Of a stretch of DNA of 64,000 nt, positions 1-64,000 are shown piece after piece; the first letter of the stretch is position 1, and each line of letters starts with the position of its first letter. The DNA comes from Syntrophorhabdaceae bacterium (GTDB lineage: Bacteria > Desulfobacterota > Syntrophorhabdia > Syntrophorhabdales > Syntrophorhabdaceae). Position numbers and translations under genes: made by a program. Location: contig OY762209.1 in the NCBI GenBank assembly GCA_963665295.1, positions 1,920,001-1,984,000 on the forward strand, read 5' to 3'. Under the pieces are notes generated by a model. The model worked only from the letters and a program-made list of their open reading frames with translations, made no database searches and had not been told where the DNA came from.

Positions 1-643
1 GCTGATAACCGGCGTCGGTAAGACGGTCCCTTATCCTTCTGTTTGCATCCTCGGTGGTGCCTTTGGCGCATACCGCCACTACTTTCTTGTCTCCCGTTTC
101 CGACGGTATCTCCACATTCGCCATTCCCACCACGCCCCCGCAGGCCCTGGAAAAGATTGTCCGTGTAAGGCGGTTCACTCCGACCACATCGGTGACCGAA
201 TGGTACATGCAGATATCTTTAGTTCCTACCGCAGGTCCCACTACGGCCGGATTGCCTGCCTGCGAAGACACCATGAACTTCGGTATGCCCACGGGAAGGG
301 CGCGCATTACGCCGGTTCCCATGGCTGTACCCATGCCGCCCCCGATGCCGAGGATGCCATGGATCTTGTCTTCCAGGTGGAGTTTGAGCGCTATGTTGCC
401 TGCTCCCTGGGTCATGAGTCCGAGCGCCTCGGCCTCAGCGGGGATCTTCCTTACCGCATCGATCGAAGAACCGGCCGCCTCGGCGACTTCCTCCCGGGTT
501 ACGTCGGCCTTTATGGTCGAGGACCCCAGTATTCCCGCGTCGAGCAACATGGCCTTTGCCCCCAGAAGCTCTATCTGTTCCTTTGCAAAGGCCACTTCCG
601 TGCCCTTCGTATCCAACGTTGCCACTACAAGGATTGTCTTCAT
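1..643 (-). CDS. UPF0261 / Tm-1-like ATP-binding domain protein (3' end runs off the window)
   Basis: Not in the ORF track. The minus strand from ATG at 643 reads MKTILVVATLDTKGTEV...GIGGGMGT...LPVGIPKFMVSS...SVTDVVGVN, the characteristic UPF0261 N-terminus. It is open to position 1. Confidence 0.85.
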   Translation of the reverse strand, partial: MKTILVVATLDTKGTEVAFAKEQIELLGAKAMLLDAGILGSSTIKADVTREEVAEAAGSSIDAVRKIPAEAEALGLMTQGAGNIALKLHLEDKIHGILGIGGGMGTAMGTGVMRALPVGIPKFMVSSQAGNPAVVGPAVGTKDICMYHSVTDVVGVNRLTRTIFSRACGGVVGMANVEIPSETGDKKVVAVCAKGTTEDANRRIRDRLTDAGYQ

Positions 644-924
644 CTCTTCCACCCCTTTTTTATCTGACGGTTTCGCTTCTAAGCCGCCCTGTTTCCTGCT
701 TACAGGGCGCGGGCAACAAAACATTTGGTGAGACAGCGATCCGGACTCTTTTGTCCCTCCCCGCTTTGCATACCGTAAACCTGACCTTCAAGACCCGGTT
801 TCCTCCCAGGTACGCATGAAACCCGTGCAAAGTTCGGACAGTTCACCCTAGCTCATGAGACCCTCCCTTTTTTTATGCCAATATCCCTGTGTTTCTGTTA
901 TATTAAGAAGCATATTTCCCCATA

Positions 925-965
925 GATCAACTTAGTTTTACTTATATCCCATCAGTAAATGTTAT
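925..965 (-). promoter_or_regulatory. LysR-type operator overlapping a -35 element upstream of the UPF0261 gene
   Basis: Minus strand ataacatttactgatgggatataagtaaaactaagttgatc matches the site at 5795-5835 at 28/41 positions without gaps. Confidence 0.55.
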
Positions 966-1155
966 CCTCATCATTCCCGTAACCGCACCGTGTTTCGCCG
1001 GACCGGCATCGGCGGAACACGGTGCGGGAGGCCGGGGGAAGGAAGGCGTTGTCCGCCGGATGAGGTGTGGCAGTGTACAGGTCCCGCAAAGTCCGGCCTC
1101 ATGTGCCGGTGCAGATCCCGATGCCGGTCAGAGGAGCGCCGGTCTTATGGACGGG

Positions 1156-2055
1156 CTAGAGGACATATTTCAATTTAAGCTCTTCTATGTGGTGCACGAA
1201 CCGCCGGATGGCGAGATCATATTTTCTGGATTTCAGAAATACTACGTACACATCCAGCGACAGTTTCTCCTTCAATGACAATACCTTGAAATGTTTAAGG
1301 TCTTCCGGCAACACAGCCCTCTTGATAAGAATGGACAGGCCTTTGCCCTGGGATACCCACTCCTTTATGAAATCCGTGCTTTTCATGTCGATGAGGACGG
1401 AAGGCTTCGCTTTCACCGCTTCAAGGGCTGAGAGGACAGTCTTCCGTGTGGCGGACTCCTTTTCCCTCACGATCATGGGGTAGCCATCTATTTCCCGGAG
1501 CGATATGGAGTCTTTTCCAGCGAGGGGATGATTACGGGGCACTATCGCCACAAGTTCCTCTTTCACAAGAGAGAACTCCGCGAGGTTCTGGGGAATCTTC
1601 TCCGTGGCTACGATCACCACGTCATTCTCCATGACGGACAGGGTCTTTATCAAATCGCCCGAGCTTCCCGTATCGAGTTTTATCATCACGTCCGGATTGT
1701 CCTTCTGAAATGTGCCGAGTATGAAGGGCACCATTATCCTCGAATAGACGGGGGTAGTCGCCACCCGGAGCAACGGGGCGGGCTCCTGCCGTATGTTTCT
1801 GATGACGGTCTCCAGGCCCCTCGCCATGGCCTCTATCTTCTCTGCATACTTGAAGACGATCTTGCCCTCTTTCGTGAGCGTGCATACCCCGTTTTCCCTC
1901 TTTATGAGTCTGCACCCGGCCTGGGCCTCGATCTGGGCCACGTGTTTGGAGACGCCGGGTTGCGTGATAAAAAGCAGGTCTGCCGCCTTGGAAAAACTGT
2001 TCAGTTTTGCCACTTCGTAAAAAACGATCAAGGAGTTCAATGAATAGGAGAACAT
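1156..2055 (-). CDS. LysR family transcriptional regulator (paralogue 1)
   Basis: N-terminal HTH SFSKAADLLFITQPGVS plus a substrate-binding domain. Start moved to MFSYS (2055), giving 299 aa, the same length as paralogue 2. Confidence 0.93.
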   Translation of the reverse strand: MFSYSLNSLIVFYEVAKLNSFSKAADLLFITQPGVSKHVAQIEAQAGCRLIKRENGVCTLTKEGKIVFKYAEKIEAMARGLETVIRNIRQEPAPLLRVATTPVYSRIMVPFILGTFQKDNPDVMIKLDTGSSGDLIKTLSVMENDVVIVATEKIPQNLAEFSLVKEELVAIVPRNHPLAGKDSISLREIDGYPMIVREKESATRKTVLSALEAVKAKPSVLIDMKSTDFIKEWVSQGKGLSILIKRAVLPEDLKHFKVLSLKEKLSLDVYVVFLKSRKYDLAIRRFVHHIEELKLKYVL

Positions 2056-2281
2056 GATTGTTTCCTCGTTTAATTGAGCTGGTCTTGCGTAATGAGTCTG
2101 TATTCTAGGACAATTAGACAGTAGATTAATTCGCAAAGTCAAGAACCTATAATCGGAGCCGGTGACGGTTTGTCCGGAATTACGCACAGAAGGGGGACCT
2201 CCTTGTCACGCTGTTCTACCACGTTTCGCAACGAAAATGAAGGAAACAGGCATTCCGGAGGGCGGGAAGAGAATAGCGCTT

Positions 2282-2305
2282 ATAGGTTTTTCTGATGGGT
2301 CATAA
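2282..2305 (+). promoter_or_regulatory. LysR-type operator copy upstream of the response regulator, divergent from LysR 1
   Basis: ataggtttttctgatgggtcataa is 20/24 identical to 5795-5818. Confidence 0.5.
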
Positions 2306-2547
2306 CAAATATTACGGGGGCCTCCCGGGTGCGGAAAAAGGGGGTCCGGCGCAGTATGAAAGGCCGTGGGTGTCATCAAGCCCCCCGTTCGGCCCACGAG
2401 GGGCGGTGCCGCCCGGTGCCCGGTGCCCCGTCATCCATGGAGTGGCGCGGGAGGTTCCATTCATGGTAAAAGAATTGAGGATGGGCAACTGTATTGTGCC
2501 GCCGTCGGGGTCTCCCGGGCGCGATCTTGAGGAAGGAGAGATGCGAT

Positions 2548-3066
2548 ATGAATGATTCCGTGTTGGATGGCAAAAGGATTCTTGCCGTGGACGATGAGCC
2601 GGATGTTCTCGGTATCCTGGAAGAGGAAATCATGGACGCCTGTCCCAACTGCGTGTTTGAAAAGGCCGTCAATTATGAGGACGCGAAAGAGATGATCGGG
2701 TCGGAGTCGTATGATGTCGTCATTCTCGACATTATGGGCGTACGGGGGTTTGACCTCCTCGATATCGCCGTACAGAGGGGGTTGAAGGCGGCGGTGCTCA
2801 CAGCTCACGCCCTGTCGCCGGAAATGCTGGCCCGCGCCGTGCAGATGAAGGCCAGGGCTTACCTGTCGAAAGAGAAACTCGGTCAGATAGTCCCCTTTCT
2901 CGAAGACCTGGTGAGCTACGATTATGAATCAGGTCTGTATCATGTGTTTCCCGACAGCCCCGGTCCAAGGCAGGAAGGGGAAGGGGAAGGGACGAAAAGG
3001 CAGGCGGGTGACGGCAGGGACCAGCTCAGAAAGCCGACGGTATCGTGGTATGGCAAGCATTCCTGA
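2548..3066 (+). CDS. Single-domain response regulator (receiver)
   Basis: ILAVDDEPD, VILDIMG (phospho-Asp), LTAHA and YLSK motifs. SD-like gaaggag precedes ATG 2548. Confidence 0.85.
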   Translation: MNDSVLDGKRILAVDDEPDVLGILEEEIMDACPNCVFEKAVNYEDAKEMIGSESYDVVILDIMGVRGFDLLDIAVQRGLKAAVLTAHALSPEMLARAVQMKARAYLSKEKLGQIVPFLEDLVSYDYESGLYHVFPDSPGPRQEGEGEGTKRQAGDGRDQLRKPTVSWYGKHS

Positions 3067-3100
3067 CCGATGACGCGTGCGGGGCGGGTGAGCCGCTTCT

Positions 3101-3847
3101 TCAGGACTGTATCCTGCGGAAGAGGAAACTCCCGATCCCGGTAATCGTCGCGGCCACGAGAACGAGCATGGCGGAATCGGTAAAAAGGCCCATATGACCT
3201 CCCCCGGTCATCACTGTCCGCAGTGCATCGACGCCGTAGGCGAGAGGGTTTGCCCAGCAGACGATGGTCATTGCCCTGGGGAGGCTCTCCATGGGGAAAA
3301 GGGCACCGGATAGAAAGAAAGTGGGCATCACAAGGAAGTTCATGATAAGTTGAAACCCCTGGGTGTCCTCGATAAGGCATGCGATAGCCGTTCCGAAAGC
3401 GGTAAACGTTACGGCTATGAGCGCCATGTAGACCGGGACGAGAGGGAGGAGGGCAGGCTCCGGGGGCCTGTAACCCACGATAAGACAGAGAAAGAATACG
3501 ATCATCCCCTGAAATACCGCCACTGTCGCAGCCCCCAGGGTCCTTCCGATCATGATGCGGGTTCTCGACACGGGTGCCACAAGAATCTCCTTGAGAAAAC
3601 CGAACTGCCTGTCCCAGAGTACTTCGATGCCGGAGAAGGTGGCGCTGAAGAGGATGCTCATGGCGATGATCCCCGGTGCGAGGAACTGGATGTAGTTGCC
3701 TCCTCCGGCCTTCGCGTATATGGGGCCGAAGCCGAACCCGAGGGCCACGAGGAACAGGAGGGGCTGGCCCAATGAGCCTATGATCCTGGATTTGGACCTG
3801 AAATACCGCTTCAACTGCCTGAGCCAGAGGATGTAGATCACATTCAT
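3101..3847 (-). CDS. ABC-2 type exporter permease (DrrB-like)
   Basis: Hydrophobic protein with FLAPGII, DRQFGFLKEILVAP, FLSGALFP and NPLAYGVDALR motifs. Confidence 0.9.
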   Translation of the reverse strand: MNVIYILWLRQLKRYFRSKSRIIGSLGQPLLFLVALGFGFGPIYAKAGGGNYIQFLAPGIIAMSILFSATFSGIEVLWDRQFGFLKEILVAPVSRTRIMIGRTLGAATVAVFQGMIVFFLCLIVGYRPPEPALLPLVPVYMALIAVTFTAFGTAIACLIEDTQGFQLIMNFLVMPTFFLSGALFPMESLPRAMTIVCWANPLAYGVDALRTVMTGGGHMGLFTDSAMLVLVAATITGIGSFLFRRIQS

Positions 3848-4662
3848 CTGTTTCTGCCCCGCATAAATTTCCGCTGGACCCTCATGCGCTCCAGGGGGTT
3901 TGCCTCTTCGGCCCTGAGGCCGCGACCGGTGAGGGCGATAAAGGCGTCCTCCAGGGAGCTAGTGCCTGTCTTTTCCTTCAATTCACCGGGGGTCCCGTCG
4001 GCAACGATCCGTCCCCGGTCTATGATGGCGATGCGGTTGGCCGCTCTTTCCGCTTCCTCCATGTAATGGGTGGTAAAAAAAACGGTTACCCCCTCGGACC
4101 GGTTGAGTTCCTTGATGTGGCCCCAGATGAGGTTCCGCGTCTGGGGATCGAGGCCAAGAGTGGGTTCGTCAAGAAAGAGGACTATGGGATGGTGAAGGAG
4201 GCCTCTCGCAATTTCGAGCCTCCGCTTCATTCCACCGGAAAAGGTCTTGACGAAGTCGTCTTTCCGGTCCCACAGTTCCACAATGGAAAGGAGCTCCCTT
4301 ATCCTCGGTTTCCTTATCTCTTTCGGGACGTTATAGAGTATGCCATGGTACTCCATGTTCTCGTAGGCGGTAAGTTCTTCATCGAGGCTCGGGTCCTGAA
4401 ACACGATTCCGAAGGTCCGGCGTACCTTGTGGGGAGATGTGGCAGGATCATGGCCGTTCATGGAAATCCTCCCGCTTGTGGGGCGAAGAAGGGTGGTGAG
4501 CATCTTGATGGTCGTCGACTTTCCCGCCCCGTTCGGGCCGAGAAAGGCGAAAATCTCCCCTGCCTCGATGGAAAAGGTCAGGTGGTCGACGGCCACGAAG
4601 TCGTCAAACATCTTGGTGAGGTCGTTTACGCTGATAATATGCTTCTTGTCTGCTTCCGTCAT
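3844..4662 (-). CDS. ABC exporter ATP-binding protein (DrrA-like)
   Basis: Walker A GPNGAGKST, signature FSGGM, Walker B LFLDEPT, TTHYMEEAE. Confidence 0.93.
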   Translation of the reverse strand: MTEADKKHIISVNDLTKMFDDFVAVDHLTFSIEAGEIFAFLGPNGAGKSTTIKMLTTLLRPTSGRISMNGHDPATSPHKVRRTFGIVFQDPSLDEELTAYENMEYHGILYNVPKEIRKPRIRELLSIVELWDRKDDFVKTFSGGMKRRLEIARGLLHHPIVLFLDEPTLGLDPQTRNLIWGHIKELNRSEGVTVFFTTHYMEEAERAANRIAIIDRGRIVADGTPGELKEKTGTSSLEDAFIALTGRGLRAEEANPLERMRVQRKFMRGRNR

Positions 4663-4712
4663 CCGTCCTGCCCTCGATCGGTCAATCTTGCTTCATCCGG
4701 TCCGGTACGCCT

Positions 4713-5612
4713 TTACAACACATACTTCGATTTAAGCTCCTCCACGTGGTGGACGAACTTCCGGATGGCGAGGTCGTATCTCCTTGCCTTCAAAAAGAGC
4801 ATGGACACGTTAAGGGAAAGGTCCTCATCCAGGGGTATGACCTTGAGGTGCTTGAGGTCGTCGGCCGATACGGCCCTCTTGATGAGGATCGACTTGCCCT
4901 TGCCCTGAGATACCCACTCCTTTATGAATTCCGTGCTCTTCATGTCGATGAGGACGGAAGGCTTTATCTTCATCGACTCGAAGGCGGCAAGTACCGCATG
5001 CCTCGTGGCGGACCCTTTCTCCCGTACGATCAGAGGACGTCCCTCCATCTCCCGTAAGGATATGGACGTCCTTATGGAGAAGGGATGGTTGGTGGGCACT
5101 ATGGCCACCAGTTCCTCTTTCACGAGAGGGAATACGGAGAGGTTCTTCGAGGTCTTTTCCGCAGCAGCGATTACCACATCGTTCTTCATGGCAAGGACCG
5201 AATCCACAAGGTCATGGGAGGTCCCCATGTCGAGGGCGATGGAGATATCAGGGTTGTCCTTCTGAAAGGTGCCGAGGATAAAGGGGAGCATGACCTTCGA
5301 ATATATGGGGCTCGTGGCGAGCCTCAAAGAGGGGACGGATTCCTGCTTTATGCCCCTTATGGTATTCTCGAGGCCCCTTGCCATGGTCTCTATCTTCTCC
5401 GCATACCTGAAGACCGCCTTTCCCTCCTTGGTGAGTCTGCACGCGCCCTTTTCCCGTGTAAGGAGCCTGCTCCCCGTCTGGGCCTCCAGTTGGGCCACAT
5501 GGTTCGACACGCCCGGCTGGGTCATGAAAAGCAGGTCCGCAGCCTTGGAAAAGCTGTTCAGTTTTACGACTTCGTAGAACACGATCAAGGAGTTTAGTGA
5601 GTAGGAGAACAT
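4713..5612 (-). CDS. LysR family transcriptional regulator (paralogue 2), divergent from the ppc operon
   Basis: HTH SFSKAADLLFMTQPGVS. Colinear without gaps with 1156-2055. Confidence 0.93.
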   Translation of the reverse strand: MFSYSLNSLIVFYEVVKLNSFSKAADLLFMTQPGVSNHVAQLEAQTGSRLLTREKGACRLTKEGKAVFRYAEKIETMARGLENTIRGIKQESVPSLRLATSPIYSKVMLPFILGTFQKDNPDISIALDMGTSHDLVDSVLAMKNDVVIAAAEKTSKNLSVFPLVKEELVAIVPTNHPFSIRTSISLREMEGRPLIVREKGSATRHAVLAAFESMKIKPSVLIDMKSTEFIKEWVSQGKGKSILIKRAVSADDLKHLKVIPLDEDLSLNVSMLFLKARRYDLAIRKFVHHVEELKSKYVL

Positions 5613-5794
5613 AATGTTTTCTTATTAAGATTAAACGGAAAATCATGGCGGCCTGTCAAGGCATTATCTGCCCCCGCACGGGGCTTATGTATTTAAAAGA
5701 GGACATAACCAATCATTATAGTAAGTTAAATATCACTATGTTGCAAAATAGTACAATGACGGTAAAGCCCATAAATTGAGGAAGAAGCACCGGT

Positions 5795-5858
5795 ATAGTT
5801 TTTTCTTATGGAGCATAAGAAGAACTAAATTGACACCCCCCGGGATCGGAGATTTACT
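5795..5858 (+). promoter_or_regulatory. LysR operator plus sigma70-type promoter of the ppc operon
   Basis: An ATAG-N7-TTAT site and a second ATAA-N7-TAAA site abut TTGACA (5830-5835), followed by a 17-nt spacer and TTTACT (5853-5858). A related ATAA-N7-TTAT array lies at 5705-5746. Confidence 0.6.
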
Positions 5859-6013
5859 AGATGCATGAACACCGGCTCAGGTGAAAAGGGAAAATCCGAT
5901 ACCTGCAAAATACTACAAACCGACGATACTGTCAATAATTCCGCCAAAGAGACGGAACAACGAGGACCGGTAAATTGTGCAGATAACACCAAACTACGCA
6001 AAGGGAGGTATGT

Positions 6014-7429
6014 ATGGATTTAAGGGACTACGTGTCATTATGCGAGAAGGTAGGTCAATTAAAAAGAGTGAAAGCCGAAGTTGACTGGAATCTTGAAATT
6101 TCCCATATCGCGAAGGTCGTGGAGGAGAAATCGGGTCCGGCCCTGCTTTTCGAAAAGGTGAAGGGATATAGCAGCCCGGTGCTCACGGGCGCCTTCGGCA
6201 CCACCGAGAGACTGGCGATGATCCTCGGACAGAAGCCGGACATGTCCATGGTTCAGCTCACCAGGGAGTGGGTGAACCTCTCAGTCAAAGGGGTGATCCC
6301 CGCAAAAGAACAGAAAGACGGTCCCATCTTCGAGAATATCGTTGACGGAAACAAAGTGGACACCTTCGCCTTTCCCTCACCGAAGTTCTACGAACTGGAC
6401 GGCGGACGCTATTTCGGCACCGCGGTGTTCATGGTCATTCAGGACCCGGAGACAGGCGACGTGAACCTCGGCACATACCGGATGGGCATCCTTGACGAAA
6501 AGACCGTGGGCGTTCAGATCCTCAAGGGAAAGAAAGCCGACAGGATCATGAAGAAATACGGGAAGGCCGGCAAGAAAATGCCCGCATGCGCCATCATCGG
6601 CGGTGACCCCCTGCACATCTTTGCGAGCGCCGCCACGGTAACGGGCGCGAAGAGCGGATATGATGTGGTAGGCACCTTGAGGGGCGCGCCGGTGGAAACG
6701 GTAAAATCCCAGATTCACGGGCTTCCCATTCCCGCAGGTGCGGAGATTGTGCTGGAAGGTGAGATCGATCCGAGCCAGCTCAGAAACGAAGGGCCCTTCG
6801 GAGAATACACGGGCTACTACACGGAAGAACTTATCAAACAAATCCCGAAACCCGCTCTGGATATCCAGCGGGTGTACCACAGGAACAACCCGATCCTCTG
6901 GGAGACGAGCGTGGGCCGTCCCGTGGGCGACCAGCACATGCTCTATGCCTTTACGCGGAACGCCTCGCTCTGGAGCGATCTCGTGAAAATGGGAATCCCG
7001 GGTGTCAAGTCCGTCTATACCATGCCGGAGGCTTCGGGGCGCTTCATCGTTGTGGTTTCCGTGAAACAGGCATATCCCGGCCATTCCGACCAGGTAGGAG
7101 CGGCGGTGATCGCGAGTAACACGGGCACCTATGGAATCAAGATGGTGATCATCGTCGATGACGATATCGAAGCAGACGACCTTCCGAGAGTCTGGTGGGC
7201 ACTCGGTACCCGTTACCACGCAAGCAGGGGCACCCAGATTATCAACAGAGGCAGGTCAACCCCACTCGACCCGTCTATCGGTGCCGACGACGATAAGTTC
7301 ATCATGTCGCGTATCATCCTCGACGCAACCATCCCCTACGATTGGAAGATCAAACCCACGGAGATCAAGCTCAACGAGGCTATGGCGGCGCAGGTACAGT
7401 CAAGGTGGGCCGAGTACGGCATAGACTAG
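6014..7429 (+). CDS. ppcB: Phenylphosphate carboxylase beta subunit (UbiD family)
   Basis: MDLR...EVDWNLEISH...GPALLFE, GTYRM, EGPFGEYTGYY, RGRSTPLDP and the C-terminus RWAEYGID resemble Thauera PpcB as I recall it. Confidence 0.9.
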   Translation: MDLRDYVSLCEKVGQLKRVKAEVDWNLEISHIAKVVEEKSGPALLFEKVKGYSSPVLTGAFGTTERLAMILGQKPDMSMVQLTREWVNLSVKGVIPAKEQKDGPIFENIVDGNKVDTFAFPSPKFYELDGGRYFGTAVFMVIQDPETGDVNLGTYRMGILDEKTVGVQILKGKKADRIMKKYGKAGKKMPACAIIGGDPLHIFASAATVTGAKSGYDVVGTLRGAPVETVKSQIHGLPIPAGAEIVLEGEIDPSQLRNEGPFGEYTGYYTEELIKQIPKPALDIQRVYHRNNPILWETSVGRPVGDQHMLYAFTRNASLWSDLVKMGIPGVKSVYTMPEASGRFIVVVSVKQAYPGHSDQVGAAVIASNTGTYGIKMVIIVDDDIEADDLPRVWWALGTRYHASRGTQIINRGRSTPLDPSIGADDDKFIMSRIILDATIPYDWKIKPTEIKLNEAMAAQVQSRWAEYGID

Positions 7430-7438
7430 GCGGCATTA

Positions 7439-7476
7439 CGGGCCCCGGCAGGTATAACGCCCATGCCCGGGGCCCG
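7439..7476 (+). other. GC-rich intergenic hairpin inside the ppc operon
   Basis: cgggccccggca ... tgcccggggcccg inverted repeat with no U-tract; possibly an mRNA stability element. Confidence 0.45.
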
Positions 7477-7503
7477 GCAACAGACAAAAAGGAGGAGATC
7501 GCA

Positions 7504-8061
7504 ATGGCATTTGAAAAAGACATAAACAATGCCCAGGAAAGGGCACGGAAGGTCAAACTCTTCGGTCACGACATTCACGGCGTGTTGACCAACAACAGCC
7601 TCACCTGTGACATCGAAGGGAACAGGCGCTACGGCTTCTGGCACATGGACGGCTTCGGGGACCTCTCCCTTACCGCAAACGAGATGAAGATCGCCTTTCT
7701 CGATACCACTTCCATTGACGGAGAAGGGCTTTTCAGGGCCAAAGAGCTTAAACTCGACAAGTTCTACTACGCCATTAAGGACAAATCGGCGAAACTCGAC
7801 GAACTGGTCAAGGAAATGGGCATAACCTATGCCGACGTGGGGTACCTCGGCGCGGAGATTTCCGACATTCCCATAATGAAGAAGGTCGGTTTCGGCGTTG
7901 CCACGGCCGACGCCATTGATGAAGTGAAGGCCCTCGCCTCCTACGTGACGAACAATGCCGCGGGTAGGGGAGCCATGAGGGAGACCTGCGAAGTTATCCT
8001 GAGGGCCATGGGCAAGTGGGATGGCTGGGTCGAGAAAGTAACCAAAATGGGATACAAATAG
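7504..8061 (+). CDS. ppcD: Phenylphosphate carboxylase delta-like subunit, KdsC-like HAD fold (copy 1, degenerate motifs)
   Basis: SD aggag before ATG 7504. KVKLFGHDIHGVLT ... YLGAEISD ... GRGAMRE...LRAMGKW gives a KdsC/PpcD layout. Confidence 0.72.
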   Translation: MAFEKDINNAQERARKVKLFGHDIHGVLTNNSLTCDIEGNRRYGFWHMDGFGDLSLTANEMKIAFLDTTSIDGEGLFRAKELKLDKFYYAIKDKSAKLDELVKEMGITYADVGYLGAEISDIPIMKKVGFGVATADAIDEVKALASYVTNNAAGRGAMRETCEVILRAMGKWDGWVEKVTKMGYK

Positions 8062-8071
8062 GGGGTGAGCC

Positions 8072-8602
8072 ATGGGTAAAGCAGAAGCCATAGAAAAAGC
8101 GAAAAAGGTGAAGTTCGTCATTCTCGACATACACGGGGTACTGACCGATAATACCCTTTATTACACGCAGGAAGGGACCAAATCGGAGTCCTTTTCCCTT
8201 CACGACCGCCTGGGCATAAGGGCCCTGACGGAGCAGGGCATACCCGTCTCCTTTCTCACCACGAAGATATCCCGCGCCGACGAGCAGATGGGAAAGATCT
8301 ACGGCATTCCGCCGGAGAGACTCTGGGGCCAGGGGGCAAAAATGGCGAGGATCGACCAGTTTCAGCAGGAGACAGGCTACAAGGACGAGGATATCTGCTA
8401 TGTGGGCGACGAGATGATCGACCTCGCGGTAATGAAGCGTTCCGGGTTCTCCGCAGCCCCTGCGGACGGTTCTCAGGAGGCAAGAGGCGTGGCGGACTAT
8501 GTGACGAATGCAGGCGGCGGCAAAGGGGTAGTGCGGGAACTGGCCCAATTCATACTTGAAGCACAAGGAAAATGGAGCAAATTCGTAGAAGAGTTCAAAT
8601 AA
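8072..8602 (+). CDS. ppcD: Phenylphosphate carboxylase delta-like subunit, KdsC-like HAD phosphatase (copy 2)
   Basis: KVKFVILDIHGVLTD ... CYVGDEMID ... GGKGVVRE...LEAQGKW. Confidence 0.8.
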   Translation: MGKAEAIEKAKKVKFVILDIHGVLTDNTLYYTQEGTKSESFSLHDRLGIRALTEQGIPVSFLTTKISRADEQMGKIYGIPPERLWGQGAKMARIDQFQQETGYKDEDICYVGDEMIDLAVMKRSGFSAAPADGSQEARGVADYVTNAGGGKGVVRELAQFILEAQGKWSKFVEEFK

Positions 8603-8617
8603 CTGGAGGAAAGCGGT

Positions 8618-10063
8618 ATGGCCAATAAATATTACAAAGACAACAGAGCATTCATAGAGGCGTTGCAGAAGACAGGCGACGCGATAGTGGTGGACCAGGA
8701 GGTCGATTGGGACCTCGAAATGGGCGCCATAGTGAGAAGGGTGTGCGAGAGGAAAGGTCCGTCCCCCTATTTCAAGAAGATAAAGGATTATGAAGGGTTT
8801 GAGGCAGTGGGCGCGCCCCTGGCGAATTACCGAAAGCTCGCGGTAGCCATGGGTCTCGATCCGGAAACCCCGGTGCCCGGTATTGCCGCCGAGTATCTCA
8901 AGAGGGCCGCTACCCAGCCTATCATGCCGAAGATCCTGGACAAGAAGGACGCTCCGGTGAAGGAGGTAATCCTTCAGGGCGATGACGCCAATATCATGAA
9001 TCTCCCCGCCCCCATGGTGCACGACGGCGACGGCGGCAGATACATATGCACCTGGCACTTCGTGGTGGCCAAGGACCTGGATACGCCCACCCTCAATTGG
9101 GGCATGTACCGCCAGATGCTCTTTGATGAAAAAACCATGGTAGGCCCCGTGCTACCCTTCTCCGATATGGGCAAGATGTTTTACAACAAGTACACGCCGA
9201 GAAACGTGCCCATGCCTTTCGCCACGGTCATAAACCCTGATCCTCTTTCCGCCATCGCGAGCTGTGCTCCCACGTCGCTGCCGGAAGACCAGTTCACGGG
9301 CATGCTCATGGGCGAACCGGTGGAGGTGGTAAAGTGCGAGACCTGCGACCTCTATGTGCCGGCCCACGCGGAAATCATCATCGAAGGCGTGATAGTGCCG
9401 AACGTTCAGATAGAAGAAGCGCCTTTCGGAGAGTACACGGGGTACAGGACCAGCCCGAGGGAAAAGAGGGCCGTGTACCGGGTAAAGGCCATCACCATGA
9501 GAAAGAAACCGATAATGTCGGTCTCCAATATGGGTATCCCCACGGACGAAGGGCAGCTTCTCAGGTCGTTCTCTCTTGCCCTTGAAATGGACAAACTCCT
9601 GAGGGAGCAGGGTATCCCCATAACGGGCGTCTACATGCTTCCCGAATCGACCCATCACCTGGTGGTTGTGGGCGTGAAACCGGCTTATGCGAACATCGCG
9701 ACCCAGATAGGGCAGATCGTTTTCGGAAGCAAGCTGGGCCCCTGGTTCCATATGGTGGTCGTAGTGGACGAAAAGACGGATATTTACAGCAAGGATGAGC
9801 TTATTCATGCCCTGAGCACGAAGTGTCACCCGAAAAACGGTATCAGGGTGACGGAACACGGCGTGGGCACCCCCCTCAACCCTTACGCGTCACCTGAAGA
9901 AAGGAAGTTCGGGATTGGAGGCAAGGTAGTCTTCGATTGCCTTTTCCCGCCGGAGTGGCCTGCATCGATGGTTCCCATCAAGGTTTCCTTCGACAACGTT
10001 TATCCGAAGGAGATACAGGACAAGGTCATTTCCAACTGGACCAAATACGGATTCAAGGATTAG
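8618..10063 (+). CDS. ppcA: Phenylphosphate carboxylase alpha subunit (UbiD family)
   Basis: HDGDGGRY, NWGMYRQM, PFGEYTGYRTSPR, DEGQLLRSFSL, FGSKLGPWFHM and NWTKYGFK resemble Thauera PpcA. Confidence 0.9.
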   Translation: MANKYYKDNRAFIEALQKTGDAIVVDQEVDWDLEMGAIVRRVCERKGPSPYFKKIKDYEGFEAVGAPLANYRKLAVAMGLDPETPVPGIAAEYLKRAATQPIMPKILDKKDAPVKEVILQGDDANIMNLPAPMVHDGDGGRYICTWHFVVAKDLDTPTLNWGMYRQMLFDEKTMVGPVLPFSDMGKMFYNKYTPRNVPMPFATVINPDPLSAIASCAPTSLPEDQFTGMLMGEPVEVVKCETCDLYVPAHAEIIIEGVIVPNVQIEEAPFGEYTGYRTSPREKRAVYRVKAITMRKKPIMSVSNMGIPTDEGQLLRSFSLALEMDKLLREQGIPITGVYMLPESTHHLVVVGVKPAYANIATQIGQIVFGSKLGPWFHMVVVVDEKTDIYSKDELIHALSTKCHPKNGIRVTEHGVGTPLNPYASPEERKFGIGGKVVFDCLFPPEWPASMVPIKVSFDNVYPKEIQDKVISNWTKYGFKD

Positions 10064-10072
10064 GAGGCATCA

Positions 10073-10327
10073 ATGGCTGAATACGATACATATGTACTGA
10101 CAGACTTCGCGGATTTACAGGAAGACGTGGAGATTACCGGCGTGATAAGGGACCTTGCCCCTGGCAGGAAGAAATACCGTTCCACTTACGCAAGGTTCAA
10201 AGTGTCCAAAACTGCGGGTAAATATCCCGACAAACTGCAGGTAAGGTTGGGCAGGGGGCAGCTTGTTCCTACGCCTTGTTCCATAGAAGTGCTGGAATTT
10301 TTCAGCGTCATACCAGAGGGATTATAG
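10073..10327 (+). CDS. ppcC: Phenylphosphate carboxylase gamma subunit
   Basis: 84 aa, directly after the alpha subunit. IRDLAPGRKKY...YPDKLQVRLGRGQ matches the ~10 kDa gamma subunit pattern. The symbol varies in the literature. Confidence 0.78.
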   Translation: MAEYDTYVLTDFADLQEDVEITGVIRDLAPGRKKYRSTYARFKVSKTAGKYPDKLQVRLGRGQLVPTPCSIEVLEFFSVIPEGL

Positions 10328-10328
10328 C

Positions 10329-11666
10329 ATGGTCGAGTCACTGAGGGACTATCTGAGCTTGATGGAACAGGCGGGCCAGGTCCTGAGGATAAAGGAGAAA
10401 GTCCAGAGGGACGACATCCCCGAACTGATAGAGAACCTCTCCAGGCGCCGTAAGGTGCTGCTCTTCGAGGCGGTGGAACACTACGCATGCCGGCTTGTGG
10501 CGAACCTTGCGCCGACGCACGATGCTTTCAAGATACTCTTCCGGACAGAGGACCCTTACGAGTTTTTCGTGCGCGGCGTTCAAAAGGTGAAAAAAACGGT
10601 GGTGACCGCGAGAAGGGGGTTTCAGACTATCAGGATGGCGGAAAAAGACCTTATGGACTTTCTCCCCGTGCTTAAGCATTACGAGTTGGATTCCGCGCCC
10701 TTCATCACGAGCGCAATCATCTCGGCCGCCGACCCGGACACGGGCGCGATGGGCCGGGGAATACACAGGATGGAGTACAGGGGAGGGAACCGGTTGGGTA
10801 TCACCCTCCTTAACCCGCCCCTTACCACCATCTTTCGTAAATATATTGAAAGAGGGTTGAAGATGCCCGTGAGCATCAGCATAGGCGTTGACCCCGGCAT
10901 GTTCATCGCCATGGCCCTCAAGGTGCCCCAGGGGGGCGACAAACTCGAGGCCGCGGGTGGATTGAGGGGCGAGGCGATAAGGGTTATCCCGTCCTTTGAT
11001 ACCCATGTGGAGGTGCCGGAGTCATGCGAGTTTCTCCTTGAAGGGTATGTGGATGAGACGCGTATGAAACAGGACGGTCCTATGGGTGAGATAAGCGGCT
11101 ATTACATGTCTCTCCATGAGACACCGACGGTGGTGGTGGAAAGGCTCTCTCACGTGGAGTCCCCCATATACCATGCCCTTCTCCCCACGTGCCCGGAAGC
11201 GGACATGTACCTTACTTTTATAAGCAGGGCCCACATCGAGGAGAGTTCGAGGAAACTTTTCTCTTCCATTACAAACCTTACCTTCGTACCGAAGACCTTC
11301 GGGTCGTCCCTCGTGGTAAATGTGGCGCCCACGGAAAAATTCAAGATAAGAAATATGATCCTTTTTCTGCTCACATTCCAGATGATCAAGAAGGTGGTGG
11401 TAGTTGACGAGGACGTCAACCCCGAAGACCTGAGCGATGTGGAGTGGGCGGTAATTACACGGTGCAGGGCAGAGGAGGACATCATCATCCTCGACCGCCT
11501 GCAGGGGCAGCCCATCGACCCCACAGCCCAGGAGGTTTACGGGGTGAGCAAGATGGGGATCAATGCCACTCAGACGGGCAAAAACATTCAGGCCAGGGCG
11601 CGCGTTACAGCAGGGGACAGCCAGAGAATCAAAAGTATCTTACAATCCATGGGAGGCGTGGAATGA
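10329..11666 (+). CDS. Additional UbiD-family (de)carboxylase
   Basis: SLRDYL, GIHRM, EFLLEG, DGPMGEISGYY, VVVDEDV...DVEWAV and SKMGINAT motifs. Confidence 0.85.
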   Translation: MVESLRDYLSLMEQAGQVLRIKEKVQRDDIPELIENLSRRRKVLLFEAVEHYACRLVANLAPTHDAFKILFRTEDPYEFFVRGVQKVKKTVVTARRGFQTIRMAEKDLMDFLPVLKHYELDSAPFITSAIISAADPDTGAMGRGIHRMEYRGGNRLGITLLNPPLTTIFRKYIERGLKMPVSISIGVDPGMFIAMALKVPQGGDKLEAAGGLRGEAIRVIPSFDTHVEVPESCEFLLEGYVDETRMKQDGPMGEISGYYMSLHETPTVVVERLSHVESPIYHALLPTCPEADMYLTFISRAHIEESSRKLFSSITNLTFVPKTFGSSLVVNVAPTEKFKIRNMILFLLTFQMIKKVVVVDEDVNPEDLSDVEWAVITRCRAEEDIIILDRLQGQPIDPTAQEVYGVSKMGINATQTGKNIQARARVTAGDSQRIKSILQSMGGVE

Positions 11667-12244
11667 GCAGGATCGTGGTGGGAATATCAGGTGCAACGGG
11701 AGTGGTATACGGGATAAGGATGCTGAAGGCCCTCTATGAGAGCGGCGTGGAGACCCATCTCGTGATTACTCAGTCGGCTGTGAGAAACTTGTGCATCGAG
11801 ACAAAGTACACCATGGCCGACCTTGAGCCTTTTGCCTCGACAACCTACGAGATAGACGACGTGGGGGCGGCCATAGCGAGCGGTTCCTTCAAGGTCGACG
11901 GCATGGTCATAGCTCCATGCTCCATCAAGACCCTCTCGGCTGTTGCAAATTCCTTTAACTATAACCTCCTCGTGAGGGCAGCGGACGTGAACCTGAAAGA
12001 ACGGCGGCGGGTCATCCTCATGGTGAGGGAAACACCCTTTCACGAGGGACACCTTGAGCTTATGCTCCGGGTGAGCCGGATGGGCGGCGTGATTATGCCT
12101 CCGGTCCCGGCCTTTTACCATATGCCGAAGACGATCAACGATCTGATCGATCAGAGCGTGGGCAAGGTGCTCGACTTTTTTTCCATCGATGCCCACCTGT
12201 TCACGAGGTGGGGAAGCAAGGAAGAGATAAGGGTCGTGAACTGA
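11663..12244 (+). CDS. ubiX: Flavin prenyltransferase UbiX
   Basis: ATGA overlap with the UbiD stop. RIVVGISGATG, ASGSF, APCSIKTL, RAADVNLKERR, RETP and PPVPAFY motifs. Confidence 0.95.
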   Translation: MSRIVVGISGATGVVYGIRMLKALYESGVETHLVITQSAVRNLCIETKYTMADLEPFASTTYEIDDVGAAIASGSFKVDGMVIAPCSIKTLSAVANSFNYNLLVRAADVNLKERRRVILMVRETPFHEGHLELMLRVSRMGGVIMPPVPAFYHMPKTINDLIDQSVGKVLDFFSIDAHLFTRWGSKEEIRVVN

Positions 12245-12268
12245 ACCCGGAGAAAGAGTGAAAGAGAG

Positions 12269-12646
12269 ATGAAGATAAAAGGCAAGGTAGTCAAAGGCGT
12301 AGGCGAATCTCCGGGTTTCCTTTCCATCGGCTGGGTGGACGAGCAGTTGCGGGAGAAGCTCAAGTTTCAGCCCTATCGGGGCACCCTGAATCTGGCCGTG
12401 GAGGCCGCAGACATTCAGGGCATCCTGAAGGAAAAGGGCAGGGACAGACTTGTCTCAAAGGAACAGGGGTTTTGTGATGCGATCCTTGTGAAGGGCAGGA
12501 TAAATGACATCTATGAATGCGGGGTCGTTATTCCCCTTGTGGAACAATACGACGAAAGGCTTTTGGAAGTTGTGGCGCCGGTCCACCTGAAGCGTGCGCT
12601 TCAGGTGGACGACGGTGACGAGGTGACCTTAAGTCTGGATATCTGA
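12269..12646 (+). CDS. ribK: CTP-dependent (archaeal-type) riboflavin kinase
   Basis: GKVVKGVGE, F.PY.GTLN, LEVVAPVHLK..L.V.DGD.V; 125 aa, without the HTH found in some archaeal versions. Confidence 0.8.
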   Translation: MKIKGKVVKGVGESPGFLSIGWVDEQLREKLKFQPYRGTLNLAVEAADIQGILKEKGRDRLVSKEQGFCDAILVKGRINDIYECGVVIPLVEQYDERLLEVVAPVHLKRALQVDDGDEVTLSLDI

Positions 12647-12803
12647 CCGCCTCTGAGTGAACTTCTCATCATTGAGAGGGAGAACGGTAGTGCCCCTTCA
12701 GTAAGGAAGGGACAGTACCGTTTCCCGCCGAAGGGTATTTTTGGAAACGTGAGGGGAGACTTTGGCTCCCCGGCGGGATAAACACATAAAAAAAGGGGGA
12801 TTT

Positions 12804-13916
12804 ATGGAGAATCAAGAGACAGCCAGCAAGATCGGCATCGGCCCTGAAGGCAGAATGGGCGGATTTATTCAGTTCATCGTAATTGCGGCCCTCGGCACCA
12901 TGGTATTCGTATATGGCGTATCACCGGAGACGATCGTCTTCAAGTTCCTTCCGGGAACGCTCATCATGCTTATCGTGATGGGACAACTCGCTCTTCTGGG
13001 GGACAACTGGCCGCTCGCACCTCCCGGGGGAAGCTGGGCGCCCGGAAAATCGCGTCTGGCAGCGGGCCTGGGGATGACGCTCCTCTGGGCTGTTCTTACT
13101 ACGGCCATGCTTCTCTTCATGATGTACGTCGCGCCGAAATGGGATATGGGACCTCTCTATCTCTGGTTCGGGGCCATAGGCTTCTGGGCCACCCTTTTAT
13201 ACGGGATAAACTGGAACGGCTGGCCCCTTAAGGGAAGGCTGCCCCCGTGGGGTGTGGCAACAGGGGGGTTCGTGATTATCATGATCGTCGCCATGCTGAT
13301 CTGGAATTTCCTCACCAACCTTGACGGGACGCCCTTTGAGAATACGCCCATCAACCACAAGGGGCCCTTTAATGTGAACTGGCTCACGGGATACATAGTG
13401 TGGTCCATTGCGTGGTTTTTCGTATTCAGCCCGGTCTTCAACACCCAGGGGTTCCCCTTCACCAGATGGCGCCATCCGCTGGGGGCGCTGGGTCAGACCA
13501 TACTTGCCCACATCCTCGGGCTCATATGCTGGAACGGGAGTCTGGCCCTCGGGATGAGCCCGTCCTTTTCTTTCGGGGCAGTGGCATCGTCTATTATCTT
13601 CTGTTCCCTGGTCTATTCATGGCATTTCCAGTTCTGGGGAATATCGAAGCTGACCAACGGCACAAGGGCAATTGCGGCCATGGTCACCATATTCGTGATA
13701 GTCGCCGTCTGGATCGGCATATGCAACGTGGTGCTCAAGGCCGCGGCCAACAGCATTGCGGCCCTGAAGCTCCCCGCGGACATCAACATTCTTATCATCT
13801 ACCTTAACCTGTGCATCGTGGGACCCGCGTTGATTGCCCATAACGCATTCTGGCTGAGGTGGCCCCTCACGCTGCCCGCGCCTCCGGGAACACCGCCTCC
13901 GGAACAGAGCGCCTGA
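12804..13916 (+). CDS. Trp-rich polytopic membrane protein, putative transporter
   Basis: About 10 hydrophobic segments with recurring NWPL/GWPL/GFPF/RWPL turns. SD aggggg before ATG 12804. Confidence 0.65.
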   Translation: MENQETASKIGIGPEGRMGGFIQFIVIAALGTMVFVYGVSPETIVFKFLPGTLIMLIVMGQLALLGDNWPLAPPGGSWAPGKSRLAAGLGMTLLWAVLTTAMLLFMMYVAPKWDMGPLYLWFGAIGFWATLLYGINWNGWPLKGRLPPWGVATGGFVIIMIVAMLIWNFLTNLDGTPFENTPINHKGPFNVNWLTGYIVWSIAWFFVFSPVFNTQGFPFTRWRHPLGALGQTILAHILGLICWNGSLALGMSPSFSFGAVASSIIFCSLVYSWHFQFWGISKLTNGTRAIAAMVTIFVIVAVWIGICNVVLKAAANSIAALKLPADINILIIYLNLCIVGPALIAHNAFWLRWPLTLPAPPGTPPPEQSA

Positions 13917-13946
13917 GAGAAGAGAGATAATGAGGGGGCATAGCCG

Positions 13947-14360
13947 ATGAACGCGAACGATTGGGGTAAAGAGAGCCGGCCGGTCCGCTCCCGCACCATG
14001 TCGGAAAGCCGGGGGGACCTTGAGATTACGGCAGTGGTCTACGAGCTCGACACTGATTGCCTTGTCATACTCTACGGAGGGACGAGGCCCCACATAGGCG
14101 CGGTGGGCATGGGGCAGGCAAGGCCGAGTCTCAAAAACCCGGAAGAGGCCTCTGCTACGAGCTCGGTCTTCACCTACGTGGGCCACAAGGAAGACATGGT
14201 GGCAAAGGCGGTGTCAGAGGACCTCACCCGCAGAACGGGAAGGAACACGGTCGTCGTGGCCGGCATCCATTGGGATGATTTGTCCGAGGCTGGCATAAAC
14301 CATATCAGGAGTGCGTGCCATGCCCTGACGGACCGGATAGTGAGCGAACTTTCTGCTTAA
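13947..14360 (+). CDS. LpdD-like prenylated-flavin chaperone (PAC-like fold)
   Basis: GG..PHIGAV, GHKED and VVVAGIH.D motifs of LpdD-type proteins, located in a ubiD/ubiX operon. Confidence 0.7.
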   Translation: MNANDWGKESRPVRSRTMSESRGDLEITAVVYELDTDCLVILYGGTRPHIGAVGMGQARPSLKNPEEASATSSVFTYVGHKEDMVAKAVSEDLTRRTGRNTVVVAGIHWDDLSEAGINHIRSACHALTDRIVSELSA

Positions 14361-14385
14361 GGCAGTACATTGAACCTCCTTGCGA

Positions 14386-14424
14386 TGCCCTCCTGCCCCC
14401 GCCATATACGGGGGCAGGAGGGCA
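14386..14424 (+). terminator. Perfect 16-bp hairpin ending the ppc operon
   Basis: tgccctcctgcccccg / cgggggcaggagggca with a 7-nt loop, 25 nt after the last stop; no clear U-tract. Confidence 0.55.
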
Positions 14425-14473
14425 GGACAAGACCGGCAACCCGTCGCGGCGGGGCGCGATAGGGGCCCACTTT

Positions 14474-14502
14474 TTGACAACTGCCGCTTGTTGTGCTAAA
14501 CC
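14474..14502 (+). promoter_or_regulatory. sigma70-type promoter of ttuB-ttuA
   Basis: TTGACA (14474-14479), 17 nt, TG-c-TAAACC. Confidence 0.5.
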
Positions 14503-14509
14503 AATACCT

Positions 14510-14698
14510 ATGAAAGTCGAATACAACGGCAAAATCCACGAATTCGAAAAGGCAACGACCGTCCGCAGGCTCCTTGAGCAGATGTCCCTCAATAGGGAAT
14601 CCCATCTCGTGGTGGTAAACAACAAGCTCGTTACCGAAGATTCCCGGCTGGAGAGGGATGACGAGGTAAAATTGATAAGGGTCATTTCCGGCGGATGA
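14510..14698 (+). CDS. ThiS/MoaD-family sulfur carrier (TtuB-like)
   Basis: 62 aa, MKVEYNG...VISGG with C-terminal GG; ATGA overlap with the TtuA-like gene. Confidence 0.85.
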   Translation: MKVEYNGKIHEFEKATTVRRLLEQMSLNRESHLVVVNNKLVTEDSRLERDDEVKLIRVISGG

Positions 14699-15645
14699 AA
14701 TGCAGGGTCTGCGGCGAGGCCGCAACCATCAGCCTGAAAGCGTACAACACCGCCTTATGCGCTCGTGACTTCAACGCCTTCCTGGAAAAAAGGGTCAACA
14801 CCACCATCGAGAAGTACCATCTCATCGAGGAAGGGGATAAACCCATTGTCGCCATATCGGGCGGAAAGGACAGCCTTTCCCTCTGGTACATAATGAACAA
14901 GCTTGGCTATCCGGCCGACGGGATTTACATCGACCTCGGCATCGAGGACTATTCCGGGCCCTCCCTGGGCAAGATCAGGACCGTGGCGGACACCTTGAAG
15001 AGAAAGGTCTACGTTTTTCCTTTCCGGCAGGTTTTCAATAAAGGGATCGAGGAGTTGGCGAGGGTGATCAGACGCCCCCCGTGCTCCGCGTGCGGCATGA
15101 TAAAACGGTACATCATGAACAGGGTGTGCATGGACAAGGGCTACAATACCCTTGTAACGGGCCACAACCTCGATGATGAGGCCGCGGCCCTTTTCGGAAA
15201 TGTCCTTTACTGGAAGGACGAGTACCTCTGGAAAAAGAATGTGGTCCTCGAAGGGACGGAAGGCCACCTCTCGAAAAAGGTAAAGCCCCTGTTCCTCTGC
15301 TCGGAGCGGGAGATGGCCGCCTATGCCATTATCAACAACATCGATTATATCTATGAGGAATGCCCTTTCTCGGTGAACGCCAAGTCTCTTACCTACAAGG
15401 CCATGCTGAACAAGCTCGAAGAGAAGTCGCCGGGCACAAAGCTCCAGTTCATAAAGGGTTACCTGAAGCAAGTGAAGGAAGGGGAGAGGAAGGACGGCGG
15501 CTACTGCGAGACGTGTGGATACCCCGGTTACGGGGGCGTGTGCAACTTCTGCAGGATGCTCGAAAGGTTTCATATAGACCCCAACATATCATTTGAGGAG
15601 TATGGCTCGTGTGACCTTGACACCCCGCAAGAAGTAGTGACATAA
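14695..15645 (+). CDS. ttuA: tRNA 2-thiolation PP-loop ATPase (TtuA/Ncs6-like)
   Basis: N-terminal CxxC, SGGKDS, CSACG, TGHNLDD, ECP and a C-terminal CxxC...CxxC zinc finger. Confidence 0.82.
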   Translation: MKCRVCGEAATISLKAYNTALCARDFNAFLEKRVNTTIEKYHLIEEGDKPIVAISGGKDSLSLWYIMNKLGYPADGIYIDLGIEDYSGPSLGKIRTVADTLKRKVYVFPFRQVFNKGIEELARVIRRPPCSACGMIKRYIMNRVCMDKGYNTLVTGHNLDDEAAALFGNVLYWKDEYLWKKNVVLEGTEGHLSKKVKPLFLCSEREMAAYAIINNIDYIYEECPFSVNAKSLTYKAMLNKLEEKSPGTKLQFIKGYLKQVKEGERKDGGYCETCGYPGYGGVCNFCRMLERFHIDPNISFEEYGSCDLDTPQEVVT

Positions 15646-15651
15646 TCTCAC

Positions 15652-17028
15652 ATGAGTATGATAGACAGCTTCTCTCAGCTAATTTTCAACGTATATGAAG
15701 CATTCACCGTCGCCTTGTTCGTGAGGGAACGGGAAAACCTGAGGTGTATCTCTTCCGTCACCTTTTCCACGAGTTTCGACAGGTCGAGGACGCTCCCCGT
15801 GGAAGGCAGTCTCCCCGGATGGGTCCTGAAGCACAACGAGCCCCTCATCGTCCCGAACTTCGACAAAGACGAGGAGATACTCGGGTATTACGGGAGCCGG
15901 GAAGACATAAAGTCCTTCATGGCCTACCCCGTGGACCAGGACGGCGTGCTGGTGGTGGACAGCAAGAAGAAGTACGTATTCACCGACAAGGAAAAAAAGA
16001 TCCTGGGCGGTTTCGCCTCCATGCTCCACAGGGAGATCGAACGGGGCAGGACGGGCGAGGACATAGAGGACAGGCTCGACGAATTGTACGCCGAAAAACG
16101 GATCGTCGGCCTTTTTGCCGAACTCAACAGGTTGAAGATTTCCGTGCACGACATCTTCAAGGAGGCCCTCCACTATTCAGGGGCGGATTTTTGTTTCGTG
16201 GGGATGGAGAGGAACGGCAGGATTTTCGTGTATGACATTTTCGGGATCGCCCCGGAGGAGTATGTGAAAAAGGAGTGTCCCCTCCGGGAAAGCATCGCGT
16301 CCCTCGTGATGGAAGGCGGCGGGGAGTTTCTCCTTCCCCACAGCAGCGGATACCTGAAGGAAAAGCCCCTCTTTTTTCCGGGCGAACAGTTGAAGACCCG
16401 CCAGTTCTTCGGTTTCCCCCTTATCGCGGACGACATGATCCTCGGGGTAATGGGCTTCGGCTCCCTGTCCGACGCACCCCTCAAGGAGGGCGCCATCGGC
16501 CTTTTGCGGAACGTCGCCTCTCTCCTGTCCCTCTACTATGCATACCTCTGGATGCAGGACCACCTGGAAAGGGTGAAGGAATTTGAACCGGTGACCGGTT
16601 CCATCCAGTTCACCACATTCCTGGGGATTGTGGAAAAGATGATTATCAAAGGGGACAGATTCCATCTTTTGTCGGTGAAACTTCCCCATATCAATGTGTA
16701 TAATAAGAAGATGGGCTTTGAATTCACCAATGGCGTCCTGGGTCAGGTCGCGAAAGTCATACGATACTGCGTGGGGAACGGCGCTTTTATCACGAGAAAA
16801 GGGGGCGGACACTTTTACGCCCTTGTAAAGGGCAGCGACCCCGTGGAGATGCGGAACATCATCAAGCTCCTTAACCATACGATCCGCAAGAGCGTATTTG
16901 AGGACAGGACGTGGGACACGGATTCAGCGGTCGAAGCGGGTTCGTCCTATTTTCCCGAAGACGGCCGGGACCTATGGACCCTCATCGACAAGACGGAACC
17001 CAAAAAAACTAAGACAAGCCACCATTAA
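15652..17028 (+). CDS. Tandem GAF domain protein with a degenerate GGDEF-like domain
   Basis: GAF motifs (GWVLKHNEPL, SFMAYP, GVLVVDS). C-terminal N..MG...TN.VL and RKGGGHF replace RxGGDEF. Confidence 0.7.
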   Translation: MSMIDSFSQLIFNVYEAFTVALFVRERENLRCISSVTFSTSFDRSRTLPVEGSLPGWVLKHNEPLIVPNFDKDEEILGYYGSREDIKSFMAYPVDQDGVLVVDSKKKYVFTDKEKKILGGFASMLHREIERGRTGEDIEDRLDELYAEKRIVGLFAELNRLKISVHDIFKEALHYSGADFCFVGMERNGRIFVYDIFGIAPEEYVKKECPLRESIASLVMEGGGEFLLPHSSGYLKEKPLFFPGEQLKTRQFFGFPLIADDMILGVMGFGSLSDAPLKEGAIGLLRNVASLLSLYYAYLWMQDHLERVKEFEPVTGSIQFTTFLGIVEKMIIKGDRFHLLSVKLPHINVYNKKMGFEFTNGVLGQVAKVIRYCVGNGAFITRKGGGHFYALVKGSDPVEMRNIIKLLNHTIRKSVFEDRTWDTDSAVEAGSSYFPEDGRDLWTLIDKTEPKKTKTSHH

Positions 17029-17037
17029 GGAGGGGGT

Positions 17038-18069
17038 ATGGAATTTTTGAAAAAATTGTTTGGCTTTCTCTCGACCCATCTAGCTATGGACCTCGGGACA
17101 GCAAATACGCTCATATATATGAAAGGCGAAGGGGTCATCCTCAATGAACCTTCGGTGGTGGCCATAGACAACTATACGGGAAAGGTGATCGCAGTCGGCA
17201 AAGAGGCAAAGGAATATATCGGCAGGACCCCTCCGAACATCAGCGCCATAAGGCCTCTCAAGGACGGCGTTATTGCGGATTTTGACGTGACCAAGGCGAT
17301 GATCAAATATTTCCTTACTATTGCGAGCAGGGACAGAAAGATCTCGAAACCGAAAATGGTGGTGGGCGTGCCCTCCGGCATTACCCAGGTGGAAAAGAAG
17401 GCTGTAATCGACGCATGTTTCCAGGTAGGCATCAGGGACGTGTTCCTTATCGAAGAACCTATGGCGGCGGCCCTCGGCGCGGGAATGCCCATAGAGCTTC
17501 CCAAGGGGAACATGGTGGTCGATATCGGAGGCGGGACCACGGAAGTCGCCATTATAAGCCTCTCCGCAACGGCCTACAGCGAATCCCTCCGTGTCGCAGG
17601 GGACGAGTTGGACGAATCGATCATGCGGTATCTCCAGAAGAAGCACCAGGTAGCCATAGGGGTAAGCGCGGCGGAGAAACTGAAGATTGAATGTGCCTCC
17701 GTGCTTTCCAATGATTCGAGGCCCGAAGGCATGAGCGTGGTGGGGAAGGACCTTCTCACGGGCATCCCCAAGAGTCTCAAGATAACAAAGGAAGAAATCA
17801 GGGAATCCATCGAGGAACCCATATCCGCCATCATCGATGCAGTGAGAAGGGCCCTGGAGAAGTTGCCCCCCGAGTTTGTCTCGGATCTCAATGAGTCGGG
17901 CATGATCCTCACAGGGGGCGGCGCGCTCCTCAAGGGTCTCGACCGGAGGATCGAGGCCGAGACGGACATCAAGGTCTACGTCACGGACGATCCCCTCCTC
18001 TCCGTAGTGCTCGGGGCCGGTCAGGCTTTGGAGGACATGGCGAGGTACAAGAAAGTCTTCATTTCCTGA
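17038..18069 (+). CDS. mreB: Rod shape-determining protein MreB
   Basis: DLGTANT, RPLKDGVIADF, EEPMAAA, DIGGGTTE and LTGGGALL motifs. Confidence 0.96.
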   Translation: MEFLKKLFGFLSTHLAMDLGTANTLIYMKGEGVILNEPSVVAIDNYTGKVIAVGKEAKEYIGRTPPNISAIRPLKDGVIADFDVTKAMIKYFLTIASRDRKISKPKMVVGVPSGITQVEKKAVIDACFQVGIRDVFLIEEPMAAALGAGMPIELPKGNMVVDIGGGTTEVAIISLSATAYSESLRVAGDELDESIMRYLQKKHQVAIGVSAAEKLKIECASVLSNDSRPEGMSVVGKDLLTGIPKSLKITKEEIRESIEEPISAIIDAVRRALEKLPPEFVSDLNESGMILTGGGALLKGLDRRIEAETDIKVYVTDDPLLSVVLGAGQALEDMARYKKVFIS

Positions 18070-18140
18070 CCGTCATCCGAATCTTCCCTGAGGGGCCTGT
18101 CCCTTAAAAAGGGGCGGGCCGCGGTTCTTGAAATTCTTCT

Positions 18141-18168
18141 TTGTAAATCCGCCTTTTATCGCTATAAT
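18141..18168 (+). promoter_or_regulatory. sigma70-type promoter of radC
   Basis: TTGTAA, 16 nt, TATAAT, ending 11 nt before the ATG. Confidence 0.45.
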
Positions 18169-18179
18169 GTAGGCGCTCT

Positions 18180-18872
18180 ATGGAAGACTATACCACCTTC
18201 ACCGTCCATGATCTGCCGAAGCCCGAACGGCCGAGGGAGCGGCTTCAGCGATTCGGCTCCGAGGCCCTTTCGTCCCAGGAACTTCTTGCCCTCATAATCG
18301 GGCGGGGCGTATCAAAGCGCTCGGTCATGAGCATCGCCCAGGAACTGATGACCCGGTTCGGAAGCATCAAGGCCCTGGGAGAGGCGACCATAGAGGAGCT
18401 TTCGAGCATCAGGGGCATAGGTATCGCGAAAGCGGCCCAACTCAAGGCCTGCTTTGAACTTGCGAAAAGGCAGGAACTGGAGAAGGACCTCGGCGATTAC
18501 CAGATCACGGACCCCGAGAGCGTGGTGCGGGTGCTCCGGACAAGCATCACGGAAAAGGCCAAGGAACATTTCAAGCTTATTCTCCTCAATACGCGCAACA
18601 AGATCATCCGCATCGGCACCATCTCCGTGGGCACCCTGAACGCGAGCCTCGTCCATCCCCGGGAGGTCTTCAAGGAGGCCCTCATTCACAACGCCTACTC
18701 GGTAATCCTCGCCCACAACCATCCCTCCGGCGACTGCGAACCCTCGGAGGAAGACATCCGCATAACCAAGCGCCTGAGAGACGCGGGCAGCATCATGGGC
18801 GTCGAAGTGCTGGATCACATCATCGTGAGCACCACGAGTTTCTTCAGCTTCAAAGGGAAGGGGCTGATGTAG
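18180..18872 (+). CDS. radC: RadC (HhH plus JAB/MPN domain)
   Basis: ERPRERL, GIGIAKA, HPREVF, HNHPSGD..PS.ED and LDHII motifs. Confidence 0.95.
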   Translation: MEDYTTFTVHDLPKPERPRERLQRFGSEALSSQELLALIIGRGVSKRSVMSIAQELMTRFGSIKALGEATIEELSSIRGIGIAKAAQLKACFELAKRQELEKDLGDYQITDPESVVRVLRTSITEKAKEHFKLILLNTRNKIIRIGTISVGTLNASLVHPREVFKEALIHNAYSVILAHNHPSGDCEPSEEDIRITKRLRDAGSIMGVEVLDHIIVSTTSFFSFKGKGLM

Positions 18873-18913
18873 CTGAAAGCAGTCGGGAGTCAAGGGCCGG
18901 GAAGGGCCCGGCT

Positions 18914-19390
18914 TCAGAACACCCCCGCTTTTACCCCTTCGGCTATGGTCTCGCCCAATTCTATGCAGCGGGACAGGATTTCGGGGGTTATCACTCCTTT
19001 GGCGATGATGGGGTTTTGCACCTTTTTCAGGCGGTATCCCTTTAAGATGCGTTCGATCTGGTTGAGGGCGAAGGTGCCGTCGTTACCCGCGCTGATCACT
19101 ACCGCATAGGGTTTCTTCATTACCCGGACGTCCTCCCGGACGGCCTCGTAGGTCCTGTCGAAAAGGTCCTTGATTGCCCCCGCCATATACCCGAAGTATT
19201 CGGGGGAGCAGATGACCATGGCACTGCAATCCCTCATGTCGTCGGCCGTGGTGTCGCCCGCCCGCTTGAATACCGCTTCCGCGCCTTCCGCCCGGCTGAC
19301 CCCTGACGCCACCGCCTCCGCCATCTTTTGCGTGTTGCCGGTCTGGGAGTGAAACGTCACAAGTATCCTGACCCTGTTTCCTGGTTCCAT
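18914..19390 (-). CDS. Flavodoxin-like / WrbA-family FMN-binding protein
   Basis: HSQTGNTQKMA, SPEYFGYMAGAIKDLFDR and SAGNDG motifs. Confidence 0.85.
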   Translation of the reverse strand: MEPGNRVRILVTFHSQTGNTQKMAEAVASGVSRAEGAEAVFKRAGDTTADDMRDCSAMVICSPEYFGYMAGAIKDLFDRTYEAVREDVRVMKKPYAVVISAGNDGTFALNQIERILKGYRLKKVQNPIIAKGVITPEILSRCIELGETIAEGVKAGVF

Positions 19391-19669
19391 GGTGATGGCT
19401 CTCCTTGATCCGGCCCTGGCCGGGATCGAGCCCGCGCGGGGCCTTGCAGAGATATTGTATCACCTCTTGCGCGGGCTGCAAGGAAAATGTAGTACCACTG
19501 CCCGGGCCTGGAGAGGGGGCAGGTCTCCACGCAACGCGAATCCGTCCACGGACAGGCCTCCAGACTTTCAACCGGTGTGACTCGCTGCGTAATGTATCAT
19601 CTAACTAATTGGAATAACATAATGTTTAAAGACAATCCACCTGGTGAAATATTCCGTTCGGTCGGAATT

Positions 19670-19696
19670 TAAGACAATGCGTCAATCGGACGATAA
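19670..19696 (+). promoter_or_regulatory. sigma28 (FliA)-type promoter of the MCP gene
   Basis: TAAG-N15-GACGATAA against the consensus TAAA-N15-GCCGATAA, about 50 nt upstream of an MCP. Confidence 0.55.
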
Positions 19697-19748
19697 GCAC
19701 TTCTGTATGAACTGGATAGCAACAAAATAATCTTGTCCGGAGGCAGAC

Positions 19749-21665
19749 GTGCAGATCTCTTACATCAATAAGTTACCCCTGTCAAAGAAGATAGTGGGGA
19801 CAATCATATTTGCCGTGTTGTTTACGAGTATTATCATCTCTCTCACAGGCTATTTCATTCTTTCCCGTCACCTCAACCAACAGGCAAAGAAAGAGGTCAT
19901 GACCGCTTCATGGGTCGTCGAATCGCACCATAACCTCCTGAAGGAGAAAGTCCTCATGACCGCCTCGCTGCTCGCGGGTAACCCGAGCGTGGCAACGGCC
20001 CTGAAGGAGGGGAAGGGTGAATTTCTCCGGGAACTGGCCGGGAACATCGTAAAGGAACAGGAGGGGATGCTCATTACCATTGCCGATAAAGACGGAGTTG
20101 TTGTGGCGCGCGGCCATTCCGACAAGAAAGGCGACAGCGTCGTCAACCAGATAAACGTGAAAAAGGCCCTCGCCGGTGAAGCTTCCACAGGCATAGAAGA
20201 GGGGACGGTGGTGAAACTCTCGCTTCGCGCGGGTTACCCTGTGAAGGTGGGGGGCGAGATCGTGGGGTCCATCACTACCGGGATCAACCTCTCCTCGGAC
20301 AATGGTTTTGTGGATGCCATGAAAAAGCAGCTCGGCACGGAATGTACCATCTTTCATAACGACACGAGGGTCTCTACCACCATAATGAAGGACGGCAAAC
20401 GGATGACGGGGACAAAGATGGACAATCCCGTGGTCATCGACACGGTATTGGCCAAAGGCAGAACCTTCCACAACATAAACACCATAATGGGGAAACCCTA
20501 CGACACGGTGTACCTGCCCCTCACGGGAGCCGGAGGGCAGATCATCGGTATGCTCTTCATAGGAAAGGACCGGGGTCACATCACCAAGGCCTATACGGGT
20601 ATCATCGTGTCTCTCCTGATCGCCATATGCGTCACCGCGGCCCTGTTGATCACTGCGGGTATCTTTGTGACCCGCTCCATTGTGCGACCCATAAACAACG
20701 TGGCCGAAGTCTTCAAGGGAGTGGCGAACGGCGATCTGACAAAGAGAACGGAAGTGGAGTCCCGCGACGAAATAGGCCGGATCGGCTCATACCTTAACCG
20801 TTCGGTGGATAACCTCCACGGGATCATCGCCAAGGTCGGGGAGAGCAGCACAAGGATTTCGTCCACGGCAAACACCCTTGACGCCGCCGCCGCGGAGATG
20901 GCAGGCGCCATCGAGCGGGCCGCGTCCCAGGCGGATTCGGTTGCCACAGCGAGCGAAGAGATGTCCACAACCTCCACGGAAATTGCGCAGAACTGCGTTA
21001 AGGCCGCAAGAAGCTCCGAGAAAGCCCATAGTTCCGCCGTTACCGGGGCAAAGATCATCGAGAGGACCATAGAGGTGATGAACCGCGTGAACGGGAGGGA
21101 GAAGGAGTCTGCGGCCATCATAATCAACCTCGGAAAACGATCGGACCAGATAGGCCAGGTCATTGAACTGATAAACGACATTGCCGAACAGACCAACCTC
21201 CTGGCCCTGAACGCCGCGATAGAGGCTGCCCGCGCCGGTGAACACGGGAGGGGGTTTGCCGTGGTTGCCGACGAAGTGCGTAAGCTCGCGGAACGGACGG
21301 CTCAGGCAACGAAGGAGATCGGGAGTACCATCGAGACCATGCAGTCCGAGACACGCAGCGCGGTGATTTCCATGGAGGAAGGGGTCGCGGAAGTGGAGCT
21401 CGGCACCAAGGAGACGTTGAAATCAGGCGACGCCCTGAAGGACATCCTCCAACAGGTGAGCACCGCGAGCGCTGAGATCAACCAGATCGCCGTCGCATCG
21501 GAACAACAGACTTCGACTGTCAACGAGATCGCGAACAACATCCAGGAGGTTTCCGGGGTAATGCAGAAAATGGCCGGGAGGATACAGGACAACACGGGGG
21601 AGTACTCGGACCTGTCAGGCCTCTCCAGGGAACTTGAAAAACTGATAAAACGCTTCACGGTCTAG
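19749..21665 (+). CDS. Methyl-accepting chemotaxis protein (Cache, HAMP)
   Basis: Two TM segments, a Cache-like periplasmic region, HAMP (RDEIG) and [34 protein letters not shown]. Confidence 0.95.
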
Positions 21666-21692
21666 CGTCGAAAAGCAAGGCGCATTCCTGAC

Positions 21693-21730
21693 AACCGCCC
21701 CGCCCGCCTTCATTGCGGACGGGGCGGTTT
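21693..21730 (+). terminator. Putative intrinsic terminator after the MCP
   Basis: aaccgccccgcccgc...gcggacggggcggttt hairpin. Confidence 0.45.
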
Positions 21731-21878
21731 CGCGACGTGGTGCGCCGCCTGCCCGCCCACTGGCGGAAGGCCCTTACCGGTGTTATATTCTATCCATGAT
21801 GACCCGGGCCGGCTCGCGTTTCGCAACGGTTGACGAGACCTCTCCTCTTCCCCGGAAATCGCAAAAAGGGGTGTGCTT

Positions 21879-22286
21879 ATGAAGAAATATATCTTGACTG
21901 TGGTGCTCACGCTCATTGCTCTTACCTCGGGCATGGCAAGGGCACAAGACCCGCACATGATGACAAAGGAGCAGCTTGTTCCCATGCTGGGGAAGGCCGG
22001 TGTAATCATCATCGACGTGCGGACGAAATATGACTGGGATAGCAGTAAGGTGAAGATCCCCGGGGCCGTGAGGGAAGAAGGCATGAGATTCGCCTCGTGG
22101 ATGAAGAAGTACCCCAAGGACAAAACAATCGTCTTCTACTGTGCCTGAGTGAACGATACGGCAAGTGTCAGTTTGACACAGGCATTTCTGAAAGCGGGAT
22201 ATGAAAAGGTTTACTATCTGAAAGGCGGCGTAAGGGGCGCATGGGAAGACTGGACAAAGGCCAGTTGCCCTACGGAGCCCAAGTAG
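21879..22286 (+). CDS. Exported rhodanese-related selenoprotein (in-frame UGA at 22146-22148)
   Basis: Signal peptide, IIDVR, IPGA, IVFYCA-TGA. The same frame then continues VNDTASVSLTQAFLKAGYEKVYYLKGG...W...PTEPK to TAG 22284-22286, completing the rhodanese fold. Confidence 0.78.
22149..22184 (+). promoter_or_regulatory. Candidate bacterial SECIS element
   Basis: Stem GTGTCA (22165-22170) / TGACAC (22174-22179) with a G-leading loop GTT, starting 16 nt after the UGA. Confidence 0.55.
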
Positions 22287-22317
22287 CCGGTTGCGGTGAA
22301 CCGTCCGGAACCCCTTC

Positions 22318-22809
22318 TCACCAGACGAGGTTGAGCGTGTCGCGCCATTTCGCGGAAAGCCTCGTGCCGAGGGACACCCAATGGCGGCTCTTAGAGGGCG
22401 AGAAAAGGACCGCCGCCGACAGCAGGGATATGGCAGGGTCCAGATAGATGCTCCACGACGCCATGGTAGAGCCGATCGCCCCGAAACAGCCGCACTCTAC
22501 GTCCATCCCCCGTGAGAGGAGGATGGCCTTGGTGATCAGGAATGAAATACCCAGCAAGCCTACGCCGAGGGCGCACAAGCGGGTGAGCACGCCCAGGAGC
22601 AAGCCGAGGCCTGTGGCCAGCTCAATGAAGGGAAGGGCCCAACCGAAGGCGATGGCGAGCGGTCCCGGCAGTATGTCCATGTTGTAGACCATGGCCACCG
22701 AGTAATGCCGGATATCGACGAACTTCCCGAATGACGAGACGAGAAAAGTGACGGCGAGAATCACACGGCAGGCAAGTATGATGTGCCGGTTTTCCAGTAT
22801 CTTGTTCAT
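22318..22809 (-). CDS. MauE/DoxX family redox-associated membrane protein
   Basis: Four TM segments, LPFIEL..GL.LLLG and RGMDVECGCFG. SD ggag precedes ATG 22809. Confidence 0.85.
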   Translation of the reverse strand: MNKILENRHIILACRVILAVTFLVSSFGKFVDIRHYSVAMVYNMDILPGPLAIAFGWALPFIELATGLGLLLGVLTRLCALGVGLLGISFLITKAILLSRGMDVECGCFGAIGSTMASWSIYLDPAISLLSAAVLFSPSKSRHWVSLGTRLSAKWRDTLNLVW

Positions 22810-23075
22810 AGTGAACACTCCAGAGGGAAATCCTTCATATTTTGCTTCTTTTCCATAACCTCACCAGGTCCTCATATACGTGTCCGGACAAGGGCATATA
22901 TTGCCCGGGGAAATTCACGAAGAATTGATTCGCAAACCTCATATATAAGGTGGGTCCCGTTCTTGCCGAATGCAAGGGTGCAACGGGGCAAGATGTGCGC
23001 GGGAGTGAAAGGGGGGAGGGACGCGGGAGTCCAGGGATATGAGACAAAGCGGAAGCGGGTTATACGTTTGGGGGA

Positions 23076-23341
23076 AGGCGGTTGGGGAGGGGGCTTCCCG
23101 GCGGACTTCGCGGCGCTCCGGTTTTACCCTTTGCGCGGTTCCGCTGCCCTCGATGCTCAGTGCGCAGGGAGTTTCAATATAAATGTCCATTGGCAGCCCG
23201 CAAAGCCTGCCGGTTATGACGAGCCTGATCCTCCTGTCCGGCGCATCGTGCCGCGAAAGGCGCGGCACCGGTCACCGGAGCCGGCAGGGTCCCAAAACCT
23301 CCACGAAGCTCGCCGCCGCGAAACCCCCTCCCCAACCGCCT
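23076..23341. repeat. 266-bp non-coding element with long terminal inverted repeats (MITE-like or structured RNA)
   Basis: aggcggttggggaggggg (23076-23093) is the perfect reverse complement of 23324-23341; the match extends to 29 bp with 2 mismatches. Internal hairpin gtgccgcg-aaagg-cgcggcac. Confidence 0.6.
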
Positions 23342-23611
23342 AGATAGAAGGGGGTAGGCGGAGGGTATTACTGATTGATATCTGTGAGTTGGAGATGACG
23401 TCTTCTGAGCAGATGTTCGCACGTTTCCGCGGTGCGCTTTGACGGTCTTATATGTTTCATAGTTCGTTTCAATAAAAAGATTACTTAGCGGTGAACGAAA
23501 TCGAGTATAATGTAGCAAGAGCGGTTGTGAAATGTCAGCGAGGTTAAGGGAGGGGAAATCAATACTAAAACACCGCAGGTAGTAGAGAATTTAGATAACC
23601 TCGATGTCACG

Positions 23612-25330
23612 GTGCACTCTAATGAAAGAGCCTTTTCGAGTCTAGGTGCTATATATACACCGGTCGAATTCGCCGGTTTTCTCGTAAAATGGGCTGTTCA
23701 AACCGCCCAGCAAAAAGTGCTGGATGTGGGCATCGGCGATGGCGTTTTTGTATTCAAGACATTCGAACGATTGATTCAACTTCGTTCTGATCACAAAACC
23801 GCACAGGAACAAATATTCGGTTCCGAAATTGACTGTACGACTTACAATCGGTTCCTGGACTTGTGTACTCGCAAGGGACTGCATTTTCCTCATTTACGTA
23901 GCGCAGATTTTTTTACTCTTGAGTTCCCTATGGTTGATGCGATCGTGGGGAATCCTCCTTACGTAAGACGAGCGGCAATCCAGGACGTAGACGACATACG
24001 TAGCTCCATCTTTGAACGGGATGGTTTGATCGGCAAGAATTTATCGAGATTAACCGATTTATGCGTCTACTTCCTGTTATACGCCTGCCAATTTCTTAAG
24101 GTAGGCGGAAGACTTGCGGTCATAACTGCTGATTCTTGGTTGGATGTGGGTTACGGAGAGGGGTTTAAAAAGTACCTACGAGACAACTTTGAAATTGAGC
24201 GACTTATTGCTGTTGACAGGCAGGTTTTTCGAAATACTGAAGTCAAGCCGGTATTAATCCTTGCAACAAAGACCGCCGCTCAGAAAGGTTTAGGTAGCAC
24301 TTACTTCGTAAGGCTAAAGAACGGTTTGTCAATTGACCATGGAATGCGCACAGAAGAGACCACCGGAGAAAATGACTTAATTTGTTCTCGAATCCAAACC
24401 TCAGAGATGGATGAGCGTAGTTCCTGGAGCTTTCACTTTAAGAAAGCCTCCGAATTCAACTTCCTCGCAAGCCATAAACTAATGGTCGCAATGGAGAGCG
24501 TTGCACAGACAAGAATTGGTGTGCAGACTCTCGCCAAACCTTTTTTTATTCTATCAACGGAACGAGCAAGAGAATTGAACCTCGAGCCACGTTTTCTCGA
24601 AACAATCGCTTTGTCTCTCAGGTATTTTGCTTCACCCGTCATAGAATCCCGGTCAGAGAGTCCCCACATGTTGTTTTATTGTTCTGATCCAAAGGAGAGT
24701 TTGAAGGGGACTAATGCTCTGGCTTACATCTTGGATGGGGAATCGGTGGAGGTACCGATAAGGGGGAAAGCCACCCGGGTCAAGGGTTACCACTCTAAAG
24801 ATCGTATCGTTCGGTCGTCTCGAAGACAATGGTATGACCTTAAGACGTCCATAGAAAGACGCGGTCGGGCAGCTATCTTAATTCCAAGACTGATCTACAA
24901 GACATATCGTGTGATATGGAACAAAGCCAGCCTGGTGCCCGGGGAGCTCTTTATTGAATTTCTACCATTTTCGGCCATTATTAGGCCGGAGGTCCACCTA
25001 GCTATTCTGTCAAGCTCTCTGACTGAAACCATGTTGCGAATACGGACCCACGTATACGGCGGCGGGACATATAACATAAACCCGGGGCAGATTGGTAAAA
25101 CTCCAGTGCTTAATGCGGAAGTCATAGATGAACAACAACGGGACGATTTGTGTCGAGCATATACGGAGTATGTCTGTGGAAAAGGCCGAGAGGCGATAGA
25201 TACAATCGTCTATCGCATATTGGGGATTGACGAACGCCAGCGAGAAAGGCTGGAGACGATGTTGAAAGATTTACTTCTGATAGCGACGTCCGCCAAGAAG
25301 CCGCATTTAGCGAATCCACATAGTGTCTAG
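23612..25330 (+). CDS. N6-adenine DNA methyltransferase (gamma class, Eco57I-like) with a C-terminal target-recognition region
   Basis: LGAIYTP, motif I VLDVGIGDGVF, motif IV VGNPPYVR, LKVGGRLAVI and SWLDVGYG. No nuclease domain seen. Confidence 0.88.
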   Translation: MHSNERAFSSLGAIYTPVEFAGFLVKWAVQTAQQKVLDVGIGDGVFVFKTFERLIQLRSDHKTAQEQIFGSEIDCTTYNRFLDLCTRKGLHFPHLRSADFFTLEFPMVDAIVGNPPYVRRAAIQDVDDIRSSIFERDGLIGKNLSRLTDLCVYFLLYACQFLKVGGRLAVITADSWLDVGYGEGFKKYLRDNFEIERLIAVDRQVFRNTEVKPVLILATKTAAQKGLGSTYFVRLKNGLSIDHGMRTEETTGENDLICSRIQTSEMDERSSWSFHFKKASEFNFLASHKLMVAMESVAQTRIGVQTLAKPFFILSTERARELNLEPRFLETIALSLRYFASPVIESRSESPHMLFYCSDPKESLKGTNALAYILDGESVEVPIRGKATRVKGYHSKDRIVRSSRRQWYDLKTSIERRGRAAILIPRLIYKTYRVIWNKASLVPGELFIEFLPFSAIIRPEVHLAILSSSLTETMLRIRTHVYGGGTYNINPGQIGKTPVLNAEVIDEQQRDDLCRAYTEYVCGKGREAIDTIVYRILGIDERQRERLETMLKDLLLIATSAKKPHLANPHSV

Positions 25331-26068
25331 CAAAGATTCCTTATTTGTTATTGCTGTCAGGCATTCCGTATAATAGTCTTTGAGCATTAAGTCTTGATAT
25401 TGGATTATTTCCATCCGCCATTCGCCTTTCTTTCTAATCTCTATGTATTTGTCCCAAAAAAAATTTGCGGCAATCAACTGGCATGTCAAGAAAAGTTCCA
25501 TAGGCCTATGCTCGAGTCTCGGGAGATTAACCTTCTTTGGATGCCAACATAGTTCATATTCTTCCGGTACTCCTCCGAATTGAAGGTGAAATTTAGGCCC
25601 GCACTTCTGCTCTGAATCTGCTCTGTCCAAATGAAATCGAGAGACCACGCGACCAGATTGATTTCTCTCCGGATCAGAGAGCCTTTCCTGCACGTGAGCT
25701 GAATCCCTATTTTGATCAAATATGGTTTCTTCATGTGTGCTCCAGATGCGCACTTTTATATCCTGCTTGACCGGGGCATTACTGTCTTCCCATCTGATAT
25801 CACAGTATACATCAACCTGAACCTTAATTCCGTTAGGAATTTGGATTGGTTTGAATTTCAGAGGTTGGGCGTGGTCTATGGTGTATCCCCAAGGTTCCGG
25901 GGTAAAGCCACGCGTGCGATTCCTTTGGGCATAGTCATACTCCTTCTTTGTTGTCTCAACTTGGGCTTGAGCCGCAGGGAGTACAATTTGATGACTACTG
26001 TCCAAAATCTCGTTATACACCTTTCCCACGTGCCTTAGTGAGGTCCCAACCCTTCTGGCATCCATCAT
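25307..26068 (-). CDS. Hypothetical protein, third gene of the kinase-receiver operon
   Basis: ATGA overlap with the receiver stop at 26065-26068. RFHLD...GPKFHLQFGG...PRLEHRPME core. Confidence 0.75.
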   Translation of the reverse strand: MMDARRVGTSLRHVGKVYNEILDSSHQIVLPAAQAQVETTKKEYDYAQRNRTRGFTPEPWGYTIDHAQPLKFKPIQIPNGIKVQVDVYCDIRWEDSNAPVKQDIKVRIWSTHEETIFDQNRDSAHVQERLSDPERNQSGRVVSRFHLDRADSEQKCGPKFHLQFGGVPEEYELCWHPKKVNLPRLEHRPMELFLTCQLIAANFFWDKYIEIRKKGEWRMEIIQYQDLMLKDYYTECLTAITNKESLLDTMWIR

Positions 26069-27135
26069 TTTTGCGACTCCCACAAGTCATTGACTATCCG
26101 GAGCCCGTCAGGGTCAACATGATCTTCATCGAAATTAGGCGATTCTTTGATCGCTTTAAAAGAAACTCGTGCCTGATCCATAATGGCTGGTCTGGCGTCT
26201 GGATAATACGGTATAGAGTTTTGTTGTTTGACGGGCATATTCAGAATATAGCAGACCCAATCCGCAATGGGGCTCCCATCAACAAGGCACATCGCGGGAT
26301 CAAGGGTGTCGGGATATTTCATGTGGTAGGCTTTTGCGAATTGCTCAGAGATACTGCCAGTCAACTTTTCACTGGAGATCAATATCTGTGCGATACTGAA
26401 AAGCCTACCACGCCACCATCGTTCACGATAATCGCCGAAAATACCCTTGTATCTTGATGCCTCCACAATCTCTTGAACTCTCTCTGAGCGAAACGATTCA
26501 AGACTGATTCCCAATCGAGTTGCTGCAGTCAAATCGTCGTAAAGTATACCTGGATATCTAAGAACCACATTGCGTAGCCAGTTAGCGGTCTGAGGAACAT
26601 TCCAGACACCCTTTACAACAGGCAATCCTGTTTCCTTCAGCAGATCTACCTCATCTTCCTCGGCCTGGATGAGTTTCAAAACGGCCTTCCAATCCTGGCC
26701 TTGTATCGCGTCAAGGCCCTTAAATCCAGTAATTAGGTCCACGATTTGATTTCTGACTTTGTCAGCGTCCTGATAAATGTCATCCTTATACACAATCAGG
26801 TCCACATCGGTGCTATTCATCAACCGCTGTACGTTCCCAGTAATAACCTCTGGCTTCGTCACCATCACTATGGGGCAGGCGGGATTTCTCATTCGGACTT
26901 CGGCGGCCAAAGTGCTGCCGAAATAGTCGATGGGCTTACCGTCTATGGATGCAGTTGACAAGTCGTGATCTATCAATAGCATATCCGCGCTGTTGGTTAG
27001 ATTCGCAAAGTTTTCTGGAGGTTCAATTAACTCGACCTCGAGGCCACCGGACTCGTTCAATAGCTCCTGCACCTTATGGGCGAAGCGACCCCGTTCAAAG
27101 ACTTCGTCGTCGATATAAATCACCTTATATGCCAT
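26065..27135 (-). CDS. Receiver-domain protein with a long uncharacterised C-terminal region
   Basis: VIYIDDE, LLIDHDL (phospho-Asp), IVMVT and VYK motifs. The start overlaps the kinase stop. Confidence 0.82.
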   Translation of the reverse strand: MAYKVIYIDDEVFERGRFAHKVQELLNESGGLEVELIEPPENFANLTNSADMLLIDHDLSTASIDGKPIDYFGSTLAAEVRMRNPACPIVMVTKPEVITGNVQRLMNSTDVDLIVYKDDIYQDADKVRNQIVDLITGFKGLDAIQGQDWKAVLKLIQAEEDEVDLLKETGLPVVKGVWNVPQTANWLRNVVLRYPGILYDDLTAATRLGISLESFRSERVQEIVEASRYKGIFGDYRERWWRGRLFSIAQILISSEKLTGSISEQFAKAYHMKYPDTLDPAMCLVDGSPIADWVCYILNMPVKQQNSIPYYPDARPAIMDQARVSFKAIKESPNFDEDHVDPDGLRIVNDLWESQK

Positions 27136-29356
27136 CAAGAGTTCTCCTTTCAGGTAAAACAATCTCTATGCATGTCTTCCACGGCAAGTCGATGTCAATG
27201 AATCTTGCCTTTCCGGCATAGAGTTCCAGTATGTCCCGCACGACAGTAAGTCCGAGGCCCGTGCCGATGCCCAGCACTGGATTCGGGAGGCTCGTGGTCA
27301 CAAATGGTTTAAATGACGATTCTCGGTGAACTGGGTCAAGACCTACCCCTGTATCCTTCATTCGTATGCTGAGAATGCCATCCTTTCTATCCGCCTCTAC
27401 TGCAATGGACCGCTCGGTCCGCCCATGAACCGCCTTGAGTGCATTCGACAGGATATTGATCAGTACTGCGTAAAGCTCTGACAAGTATATGGGAGGCGTA
27501 TGTAAGCTAGGTGGGACATTATTCTCGAAATCCACGTGGTTCTTCACCATATAGTACGACATGGCCTTCTTCACGTTTTCAACGACGGCACGCAACACCT
27601 GTCGTTTGCGGCTCTTGCGACTTTCAGGAGAAAGTAAGAATCCCAACTGTGAAACCTGCAACTTAACCATTTGATGCCAGTCTGAAACTCGTTCAATGAT
27701 GTCATCATATCTCTCGTGGACAGCCTCCGGTATTTCGGACCGCAGGTGAACTAGCTCGCCTTGCGTCTCTAAGACCGCCCCGAGCAAAGCCTGCAACTGA
27801 TGATTCATAATGATTATGGTTGTCCCAGCCGACGCGAGGATTCGCAACATGGATATCTCGCTAATATGTTCTTCCTCCTGCATGCGTGCTTGTTGAGCGG
27901 CTTTCTCCATGATTTCGATGATGGCCTTACGACTCAACTCATTGACGTTAGGCAATTCTTGAAGTGCCGCTTGCGCATATCCAATAATCTCAGCAACAGT
28001 TTGTGGTTTCCGTAGCTTGGCACTTTCCTTTTGCGAGGCCACAAACGCGGCATATTTCAGAGTCATCCAGTACATACCATTTTGAACAAAACGGCGAAGA
28101 AGAGTCACTGTGGGGGTCTCAATGAGTCGTTCTCGGCTGATGTTTGTGCCGACAGCCGTATGTTTCAACTGGGACAGTGCAACCGCCCCGAATACCTGTT
28201 GATTCTTCGGTATAAATAGAAAGGGACGACCCGATAGCCTTTTGGCGAACTCCCTTAAAGGCTTGGCCGGAGAAATATCTTTTGCGATATCAATGTTTTT
28301 TGCGGCATACCAGTCGAGTCGTAGCCAGTCGTCGCCTTCATCCCCATAAGGAAAAACTCGGAAACCGTCAAGATAGATTCTTACTCCGCCAGATGAGCGC
28401 CCTTTTCTCTGAGCTTCTCGTACTGTAAAAACGGAATCTTTAAAATAGTCTGAGGAGTAGACCATGAAGTAGACTCTAAAGCTTGCACCTTCGAGACCTT
28501 TATATCTATTTTCGTGATCTACGAAAGTCTCACTTTCATCAGTCCTCAAAAGGGTGATGTCATAGCGTGCCTCCCCAGTCGCATCAATCGTTCCATCTAG
28601 TTTAGCCCATGCTGCATTGAAAAACCTCTCTTCCAGTCCGCTCGAAAACTCATCTATCTCGTGCGAGCCCTCCACGACTAGCTTGAAAGCGAATCCTGGA
28701 TCCGCGACGGCTCCTTCATCTCCTTGACTCGTAGGCTTAGTTATTAAATCGGGAAATGGGGTCTGTAAGCCTAACAGGTCACGTTGAAGATCATTTATTT
28801 CCCCAATGGTCCAGGCGTCGCGCGCCTTTTCGATAAATAATAAAACACCTGTCTGCCTTTGCTCCGGCACATCCTGCCTGGAATAGGACACCGGCGTGTC
28901 CGACAAATCCTGACCCGGAAGAAACTGCTTCTCCCAATCAAACTCCACTGTAACCTTTTCTTTTTGGCCGTCGGCTGTCCTCGCCACCGATTCCATTGTA
29001 AGCCTACCGCCTAATCGTCTTGCGGCGAATCTCCCTATCCCCTTTGCGCCAGTTAACGATCTACGACAGTGCCTTGATACAGGATTCCTTGTCTTTGCGT
29101 CAGTAGCTATACGCATCCAATTGTCCTGTATTTCCTGAAACGTCATGCCATGGCCGTCATCTTCCACAATAATAGTCCCACCGAGTCGGCCTATATTATT
29201 AAGAGTGACGCGAACTGTTGTTGCATCTGCGTCGTATGCGTTTTTCACAAGTTCGGCCAAGGCGATAGAAGGCTTTGTGACTAACTGTTCGCCAAGTTGA
29301 AAAAGTAGACTACTATCGATTGAAAATCTGAAGCTGCCCTTACTCGCGTTTTCCAT
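27125..29356 (-). CDS. GHKL (HSP90/MORC-like) ATPase fused to a histidine kinase
   Basis: N-terminus: ELVKNAYDA, DDGHGM, GAKGIGRFA. C-terminus: H-box MNHQL, N-box NILSNA, DTGVG, FKPFVTT, GTGLGL. No TM segment. Confidence 0.9.
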   Translation of the reverse strand: MENASKGSFRFSIDSSLLFQLGEQLVTKPSIALAELVKNAYDADATTVRVTLNNIGRLGGTIIVEDDGHGMTFQEIQDNWMRIATDAKTRNPVSRHCRRSLTGAKGIGRFAARRLGGRLTMESVARTADGQKEKVTVEFDWEKQFLPGQDLSDTPVSYSRQDVPEQRQTGVLLFIEKARDAWTIGEINDLQRDLLGLQTPFPDLITKPTSQGDEGAVADPGFAFKLVVEGSHEIDEFSSGLEERFFNAAWAKLDGTIDATGEARYDITLLRTDESETFVDHENRYKGLEGASFRVYFMVYSSDYFKDSVFTVREAQRKGRSSGGVRIYLDGFRVFPYGDEGDDWLRLDWYAAKNIDIAKDISPAKPLREFAKRLSGRPFLFIPKNQQVFGAVALSQLKHTAVGTNISRERLIETPTVTLLRRFVQNGMYWMTLKYAAFVASQKESAKLRKPQTVAEIIGYAQAALQELPNVNELSRKAIIEIMEKAAQQARMQEEEHISEISMLRILASAGTTIIIMNHQLQALLGAVLETQGELVHLRSEIPEAVHERYDDIIERVSDWHQMVKLQVSQLGFLLSPESRKSRKRQVLRAVVENVKKAMSYYMVKNHVDFENNVPPSLHTPPIYLSELYAVLINILSNALKAVHGRTERSIAVEADRKDGILSIRMKDTGVGLDPVHRESSFKPFVTTSLPNPVLGIGTGLGLTVVRDILELYAGKARFIDIDLPWKTCIEIVLPERRTLDGI

Positions 29357-29432
29357 GATATATCAGCCGCCGTTCACCGTGTCTAGGCCTCCAATGAGAC
29401 GCATTTAACCAGCGTTTCGCTATCTTTGTTTG

Positions 29433-29461
29433 ATTATCGTGTAATTCAAACTGATTTGCAA
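29433..29461 (-). promoter_or_regulatory. sigma70-type promoter of the kinase operon
   Basis: Minus strand TTGCAA, 17 nt, GATAAT. Confidence 0.45.
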
Positions 29462-29616
29462 GCAGAAATCTTAATTCTCCCGGGCGAAGCCGGAGAATGA
29501 GACGTTAGTGCGCTATCTCAAAGAAGTTTTGCCATGTTGTATCCTCCATGGCTTGATCATAAAGCAAGTGTTTGCAGCCCTCAGTCCCGATTTGGCGGGA
29601 GAGGTGGCCGATAGCT

Positions 29617-29679
29617 TAATTGTAAAGCCTTTACTGAGATATCACTTTTGTGGCGCAGGCCCCTGAGGTACTACACTAG
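29617..29679. mobile_element. Degenerate IS630-like terminal remnants
   Basis: taattgtaaagc (29617-29628) is the reverse complement of 49524-49535. ctgaggtactacactag (29663-29679) is 15/17 identical to the IS630 right end at 50626-50642. Confidence 0.5.
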
Positions 29680-29905
29680 CGAGCCTCAACCACCCCTTCC
29701 ACTTTGTTTGATGCACTGCGATTTCAGTTCGTAATAATATCGGTGTGATGTCGCAAAGGGTGATAGTCATGCAGGACGGGACTGGCGTTTGTCCTCGAAT
29801 TGAGTTGTCCTGAGGAAAAAGCCACATAACGACTTCGAAAAAGTCAAACTATCCCAGCTTGTCATGAACCCATTATCTCGCAAACCCTTCGCGAATGATT
29901 ACCGC

Positions 29906-30481
29906 CTACCTTCTCCCTTCAAGCTCTTCCCAGAATTTTGATTCTGTTTCTATCAGCCTTTCTATGTAGCCGTCGTCGCGGTCTATGGGGAGGTGGATTT
30001 CGGGGCGGCCGGGGAGGTAGCACCAGAAATCTATTCGGGAGAGGCCTGTGACGGCGAGGATGTGCTGGAGTTGCCCTATGTAGTATCCGGGGGGGCGGCC
30101 CTTGTTTGTGGCGTGCTTGTACGCGCTCGTACCGCACTTTATTTCGATTACCGTGTTGCCGTCGTGGGCGAGGCCGTCGAGGCTCGCTCTCATCCAGTCA
30201 ATCTCTTTGCTTTCGAGGCATACGGGCCGGACCTTGATCCCGGTGAACCGCTCGTAACGGCTCCTTGCCTCGGGCTCCAGTTGAGTGCCGCGGCGCATGG
30301 CCTCATTCATCCTGACTTTTGACTCGTTGAGTTTCTCTTTGAGGAGCCACTCACGGCTCTTCCAGGGGTTTTCGTCCATGATGGCAGGGGCGTCCGAGGC
30401 GCCGATGCCCCGGCTTCTCCAGGCATGCCATTCCGGGCTCCCCTGGTCGAGGTCAACGATCTTATATGGGTATTCTACCAT
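29906..30481 (-). CDS. YqaJ / lambda-exonuclease family protein
   Basis: QGSPEW..WR..GIGASD, G..LEP.AR, ASLDG, EIKC and YIGQLQH motifs. Confidence 0.92.
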   Translation of the reverse strand: MVEYPYKIVDLDQGSPEWHAWRSRGIGASDAPAIMDENPWKSREWLLKEKLNESKVRMNEAMRRGTQLEPEARSRYERFTGIKVRPVCLESKEIDWMRASLDGLAHDGNTVIEIKCGTSAYKHATNKGRPPGYYIGQLQHILAVTGLSRIDFWCYLPGRPEIHLPIDRDDGYIERLIETESKFWEELEGRR

Positions 30482-30535
30482 TGCGATTTTAGTTCAGGTC
30501 TGCATCCGATAATATCAGGGACGGCATCCACCTCA

Positions 30536-30564
30536 ATACTATGCTTACCGAAGATTTTTGTCAA
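30536..30564 (-). promoter_or_regulatory. sigma70-type promoter of the YqaJ gene
   Basis: Minus strand TTGACA, 17 nt, TAGTAT. Confidence 0.5.
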
Positions 30565-30657
30565 TTAAAACATGAAGATGATAGGCCGGTGAAACCGGCG
30601 GCGCGGGATGGACGGTGAGAGCCCGGCACGGGTCGGCACGGACGGACCGGCGTGGTC

Positions 30658-30939
30658 CTATCCGAACCGGTGGCTTACCCCGTAGCCGCCGGTGGGGAAG
30701 CGCCACTCAATGTTGAGGTGGGGGCAGCCTATGCGGCAGGAGCCGCACTCCAGACAGCCTTCGTAGGCCACCACTATCCTGTCTTTTTCCAGGCGATACA
30801 CGTTGGCGGGGCAGAAGTAGAGGCAGGGCTGGTCTTCGCACCTGGTGAGACAGGTCTCACGGTCGATGATCTTTATATGGGGCGTTTCGTCTACCCGGAA
30901 ACGGTCGAGAAACAGCTTGTCTTCCACTTTTACTGTCAT
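30658..30939 (-). CDS. fixX: FixX ferredoxin-like protein
   Basis: CPANVY, CLECGSCRIGC and WRFPTGGYGV..RFG. ATGA overlap with fixC. Confidence 0.9.
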   Translation of the reverse strand: MTVKVEDKLFLDRFRVDETPHIKIIDRETCLTRCEDQPCLYFCPANVYRLEKDRIVVAYEGCLECGSCRIGCPHLNIEWRFPTGGYGVSHRFG

Positions 30940-32243
30940 TTCACGCTCCTTAGTCCGTCCCACAGCAGTTTCAGTATCTTCAAAGGGGAGATTTGCTTCC
31001 GTATTTTCAGCCATATGGCGTGTTGCTTCTCCTTCTTGGCTACGCCGTCCACAGTGAGCATCTCCCTTGCGGCAAAGGCCCCCAGTTCGGGGAGAGTGGT
31101 GAATATCTCGTGATGGTGAAAACGAAACCCGTTGAACCGTCTATACTTTTTGAGGTCCTTTGTGATATAGGACTCCTGAAGCCTCAACCCGTAACCCTCG
31201 AGGCCCCGGGCACTCAAATCGCCCTTTGCGAAGGCTTCCATAACGGCTTCCGCGGCAAACCGGCCCGAGGTCATGGCCATGTTCGAGCCTTCCCGATGGA
31301 GGGCGTTGAAGAGCATGCCCGAATCACCGGTGATAAGGTATCCGTCTCCCGAAAGCCGGGGGATGGCGTCGTAGCCGCCCTCGGCGATCCAGTGGGCCAT
31401 GTACTCCTTCGGCTTACCTCCCCGGATCAGGGGGGCGACCATGGGATGGTTCTTGAAGGCTTCCACCATTTCGTAAGGTTTTACCTTTCTTTCCGCGAAG
31501 TCGGAGAGGTTCGCCCCGATGCAGAGGGAGAGGGAGTTCTTGTTGGTGTAAATGACCGCGATGCCGTCCATGCCCTCGGTGACGGACCCGATGATCTCGG
31601 TGGTCACGCCCTGGGATGTGTCCACGTTGAACCTCTCATTGATGGTCTCCTCGGAGAGTTCGATCACCTCTTTCACCGCGAGGGCCACGTCCCGGGATTT
31701 CGGCTCGGGCCGGAAGCCCGTCCTGGCGGCGAGGGCGGAGTTGATGCCGTCGGCGAGGATCACGACCTTGGCCTGCACGTCCCCGTCGGGCCTGTCGGTC
31801 CTGACCCCTGTGACGGCGCCGCCCGCCCCATGGCGGAGCAAGTCCGTGACCACTGTGCCGGTGACTACGAGGGCGCCTTTTTCCCTGGCCCTTGCGGCAA
31901 ACCATCGGTCGAATTTTGCCCGTCCCACGGTAAATGCGTTGAGGGAGAGGGCGTCGTAGAAGGCCTTGTCCCTGAAGGCGACGCTGAAACCTCCGCCTTC
32001 CGAGAGCCACCAGAGTCTGGTCTCCACGATATTACGCTCGATGGGGCAATCCCGCTTCGCGAAATCGGGGATGATCTTTGCGAGGTCATGTCCGTAGAGG
32101 ACGCCACCGGAAATATTCTTTGCCCCCGCATATTCCCCCCGCTCAAAGACGATGGTCTTTATGCCCCTTTCCGCGAGAATATACGCTGCGGAGATACCCG
32201 CGGGACCGGCGCCGACGATTGCCACATCGAATACTTCATCCAT
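30936..32243 (-). CDS. fixC: FixC ETF:quinone oxidoreductase flavoprotein
   Basis: VGAGPAG, ERGEYAGAKNISGG, RAKFDRWF, ADGINS and EGSNMAMTSG motifs. Confidence 0.92.
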   Translation of the reverse strand: MDEVFDVAIVGAGPAGISAAYILAERGIKTIVFERGEYAGAKNISGGVLYGHDLAKIIPDFAKRDCPIERNIVETRLWWLSEGGGFSVAFRDKAFYDALSLNAFTVGRAKFDRWFAARAREKGALVVTGTVVTDLLRHGAGGAVTGVRTDRPDGDVQAKVVILADGINSALAARTGFRPEPKSRDVALAVKEVIELSEETINERFNVDTSQGVTTEIIGSVTEGMDGIAVIYTNKNSLSLCIGANLSDFAERKVKPYEMVEAFKNHPMVAPLIRGGKPKEYMAHWIAEGGYDAIPRLSGDGYLITGDSGMLFNALHREGSNMAMTSGRFAAEAVMEAFAKGDLSARGLEGYGLRLQESYITKDLKKYRRFNGFRFHHHEIFTTLPELGAFAAREMLTVDGVAKKEKQHAIWLKIRKQISPLKILKLLWDGLRSVK

Positions 32244-32254
32244 AAGTAACCCTT

Positions 32255-33511
32255 TCAGTCCCTTTTTGCCCTTTTTTTAAGCTCCTCTATAAGGAGGGGC
32301 GTCACCACCTTGTAATCCCCCACTATGCCTGCCGTGGCCACATTGAAGATGGGGGCGTGGGGATCGGAGTTGATGGCGATGATCTTCTCAGAGCCTTGCA
32401 TCCCCACGAGATGCTGGACCGCCCCGGACACCCCTATGGCGAAATAGAGCTTGGGCGCCACAGTCTTCCCTGTCTGGCCCACCTGCCGCTCATAGGGCAT
32501 GAGACCCGCTTCCACCACGGGCCTGGAGCAGGCGACCACGCCGCCCACGAGATCCGCGAGGCTCTGGAGCATGGCCATCGATTCCGGGTCGCACGCCCCT
32601 TTCCCTGCAACCACTAATGCGGGGTAGCGCGTAATGTCGAGGGCCCCTTTGGCCGCCTCATCCCTTATAAACTCTATGATTTCCGGCAACCCGCCTTCGG
32701 GCGGTTCGAAGGGGCAGGAATAGGTTTCCCCTTTTTTCGTATCATCCTTCGGAGGGAGTTTGAAGACCTTGGGCCTTACCGTGCTCATCTGGGGCCTGTG
32801 CCTCTCGCAGAAGATGGTGGCCATGATGTTGCCCCCGAAGGTGGGCCTTGTCATGAGGAGGAGCCTCTTTTCTTCGTCGATATCGAGGCCCGTGCAATCG
32901 GCGGTGAGACCCGTTTCGATCTCCGTGGCCACGATGCCCGCGAGGTCCCGGCCCTGGGGGGTTGCGCCTATGAGGAATATCTCGGGTTTTACCCGACGGC
33001 AAAGGTCGGAAAGTGCCTTGCCATAGGTCTTCGAAAGGTAGACCCCGAGCCCGGGGTCGTCGATCACATGGACCTCGTCACACCCATAGGCAATCGCCTC
33101 CGTAGCCACGCCGCCCACATGGTGGCCCGGAAGAAGGCCCGTTACCTTCGTATGGAGTTTTTCGGCCAGTTCCCGGGCTTTGCCCGCAAGCTCCCAGGAT
33201 ACGGTTGCGCCTTTGCCGTCCGCTACCTCGATATAGATGGCAACGCCTTGGTAGTCGGCATAAACGCCCTCCGGCGCAGCAGGTTTCGGGACCTTTTTCC
33301 CCTTCCCCCGCTTCCTTTCGAACTTTACCGACTCGACAGGACAGACATCGAAACACTTTCCGCACCCGACGCAGGCCTCGGGATCGATGAGGGCCGCCGA
33401 TCCCGACATGACGATTGCCCCTACGGGACATTCCGCCACGCAGATCTGGCACCCGATGCACTTGTCCGTGATGATCTCGGCGACTTCTATTCCCTTAAGG
33501 TTCTTGGCCAT
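32255..33511 (-). CDS. fixB: ETF alpha subunit (FixB) with an N-terminal 2x[4Fe-4S] domain
   Basis: Two CxxCxxCxxxCP motifs, then TGLTADC, TRPTFGG, QVGQTG and GVSGAVQH. Confidence 0.9.
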   Translation of the reverse strand: MAKNLKGIEVAEIITDKCIGCQICVAECPVGAIVMSGSAALIDPEACVGCGKCFDVCPVESVKFERKRGKGKKVPKPAAPEGVYADYQGVAIYIEVADGKGATVSWELAGKARELAEKLHTKVTGLLPGHHVGGVATEAIAYGCDEVHVIDDPGLGVYLSKTYGKALSDLCRRVKPEIFLIGATPQGRDLAGIVATEIETGLTADCTGLDIDEEKRLLLMTRPTFGGNIMATIFCERHRPQMSTVRPKVFKLPPKDDTKKGETYSCPFEPPEGGLPEIIEFIRDEAAKGALDITRYPALVVAGKGACDPESMAMLQSLADLVGGVVACSRPVVEAGLMPYERQVGQTGKTVAPKLYFAIGVSGAVQHLVGMQGSEKIIAINSDPHAPIFNVATAGIVGDYKVVTPLLIEELKKRAKRD

Positions 33512-33516
33512 AGGGC

Positions 33517-34350
33517 TCAACCCCCGTGTATGACAAGGTTGGAGGCAAAAGTTTCGTCGGCGAAAAGGGCGTCCACGCATCTGGAAACCGCCTCCGCGGC
33601 CCCTGTCGCCGCATCGAATACCGGACCTCCTTCCTTTACGGGGGGAGAAAATATCTTCCTTACCCAGGTGGGCGAACCCTTGAGGCCGAGCAATTGAATC
33701 TCGCCGTGAATCGAATCCGCCCCCCAGAGGGTGATCCCGGTCCGTTGGGAATGGATAAGCTGGGGCAAAGCCGCCCGCCTTGGCTTCGCGAGTTCCAGTT
33801 CCACGGTAAGGACTGCGGGGAGCGGACCGCGGATGATCTCGAAACCGCCCTCCACTCTCCGTTTCACCGTGATCCGGCGGTGTTCCTCATCGACTTCCCT
33901 GATCTCCGTGACATAGGTAAACTGGGTATATCCGAGGCGCGTGGCAATGCCCGGACCGACCTGGGCCGTGTCCCCGTCAATTGCCTGTTTTCCGCAGAAT
34001 ACCATATCCACCGGTGTTGCCGATGCCGCCTGGCGGATGGCCTGAGCGAGGGTATAGCTGGTGGCGAGGGTATCCGCCCCTGCAAAAGCCCGGTCGGTAA
34101 GGAGGATGCCCTCATCGGCCCCGAGGCCTATGGCCTCCCTCAAAGCATCCTCAGCCTGGGGAGGTCCCATGCTTATGACGGTGACTTTGCCGCCGTAGCG
34201 GTCCTTGAGGGCAAGGGCCGCCTCCAGGGCCACCATGTCGTAGGGGTTGGCGATGGACTCTACCCCTGAACGGATGAGGGTGTTCGTCTCCGGATCGATC
34301 TTGACTTCAGCCGTGTTGGGTACCTGCTTTATGCAGCAAATGAGGTTCAT
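33517..34350 (-). CDS. fixA: ETF beta subunit (FixA)
   Basis: CIKQVP, NPYD, AGADTLAT, GKQAIDGDTAQVGP and GLKGSPT motifs. Confidence 0.92.
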   Translation of the reverse strand: MNLICCIKQVPNTAEVKIDPETNTLIRSGVESIANPYDMVALEAALALKDRYGGKVTVISMGPPQAEDALREAIGLGADEGILLTDRAFAGADTLATSYTLAQAIRQAASATPVDMVFCGKQAIDGDTAQVGPGIATRLGYTQFTYVTEIREVDEEHRRITVKRRVEGGFEIIRGPLPAVLTVELELAKPRRAALPQLIHSQRTGITLWGADSIHGEIQLLGLKGSPTWVRKIFSPPVKEGGPVFDAATGAAEAVSRCVDALFADETFASNLVIHGG

Positions 34351-34478
34351 GGGCTCTCCCCGGTTCTATGGACCCGTCGTTTCTCCGGGGTTCCGCGACG
34401 GTCCCGGAAGGGAACGCGCCATGCCCCGTTATCATAAAGATAATGACGGAATAGCCCGATGACAACGAGGGAAGGGCG

Positions 34479-35255
34479 TCAGGAGGCGATATTCTTCCTC
34501 AGGGTTTTGAAGAAAGCGTGGGCTTCCTCGTAATCCTTCGCCTTTATCACATGCTTGAGGAATTCGAGGCGTGACGTGATCCGGTCGAGTTCCCTCAGGG
34601 AATGGGGGTTGAAGAGTATCTCGGAAAGGAGGTGGTCGTCCTCCGAGAGGAGGCCCTCGGCGATGGCCATGTGTTTCTTGAATGTGGTCCCCGGCACGGC
34701 CTTTGCGTCAAGGCAGGCGGCGAAGGTCAGGGAGGATACGAAGGGAATGGTGAGAGAATAAGCCATCATGCGGTCGTGTTCCTCAAAAGAGTACTCCACG
34801 AGGTTGAGACCGAACCCCGAGAAGAATGCCCTGAAGAAGTCCGCACCCCATTTGTCCGACTCCTTTATCACGACTGCGTGTTCTTCCTTTAACGCCGACA
34901 TGTCCGCGAAGGTGGGACCGAACATGGGGTGGATGGAGACGAACCTGAAAGGGCATGTCTCGTAGTAAGCCCGGACCTCCTGTTTCACCGATGTCATGTC
35001 GCAGAGTACGCAGTCCTTCGAAAGATATCCTTCCACATCCCGGAAGGTGCGCACCGTCTCCTCCAGGCTCACCGCGTTGATAAGCATCTCCGGCGCGAAT
35101 GCGCCCACTTCAGGCAGTCGGGTGAGGATTTCAACACCCTCGAGGCCTTCCGTTTTCTTCCTGTCTTCGTCGTACACCGCGACCCGGTTTCCCGCTGAAA
35201 GCCGCCCGGCAAACCATGCGCCCATGCGTCCCGTTCCCAATATGGCTATCTTCAT
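34479..35255 (-). CDS. tyrA: Prephenate/arogenate dehydrogenase
   Basis: ILGTGRMG, DMTSVK, HPMFGP and EHDRMMA. ATGA overlap with pheA. Confidence 0.9.
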   Translation of the reverse strand: MKIAILGTGRMGAWFAGRLSAGNRVAVYDEDRKKTEGLEGVEILTRLPEVGAFAPEMLINAVSLEETVRTFRDVEGYLSKDCVLCDMTSVKQEVRAYYETCPFRFVSIHPMFGPTFADMSALKEEHAVVIKESDKWGADFFRAFFSGFGLNLVEYSFEEHDRMMAYSLTIPFVSSLTFAACLDAKAVPGTTFKKHMAIAEGLLSEDDHLLSEILFNPHSLRELDRITSRLEFLKHVIKAKDYEEAHAFFKTLRKNIAS

Positions 35256-36310
35256 GCCCGTATCCCCCTGTAGCACCCCAGAAATCTGTAGGTCTTCGTT
35301 TTACGCCGGACGCTCTTCAGGGCGTCGATCACCACCTGGTCCTTGTGGGAGCCTTCGAAATCGAGGAAGAACCTGTAGTAGCCGAGTACGCTCCGAAGGG
35401 GTCTCGACTCTATGCGGGTGAGGTTTATCCCCGCGTCGGAGAATACCTTCATCACCGAGGAGAGGGAACCCGTTTCGTGGGCGATGGAGAATACTATGGA
35501 ACACTTGTCGCCCTCCTCCGCCGCTTCATGGGACGAGAGGATGATGAATCGCGTGGAATTCGATTCGTGGTCCCCGATATCTTCCTTGACGATGTTCAGA
35601 TGGTAAAGTTTGGCGCAGAGGGCGCTTGCGATCACTGCCGCCGATTGGGACCCCTCATGGGAGAGCATCTTCGCGGCGCCCGCAGTGTCGTAGAAGGGCC
35701 GGGCCTCGATCTTGTGGCGCGAAAGAAAACCGCGACACTGGGCAAGGGCCTGGGGATGGGAATAGATCACCTTCAGGTCCCTGTGGTTCGTTTCAGGCAG
35801 GGCGAGGAGGCAGTGATGGATGGGGAGCGTGATTTCCCCCACGATCTTCAGCTCCGTTTTTGCGAGGAGGTCGTTCACCTGGGTGACCGCCCCTTCGAGG
35901 GAATTCTCCACGGGCACGATGCCGAAGTCGAGCTGTCCCGCCGCGACCTCCGCGAATACCTCGGGAAACTCCCTGCACGGGATGGGCACTGCGGACGGGT
36001 CATAGGCAAGGGCGGCCGCTTCGCTGTATGCGCCGTGCTCGCCCTGGAAGCCGACCAGTTTGAGCCCCTCTTTCTGAAGACGGGTACTCTCGTGTATGAT
36101 CCTGCGGTACAGGTCTTCGCAAAAGTCCGCGCCCGCTATGCCCGAGGCTGAGGCGCGCACGTTTTCTATCACCTTTTTCTCTCTTTCCGGCTCATAGACA
36201 TTATCCTTCAGCCTCCCGACCCGGAGACAGAGCTCCATCCGTTGCTTCAGAAGGGCCACAAGGTCATAATCGATGCCGTCGATCTTTTTCCGTGCTTTAT
36301 CGAGGTCCAT
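35252..36310 (-). CDS. pheA: Chorismate mutase / prephenate dehydratase
   Basis: N-terminal AroQ domain, QGEHGAYSE, VPVENSLEG, SHPQALAQC, N.TRF and ACT domain NLTRIESRP. Confidence 0.95.
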   Translation of the reverse strand: MDLDKARKKIDGIDYDLVALLKQRMELCLRVGRLKDNVYEPEREKKVIENVRASASGIAGADFCEDLYRRIIHESTRLQKEGLKLVGFQGEHGAYSEAAALAYDPSAVPIPCREFPEVFAEVAAGQLDFGIVPVENSLEGAVTQVNDLLAKTELKIVGEITLPIHHCLLALPETNHRDLKVIYSHPQALAQCRGFLSRHKIEARPFYDTAGAAKMLSHEGSQSAAVIASALCAKLYHLNIVKEDIGDHESNSTRFIILSSHEAAEEGDKCSIVFSIAHETGSLSSVMKVFSDAGINLTRIESRPLRSVLGYYRFFLDFEGSHKDQVVIDALKSVRRKTKTYRFLGCYRGIRA

Positions 36311-37306
36311 TTATTCCGTCACCACCTTAGGTATTTTTTGGTCCATAAAGAGTAAGTCAGCGAGGACAAGGGCAGTAGCCGCTTCGAGGATGACCGGCAC
36401 CCTGAGGGCGATGCACGTGTCGTGGCGGCCCTCCACTGAGAGGCCGACGATCTCCCCGGTTTCGAGGTGCACGGTGCGCTGGGGGAGGGATATGCTCGAC
36501 GTGGGTTTGACCGCGACCCGAAAGACCAGTTCGTTTCCGTTCGATATCCCGCCGTGTATACCCCCCGCGTTGTTTGTCCGCGTCTCTCCGGAGAGGTTAA
36601 TAATTTCATCGTTGTATGCGCTCCCCTCCATGCGGGCGCAGGCGAACCCCGCGCCGAATTCCAGGCCCTTGATGCCGGGGATGGAAAAGACAAAGTGGCT
36701 TATGAGGGACTCAAGGGAATCGAAGAATGGCTCGCCCAATCCTGCGGGCAACCCCTTGGCCCGGCACTCCACGATGCCCCCGATGGAATCGCGGGCTTTG
36801 AGGGCCTTGCTCACCGCCCCTTCGATGTCGGTGCTTCCGCCTGCCTCGATGAGGGTGGCCTCGATGCGGACGGGGCTTAGCAGTTTTTTCGCCACCACCC
36901 CGGCTGCAACCACGGCAGCAGTCAGTCTTCCGGAGAAATGGCCGCCACCCCGGTAATCGTTGAACCCGCCGAATTTCATGAAGGCCGTCATGTCCGCGTG
37001 ACCAGGCCTCGGCGTCTGTCTTATCTTCTCGTATGCCCGGGAATCGACGTCCTTGTTCTCGAAGAGGATGAGAATGGGCGCGCCCGTTGTCTTTCCTTTC
37101 ATGAAACCGCTCATGATGCGGGGCACGTCGTCTTCGTTCCGCGCCGTGGTGCCCGCTCTCCCACCCTTTCTCCGCGCGAGGTCCGCGACAAAATCCTCGG
37201 GGGAGAGGGCCAGTCCCGCGGGACAGCCGTCGATAAGGGCGCCCACCCATTCGCCATGGGACTCCCCCAATATGCTAAGCCTCAACAACCTGCCGAAGGT
37301 ATTCAT
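36311..37306 (-). CDS. aroC: Chorismate synthase
   Basis: GESHG, RPGHAD, GGGHFSGR, GGISNG, KPTSSI and GRHD motifs. Confidence 0.96.
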   Translation of the reverse strand: MNTFGRLLRLSILGESHGEWVGALIDGCPAGLALSPEDFVADLARRKGGRAGTTARNEDDVPRIMSGFMKGKTTGAPILILFENKDVDSRAYEKIRQTPRPGHADMTAFMKFGGFNDYRGGGHFSGRLTAAVVAAGVVAKKLLSPVRIEATLIEAGGSTDIEGAVSKALKARDSIGGIVECRAKGLPAGLGEPFFDSLESLISHFVFSIPGIKGLEFGAGFACARMEGSAYNDEIINLSGETRTNNAGGIHGGISNGNELVFRVAVKPTSSISLPQRTVHLETGEIVGLSVEGRHDTCIALRVPVILEAATALVLADLLFMDQKIPKVVTE

Positions 37307-38550
37307 GGAATCTCCTGTAATTTGCCGAGATCGTGAAAGAAATCGGGGTATGATTTCGAAACGGCGGCCCAGTTCCCGATATGCACGGGTCCTGTCCCCG
37401 CGAGGGCCGCAACGGCGCACGCCATGGCGATCCTGTGGTCGTTATGGGAGTCCACTTGGGCCTCTTTCGTGGAGCCGCCCCGCACCTCCATGGTATCTCC
37501 GGAGATGGTGACGGCAATGCCCATCTTCCCGAACTCGCTCGCCAGGGCCCGGGCCCGGTCGCTTTCCTTGTGTTTCAGCCGACCCGCCCCGTGAATCACG
37601 CTTGTCCCCTCACACGCGCTCGCAAGGGCGACAAGGGGAGGAAAGAGGTCCGGGCAATCGGTAGCGTCGAAGGTGAAGCCGTGCAAGACCTTCCTTTGCG
37701 CCTGAAGCCAGTCCTTTCCCATGACGATACCCGCCCCTGCCTCCGCAAGGGCGCCGACCACGGCTTTATCCGCCTGGAAAGAGAAAGGATCGAGTCCCCG
37801 GACCAGCACGTTTCCCGCGATCGCTCCCGCCACCAGGAGGAACGCGGCGGCCGACCAGTCTCCTTCGACCTTGTAGGCAGTGCCCCGGTACGCCTGCCGG
37901 CCGGGGATCGAGAATACGGCACAGTCTTCATCGTGCTCTATCATGATCCCGAAGTGTTCGAGAAGGGAGACGGTCATTCTGACATAGGGCGCGCTTTTGA
38001 GGTGAGAAGCGAAAATTGTGGAAGGCTCACCGCACACGGGAAGGGCCATGAGGAGCCCGGTCAGGAACTGGGAGGTTACGGCCGCATCGATGTGTATGGA
38101 GCCTCCCTTCAAGGGGCCCTTTATCATGATAGGGGCGCAACCGTTATCCGTGGCGCAGTATGCGTGGAGAGTGCGGAGTTTTTCGACCATCTCCATGGGC
38201 CGGGCCCTCAACGATCCGGAAGCAACAAGGATGGTCTCTTCAGCGGTGAGGGCCGCGATGGGGGCGAACATGCGCATGCAAAGCCCGGATTCTCCGCAAT
38301 CGAGGACCCTTTTACCCGAACTTTTGGTGAGACCGGACCTTATGATCAGGGTATCGCCCTTTCCCGTGATCTTTGACCCCATGGCCTCTATGACCCGCGA
38401 TGCGCTCAGGGCGTCGTCGCAATGGGAGGTGCGGTGTATGGTTACTTCGCCCGTGACGAGGGAAGCGGCGGCTATGGCGCGCACCGCCATGCTCTTCGAC
38501 GGGGGCGCAATTACTTTTCCTCTGACCTCAGAGGGGTTTATGGATTTCAT
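37303..38550 (-). CDS. aroA: EPSP synthase
   Basis: PPSKS, CGESG, RPM, SQFLTGLL, KESDR, DHRIAM and KSYP motifs. Confidence 0.95.
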   Translation of the reverse strand: MKSINPSEVRGKVIAPPSKSMAVRAIAAASLVTGEVTIHRTSHCDDALSASRVIEAMGSKITGKGDTLIIRSGLTKSSGKRVLDCGESGLCMRMFAPIAALTAEETILVASGSLRARPMEMVEKLRTLHAYCATDNGCAPIMIKGPLKGGSIHIDAAVTSQFLTGLLMALPVCGEPSTIFASHLKSAPYVRMTVSLLEHFGIMIEHDEDCAVFSIPGRQAYRGTAYKVEGDWSAAAFLLVAGAIAGNVLVRGLDPFSFQADKAVVGALAEAGAGIVMGKDWLQAQRKVLHGFTFDATDCPDLFPPLVALASACEGTSVIHGAGRLKHKESDRARALASEFGKMGIAVTISGDTMEVRGGSTKEAQVDSHNDHRIAMACAVAALAGTGPVHIGNWAAVSKSYPDFFHDLGKLQEIP

Positions 38551-39829
38551 GACATATCCTTTCTGTGATTTCCCGGGGTCCCAAATTGTCCGTATCGATG
38601 ATGAGATCGGAGGCTCTCGCATAGAGGGGCAGCCGCTCGCGGAGCAAGGCGTCCACCCGGGCCGGTTTGTCGGCTCCGGAAAGGAGCGGCCTCGCGCCGT
38701 CGCTGCCGATCCTTTCCATGATTGTCTCCGGGCTTGCCCAGAGCCACACGGAAACGCAGCGGTCCTTGATTGCTTTCACGTTCCCTTCCCGGGTCACTAC
38801 CCCGCCGCCGAAGGAGATCACCGCATTGGAGAGGCCGGCGGCCCGCATTACCTCTATCTCTTCCAGTTCCCTGAAGGCGTCCTCCTTGTGGCGCTTGAAG
38901 AACTCGGCTATGGGGAGGCCCGTCTGCTCCTCGATGGATTCGTCCGTGTCAACGGCAATCATGTTCAATCGCGCGGCAATGCTTTCCGCCGCCCGTGACT
39001 TTCCCACTCCCATGAAGCCTATGAGCCCCACATTCTCCTTCCGCGCCCCCTGTGTGCGATAAAGGGCGGACCTCATGACATCCAGAGGCGCTTTGGCGCC
39101 CGTAAAGATGCTGAAGGCGGGAAGGGCCTGGAAAAGGAGCCATTCCCGTGCGTCTATGATCCTCGAACCCATGGCCCGCGCGTCTGCCGTGAGGGCGGTT
39201 TCAAGGGAATAATTCGCATCGAGGACTGTCAGGCTTTTGCTCAGGGCCGAAGGGGAGACAAACCTCCCTGCGGAGGGGATACAGGAGACAAGGATGTCGG
39301 CGTTACGCACCGATTCATCTATGTCGTCCATGGAGACCGCGGCGCACCCCATGAGCCCGGCGGTCACCCGTGCCCGGTCAAAAGAGCGGTTTATGAGAGT
39401 CACCTTCGCTCCCGAGGCGTTGAGGGCGTATACGGCCGCCTTTCCCGCTCCGCTCGCGCCGAGGACCACCGCCCGCTGCCCCCTCAAGGGGACGCCGTTA
39501 CGGGCCAGGGCGTCGCAAACCCCGGTATGGTCCGTGTTGTAACCCTTGAATCGACCGTTTTCGTGAACCACCGTGTTTACGGAGGCGAGCCTTCTCGCGT
39601 CGTCATCCACTTCATCAAGATAGGGGATGATCCCGATCTTGAAGGGCGAGGTGACATTGAAGCCGGCGAGTCCCACTTTCCTTGCGGTCTCCATGACTTC
39701 CGCGGCGGTCTCGGCGGCGATCCGGGTATAGGTTGCGTCAATCGACAGGGCCCGGAAGGCGGCGTTGAAGATTTCGGGGCTCCTGCTGTGAAGGACGGGG
39801 TTTCCCGCCACGGCGAATATGGCTCCCAT
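38528..39829 (-). CDS. aroE: Fused shikimate dehydrogenase - shikimate kinase (AroE-AroK)
   Basis: GNPVLHSRSP, NVTSPFK, SVNT, NTD, GASGAG, then GFMGVGKS, FRELE, GGG and RPLL in one frame. Confidence 0.9.
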   Translation of the reverse strand: MGAIFAVAGNPVLHSRSPEIFNAAFRALSIDATYTRIAAETAAEVMETARKVGLAGFNVTSPFKIGIIPYLDEVDDDARRLASVNTVVHENGRFKGYNTDHTGVCDALARNGVPLRGQRAVVLGASGAGKAAVYALNASGAKVTLINRSFDRARVTAGLMGCAAVSMDDIDESVRNADILVSCIPSAGRFVSPSALSKSLTVLDANYSLETALTADARAMGSRIIDAREWLLFQALPAFSIFTGAKAPLDVMRSALYRTQGARKENVGLIGFMGVGKSRAAESIAARLNMIAVDTDESIEEQTGLPIAEFFKRHKEDAFRELEEIEVMRAAGLSNAVISFGGGVVTREGNVKAIKDRCVSVWLWASPETIMERIGSDGARPLLSGADKPARVDALLRERLPLYARASDLIIDTDNLGPREITERICHEIHKPL

Positions 39830-39830
39830 C

Positions 39831-40511
39831 CTACCCCTCACGCTCCGATTCTCTCGCGGGACGGGCCTTTATGCCGTTCAGGGCGAGGTGCTCGATACAT
39901 TTTTTGACGGTGTGCCGGTCGAGCTGACCTTCCACCACTTCCTTTCCCGGGGCATAGGCTGCGTAGGTAAAGGGGCTCCCCAGGAGGGGCGCGAGGACCC
40001 TTGTGACGCTCCCCTCCTTTCCCATGCCTATGACGACCGTGGGCTTTGGGGAATCGAGAAGTCCCAGGAGTCGCGCACTGTCCCTTGCCGATTTCGCCAT
40101 GCACGATATTTTGGCGATATCCGCACCTGCATCGAAGCACCGGGAAGCGATGTGGAGCAGTTCTTCCCTTTCAGGCGTTTCTTCATAATTGTGGTACGAG
40201 ACGATCACCTTGCATCCTTTTGAGCGGGCCTTTTCTATGATTTCGTCCCTCAATGACAGGGCCGATTCCATCTCCACGTCCACGAAGGACGCCCCTGCCT
40301 CCACAGCGGCGAGGAGGAGTCCTCTCCGTTCGTCGTCGTTCCCGACGCCGGGCCGGCATGTGGCGATGAGGTTATCATGGCCCGAGAACAGGGCGCGTAC
40401 ATCATCGGCGCTCACCTTCATGGCGTCCAGCCTGATTTCCGCAAAGGAAAGGTCCTTGAGAAGGGAGCGGCAGGACTCTACCGTCGTTTCAGCGAGAGTC
40501 ACACAGATCAT
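39831..40511 (-). CDS. aroD: Type I 3-dehydroquinate dehydratase
   Basis: EIRLD, IATCR, VDVE, SYHNYEETP, IAKI, GMG..G..TR and GQ motifs. Confidence 0.92.
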   Translation of the reverse strand: MICVTLAETTVESCRSLLKDLSFAEIRLDAMKVSADDVRALFSGHDNLIATCRPGVGNDDERRGLLLAAVEAGASFVDVEMESALSLRDEIIEKARSKGCKVIVSYHNYEETPEREELLHIASRCFDAGADIAKISCMAKSARDSARLLGLLDSPKPTVVIGMGKEGSVTRVLAPLLGSPFTYAAYAPGKEVVEGQLDRHTVKKCIEHLALNGIKARPARESEREG

Positions 40512-41529
40512 TCAGCACCTTTTCCAGATGTTCGAGCCTTATGGGCAGGACCTGTGCGCGCCCTATGGCTTCGAGGAGGACGAAGTTCATCTTCTCTCCC
40601 GCCCTCTTTTTGTCCTTCCTCACCGCGTCGATCATCATCTCCTTGTCCATCTTTGCTTCAAGGGGAAGTCCGAAATGGCTGATCACCGTTTCGATCCTTT
40701 TCACGTCACCCAGGGTGAGCATGCCCATCTTTTCGGACAGTCTGGCTGCGAGTACCATTCCTATGCCTATGGCCTCACCGTGCCTGAGGCCGGCGGTTTT
40801 CTCCAGGGCATGGCCGAAGGTGTGGCCGAAATTGAGTTTCCTCCTCTCGCCCTGTTCGGTCTCATCGAGAGAGACGATACCTTTTTTGACTATGAGGGAA
40901 TCATGGACAACACTCTCGATCACCCCCTTGTCAAAAACGAGCGCCTTTTCCCATTCGTTTTCAAGGTGAGAGAAGAGGGATGCGTCGCCTATGAGGGCGT
41001 GTTTGATCACCTCGGCGTAGCCGTTCTTGACCTCGCTGTCCGGCAGGGACTTGAGAAGGTCGAGATCGCACACGACAAAGCTGGGCTGATTGAAAGCGCC
41101 TATAAGGTTTTTGTATCCCCGGTAGTTGATGCCGTTCTTCCCGCCCACGCTCGCGTCCACCTGGGCAAGGAGGGTGGTGGGCACAAATCCGAACCGGAGC
41201 CCCCTGAGATAAGTCGATGCGGCAAAACCTGCGATATCGCACGTGAGGCCGCCGCCGATGCCGATAACCCACGAGGTGCGGTCAAGGCCGTGTTCCAGGA
41301 AACCTTCGTAAATAGCCTCCACCGTATTCAAAGTCTTGCTTCTCTCGCCCGCGCCTATCTCTACCACTGCGAAATTGGGAAAACGGCTGCCGTACAGACG
41401 GTGCACGGTGGCGTCCGTGATTATGACTCCGTTTCCCGAATTACCGCAGTATTTTCCGAGGTGCCCGATGGACTCTCCAATGGCGATGGTACACTTGCCC
41501 GACTTTCCGTCGATTGACATGCGCCTCAT
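40489..41529 (-). CDS. aroB: 3-dehydroquinate synthase
   Basis: [30 protein letters not shown] and [12 protein letters not shown] motifs. Confidence 0.96.
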
Positions 41530-42338
41530 AGGGACACACTCATGAACTGTTCCAGGGGTCGGACCTTACCCATCATCGCCGCGAACTGGGCGGGGTTCAA
41601 GGCCTGGTCTTTGTCGCAAAGGGCCTGCTCAGGCCGTATGTGCACCTCCACGATGATACCGTCCGCGCCGGCGGCCACCGAGGCGAGACACATGGACGGA
41701 ATGATGCTCACCTTGCCCACCGCATGAGACGGGTCCACAATTACCGGCAGATGGGTCAGTTCCTTGATCACGGGGACTGCGCTCAAATCGAGGGTATTCC
41801 GGGTGTAATTCTCAAAGGTCCGTATTCCACGCTCGCAAAGGATTACATCGGGGTTGCCTTCGCTTAGTATGTATTCGGCACAGTTGAGCCACTCTTCTAT
41901 GGTGGAGTTCATGCCTCTCTTGAGAAGGACGGGCTTCCGCACCCTCCCCACCTCCTTGAGAAGGGAAAAATTCTGCATGTTCCTTGCGCCTATCTGGAGG
42001 ACGTCCGCATATTCGCATACCCATGAGACGTCGCGAGGGTCTATGACCTCGGTCACCACGGGGAGGCCCGTCACTTCCCTGGCCTGTCTCAGGATTTTGA
42101 GACCCATCAGTCCGAGTCCCTGGAACGCGTAGGGGGAGCTTCTCGGTTTGAAGGCGCCTCCGCGGAGGGCATCCGCGCCCGCCTCTTTCACCGCCCGCGC
42201 AGTCTCCACCGTCTGTTCGAGGCTCTCCACGCTGCACGGGCCCGCGATTACGGTAAATCCTTCGCCGATGTTCAGGCTGCCTACCCTCACTATCGTTTTT
42301 TCCCTTCCCTCCAACGCTGTTAACCTTCCGGTCTTCAT
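41526..42338 (-). CDS. aroF: DAHP synthase (type I-beta, no regulatory N-terminal domain)
   Basis: [41 protein letters not shown] and DPSH motifs. Confidence 0.95.
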
Positions 42339-42376
42339 AATCCCTCCCTGTTCACGACCCTTGTGTCATAGTGGGC

Positions 42377-42409
42377 AAATAAAAAGGGCCATGATATTTT
42401 CATGACCCT
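42377..42409 (-). terminator. Second intrinsic terminator-like hairpin in the aro leader
   Basis: Minus strand agggtcatga-aaata-tcatggccct followed by ttttattt. Confidence 0.6.
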
Positions 42410-42410
42410 C

Positions 42411-42451
42411 AAAATAAAAAGAGCCATGGGTTATGCACCCACGGCCTCTTT
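42411..42451 (-). terminator. Attenuator terminator of the aro operon
   Basis: Minus strand agaggccgtgggt-gcata-acccatggctct-ttttatttt. Its 5' arm (gggtgcat) can instead pair with gtgcaccc inside the leader ORF. Confidence 0.8.
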
Positions 42452-42461
42452 GCCTGCCTTG

Positions 42462-42557
42462 CTAAGCCTTAAAGCCCCAAGGGTGCACACCTTTCCCGTA
42501 CCAGTACCAAAAATAATAGTACTCACAACCGGAAACGGCGCCCATCCTAGTGCTCAT
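42462..42557 (-). CDS. Aromatic amino acid attenuation leader peptide (31 aa)
   Basis: MSTRMGAVSGCEYYYFWYWYGKGVHPWGFKA*: eight consecutive Tyr/Phe/Trp codons just upstream of the terminator and aroF. Confidence 0.85.
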   Translation of the reverse strand: MSTRMGAVSGCEYYYFWYWYGKGVHPWGFKA

Positions 42558-42563
42558 AAACAA

Positions 42564-42593
42564 TATATAACACTATTCCGGAGGGGTTGTCAA
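42564..42593 (-). promoter_or_regulatory. sigma70-type promoter of the aro operon
   Basis: Minus strand TTGACA (42593-42588) and extended -10 TG-t-TATATA (42569-42564). Confidence 0.65.
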
Positions 42594-42907
42594 GGAAAAA
42601 TGGTCTGAAAAGCGGGACGAATGTCCGGGGGCCTCCGTGAAGTCCTTTCGGGCCCCTGTCTCCCGGGTCGGGCAGCGGGTTGACTCTCAGAGGGGTGGAG
42701 CATCAGGGATGCTTGCGCTGTTTCCGCAGATGGGCGGTGTTGCGGCACGCGCCGTGCAAAGCCACCCGTTCCCTGACGTTAACCCCCCCGCGGATGGCGT
42801 CCCGTTCCTCCGGTCTGCCCTGAAGCCGCGGGTCCGCAAGGGGACGAAGCGTGTCTCCGTGGTTCCCCCTCTGCGAGGTCGTGAAGCGATACTTCTAAAA
42901 CGAGGCC

Positions 42908-43492
42908 TTATGCCTTTTCCGAGAACTGTACCATGGCACGGGCCGCCCTTTTCAAAGAATCGGTTATGTCGATATAGAGATAGGATGCCTTCGGCACGCA
43001 GACCCCCATTATCAACCGGTTCTGGTGGACCAGTTCGTACTCCTCGGCCAGTCTCTTGATCTCCTCCATGTTCTTGCGGATGTTCTCTTTCAGGTGAGGA
43101 TTCCCGGTGACCAGGTAATCCCTTGCATCCGTCAACTGGGTGTATACGATGATGAGGAGCGAACCTATCTCCTTCAGTGCCTTGTCCGTGAAGGGAATCT
43201 GCGCCTCTGCCTTGATGGCCATCTTCTCCATTACGTTGGTGATGGCCTGGGCCGCGGACTGAAGAGGGATAACCGTGCTCACGTACTTGATTTCCGCCTC
43301 GTTCTTGTCCGTTTTCTTGATGATCGACTCGGAAAATGCGACGCGGGACTTGAGCAGTTCCCTGAATTTGGCGATGCTGTCTTTTAACAGGGCCACGTTG
43401 TCAGTGATAAAGCCCTTTCTCGCATTCTGTAGAATAGGCAGTGCTTCACCAAAAACGTCGGAAAGCATTTTGGTAAGTCGTTCGTCTTCCAT
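42908..43492 (-). CDS. Stand-alone PhoU-like helical protein (resembles the Na/Pi cotransporter C-terminal domain)
   Basis: PFTDKALKEI and H..RL..GVC.PKAS.LY.DI.DSL patterns; SD aggagga. Confidence 0.65.
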   Translation of the reverse strand: MEDERLTKMLSDVFGEALPILQNARKGFITDNVALLKDSIAKFRELLKSRVAFSESIIKKTDKNEAEIKYVSTVIPLQSAAQAITNVMEKMAIKAEAQIPFTDKALKEIGSLLIIVYTQLTDARDYLVTGNPHLKENIRKNMEEIKRLAEEYELVHQNRLIMGVCVPKASYLYIDITDSLKRAARAMVQFSEKA

Positions 43493-43514
43493 CTCTCCTC
43501 CTTTAGATCTTGAT

Positions 43515-43593
43515 TGCCCCGCGGGTCCATACCCCGAAGCTCGCTTCGAAATAGCCTTAAGGGTTTTGATACCCCACGGCTTGCCGCGGGGTA
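43515..43593. repeat. ATACCCC-type REP/PATE-like palindrome cluster
   Basis: ataccccgaagctcgcttcg (43529-43548) and ataccccacggcttgccgcggggta (43569-43593). Confidence 0.45.
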
Positions 43594-43732
43594 GTTCTTT
43601 TCACTCTCTATATTTTATATAGCACAGGAATAAGGGGAAAATCAGCATTCCTTTCTCTAATTCGCCGCAACCTTCCGCAAAATTTCTTTACTTTTTCTTT
43701 CTCCATGTTCACCCGGCCCTGGAGAGGGAATG

Positions 43733-43761
43733 TTGACAACGGTGCGGCCCTTTGTTACCAT
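43733..43761 (+). promoter_or_regulatory. sigma70-type promoter of the YjgN-M48 operon
   Basis: TTGACA, 17 nt, TG-t-TACCAT. Confidence 0.65.
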
Positions 43762-43810
43762 GAGTCGTGGCCTCAAGAACTCTGTGCGGGACCCCCGGGG
43801 GGAGAGATAA

Positions 43811-44893
43811 ATGACGGATGTTCCGGATGAAAACGCCGGTATCGCCATGGAGCAAAGCGGCATGGAGGGAGCCCCGCGGGCCGTCACCCGCTACGCTTTC
43901 CGTTTCGAGGGCACCGGGAAGGAATATTTTCGCATCTGGATCGTGAATACCTTTCTCACCATCGTGACCCTCGGGATTTACGCGGCCTGGGCAAAGGTGA
44001 GGACCAGACGGTACTTTTATTCGAATACCTTGCTCGCCGGCCACTCCTTTGAGTTTCTCGGCGACCCCCGGGCAATCCTCAAGGGAAATCTGATCATGGC
44101 TGCAGGGGCGGTCCTCTATTATGTCCTCAAGGACCTCCTCCCCGTCTACACTGTGTTCGTGGTAATGGCCTTCTATGCCGGACTGCCCTTCCTCATCTAC
44201 AAATCATTCAGGTTCAATGCGAGAAACACGGCGTACAGGAATATCCGCTTCCACTTCCTCGGTTCCCTGAAAGAAAGCTACAAGGTCTATCTTCTATGGC
44301 CCCTCCTTATCCCGCCCACTTTGGGGCTGATATTCCCTTACTGGTCCTTTCGGAAGAAGAAGTACTTCTTCTGCAACCTCTCCTACGGTACGACGCAGGA
44401 CTCGTTTACCGGGCGGCCGGGGCCTTTTTACCGTGCCTACATGTCGATCTTTGCCCTCGGCGTGGGGGTCATGGTGTTTCTCTCTTTCTTCGTGACCACC
44501 TTCATTCCGGTAGCGGAGGCGAAGATCCTCAGGTTTGCGGCCATTCTCTTTCCTGCGGTCTGGGTGCTCCTTTACCTCTTCCTCCGGCAACACCTTTATG
44601 TGAGACTGAACAATTATTGTCTTGCCTGTTCCGCCTTCGGCGCGGTGACATTTGAAAGCACCCTGTGGAGCGGTGGCCTTATCTGGGTCTACTTTACCAA
44701 CATACTGGCCATAATCTTCTCGGCGGGTCTGCTCGTTCCCTGGGCGAAGGTGAGGCGTACGCGCTACATACTGGAAAACATCACCGTCCTTACCACGGAA
44801 GGGTTGGACGATTTTACCGCGGCCTCCGAAGGCGACGTGGGCGCCCTGGGTGACGCGGCTACGGACTTCTTCGATATCGCCATCGGCCTATGA
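43811..44893 (+). CDS. YjgN / DUF898 membrane protein
   Basis: FEGTGKEYFRIWIVN..LTIVTLGIY.AWAKVR, repeated near the C-terminus. Confidence 0.9.
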   Translation: MTDVPDENAGIAMEQSGMEGAPRAVTRYAFRFEGTGKEYFRIWIVNTFLTIVTLGIYAAWAKVRTRRYFYSNTLLAGHSFEFLGDPRAILKGNLIMAAGAVLYYVLKDLLPVYTVFVVMAFYAGLPFLIYKSFRFNARNTAYRNIRFHFLGSLKESYKVYLLWPLLIPPTLGLIFPYWSFRKKKYFFCNLSYGTTQDSFTGRPGPFYRAYMSIFALGVGVMVFLSFFVTTFIPVAEAKILRFAAILFPAVWVLLYLFLRQHLYVRLNNYCLACSAFGAVTFESTLWSGGLIWVYFTNILAIIFSAGLLVPWAKVRRTRYILENITVLTTEGLDDFTAASEGDVGALGDAATDFFDIAIGL

Positions 44894-45918
44894 TCGAATT
44901 CCGGGCCCTTTATTTCGACGGGAAGAGATCGAAACCTCAACCGGTAACGGTTTCGTGCGACGGAGCGGCCATCGTCATAGGAGACGACGAAGGGTCGGTC
45001 CGCCTCGACATCCCTCTTGCGTCATGCAATGTGGCTCCCCCCCTCGGCAAGACCCGTCGTTCCATCAGGCTGCCTGAAGGAGGCCTTCTGGAAACGGATG
45101 ACATGGAGGCCGTAGACGCCCTGGAACGGCTTACGGGGAGCAACAGGGGCATGAAGGCGGTCCATCGCCTCGAATCACACTGGAAAGCGGTGGCGGTCTG
45201 CGTGGCCGCCCTCGCCCTTTTCCTGTGGGCCTTTACCAGTTACGGAATCCCCCTTATCGCGGAAAGGGTCGCCTTTGCGGTCCCTACGGCATCCATGGAA
45301 CGGGTGAGCCGGGATACCTTCGCTTTCATGGACAAAAGGTTCTTTCTGCCCTCGGAACTTCCGTTGCGGAGGGCGGCCGGGGTCGAAGAGATTTTTCGTG
45401 AAGTCCGGAAGGATATGGGGCCGGAAGACAATTACCGCCTTGTGCTGAGGAAGGGCCGGGGGATAGGAGCAAACGCCTTTGCCCTGCCGTCGGGACTTAT
45501 CGTGGCAAGCGACGAACTGGTCAAGGCCGGGGTGGACGATCGGGGGCTCGCGGCGGTATTCGCCCACGAGATGACCCACGTGAAGGAAAGACACGCGATA
45601 CGGCAGCTTCTGCAGAGCACGGGGGTCTTCTTCCTCATATCTGTAATGACGGGTGATATTGCTTCGGTCTCATCGACGGCCGCATCTCTTCCCACCCTCC
45701 TCGTTCAGACGGGCTACTCACGGGAGTTCGAAAAACGGGCCGACCGGGGAGCGGCGTTCTACTGCGTCCGTAAAGGCTGGGGCGTGGAGCCTTACCGTCT
45801 AATGCTCAAAAGCCTCCATAAAGGCGGGGCCGAGCCGGTTCGGCTACCCTTCCTCTCCACTCACCCGTCCCTGGAGGAGAGGCTGAAGAACCTGGACGAA
45901 TTCGAAAAGAAGCATTGA
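44890..45918 (+). CDS. M48 family zinc metallopeptidase
   Basis: NAFALPSG, AHEMTH, YSREFE..AD and STHP; the usual partner of YjgN. Confidence 0.92.
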   Translation: MIEFRALYFDGKRSKPQPVTVSCDGAAIVIGDDEGSVRLDIPLASCNVAPPLGKTRRSIRLPEGGLLETDDMEAVDALERLTGSNRGMKAVHRLESHWKAVAVCVAALALFLWAFTSYGIPLIAERVAFAVPTASMERVSRDTFAFMDKRFFLPSELPLRRAAGVEEIFREVRKDMGPEDNYRLVLRKGRGIGANAFALPSGLIVASDELVKAGVDDRGLAAVFAHEMTHVKERHAIRQLLQSTGVFFLISVMTGDIASVSSTAASLPTLLVQTGYSREFEKRADRGAAFYCVRKGWGVEPYRLMLKSLHKGGAEPVRLPFLSTHPSLEERLKNLDEFEKKH

Positions 45919-45937
45919 CACCGGTCTGTACGGTCTC

Positions 45938-46909
45938 TCAAACCTTTTCGGTCACCCTTGCCTCGAGGGGCAGGTATACCCTGACCGCGGTCCCCCCATC
46001 CTTCCTGTGATCAATCTCCATGAGTCCTTTATGGTCAGCGATAATTACCTGGGTTATGTAAAGGCCGATACCGGCGCCTTCCTCCCGCTCCCTCGCGCTG
46101 AAAGAGGGCTCAGGGCTGTTATGCTTATGCCCCTCTCCTTCATCGATCCCGCGACCCGTATCTCCTATCTCGATTACGGCAAATCCCCGTCCCCCCGGTT
46201 GTTTCTCTCTCTTCGTGGTTACCTGCAGCGTCCCCTTTTCGCCCATGGCCTCTCTTGCGGTGACGCAAAGGTGCAGGAAGACCTGATTGAGTTCCGCCTC
46301 ATTCCCCCTTATGGAGGGCATGTGGACATCAAAGTCCCTTTGCACGGCGATATCCTGAAGGTTCTTTCCGAGAAGAAAGAGGATATCGTTAAGGAGACTG
46401 TTCACGTTCACTTTACCGTGAGGTTTCCTCCTCTCCCGGGGGAGGCTGAGGAGGCGTTTGCCCAGGAGGGCGGCTTCCTTTGCGGAACTCTCAACTATCT
46501 CCGCATACCGGGCAAGCTCGTCCCCCTCCGTGAGGCGTTTCCGCATGAGAGAGGCATATCCGGCGATTTTCGTGAGCAGGCTATTGAAGTCATGTGCCGT
46601 TGCCCCTGCAAATGTGCCGATGCCTTCCCGCTTATCTCCCAAGGTCTCTTTCCTGCCGGGGGTTATACCGGCGGTGATGTCCGCATGAAACGCCGTAAAA
46701 CTCCGTTCTTTGTGTGCCACGCTTCTCCTTTTATTGGCGTAGGTTATGCGACCGTTGCGGTCAATGAGAAATTCGCGGTGAGGGAAATGACTCATCATGA
46801 ATTTGTGAATCTTCACCGATGCCTCCCTGCTTCTGAGTCGGATCGCCGGGCGCTCACGATTGTTCTGAAGAGGTTGAGTGAGGCGTGGCGTATCTCCGGG
46901 GGATGTCAC
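45938..46909 (-). CDS. Cytoplasmic histidine kinase with a vestigial PAS-like N-terminus
   Basis: AHDFNSLL, QVFLHL..TA.EAM (altered N-box), DTGRGI and GAGIGL. Confidence 0.78.
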   Translation of the reverse strand: MTSPGDTPRLTQPLQNNRERPAIRLRSREASVKIHKFMMSHFPHREFLIDRNGRITYANKRRSVAHKERSFTAFHADITAGITPGRKETLGDKREGIGTFAGATAHDFNSLLTKIAGYASLMRKRLTEGDELARYAEIVESSAKEAALLGKRLLSLPRERRKPHGKVNVNSLLNDILFLLGKNLQDIAVQRDFDVHMPSIRGNEAELNQVFLHLCVTAREAMGEKGTLQVTTKREKQPGGRGFAVIEIGDTGRGIDEGEGHKHNSPEPSFSAREREEGAGIGLYITQVIIADHKGLMEIDHRKDGGTAVRVYLPLEARVTEKV

Positions 46910-47073
46910 GTTTGCTCTTTGCCGCGCGGACCGGTGGGAGGATTCTTTCGTTGCGTGAGTGAGGGGAGCGGCACGTCATAAATGATTTCATGGCAGCAGA
47001 CCGCGATACGACTGAAACCGAAGACTATGATCTTCACAACTTTGCCGCAGTGAGGACAGTTGACCGTCTCCAT
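46906..47073 (-). CDS. Small CPxCG zinc-finger-like protein (55 aa)
   Basis: METVNCPHCGKVVKIIVFGFSRIAVCCHEIIYDVPLP...EQT*. SD aggtga; GTGA overlap with the kinase start. Below the ORF-track cutoff. Confidence 0.6.
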   Translation of the reverse strand: METVNCPHCGKVVKIIVFGFSRIAVCCHEIIYDVPLPSLTQRKNPPTGPRGKEQT

Positions 47074-47185
47074 GTATCACCTATTTCCGGAGCGTATATG
47101 CAATTACGTTACATAACTATAGCATGATCCGCATGAGAGTATTGTTCCCGCTTAATGCGCAAATAATACGTAGGTGAAATACAAA

Positions 47186-49261
47186 CTAACCGATAGACAG
47201 GAGATAGGAATAGAGGTTTACCTTTTCGTTGGTGAGTTTCAGTTTCTTCCTGATGTTGTAACGGTGCCGTTCCACAGAGCGGGGGGACACGTGAAGAAGA
47301 TTCGCAATTTCCTTAATCGATTTTCCGTTCCGGATGAGGTTGGCAATCTCTGCCTCCGTGGGGGTGAAGCTCAAGGAAGCAACGGTCTTCATGAACGGGG
47401 AAATGATGTCATTGAGATTTGCTTCGAGGATATCGATGAGGTCGACGTTGGGTTCTCCAGACGTGTTCTTCAGGCGGTCCAGGTAGGGTAATATGAGCTC
47501 CCTCACGTTTAACACCACCTTTTCTCCAAAGGTTTTATTGTCTTGCTCCCTCATGCTGAGAAGCGCCCTCAAGGCGGCATTCGCGTCTTCCAGGTGACGG
47601 GATTTCTCTTCGAGCTCGAAGGTGCGTTGAAAAACCAGTGCTTCCAGATGGTTCTTGTGTTTCTCCAGTTCAACCTGCGCCTGCTTGCGCACCGTGATAT
47701 CGCGGCTTACCCCCAGCATCCCGGTAACCTGCCCTTCCGCATCAGTCAAAAGGGTCGTTACCACCTCGACGGGAACCACTGACCCATCCCGTTTCACCTG
47801 ATCCACCTCGCTCGTGTCTATCCTCGCCGATTCATCGCCCGCGGCAAAAGCGGCCAGCCGTGGGGGCAGGCTTTCGGCGACCAGTCGGTATGATTCGGGG
47901 GTAAGGGTTTCCTCCATTGTTTGACCCATGACCTGCTCCGGTGTGAACCCGCGGAGTTTCTCCACTGAAGGGCTGATATAGTCCAGCCTGCCCGATTCGA
48001 GATCCAGCATCCATATTACGTCCCCCATGTTCTCCGCGAGGAGGCGGTATTTTCTCTCGCTCTCCTTCAGGGCGTCCTCAATCTGTTTACGTTCGGTGAT
48101 ATCATTTACGGTGACCGAGAGGTAGGGGACGTCCTGAATGAAAAGAGACTCCGCGAAAAGTAACCCGTGACAAATCTCTCCGCACCTTGTCCTGAAACTC
48201 ACCTCATAATTTGCGACCCTCCCCTTCCTTCTCACCTCTTCGAGCATCCGGGTGCGTTGTGAAGGGTCGGGAAGGAGCTGCAGTTCCACCGACGTCCTTC
48301 CGATCAATTCCTCTCTTCTGTAGCCGAGAGTCGCGAGAAGCGTTTCATTCACGTCAACGATCCGGCCTTCATCGAAGGTGGAAATGGCCATCAGGGCCGC
48401 GCTCGCGTGGAAGGTTTTGAAGAACTTCTCCTCCGAGAGCTTAAGCTTGGAGATATCCTTACTCACCCCGAAAATTACGTCCTGGCCGTTCCATTTTCCT
48501 TTCACCGCTCTCGTTTCAACGGGGATGTGCCTTCCGTCTTTTGTAACCAACGCAAGGGGACACTGAGTCGCGCGTCCCTCCAGGATGGTCTTGAAGACCT
48601 CTCTCGCCTCCATGCGTCTCTCAACGGGATGGAGCATCAAAAGGCTGTTTCCTGCCAGCTCTTCTCTCGTATAGCCAAGCCGCTCCGCGGCCGTATCGTT
48701 TGTGGTGATGATATTTCCGCCCATATCCACGACAAAAAGGAGATCGGTGATGGTATTGAAGAAGGCGGACAAATTGGTCTCACTCTGCCGGAGGGCCTCT
48801 TCAGCCAGCTTATGCCCGGTGATGTCCCGGACGATGATGGTCGTTTTCGTGAGGCCGTCCCTATCCGTAAAGAATGCGGTAGACACCTCCCCGGGAAAGA
48901 CGGTCCCATCCTTCCGTCTTAAATTGAGCTCGCCCTTGAATTTGCCGGTACGCTCCCTTTCGGCGATCGCAAGGGGGAGCCTCGGGTCGGATGCGTCCAT
49001 GACCCCATCCCTTCCCATGTGAACCAGTTCCTCCCGGGTGATGCCAAAGATCCTGCAGGCTTCGTCGTTGGCCGCGTAAACGCCGCCGTCGGGCGATCCG
49101 AGGATAATCGCCTCGGTGCTGTTCTCGAATATTGCCCGGTAGCGCTCTTCGCTTTCTCTCAGGGCGTTTTCCATATTCTTGCGCCCCGTGAGACCGCGGG
49201 CATAGGCTGAGTGCGGTTTGTCTTGACGATCTGATCCGGATTTGTGTCTGGGCACAGGCAC
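47186..49261 (-). CDS. Multi-PAS LuxR-family transcriptional regulator
   Basis: Four PAS/PAC repeats (RDIT/KDIS/NDIT/RDIT ends) and a C-terminal FTPTE.EIA..IRNGKS.KEIA...HR.NIRKKL HTH. Start uncertain. Confidence 0.9.
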   Translation of the reverse strand: MPVPRHKSGSDRQDKPHSAYARGLTGRKNMENALRESEERYRAIFENSTEAIILGSPDGGVYAANDEACRIFGITREELVHMGRDGVMDASDPRLPLAIAERERTGKFKGELNLRRKDGTVFPGEVSTAFFTDRDGLTKTTIIVRDITGHKLAEEALRQSETNLSAFFNTITDLLFVVDMGGNIITTNDTAAERLGYTREELAGNSLLMLHPVERRMEAREVFKTILEGRATQCPLALVTKDGRHIPVETRAVKGKWNGQDVIFGVSKDISKLKLSEEKFFKTFHASAALMAISTFDEGRIVDVNETLLATLGYRREELIGRTSVELQLLPDPSQRTRMLEEVRRKGRVANYEVSFRTRCGEICHGLLFAESLFIQDVPYLSVTVNDITERKQIEDALKESERKYRLLAENMGDVIWMLDLESGRLDYISPSVEKLRGFTPEQVMGQTMEETLTPESYRLVAESLPPRLAAFAAGDESARIDTSEVDQVKRDGSVVPVEVVTTLLTDAEGQVTGMLGVSRDITVRKQAQVELEKHKNHLEALVFQRTFELEEKSRHLEDANAALRALLSMREQDNKTFGEKVVLNVRELILPYLDRLKNTSGEPNVDLIDILEANLNDIISPFMKTVASLSFTPTEAEIANLIRNGKSIKEIANLLHVSPRSVERHRYNIRKKLKLTNEKVNLYSYLLSIG

Positions 49262-49504
49262 CTCCTGCCGGGCACCGGGATGAGTATTTTGAATATCAAC
49301 AATCTAGCATAGATATCCTGCTCTTATCAACGGCGGGGAAGGGAAGGGCGCTCCCGGAGCGTGCCTCAGCCTGCCCGGACCCCCTCCATGCGCCCCATCG
49401 GTGGGGGGGGCTGCTTTTCGGACCGGCAGATTTCATCGCTCCGGCTATCTGTCCGGGACGGTCTCAGGAACCGAGGGGGAACCGTCACTTCCCGGAACCT
49501 GCTA

Positions 49505-50639
49505 GTGTACTGGCTCACTAATAGCTTTACAATTACCCTTGGCTATGCTATCATAGTGCATGTGGAATCCAGCCAGTACGCTAGACATGACGGAAGAGCA
49601 GAGAAAGACATTGGAAACATGGGTCAAAGCAAAGAAGACTCCCCAAAGGGTGGTTCTACGCTCCCGCATCTGCCTGCTCGCGGCAGAAGGGATGTCCCAT
49701 AACGCCATAGCGAAGAGGCTCAATACCTCCCGCCCTACGGTGATATTGTGGGTAGGCCGCTTCAGAGAACAGGGCCCCTCCGGTTTGTCGGAGGACGCAC
49801 CCCATGGGCCGAGTTCAAGGCGCCTTAACCCGGAGATAGTGCGCACCATCGTGGAAGCCACGCTCCATACAACTCCCAAAGATGCTACTCAGTGGTCCAC
49901 CCGCACCATGGCAAAGGAGAAGGGCGTGAGCCATGCCACCGTGCAGCGCATCTGGGATGCCCATGGACTACAGCCCCATCGGGTAGAAACTTTCAAGCTG
50001 TCCAGAGACAAGAAGTTCGTGGAGAAACTGACCGATGTGGTGGGCGTCTATCTCAATCCTCCCGACAAAGCGGTGGTACTCTGTGTGGATGAGAAAAGCC
50101 AGGTGCAGGCCCTGGACCGGACCCAGCCGGGATTACCGATGAAGAAGGGGCGCTGCGGCACGATGACCCACGACTACAAAAGGAACGGCACTACCTGTCT
50201 TTTTGCCGCCCTCAATGTTCTGGAAGGAAAAGTCATAGGCTCCTGCTATCCCCGCCACAGAAATACCGAATTTCTTAAGTTCCTGCGTACCATAGACCGT
50301 CAGGTGCCAAAGGGCCTCGATGTCCATATGATTCTCGACAACTACGGAACTCATACCCACCCCAATGTGAAAGCATGGCTCGAAAAACACCCCCGTTTCG
50401 TTCCCCACTTTACACCCACAAGCTCGTCGTGGCTTAACCTGGTGGAGCGCTGGTTCGGGGAGATCACACGAAAGAGAATTCGTCGCGGCATCTTCAAAAG
50501 CGTTCAGGAACTGGTGACCGCCATCGAAGAATATATTCGCTGCAACAACGAAGACCCCAAACCCTTCGTATGGACCAGGAAGGCCGAGGAGATACTTGAA
50601 AAAGTGAATCGCTGTAAAGGCGTTACTGAGACACTACAC
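49505..50639 (+). mobile_element. IS630-family insertion sequence (1135 bp)
   Basis: Imperfect 26-bp TIRs (20/26); TA duplication at 49503-49504 and 50640-50641, each within CTAG. Confidence 0.92.
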
Positions 50640-50642
50640 TAG
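49560..50642 (+). CDS. IS630 family transposase
   Basis: HTH N-terminus, [26 protein letters not shown] and [11 protein letters not shown] (DDE). Confidence 0.96.
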
Positions 50643-52273
50643 ATCTTGAATACCTGAACCACGCCCGTGAGGTCCATGGCGAGTTCGGAGAGTCCGGAGG
50701 CAGCATGGGATATCTCTTCTGAAGACGCGAAGGTCTGTTTTGTTACCTCCGAGATGTCGTTTATGTCCCTCGTGATCGCGTCCGTGGTGGCGCTCATCTC
50801 TTCGATAGCCGCGGCAGTCTGCTGAATTCCGGAGTAGAGGCCGTCGATGCTCGCGATAATATCCTGCAAGGCCGTGTGCGCCTGGGAGGAGAATTCAACT
50901 CCTGCCGCCACATTGCGCTTTGCGCTGTCCATGGAGTCAACGGTTCTGCCCACGCCCTCCCTCATGGTGTCGATCATCCTGCCTATCTCCGTGGTTGACG
51001 CGGATGTCCTCTCAGCGAGTTTCTTCACTCCGTCGGCAACGACGGCGAAGCCCTTTCCGTGTTCACCGGCACGGGCCGCTTCGATGGCCGCATTCAGGGC
51101 AAGAAGGTTGGTCTGATCCGCAATGTCGTCTATAGTGGTGACGATCTCTCCTATCTGTCCGGACTGGTGCCCCAGGACCTTCACGAACTCGGATGCGGTT
51201 TCCACCGTCAGGGCAATCAGCTTTACCTCCTCGATGGCCTTGTCCACAATCTCCTGTCCCCCTTTGGCGATCTTCACCGTTTCCCCCGCCGATTCGGATA
51301 TCCTGTTTGAGTTCCTTGCCATGTCTTCTGTGGTCTGGTTCATCTCGGTGGAAGCTGATGCGATCTGGGCTGCCCGCTCCACCTGATTCGCCGCGCCCTC
51401 CGACAGCCTTTGCGAGGAGGCAGTCAGCTGTGTGCTTGCCGACGCCATATCGGTCGCCGAGGAAGCCACATCGGAAAGCGCCTTTTTGAGGCTCGAATTC
51501 ATGGTATCCATGGACCTGGCGAAAACGCCCATCTCATCTCCTCTCTTCACTGCATGCCCGGATACGGCTACGGAGAAATCGCCTCTTGCCATCCCGTCGA
51601 TATGGGCGGCGGAACGGGCCATGGGCACGGTAATACTGCGGGTAATAAATACGGACAGCAGGACCGCTATGCCGAGGGCCAGCATCCCGAGGAGAACAAA
51701 GACAAGACGGGCCGTGAATGCGCTCCTTTGGGCCTCTTCGAACCTGAATTGGGTCCGCTTCTCGTTATATTGCACTATGGCTTCGGCGGCTGCCATGTAA
51801 GCCTTGACCCCCTTCATGAGGCTTCCATACTGCTCCAGGGCCTCTTCGCGGTTTCCCGACATACCGAGTTCGATCACGCGGTCATTCGCTTCCTTGCCGG
51901 CCGCAACTTCTTTCTTGAGCCGGGCAATGAGGTCCTTGCCCTCCTGGTTGATTTCGAGGGCCTCAAGCCGGTCCACGGACAGTTTGTACCCAGCCCTCAG
52001 TCCGTCGATCTTCTTCCTGGTTTCCTGCTTGGCGCTCGCGTCCCGGGCCGCAACGATCTCGCCCATGAGATAGGCGATGTCCGCGAAAGAGGCCCTCATC
52101 TCATTGGCGCACTTTACCTTGGCGTTGTTCACCGTCACAATACGTTGAAGCCTGCTGCTCATGCTCCCGAGGAAAAGAATTCCCGTAACCACCATAATCA
52201 CGACCAAGGCCGCGGTGATGCCGAACCCTATGCCAAGCCTTTTGCCGATTTTCACGTCTGTAAAAAGTGTCAT
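50639..52273 (-). CDS. Methyl-accepting chemotaxis protein (4HB sensor, HAMP)
   Basis: [13 protein letters not shown]1, four-helix periplasmic region, RGDEMG and [20 protein letters not shown]. Confidence 0.95.
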
Positions 52274-52692
52274 ATCTATTGCCTCCAATAGAATATTTGT
52301 GTCCCTGTCAGGGCGTGACCTCCGCGGGGGTATTCAACTGCCATTTCCGCAAATCACCCTGTCTTGTGCAATCAATCCCTCGAGGGGACGGGAAATTCAG
52401 GGCGTACGCCGATTCTTGAAGTGTCATAGATGGGTTTTCGAACCATCGCCCGAAACTATTAATGGATATTGATACAAGATTTGTGCGCATATACTACGTA
52501 GTTATTTTGCGTAGTATGGGACCGGAAAGGGTGTGCAGCGCCTGTGGCGATACGCCGGGTTGGCCCCGACAGGCCCGGCGGTCAAGGATGTACGCGCCGG
52601 CAAGCCGGTGCTTCAGCCGGCGTATCTCCCGGCGGCGTCCATTCTGTGGTTAATCTGATGGACCGGTGAGAAGGCGCAGGGGAAGCGATTCG

Positions 52693-52724
52693 GGAAATGA
52701 TTTCCGGTTGAGGAAATGATTTCC
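52693..52724. promoter_or_regulatory. Tandem perfect palindromes GGAAAT-G-ATTTCC (operator candidate)
   Basis: Identical 13-mers at 52693-52705 and 52712-52724. Confidence 0.55.
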
Positions 52725-52941
52725 ATGGGGTAAAGTGTTGAAGAGAACTCCGGATCAGTCCCCTTTTGCCACGGCGGGACCGTTCCCGGTGATTGATCAG
52801 GAAGAGGAGGTATGGCCAATGAAGGAAAGAACCCTCAAGCCATTGACGGCGGGAGCCGCCCCGGCGCCGTGCACCGCTCCGGAAGACCCATCCATGTTTT
52901 TGAACTTTACACTATCCGACGCAAAATAAGGGAGGCGTGAC

Positions 52942-53619
52942 ATGGTCAATGACGCGGGAAAGACCGGCAGGGTAACGAGGATAGGATTGTGCGTGGCTGT
53001 CGTGGTTTTCTTCGGAATTTGCCCTGCATGGGGCGCGGATGAGCCTGTCAGGCCGAAAACAGCCTCGAAAACCATGGAAACCGGCGTCCGGACGCCCGTC
53101 CTTGCGGGCATGGACACCCTCACGGCCATCTTTACCCGGCACAGTATCCGTAAGTACACGGACCAACCGGTTTCGGAGGAGACCGTGAAAACACTCCTTC
53201 GGGCCGCAATGGCCGCTCCGTCGGCAAGAAACGAACAGTCCTGGGAGTTTATCGTGATAAGGGATAAGAACATCCTCAAGCAGTTCCCCGACTTCAGTCC
53301 CTTCGCGGCCCACGTCCCCGGCGCTCAGGCGGCCATCGTGGTACTGGGCAACAAGAAGCTGGAGGCAGTGCCGGGCCTTTGGGTCCCGGACTGTTCAAAC
53401 GCAACGATGAATATCCTCCTGGCGGCCCACTCCATGGGTCTCGGGGCGGTGTGGACGACCCTTTATCCCTATGAAGAACGGATGGCGGGGGCGCGGAAGC
53501 TCCTCAATCTCCCCGACCACATCGTGCCCCTCACAGTCGTGCCCATCGGCTACCCGGCCGAGAAGAAGCCGGAAACGGACAGGTTCAATCCGGCAAAGAT
53601 CCACATGGAACGATGGTAG
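52942..53619 (+). CDS. Nitroreductase family protein with a signal-peptide-like extension
   Basis: RHSIRKY, APSARNEQ.W, AAHSMGLGAVW and IGYP motifs. Confidence 0.9.
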   Translation: MVNDAGKTGRVTRIGLCVAVVVFFGICPAWGADEPVRPKTASKTMETGVRTPVLAGMDTLTAIFTRHSIRKYTDQPVSEETVKTLLRAAMAAPSARNEQSWEFIVIRDKNILKQFPDFSPFAAHVPGAQAAIVVLGNKKLEAVPGLWVPDCSNATMNILLAAHSMGLGAVWTTLYPYEERMAGARKLLNLPDHIVPLTVVPIGYPAEKKPETDRFNPAKIHMERW

Positions 53620-53697
53620 GCAAGGGAGGCCTGCTCCATGGCGGTCGTAACCGTCGGCGGCCACAGGACGGAAACATGTCGTTGAGGGAGGACTGAA

Positions 53698-54603
53698 ATG
53701 CGTATTTTCAACAGGTTGCAAAGACCGGGGGATAAACCGGGAGGCCCCGTGCACGGCGTCGCGCTTTGTCTCGTCCCGTTGATGCTGGCCGCTGTTCTGA
53801 CCCTTGCCGGTTGCGCCGGTCCGAAGGGTCCCGCCTCGCGGGTCGTGACCCCGGAAACAAGTCCCGGGATAGCCGCGGGCTTTGTGCCGCCTTCCACGTT
53901 GCCCGACAGTCTCGCCCTGCTTCCTCCCCCACCCCCGCCCGGTTCAGCCGCCTTTGCGGCGGACGAAGAAACGTACCGGCTAACGCGGGCCTTCAGAAAC
54001 ACGCCGCGCTGGGCCCTCGCGGCAAAGGACGGGGACCTTTCTTTTCCGGAAGTCATGGAGACCTTCTCCTGTGCCCTTGACACGCGGGTTACGGAGCAGT
54101 CGGCGCCCCATCTTTACCGCCTCATGCGCCGGACCCGGACCGACGCGGCCATCAGCAGGCAAAAGGCAAAGGGGCATTACCGTCGTGTCCGTCCCTTCGT
54201 GGTCTATAAGGAGGCGAGTTGCACGCCCCGGGACGAAGCCCGGCTCAGGCAGAGCGGTTCGTACCCTTCAGGCCATAGCACGATCGGCTGGACCTGGACC
54301 CTGATCCTCGCGGAGATTGCCCCTGACCGCACGGATGCCATCCTCACGAGAGGTTACGCTTTCGGCCAAAGCCGCGTTATCTGCGGTGTTCACTGGCAAA
54401 GCGATGTGGAGGCGGGTCGCACCCTCGCCTCCGGTGTGGTGGCGCGACTGCACGGCGATGCAACGTTTCGCGCAGAACTCCTTGCCGCGGCGGACGAGGT
54501 AGCCGCTGCCCGCGCAGAGGGCATCAAGCCCGCGCGGGACTGCAAGGCGGAAGAAGCGGTGCTCGCCGGCCCGCTTCCCCCCGGCACAGGGACAAGCCCC
54601 TGA
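53698..54603 (+). CDS. Class A non-specific acid phosphatase (PAP2), lipoprotein
   Basis: LAGC lipobox, K.HYRRVRP, YPSGH and SRVICGVHWQSD. Start uncertain. Confidence 0.9.
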   Translation: MRIFNRLQRPGDKPGGPVHGVALCLVPLMLAAVLTLAGCAGPKGPASRVVTPETSPGIAAGFVPPSTLPDSLALLPPPPPPGSAAFAADEETYRLTRAFRNTPRWALAAKDGDLSFPEVMETFSCALDTRVTEQSAPHLYRLMRRTRTDAAISRQKAKGHYRRVRPFVVYKEASCTPRDEARLRQSGSYPSGHSTIGWTWTLILAEIAPDRTDAILTRGYAFGQSRVICGVHWQSDVEAGRTLASGVVARLHGDATFRAELLAAADEVAAARAEGIKPARDCKAEEAVLAGPLPPGTGTSP

Positions 54604-54813
54604 TGGGTGAGGGTTGAGAAGGCGCTCCTTATGTCCTGCGTGACCCGGAATAATCCGACGGGAGGGAAGGGCCCTACCGGACCGCCTTTTCCCCGCCCTG
54701 ATTCGGTTGGCATCTTTTTCTAATAGGTGGTATGCTTATTTTGTCAGGCAAAGAGGAAGTTCCTGTTGCCCCATCGCGGGGCATGGGACGGGCGAAAAGC
54801 TGAGGTGAAAGAA

Positions 54814-56493
54814 ATGCTGATCGGCATCGATGTTGGCGGCACATATACGGATGGGGTGCTCTTTTCAGACGGATCGGTGGTATACAGCGTCAAGCGCCCC
54901 ACAGACGAAAGCGATCTGGAGGCGACCATCCTCGGGGTCCTTGATGGCCTTCTCGTCCATGGGAAAGCGGAAGATATCAAGAGGGTCGTTTTGAGCACCA
55001 CCCTGGTGACCAATCTTCTGGCCACGGGGCGGGGAGAGCGGACAGCGCTCCTGCTCCTGCCCGGAAGCGGGCTCCCCCTTTCCTCCTACCACATCGCTCC
55101 CGACACTTATTTCCTGAAAGGCAGCATCGATTTCCGCGGCAGGGAGCTTGAAGCACCGGACAGGAAAGAGATCAAAAGGGCCCTTGAAAAGATCGAAAAG
55201 GCAGGCATAGAACGGGTGGCCGTAGCGGGGAAGTTCTCCAACCGCAACGACCGCCACGAGACGCTCATCAAGGAAATGGTCCGGGCACGCTACCCCCGCA
55301 TGGACGTATGCACGAGTAACGAGATTTCCGGGCGTCTCAATTTTCCGCGCCGCGCCGTGACCTGTTATTACACGGCCATGACCATGAGGGAATGGGACCG
55401 GTTTGCGGATGAGATCGAGGCTGCCGTACATGCCCGGATACCGGGTTGCCCCCTTTATATCATGAAGGCCGACGGCGGCGCCACCACCCTGGAGGCGAGC
55501 CGGAGAAGACCCTGTGAGACGGTCTTTTCGGGTCCTGCGGCAAGCACCATGGGCGCCGTGGCGCTGACCCGGGAGACTGTGAACTCCGTGGTGGTCGATA
55601 TGGGCGGCACGACCTCGGACATCTGTCTTCTCGTTGACGGGCAACCCCTGTATGCGTCGCGGGGGGCGGTAATCGGGGGGCATCTGACCCACATCAATTC
55701 CTTCGCCGTCAAATCCATAGCCCTGGGCGGCGACAGTGCCGTGAGCGGCGATTCAGGGGAACTCCGGATAGGACCGGAACGCTTCGGCGCCGCAGCCTGT
55801 TTCGGAGGCGGGACCCCCAGCGTAACGGACGCATTCAATGTTCTCCTGGCCCTCAATATCGGAGATGCAGCGGCTTCCCGGGTAAAACTGGAAGCCGTGG
55901 CGGAGCAACTCGGCATGTCCCTCGAAGACCTTTGCCGGAAGGTTGCGGACCGGGTGATCAGTGAATTGAAGGAGAGTGTTGTTGCCATGTTCGGCCAGTG
56001 GGAGAATGAACCTGCGTACAAGGTCTGGGAAGTGGTGAACCGGAAGAAGTTTGTTCTCCACAGGGTGATCGGCATCGGGGCCGCGGCCCCTGCGGTGATC
56101 CCCATGCTCGCCGAAGAGTTGAAGGTCCCCCATTTCCTCCACCGGTATTCGCCCGTTGCCAATGCCCTGGGCGCGGCCCTTGCCCGGCCCACCCTCGCGG
56201 TGGAGGTCCACGTGGATACCCAGAACCGGGCTTATACGGTGTCGCCGGGCGGATTCAGCGGCACGGTCGATGAGCCCAACTACCAGTTGAAGGACGCCCA
56301 GCAACTGGCCATGCGTTTTCTCAAGGAGATAAGCCGCGAGAGGGGCCTTCTCGATTATGCCGACGAAGCCCACTACTACCTGCAGGAGCAGTTCAATGTG
56401 ATCCGGGGTTTTGAGAGAGTCGGAAAGCTCTTCGATGTGGGGATACAGATTGTGCCCGGATTTATCCATGAATTCAAGGGGGTGACGGAGTGA
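54814..56493 (+). CDS. Hydantoinase/oxoprolinase family protein
   Basis: GIDVGGTYTD, STTLVTN, SGPAAS, DMGGTTSD and ANALGAA motifs. Confidence 0.9.
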   Translation: MLIGIDVGGTYTDGVLFSDGSVVYSVKRPTDESDLEATILGVLDGLLVHGKAEDIKRVVLSTTLVTNLLATGRGERTALLLLPGSGLPLSSYHIAPDTYFLKGSIDFRGRELEAPDRKEIKRALEKIEKAGIERVAVAGKFSNRNDRHETLIKEMVRARYPRMDVCTSNEISGRLNFPRRAVTCYYTAMTMREWDRFADEIEAAVHARIPGCPLYIMKADGGATTLEASRRRPCETVFSGPAASTMGAVALTRETVNSVVVDMGGTTSDICLLVDGQPLYASRGAVIGGHLTHINSFAVKSIALGGDSAVSGDSGELRIGPERFGAAACFGGGTPSVTDAFNVLLALNIGDAAASRVKLEAVAEQLGMSLEDLCRKVADRVISELKESVVAMFGQWENEPAYKVWEVVNRKKFVLHRVIGIGAAAPAVIPMLAEELKVPHFLHRYSPVANALGAALARPTLAVEVHVDTQNRAYTVSPGGFSGTVDEPNYQLKDAQQLAMRFLKEISRERGLLDYADEAHYYLQEQFNVIRGFERVGKLFDVGIQIVPGFIHEFKGVTE

Positions 56494-57836
56494 AACCGAC
56501 GGGTGTTCTTTTCTTTCCGGCCTTTGACTGGGCTATCAGCCCCACCCATCCCGAGAGGGAGGAGAGACTTCTCTATACCCGGGACCAGTTGTTCGAAGAG
56601 GGGATCATGGACATGCCCCAGATAAGGGAATACCATCCCCGCCTTGCCACGGCCAAAGAGATATCGAGGGTGCACTTCGCGGTGCCCAATGTGAAAGAGC
56701 GCGTCACCGAGGCCCACCTGGTTTCCGCGGGTTCGGCCCTTGTGATGGCCGACGCTTTCATGCGGAAAGAGGTGCGGAACGCCTTTGCCATTATAAGACC
56801 TCCGGGCCATCATGCCATGACCGTGACCCATGGCAACCGGGGTTTTTGCGACATCAACAACGAGGCCGTCATGGTGGAATACCTGCGCCGGGTTTACGGC
56901 GTCAAGCGTCTGGCCATCGTGGACACAGACGTGCACCACGGCGACGGCACCCAGGAGATATTCTGGCATGACCCCGATGTGCTCTTTATTTCGTTCCACC
57001 AGGACGGGCGCACCCTCTATCCCGGGTCCGGCTTCATCAACGAGCTTGGCGGCCCCCTCGCCTACGGCGCCACCATTAACGTGCCCCTGGCCCCGCAGAC
57101 GACGGACGTGGGCATCCACTACATAATCGATAACCTCGTGCTGCCTGTGCTCGAGGAATTCAAGCCCGAGATGGTAATCAACTCGGCGGGACAGGACAAC
57201 CATTACAGCGACCCCCTTGCCGACATGAGTTTCACGGCCCAGGGATATGCCATCCTCAACCGGAAACTGCGGCCTGATATCGCGGTACTGGAAGGAGGGT
57301 ATTCCGTGGAAACCGCCCTGCCTTATATTAACATGGGCATCATCATGGCCATGGCGGGAATCGATTTTTCCAACCTTCGTGAACCTGATTATGATCCTGC
57401 CCGGTTCGTCGAATCTCCCGACAACATGAACTATATCAGGGGACTCGTGGAAAAACAACTCGCCAACTTCCGCGGAAGGGAGGCGGTGGTGGAGGAGAAC
57501 CGCAGGAAAGGCGGCGACTTTATGTCCACGAAGCAGAGCATCTTCTATGATACCGACTACCTCCGGGAGGAGCAGCGCGTGGATGTGAGGATATGCAAGG
57601 ATTGTTGCGGTTACCGGCGCATCGCGTCATCAGCCGGCCAGCGGTCCGGCCGCCATTACTCGGTGTTCTGCATTTCCCTGCCTCAGGCATGCTGTCCGGA
57701 TTGTACTGCCCGGGCCCGGACCGACTATGAGGATATGAAGATCGGGGGGAAATACGACTACGTCTACCTGCAGGACCGGGTGGAAGACGAGTTTCGCACC
57801 TTCGACAACAAGACCGGAGAGGAGACCGTTCTGTAA
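56490..57836 (+). CDS. Histone deacetylase family amidohydrolase
   Basis: HPE..ERL, RPPGHHA, GFC, DTDVHHGDGTQ, SAGQD and LEGGY; Cys-rich C-terminus. Confidence 0.92.
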   Translation: MKPTGVLFFPAFDWAISPTHPEREERLLYTRDQLFEEGIMDMPQIREYHPRLATAKEISRVHFAVPNVKERVTEAHLVSAGSALVMADAFMRKEVRNAFAIIRPPGHHAMTVTHGNRGFCDINNEAVMVEYLRRVYGVKRLAIVDTDVHHGDGTQEIFWHDPDVLFISFHQDGRTLYPGSGFINELGGPLAYGATINVPLAPQTTDVGIHYIIDNLVLPVLEEFKPEMVINSAGQDNHYSDPLADMSFTAQGYAILNRKLRPDIAVLEGGYSVETALPYINMGIIMAMAGIDFSNLREPDYDPARFVESPDNMNYIRGLVEKQLANFRGREAVVEENRRKGGDFMSTKQSIFYDTDYLREEQRVDVRICKDCCGYRRIASSAGQRSGRHYSVFCISLPQACCPDCTARARTDYEDMKIGGKYDYVYLQDRVEDEFRTFDNKTGEETVL

Positions 57837-57861
57837 TAAGGGAATGGACCGACCCCGCGTC

Positions 57862-59262
57862 TCAAGGACCGGTAGGTTTCCTGCCGGGTCCGGACGTCTC
57901 AGGGGGCGGCTGAATATCCTTCACGAGTATCTCCTCCACGCAATACCCCGTGGACCGGGAAATGTCCCCCAAACCGGCGGAAACCCCGTCCTTCTCCCTG
58001 AAACGCCTGGGAAGGGTGAGCATCTTGTCCTTCTCGTCGAAGGCGTCAAAAAAATCCCTTAACCCGAGGTGCTCCACGGACCTTGCCGGTTGAAAGGCGA
58101 TACCCCCGGACTTGCTTCCACCCCACGTCACTTCGGCCACGAGTCCTGCCCCGATCAGGCGTCTCAAGAGGCTTTCCACGAGGTCGATGGGCGCTTCGAT
58201 GGCCCGCGCGATGGCCTCCGCCGAGGGCGCCTCTTCCCCAAGGGAGAAATTCCGGACCAGAAATTGAAAGATCCTGAGGGCTATGAGTCTAAGGGAAGCT
58301 TCGCCCAGACGGGTGTAATCGGGATGAAAACCGAAGCTCTCGAAACATCGGTCCGCCCGGGCGAGTTCGGCCCCGAAGAGGACGATCATCCAGCTCATCT
58401 GCAGCCATCCCAGGAAGAGGGGCAGGGCGGCAAAACTTCCATAGATTGCGCCGTAGCTCGCCACCCCTATCTGAAACTTGATATAGACCCATTGGACAAG
58501 CTGGAACAGGGTGCCCGCCGCCATCCCGCCCACCACGGCGGACCGGACCGGGACCCTCGTGTTGGGCATGACGAGGTAGAGCATGATGAGGAGGGCCCAC
58601 ATGGAAACATAGGGCAGGAGCCCGATGAAGCCGAAGACGATGAAGTCGATCTGTCCCAGGCCCGCATGGGACCCCACGATGACTTTGAGCTTGCTCGCGA
58701 TTACCACGGTGATACTCCCTGATACGGCCAGAAGGAGAGGGGCCAGGACGACCATGGTAATGTAATCGCTGAACTTCCTTGTAAGCTTCCGGGCCTCCGG
58801 CACTTCCCAGATGAAGTTGAAGGATTCCTCGATCCTTCCCAGGATGGAGACGACGGTATAGAGGAGCAATATGACCGCGAGGCCCGCGATCAGCCCGCCT
58901 TTTGCCTCCTCCAGGAGGGAATGGGAAAAACCGATGATCCGGTTTACGATGTCGCCCTGCCACCCGGCTTCCCGGGCCATGTCGAGGATACGCTGCTCCA
59001 CCATCTTTTCAAGGCCGAAACCCTTGGCAATGGCGAAGGCGACGGCGGCAAGGGGCACGATATTGAGTACCGAATAATAGGTAAGGACCGCCGCGGACTT
59101 CTGACAGCCGTCCTTCACGAACCCCCGGGCTGCAAGGACAAGGATACGGAGACACTTGAGCGGGACGGCCCTGGTCCGGGGCAGGCCTTTAAACCCTGCT
59201 TCCCATATGTCCGTCTCCACAAAGCGAAGAATCCGGGAACCCAGCCCTTTGCCCTTCACCAT
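57862..59262 (-). CDS. YihY / BrkB family membrane protein with a C-terminal Rrf2-like HTH
   Basis: LTYYSVL.IVP, IEESFN.IW and YGAIYGSFAALP.FL.W motifs. Confidence 0.88.
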   Translation of the reverse strand: MVKGKGLGSRILRFVETDIWEAGFKGLPRTRAVPLKCLRILVLAARGFVKDGCQKSAAVLTYYSVLNIVPLAAVAFAIAKGFGLEKMVEQRILDMAREAGWQGDIVNRIIGFSHSLLEEAKGGLIAGLAVILLLYTVVSILGRIEESFNFIWEVPEARKLTRKFSDYITMVVLAPLLLAVSGSITVVIASKLKVIVGSHAGLGQIDFIVFGFIGLLPYVSMWALLIMLYLVMPNTRVPVRSAVVGGMAAGTLFQLVQWVYIKFQIGVASYGAIYGSFAALPLFLGWLQMSWMIVLFGAELARADRCFESFGFHPDYTRLGEASLRLIALRIFQFLVRNFSLGEEAPSAEAIARAIEAPIDLVESLLRRLIGAGLVAEVTWGGSKSGGIAFQPARSVEHLGLRDFFDAFDEKDKMLTLPRRFREKDGVSAGLGDISRSTGYCVEEILVKDIQPPPETSGPGRKPTGP

Positions 59263-59277
59263 TCCTGTCGGCCCGCC

Positions 59278-62200
59278 TTATTTCAGCCTGAAATCGACCC
59301 GGCTGTCGCTCAATTTGTCTTTCTTCTCAGGAGTGAGACTCTTTGGCTCTACCACAAAGACCCTGTCCCCCGTAACCTTTTGTCCGGCCAGGATTGCGTC
59401 CTTAATATGGGCGGCCCGGTTCATGGCCAGGGTCCGCAAGTCCTCGTCGGTGACCGTTATGTGGGTCAACATCAGTTTTTCCATCTCCGGTACGGGGAGG
59501 CCCTTCTGAAGACCGAGCACATTCTTCGGCTTCTCGAACTTCTCCGCCTTGTACGCGAGGGTCAGGTACTTTTCGTATTCCAGGGGCTCGATCTTCACCT
59601 CATCAACGGACGTGGCGGGCATGCCCTTCTTTACCATGTCGTTCAGCTTACGGGCCCTTATCTTCTTGTTGAAGAGGTACGTTCTGAGGGCGTCTTTGTC
59701 TCTGTCCACATTTACGTGCCCCTCGATGTCGAGTTTCAGGGCGGGCCTTTCATAGAGGGCCTTCACAAGAGTGTCGATCTTCTTCGTAGCCGCCTGGTTC
59801 AACCGGTCGCTGCCGTAATCGAACTCCACGTAACTCAGTTCCTCACCGCCTCCGAAGAGGGAGCCGAGGAGGGCAAAGGGGGCCATGGCGGCCTTGGTGA
59901 TGAGGTTTACAATGACCTTGATGACGATCCTGAAAACACTGAACTGGGGGTCGTCGAGGCTCCCGGAAACAGGGACGTCGAGATTGATCTGCCCCTTCCG
60001 GTCCTTGAGGAGTGCAATGGCGAGTTTCAAGGGCAGTTTTATCGCATCGGGACTGTCAACCTTGTCGCCGAGAGTCAACTGGTCGATGAGGATGCCGTTC
60101 TGGGACTCAAGTTTTCTCTTCTCGATCAGGTACTTCAAATCCATGGAGAGGCTTCCCTTTTCGATCTTGTACCCTATGTATTTTCCCGAATAAGGGGTGA
60201 GGGGACTTAGATCGAAATCCTTGAACCTCATTTCGAGGTCGGTAAAGAGGTTGTTCCTTGCCGGGTTGATCTTTCCCACGATCACGAGGGGCACATGGTG
60301 GTCTATGTTGCCGCGAAGCTCGACATCGGCCCGTTTGTCCAGGTTAAGGGAGAAACCACCTATGCGGCCCGCAATCTCCGTGAGGTTCACCGAGTAGGCG
60401 GGCTTTATGAACCTGTCCTTGAAATCGATGGTCCCACCCTGGAGGGTGATGCTTCCGATGGTTATGTCCCGGGCAGGATCGATACCTGTCTTCGAGGGGG
60501 CGCTATCCGCAGTTTTCCCTTTTTCGACCGCAGCCTCTTTGCCGCCTGCCGCCGGTCCCTTCTCCCCGGGCTCTTCGGGCTCTTCCTTGACCACCCTTTG
60601 GAGGCTGAGCGTGCCGTCGGGGTTTACCGCGACCCTCGCATAGAAATCCGCGATAGAGACTCCGCCCACATTTGCGTAGAGGGGGTTGTGCCCCGCATCG
60701 ACCGTGCTCAGGGAAAGGGCCTTCCATTTGAGGAAGTCATCGCCATCCTCCTTGTCAACGGACGCGAAATCGGCAACGAGAATATTGCCCGTGAATTTTG
60801 TGGTGAGTCCGCCTTTGTCCGTCATGGCGAGTTTCATGGCACCCTTCGTGTTTACGTTCCCGCTCGTGGTATTGATCCGCACCTTGTCGGTGAAGTAAGG
60901 TTGGAACTCCCTGATGCCTATGGTCTTGAGGTCCACGGCGAGGTCGGCGGAGACGGGGTCTATGCTTACGGGGCCCTTGAGAGAAACGGTCCCGGTCTTA
61001 TTGAGGCGTAGGGAAAGGGAGAGGTCGCTCTTGTTGCCTTTGGCTGTTGACAGGTTCGTAATCCCCAGGTTGAGGTCGGTAACCTGCAATGCTACGGGCT
61101 GGGACGCGGCCTGATCCGAAAAGGCAACCTTCGCCCCTTCGATGGCGAGTTCATCGATTATGGCGTTAAAGGGCGTATCCGAGGTCGTCGCCTCCCTCTT
61201 CCCGGCCTTTCCGGCGCGGGGCTTCTCCTCCTTCACGGTTTTTCCGGCGCGAGGTTCCTCTTTCTTGCCTCCGGACATGAGGGACGCCAGGTCGATATTG
61301 CCGTCCTTGTCGCGTTTCATCCTGATATCCGGTTCTTTGAGGGTAACCTTCGACAGGCGTACCGACTTGAGGAGCGGTTCGAGGGAAGCGATGACAACGC
61401 CCATGGAAGGCAGACGGATCAGGGGCTTCCCGTCTTTGCTGTCGAGGACGATGTCGGAGAGGGCCACTTCTCCGGTTACAGCGAGGGAGGGCGGCTTATC
61501 CACAGGCCGTACAAAAGATATCCTCGATTTGAGGTCCATCATCCCCGAACGGAGGATGAAATTTGCTTCCGCGGGGAGGTAGGCGGTATACCGGGTAAAA
61601 TCCATGCCTTTAATGTTGACGTCGAGGTATGACTCCAGGGGCTCGGCAAAGGGTTTGGTCTTCCCCCGCAATTCGTAGGGATTGCCGTTTATGTCCGCCG
61701 AAAACGAGGGTTCCACGTATATCTTTGTCAGGTAAGGAATATTGGAAATGAAGGGCACCCCGATATTCATTTCCTTTATCCTGTGCTGGACCTTCTTCGG
61801 CCCGTCCCAGAAATCTATGCTTCCTCCGGAAATCACGATATTGTTGAGGCAAAAAAGCAGGGGTTTTTGGTCCTTCGGGGCTTTGGGTTTCTCTTTCTCC
61901 TGCTTTGCCGGGATGTCCGAAAAGTTAAATGACCCGTCCCCGTTGCGGATAACCCGGACGTAAGGCCTGGTGAGTCGCAGGTCCGTAATGATTATGGCCC
62001 TCTTGAAAACGGAGTCCATACTTGCCCGTACGTACAACCCCTCCAAAGACACAAACATTTCCTTGTTTCCCACATCCCGGATGGCGAGGCCCTTCATGGC
62101 AATGGAGAGGGCGTAAGGATTCACTTTTATCTGTTGTATCGAGACCTGGCGGTTGAGGTTCTGTGAGAGCTTCTTGACGAGGACCGCTTTGATCACGGGA

Positions 62201-62292
62201 GGGGCCACAAAAAAACCGACTATCGTAAAAACAACGATCACGGCTCCTATCCACGCGAGAGTTTTCAGTGTCTTACGCATCCACCCCTTCAA
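59278..62292 (-). CDS. DUF748 (AsmA-like) protein with an OmpA-like C-terminal region
   Basis: N-terminal TM, DGSFNFSD, PYSGKYIGY.I..G, LAIALLKD..G.I.LD.PVSG.LDDPQF and LA..RA motifs. Confidence 0.85.
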   Translation of the reverse strand: MKGWMRKTLKTLAWIGAVIVVFTIVGFFVAPPVIKAVLVKKLSQNLNRQVSIQQIKVNPYALSIAMKGLAIRDVGNKEMFVSLEGLYVRASMDSVFKRAIIITDLRLTRPYVRVIRNGDGSFNFSDIPAKQEKEKPKAPKDQKPLLFCLNNIVISGGSIDFWDGPKKVQHRIKEMNIGVPFISNIPYLTKIYVEPSFSADINGNPYELRGKTKPFAEPLESYLDVNIKGMDFTRYTAYLPAEANFILRSGMMDLKSRISFVRPVDKPPSLAVTGEVALSDIVLDSKDGKPLIRLPSMGVVIASLEPLLKSVRLSKVTLKEPDIRMKRDKDGNIDLASLMSGGKKEEPRAGKTVKEEKPRAGKAGKREATTSDTPFNAIIDELAIEGAKVAFSDQAASQPVALQVTDLNLGITNLSTAKGNKSDLSLSLRLNKTGTVSLKGPVSIDPVSADLAVDLKTIGIREFQPYFTDKVRINTTSGNVNTKGAMKLAMTDKGGLTTKFTGNILVADFASVDKEDGDDFLKWKALSLSTVDAGHNPLYANVGGVSIADFYARVAVNPDGTLSLQRVVKEEPEEPGEKGPAAGGKEAAVEKGKTADSAPSKTGIDPARDITIGSITLQGGTIDFKDRFIKPAYSVNLTEIAGRIGGFSLNLDKRADVELRGNIDHHVPLVIVGKINPARNNLFTDLEMRFKDFDLSPLTPYSGKYIGYKIEKGSLSMDLKYLIEKRKLESQNGILIDQLTLGDKVDSPDAIKLPLKLAIALLKDRKGQINLDVPVSGSLDDPQFSVFRIVIKVIVNLITKAAMAPFALLGSLFGGGEELSYVEFDYGSDRLNQAATKKIDTLVKALYERPALKLDIEGHVNVDRDKDALRTYLFNKKIRARKLNDMVKKGMPATSVDEVKIEPLEYEKYLTLAYKAEKFEKPKNVLGLQKGLPVPEMEKLMLTHITVTDEDLRTLAMNRAAHIKDAILAGQKVTGDRVFVVEPKSLTPEKKDKLSDSRVDFRLK

Positions 62293-62332
62293 AATGCACG
62301 CCTCCTTCGTTTCCAGTAGCGTCTATTCTTGA

Positions 62333-62361
62333 ATTATAAGACTTCGCAGGATGAATGTCTA
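62333..62361 (-). promoter_or_regulatory. sigma70-type promoter of the DUF748 gene
   Basis: Minus strand TAGACA, 17 nt, TATAAT. Confidence 0.5.
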
Positions 62362-62550
62362 TCAGCTTTCCGCCGCAACAGGGAATATGGTGAGGCTCCG
62401 GCGCAGGAATCGCGGGGTCCCGGGTGTGCAGTCCAAGGGCGCCTCCGGTTCCGGGACCATGAGGAAAGGCGCTGCTTCCGGCGGGAACATGGTGGGAGGG
62501 TAGCGGCAGATGCGTGCTGCACGCGCAAAGGGCGTCCTTATCCCCCGGTC

Positions 62551-64000
62551 TCAAGGAAAATCGGATGCCGCCACCAGCCTCCATCCACCGTCGCCCTTAA
62601 GTTCGAGCACGTGGCTGTGGTGGGCTACAAGGGTAGGCCTGTGGCCGACGCTCAGGTACGTGGCGCCTGAACTCCGCAGTTCGCCGTAAAGGTGGGTTTC
62701 GTTGGTCACGTCGAGGGCGCTTGTGGCCTCATCCAGCACCGCGTAGCGGGGGTTTGCAAGGAGCAGGCGCGCAAAGGCGAGACGCTGCTGCTCTCCCAGG
62801 GAAAGGAGGTGGCCCCAGTCCATCTCCACGTCGAAGCCGCCCACCCTGTCCGGCAGATCGTCGAGTTTGACCCTCTCCAACATGCGCCTCAACTCCCCAA
62901 TGTCGATCTCACGGTCCAGGCGGGGATAAAGGAGCTGTTCCCTCAGTGATCCCAGTATCATGTAGGGACTTTGAGGCAGGAACATCATCTCTTCGAGGGG
63001 AGGGCGGATAACCCGCCCGCGGCCGGAGTTCCAGAGTCCCGCAATGGCGCGCAGAAGAGAGCTTTTGCCCGTGCCGCTCGGCCCTACGATCAGCAGACCT
63101 TCACCTGAGGGGACGGTAAGAGAGAGGTCGCTGAAAAGGGTATGCCGGTAGTCGGGCGTCTGGAGGGTGAGGTGCTCCAGGGCCAGACGGGGCTCCCTCA
63201 CGGACTCGACCACGGGCAGTTCCGGGGTTATCTCCCTTTTCAGGGGGTCGCCGAGGGCGGAGGCGAAGGACTCGATACGGGTGATGCCCGCGGCAAAGGC
63301 GCTCAGCTGCTCGAACTGGGCGACGATAATCGACACAGCCCCAAGGACCTGCGCAAAGGCGCTTGAAGCCTGGGTTACCACGCCGAATTTGATCTGGCCG
63401 CCGAAGTAAAGGGGGGCCATCACGACAAAGGGGAGCACCAGGATAATATATTCATAGCCTTTGGTGAAGAACCCCACGTTCCGTTGCCACCCGATGAGAA
63501 ATCTCAGGTTTGTTATGGCCTCACCCAGGCGGCGCCGGACCTGCCCCGCTTCCCGTTCTTCTCCCTGATAAAAGGCGATCGATTCGGCGTTATCCCTTAC
63601 ATGCACCAGACCGTACCTGAGGTCGGCCTCCCGCCGGAGTTGGAGAAAATTGAGGTTGATCATCTTCTTGCCGAAGAGCATGGTGACCCCGGTGCCCACG
63701 GCGGCATAGAGGAGGAGCACCACGACGAGGGGAATGGAAATGGACCAGAGGATACCCACGAAGGATACGAGTTGAACAGCGGAAAAGAAAAGGGTGGAGA
63801 GAAAATCGAGGCTGTTCACCGTGAAAGAGGAAATATCCTGGGCGATTCGTTGATCAGGGTTATCGATTTGTCCTTCCTGGTCTATATGGTAATACGCGCG
63901 GTCCTGGAAATACCGTCCTATGAAGTGATCGGTAAGCCAGAGGCGCCAGCTCACCCCCAGCCTCCTGCTCGCGTACAGGAAATAGACGCTTACCGGTGTG
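62551..64000 (-). CDS. YddA/BacA-like (ABCD-type) ABC transporter, permease plus ATPase (5' end outside the window)
   Basis: DNPDQRI, EADLR, NAESIAFY, GPSGTGKSS, LSLGEQQR and LDEATS. The frame is open to the window end. Confidence 0.92.
   Translation of the reverse strand, partial: TPVSVYFLYASRRLGVSWRLWLTDHFIGRYFQDRAYYHIDQEGQIDNPDQRIAQDISSFTVNSLDFLSTLFFSAVQLVSFVGILWSISIPLVVVLLLYAAVGTGVTMLFGKKMINLNFLQLRREADLRYGLVHVRDNAESIAFYQGEEREAGQVRRRLGEAITNLRFLIGWQRNVGFFTKGYEYIILVLPFVVMAPLYFGGQIKFGVVTQASSAFAQVLGAVSIIVAQFEQLSAFAAGITRIESFASALGDPLKREITPELPVVESVREPRLALEHLTLQTPDYRHTLFSDLSLTVPSGEGLLIVGPSGTGKSSLLRAIAGLWNSGRGRVIRPPLEEMMFLPQSPYMILGSLREQLLYPRLDREIDIGELRRMLERVKLDDLPDRVGGFDVEMDWGHLLSLGEQQRLAFARLLLANPRYAVLDEATSALDVTNETHLYGELRSSGATYLSVGHRPTLVAHHSHVLELKGDGGWRLVAASDFP

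Follow-up and report, generated by a model that had tools for sequence, protein, structure and literature searches.

A methylase, histidine kinase and receiver cassette from a Syntrophorhabdaceae bacterium with a DUF2290-like putative effector

Four genes at positions 23612–29356 of a 64,000-nucleotide stretch of a Syntrophorhabdaceae genome (the window) encode an NPPY adenine methyltransferase on the plus strand and three coupled genes on the minus strand, for a histidine kinase, a receiver and a protein without a recognised fold. The favoured reading, to which a probability of about 70% is given, is that of a phosphorelay-gated defence cassette akin to restriction–modification (R-M) systems, with a DUF2290-like protein as its putative effector. 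The cassette would be an intact, horizontally acquired member of a class that combines a methylase, a paraMORC-type GHKL ATPase fused to a histidine kinase, a receiver and an effector. The class includes the validated Ambrosia system and the HEF_HK/Response_reg_2 cassettes, and its nuclease slot would here be held by the 253-residue DUF2290-like protein.

The GC content of the cassette is 0.470, compared with 0.568 in the remaining window, and lies below that of all 104 same-length windows placed elsewhere in the stretch (minimum 0.536). The open reading frames span positions 23612–25330 on the plus strand and, before refinement of their starts, 25307–26083, 26065–27162 and 27125–29356 on the minus strand. 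The kinase and receiver genes overlap by 11 nt, the receiver stop and the start of the fourth gene share the sequence ATGA in a 4-nt overlap, and the fourth gene and the methylase gene share 24 nt at their 3' ends (25307–25330). The preliminary description of an AT-richer cassette, in which three overlapping minus-strand genes converge on an NPPY methyltransferase, agrees with these coordinates, and its figure of 24 nt for the 3' overlap was exact. Overlapping 3' ends also occur in convergent relatives, with 15, 12, 37 and 30 nt between stop-to-stop frames in loci L004, L005, L040 and L041, respectively. A sigma-70-like promoter match 5' of the kinase gene (29433–29461, minus strand; TTGCAA-17-GATAAT) agrees with the consensus at 9 of 12 positions; it is a consensus match only and constitutes weak evidence, the region containing 12 promoter-type matches with 8.1 expected. 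Judged by eye, the 550-nt gap 5' of the kinase gene holds no open reading frame longer than 61 residues. The gap that precedes the methylase gene likewise shows no evident gene for a small regulator; its frames are at most 114 residues long and overlap each other. The flanks of the cassette within the window consist of housekeeping genes (MCP, MauE/DoxX and ETF genes) and contain no further defence genes.

The complete set of four genes is present in 28 cassettes, which span at least eight phyla of bacteria and several lineages of archaea. The same order of genes was seen in 42 loci that were fetched, and the arrangement is therefore more than chance adjacency. Among 22 loci anchored on the receiver, the kinase is upstream in 19 of the 20 with room for it, the fourth protein is downstream in 20 of 21, and a methylase of the same family is adjacent in 16 of 19, one further locus having a different methylase. 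In a second set of 20 loci, for which the fourth protein served as an independent anchor, the receiver is upstream in 17 of 17, the kinase is present in 12 of 12 and the methylase in 17 of 18. The four proteins have diverged together across 19 cassettes (r 0.76–0.93; none of 999 permutations attains the observed value), and the receiver and the fourth protein co-occur strictly one to one. Recurrence of the four-gene architecture elsewhere, which had been named in advance as a check, is borne out by these 28 cassettes.

The distribution of the cassette is sporadic. Among 60 further genomes from the order, one contains the receiver, and none of three from the genus does; a divergent copy of the full cassette occurs in one genome of the same family. 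The receiver tree intermingles the phyla, and a bacterial copy lies inside a clade (98/99) of five archaeal copies. Some relatives adjoin type III or type I R-M genes, transposases, an integrase fragment or HicB, and decayed copies retain the methylase (L023). These comparisons support the view that the four genes, including the methylase, constitute a conserved, horizontally moving unit. It is very improbable that such a unit has a role other than anti-phage defence, be it that of a selfish module for addiction or that of an epigenetic regulator, with the two-component pair in control of an orphan adenine methylase and with gene regulation or post-segregational killing as the purpose. The methylase is indeed the sole component with a known biochemical activity, its retention in decayed copies is reminiscent of orphan methylases, and the surroundings of the cassette in the window are of housekeeping character. 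However, the distribution crosses domains and the GC content is foreign, and a regulator of host genes is not expected to cross between bacteria and archaea together with a methylase of its own. Furthermore, the head of the kinase is of the paraMORC type that is associated with R-M systems in the accessible text of PMC2292703, the sister system Ambrosia has been validated as defence, and the fourth protein has a link to DUF2290.

The 572-residue methylase (23612–25330, plus strand) is a gamma-class N6-adenine DNA methyltransferase with the NPPY motif in its translation. It matches the Pfam families N6_Mtase (1.4e-17) and Eco57I (5.3e-15), the PADLOC model MTase_II with residues 12–554 (2.6e-43), and positions 9–564 of the 565 in a cassette-specific methylase HMM. 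Its domain also matches part of mad2 of the MADS system (1e-19 in PADLOC; 0.058 for NCBIfam MAD2). This partial match is the only one to the eight-gene set mad1–8, and the available passages of the MADS preprint include no kinase component. Searches of Pfam, NCBIfam and PADLOC recognised no nuclease family in any of the four proteins, so that the absence of a recognisable restriction endonuclease, noted earlier, is upheld; profile searches of the three minus-strand proteins recognised no other catalytic family either. For a restriction endonuclease partner of the type II R-M kind, the sole resemblance is that of the GHKL head of the kinase to the non-catalytic N-terminus of BbrUII/HgiDII. Judging from its family, the methylase would mark a sequence motif in resident DNA. 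The earlier proposal that methylation marks self has become uncertain, because phage grown on the methylase alone remained sensitive in Ambrosia, as reported in part of the preprint (bioRxiv 10.1101/2025.09.30.679545).

The 743-residue kinase (27125–29356, minus strand) joins a soluble GHKL ATPase of the paraMORC type to a histidine kinase, with Pfam matches to HATPase_c_3 at residues 30–135 (1.4e-22) and to HATPase_c at residues 627–737 (5e-24). In the N-terminal head, defined by motif alignment (residues 1 to about 180; 28817–29356), residues E35, N39, D42, D66, G68, G70, G103, K105, G106, G108, R109, T169 and G170 are invariant in 16 of 16 sequences. The DHp helix with H519 and the catalytic ATP-binding domain (residues about 470–743; 27128–27949), delimited by alignment and NCBIfam kinase matches, contain the invariant residues H519, N638, K641, D668, G670, G672, F682, P684, F685, G696, G698, T699, G700 and G702 in the same number of sequences. 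The N, G1, F and G2 boxes are present together with the invariant histidine of the H-box; this histidine and the intact motifs of both GHKL heads confirm that the ATPase is fused to a complete histidine kinase, as first described. The N-terminus matches the first 125 positions of the BbrUII/HgiDII model (NF050001) at 9.2e-19 and 67 bits, far under the family cut-off of 550 bits. An intact-motif GHKL head in a methylase-linked operon is shared with the paraMORC ATPases of R-M operons (Iyer, Abhiman and Aravind 2008, PMC2292703). Unlike paraMORC and BbrUII/HgiDII proteins, the head in the window is fused to a histidine-kinase transmitter instead of a nuclease, and no helicase accompanies it; neither "receiver" nor "two-component" appears as a word in the accessible text of the 2008 paper. 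As to the signal sensed by the GHKL head, we purely infer that the ATPase and the middle domain would form a sensor that is driven by ATP and responds to invading or unmarked DNA, or to infection.

The receiver gene starts at an ATG at position 27135, with AAGGAG 8 nt upstream, and encodes 356 residues (26065–27135, minus strand), the length of database copy P0111. The REC domain, which would accept the phosphate, lies at 26713–27135; 9 of 69 family members match Response_reg weakly (best 9.4e-5) and none matches Response_reg_2 (PF19192), to which the receiver in the window has no match at E ≤ 10. The protein carries the DD, D, T and K residues of classical two-component receivers, and the acceptor aspartate D65 is invariant. 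Together with the histidine and ATP-binding boxes of the kinase, they complete the classical residue set of a two-component pair. The kinase core would autophosphorylate H519 and pass the phosphate to D65, a transfer proposed because both residues are invariant and the two genes are in fixed adjacency; the equivalent aspartate is needed in Ambrosia. The general idea of the preliminary description, that His–Asp transfer switches on an effector, gains support from this conservation and from the analogy to Ambrosia, in which the receiver mutant D60A loses defence.

REC is followed by a family-specific output domain (26068–26700, minus strand), outlined from alignments and AF2 secondary structure. 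The earlier description of a receiver with an unfamiliar tail stands, but the tail measures about 210 rather than about 230 residues. Its helical region contains the stretch PGILYD..AATRLGIS, which resembles a helix-turn-helix (HTH) by eye only, and its small beta unit has conserved C292, C304, YYPDxRP and MDxARVSF. The domain is conserved to the same level as REC, with 12 invariant positions, including W249, W250, C304, R324 and R332, and nearly invariant D322 and D329. None of the 69 family members matches a DNA-binding Pfam family in this domain, and its comparison with three Response_reg_2 proteins by hhalign gives a probability of 0.9%.

The fourth gene (25307–26068, minus strand) was refined to an ATG at position 26068 and encodes 253 residues (database copy P0005). 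The protein has no match in Pfam, NCBIfam or PADLOC, and none among solved folds. No catalytic motif was recognised in it; its family alignment has an invariant H166 and nearly invariant D127, R145, R149, D153 and R189. A relation to DUF2290 was first raised by a language model. Pfam DUF2290 is weakly matched by 3 of 130 members and is the sole family matched by more than one of them. Comparison of the two families by hhalign gives a probability of 86.7% (E 4.3e-6) across the most conserved residues of both, and reciprocal HMM matches fall in the same region. The PADLOC DUF2290 models (PDLC02998 and PDLC02999) match two of six tested members, P0358 (2.5e-6) and P0366 (1e-4); the protein in the window itself reaches neither these models nor Pfam PF10053. 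The similarity spans only about 57 columns and amounts to 11–25 bits by single-sequence measures, which is weak. Weak but consistent, these profile similarities suggest kinship to DUF2290, the as yet unexplained component of the Helicase+DUF2290 system.

Enzymatic outputs are common among response regulators, and a cutting or killing activity might reside in the receiver's C-terminal domain, the DUF2290-like protein being an adaptor, inhibitor or sensor. The strong conservation of that domain, with its 12 invariant positions, speaks for this arrangement, which we nevertheless regard as unlikely: aromatic residues, Arg and Cys make up most of the conserved positions, and acidic residues or His are few, whereas the fourth protein has its invariant H166, together with Asp and Arg positions that are almost invariant, and occupies the exact slot of HNH_2 in sister cassettes. 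From its gene position, the DUF2290-like protein is the more plausible candidate for damaging the nucleic acid of the invader or the cell.

The preliminary description had called the system undescribed. This does not hold: in 2021, Bellieny-Rabelo et al. (PMC8011034) gave a computational description of two-component-like HEF_HK/Response_reg_2 pairs that adjoin R-M genes, and Ambrosia, a member of this kind, was validated in 2025. As presented in part of the preprint by van den Berg et al. (bioRxiv 10.1101/2025.09.30.679545), Ambrosia of Pseudomonas aeruginosa (AbrR-AbrA-AbrB-AbrC-AbrD) comprises a methylase, a HATPase kinase, REC, HNH and XRE components and protects its host from phages; every domain mutant, D60A included, abolishes defence. 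Matched at the level of domains only, both systems have an N6-adenine methylase (AbrA), a HK/HSP90-like HATPase (AbrB), a receiver (AbrC) and a fourth, effector gene, and the receiver aspartate required in Ambrosia is invariant in the cassette family. By contrast, the effector of Ambrosia is a type IV HNH endonuclease (AbrD), and HNH is absent from the proteins in the window at E ≤ 10 (three proteins) or E ≤ 0.1 (methylase). The methylase comes first in Ambrosia, whereas in cassettes of the window type it is downstream, convergent or co-directional. Ambrosia has been reported from Gammaproteobacteria only, whereas these cassettes are spread over at least eight phyla of bacteria and also occur in archaea. 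By analogy, the cassette is a predicted variant of the Ambrosia type of defence, with a DUF2290-like protein in the usual nuclease slot.

The HEF_HK system shares with the cassette a soluble kinase composed of HATPase_c_3, DHp and HATPase_c, the fixed adjacency of kinase and receiver, and a methylase in the cluster. The HMM of the kinase family matches four HEF_HK kinases (E 1e-32 to 1e-46) at HMM positions 17–167 and 318–712, so that homology covers the GHKL head, the middle domain and the kinase core. However, the Pfam model HEF_HK (PF19191), which matches L036, L037, L038 and L039, does not match the kinase in the window at E ≤ 10, and the kinases have about 740 residues in cassettes of the window type and about 985 in HEF_HK. 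The receivers have 356 residues here and 530–565 in the Response_reg_2 system, and their output domains are unrelated. The methylase in the window modifies N6-adenine and is downstream, with no Vsr, whereas the prevalent HEF_HK context has a C5-cytosine methylase upstream and Vsr downstream. Four fetched HEF_HK cassettes contain a C5 methylase, the kinase and a Response_reg_2 receiver, followed by an HNH_2 nuclease of 252–254 residues in two and by Vsr in three; the slot of HNH_2 is equivalent to that of the DUF2290-like gene.

How the phosphorylated receiver would act is a separate question. Tentatively, it may bind and activate the DUF2290-like effector of new fold through its output domain, with no transcriptional step; such direct contact is favoured over transcriptional control. 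A rather doubtful alternative within the same class of defence is wiring as in Ambrosia, in which the kinase–receiver pair would serve solely as a transcriptional switch: upon infection, the phosphorylated receiver would use an HTH to bind DNA and turn on both the methylase and the fourth gene, without protein–protein activation. The Ambrosia authors favour transcriptional control: in the accessible part of their preprint, reporters in the methylase and nuclease positions are barely on at rest and strongly on upon infection, and AbrC carries a winged HTH (wHTH; bioRxiv 10.1101/2025.09.30.679545). The HTH-like AATRLGIS of the receiver would suit this wiring, and the convergent methylase with overlapping 3' ends could permit transcriptional interference. 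However, in place of the annotated wHTH of Ambrosia, the receiver has its family-specific domain of about 210 residues, with no DNA-binding Pfam match and no relation to the Response_reg_2 output. Moreover, inspection by eye shows no counterpart of the HipB-like XRE regulator gene of Ambrosia (AbrR) beside the cassette, no XRE family occurs among flanking frames of at least 90 residues in related loci, and no repeated operator-like motif was seen upstream. The output domain switches along with the type of effector between this cassette and the HEF_HK/Response_reg_2 cassettes, a coupling that a generic DNA-binding output would not need. Direct activation is also suggested by the ATGA overlap of the receiver and fourth genes, by their strict one-to-one co-occurrence and by a natural receiver–effector fusion, one (P0323) among the 150 representatives listed, which matches receiver profile positions 1–359 (E 1e-112) and fourth-protein profile positions 13–239 (E 4e-76); since the receiver and fourth genes overlap by 4 nt, this fusion could be an artefact of sequencing or gene calling.

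If direct activation holds, two-component signalling would act as a direct trigger of immunity in bacteria and archaea, and DUF2290-like proteins would be a widespread, unrecognised class of immune effectors, driven by a helicase or a kinase–receiver pair. To our knowledge, no activity of DUF2290 has been described, and the cassette would offer the first mechanistic handle on it. Helicase+DUF2290 (Rst_HelicaseDUF2290) is a validated anti-T7 system, according to the accessible text of Rousset et al. 2022 (PMC9122126). Its small partner without known activity is likewise part of a mobile defence cassette and shares with the fourth protein the core RFxxD ... PxxHLxxG ... C..P ... P ... NF[FY]. 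It is paired with a UvrD-like helicase, whereas there is no helicase in or beside the cassette in the window. A true DUF2290 gene in genome G110 adjoins that of a UvrD_C_2 protein.

The cassette is formed by a methylase gene on the forward strand (23612–25330) and three genes on the reverse strand that encode the kinase (27125–29356), the receiver (26065–27162), and the fourth protein (25307–26083). Two starts have been refined from the DNA and the database copies. That of the receiver gene is the ATG at 27135, with AAGGAG 8 nt before it, which gives a 356-residue-long protein. The refined start of the fourth gene, the ATG at 26068, gives a protein of 253 residues and shares the sequence ATGA with the TGA stop codon of the receiver gene. 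An 11-nt stretch is common to the kinase and receiver genes. The GC content is 0.470 in the cassette and 0.568 in the remaining window, and it is at least 0.536 in all 104 segments of the same length elsewhere in the window. The preliminary description of an AT-richer cassette with these four reading frames is thus borne out, and the 24-nt overlap in which the methylase gene and the fourth gene converge with their 3′ ends is reproduced by the coordinates of the reading frames.

The methylase matches the families N6_Mtase and Eco57I, contains the NPPY motif, and aligns over its full length with a PADLOC type II methylase model (2.6e-43). The kinase contains the domains HATPase_c_3 (residues 30–135) and HATPase_c (residues 627–737). 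Its residues 1–125 resemble the head of the BbrUII/HgiDII restriction enzymes (9.2e-19) with a score of 67 bits, far lower than the family cut-off of 550 bits. The motifs of both ATP-binding heads, the histidine H519, and the middle block GGxRxYxDxFRVxPYG..DDWL are the same in all 16 homologues, and the acceptor Asp of the receiver (D65) is likewise invariant in its family. Four kinases, three archaeal and one from Dehalococcoidia (L013, L018, L019, and L020), carry, between their middle domain and DHp helix, a charged, coiled-coil-like insert of approximately 100–130 residues (columns 600–735 of the kinase alignment), which the other copies lack.

The four genes are in fixed linkage. Loci were collected with two independent anchors, the receiver (one genome per species) and the fourth protein (metagenome contigs), and every locus was scanned with HMMs built in this analysis. 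Among the 22 receiver-anchored loci, the kinase is upstream in 19 of the 20 with room for it, the fourth protein is downstream in 20 of 21, and a methylase of the same family is adjacent in 16 of 19. The 20 loci anchored on the fourth protein have the kinase upstream in 12 of the 12 with room, the receiver upstream in 17 of 17, and an adjacent methylase in 17 of 18. All four genes are present in 28 cassettes, some of them decayed, if that of the window and L060, a divergent copy from a genome of the same family, are counted, and the four-gene architecture, whose conservation the preliminary description had left to be checked, is a recurring unit. Among the receiver-anchored loci, the exceptions for the methylase include locus L015, in which a MerR-N6_N4 methylase replaces the usual one, and loci L006 and L022, which have none. 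Identity values for pairs of cassettes correlate between the four proteins (r 0.76–0.93 in 19 cassettes; none of 999 permutations reaches the observed value). The methylases fall into two classes linked to orientation, with 46–48% identity to that of the window in convergent relatives versus 16–22% otherwise, which indicates that the core of three genes is stable and that the methylase module is exchanged.

The copy in the window is full length relative to all four HMMs; some other copies are decayed. The kinase is split in L007 and the fourth gene in L057. In a Methanomicrobiaceae genome (L023:5186–11177), the kinase is broken into seven frame fragments and the receiver into three, while the convergent methylase is intact; this pattern points to loss of the restriction part and retention of an orphan methylase. 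The receiver is the sole remnant of the cassette in L006. This orphan, from a Desulfobacterales genome (L006:2016–12772), has an odd, chaperone-like neighbourhood, between a 946-residue HSP70-domain gene product and an 883-residue one with a C-terminal GrpE domain.

The flanks of the related loci have nothing in common outside the four genes; several contain restriction–modification, transposase, integrase, or toxin–antitoxin genes. The closest bacterial relative of the window's cassette (L005:688–5661) directly follows a type III-like restriction–modification pair, composed of an N6_N4 methylase and a ResIII helicase with an RE_endonuc domain, and a DUF4160 gene, and therefore lies in a small defence island. 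The kinase scaffold is spread over at least eight phyla of bacteria and several lineages of archaea. Of 60 further genomes from the order of the window, one was found to have the receiver, as a divergent copy, and none of the three of the genus was. A tree of the receiver with 22 rows, from which L015 and L023 were excluded as partial, places the copy from the window in a clade with support of 100/100 that includes copies from Acidobacteriota, Chloroflexota, and Thermodesulfobacteriota, and a Dehalococcoidia copy within a clade (98/99) with five archaeal copies. No empty site was found in the three genomes of the same genus, and because these are approximately 70% identical and non-syntenic at this locus, the boundaries of the insertion could not be set. 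No direct repeats flank the cassette, and the 64-kb window contains no tRNA genes.

The preliminary description regarded the cassette as a candidate for an undescribed defence system. The defence reading is partly supported by the invariant residues, the linkage, and the equivalence in position of the fourth gene and a nuclease; the claim of an undescribed kind is not upheld. Kinases with the arrangement HATPase_c_3+HEF_HK+HATPase_c, paired with Response_reg_2 proteins beside restriction–modification genes, were described in 2021, in the source from sequence analysis alone (Bellieny-Rabelo et al. 2021, PMC8011034). Ambrosia, a validated five-gene system of Pseudomonas aeruginosa, followed in 2025 (van den Berg et al. 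2025, bioRxiv 10.1101/2025.09.30.679545). As the preprint describes it, Ambrosia includes an XRE regulator, an N6-adenine methylase, an HATPase kinase, a REC-wHTH receiver, and a type IV HNH nuclease; defence is lost in every domain mutant, including receiver D60A, phages grown with the methylase remain sensitive, and the system is reported from Gammaproteobacteria only. It is the sole validated case so far of two-component phosphotransfer triggering immunity of a restriction–modification type. Earlier, paraMORC GHKL proteins in restriction–modification operons were proposed to loop DNA (Iyer et al. 2008, PMC2292703), in an account that mentions neither receivers nor two-component signalling. 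A figure legend of DefensePredictor (PMC13092281) names HATPase and REC domains in a predicted, unvalidated system. MADS was considered as a relative of the cassette and rejected.

The cassette of the window has been compared with four HEF_HK cassettes from the same phylum. These contain, in order, a C5 methylase, a HEF_HK kinase of approximately 985 residues, a Response_reg_2 protein of 530–565 residues, and downstream genes: an HNH_2 nuclease of 252–254 residues in two of the four, then Vsr in three of the four. The HMM of the window's kinase family matches the GHKL head, middle domain, and kinase core of all four HEF_HK kinases (E 1e-32 to 1e-46), and the kinases therefore belong to one superfamily. 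By contrast, the receiver and fourth-protein HMMs have no match in the four cassettes, and hhalign of the two receiver families yields an insignificant stretch of REC only (probability 0.9%). In size and in position, the fourth gene of the window's cassette matches the HNH nuclease. Because the scaffold is common but the receiver output, methylase class, and fourth gene differ, the window's cassette is a sister of the HEF_HK cassettes rather than a member. Ambrosia has a familiar HNH nuclease, whereas the receiver output is another one in the cassette of the window, and the putative effector is of unknown fold. One of the four HEF_HK cassettes (L037:3219–9633) comes from a genome of the window's genus, G396, and has a C5 methylase, a 990-residue HEF_HK kinase, and Vsr; its Response_reg_2 gene is not one clean reading frame among those picked.

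The fourth protein matches no family in profile searches, and its predicted structure (pLDDT 86.2, confident) matches no solved fold. When 1.84 billion representatives were searched with its profile, 909 relatives were identified at the threshold E ≤ 1e-3, of which 121 also pass E ≤ 1e-30. A language-model search provided DUF2290 as a lead, and it is the sole Pfam family matched by more than one of 130 scanned family members, albeit weakly (three members, best 2.2e-4). PADLOC DUF2290 models match P0358 (2.5e-6) and P0366 (1e-4), both of which clearly belong to the fourth-protein family (2.6e-28 and 5.5e-24). For comparison, a true DUF2290 gene that neighbours a UvrD-like helicase was expanded to an alignment. 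The two alignments match in hhalign over 57 columns with a probability of 86.7% (E 4.3e-6), and reciprocal HMM searches match in the same region. The residues in the aligned columns are those that each family conserves most strongly (fourth protein/DUF2290): R149/R136, D153/D140, P163/P152, H166/H155, G170/G159, C179/C164, P194/P171, and N207-F208/N184-F185. This weak but consistent similarity suggests, with a probability of approximately 0.7, that the two families share a homologous core. Helicase+DUF2290 is described as giving validated protection against T7 by an unknown mechanism (PMC9122126). If the link is true, two defence systems lacking a described mechanism would have a common effector module, and each could be used to explain the other. 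No paper on a kinase–receiver cassette with a DUF2290-like gene was found in the literature, although supplements listing instances might hold variants; the term is absent from the main text of the Ambrosia preprint and from PMC8011034. The cassette matters because it is widespread in bacteria and archaea, because the fold of its putative effector is unknown, and for this possible bridge to DUF2290.

In the proposed working of the cassette, the GHKL head of the kinase would sense DNA or infection, phosphate would pass from H519 to D65 of the receiver, the receiver would turn on the DUF2290-like effector, and the methylase would mark resident DNA. The receiver could act by transcriptional control, as the induction of reporters by infection in Ambrosia (10.1101/2025.09.30.679545) and a stretch of the receiver that resembles an HTH suggest. 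Direct activation of the effector is favoured, because the receiver and the fourth gene co-occur (20 of 21 and 17 of 17 loci with room) and are translationally coupled, and because no DNA-binding family matches the receiver output domain. This domain switches with the type of effector, and such strict pairing suggests activation at the protein level. Structure matches of the receiver in PDB and BFVD cover the REC part only; its C-terminal domain yields noise in a PDB profile search, and residues 155–365 have no usable match in the ESM Atlas. A further argument for direct activation is a full receiver–effector fusion of 608 residues, P0323 (E 1e-112 and 4e-76), one of 150 representatives listed, which could be an artefact.

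A YqaJ-like exonuclease gene (29906–30481; Pfam 4.3e-27), which lies upstream of the kinase gene at a distance of 550 nt and is likewise on the reverse strand, was considered as the missing nuclease. It was rejected as part of the cassette because its GC content of 0.58 is host-like, a homologue (71% identical) is located on a different contig of a same-genus genome, and the flanks of related cassettes lack it. Rfam has no match within 21000–32000 of the window. The gene-poor stretch to the left of the cassette contains a 29-nt inverted repeat (23076–23104 and 23313–23341; 93% complementary), whose arms are separated by 208 nt. To the right is a FixABCX-like set (30658–34350, reverse strand) composed of a small ferredoxin-like reading frame, an ETF-quinone oxidoreductase-like FAD protein, ETF beta, and ETF alpha with an N-terminal 2×[4Fe-4S] domain.
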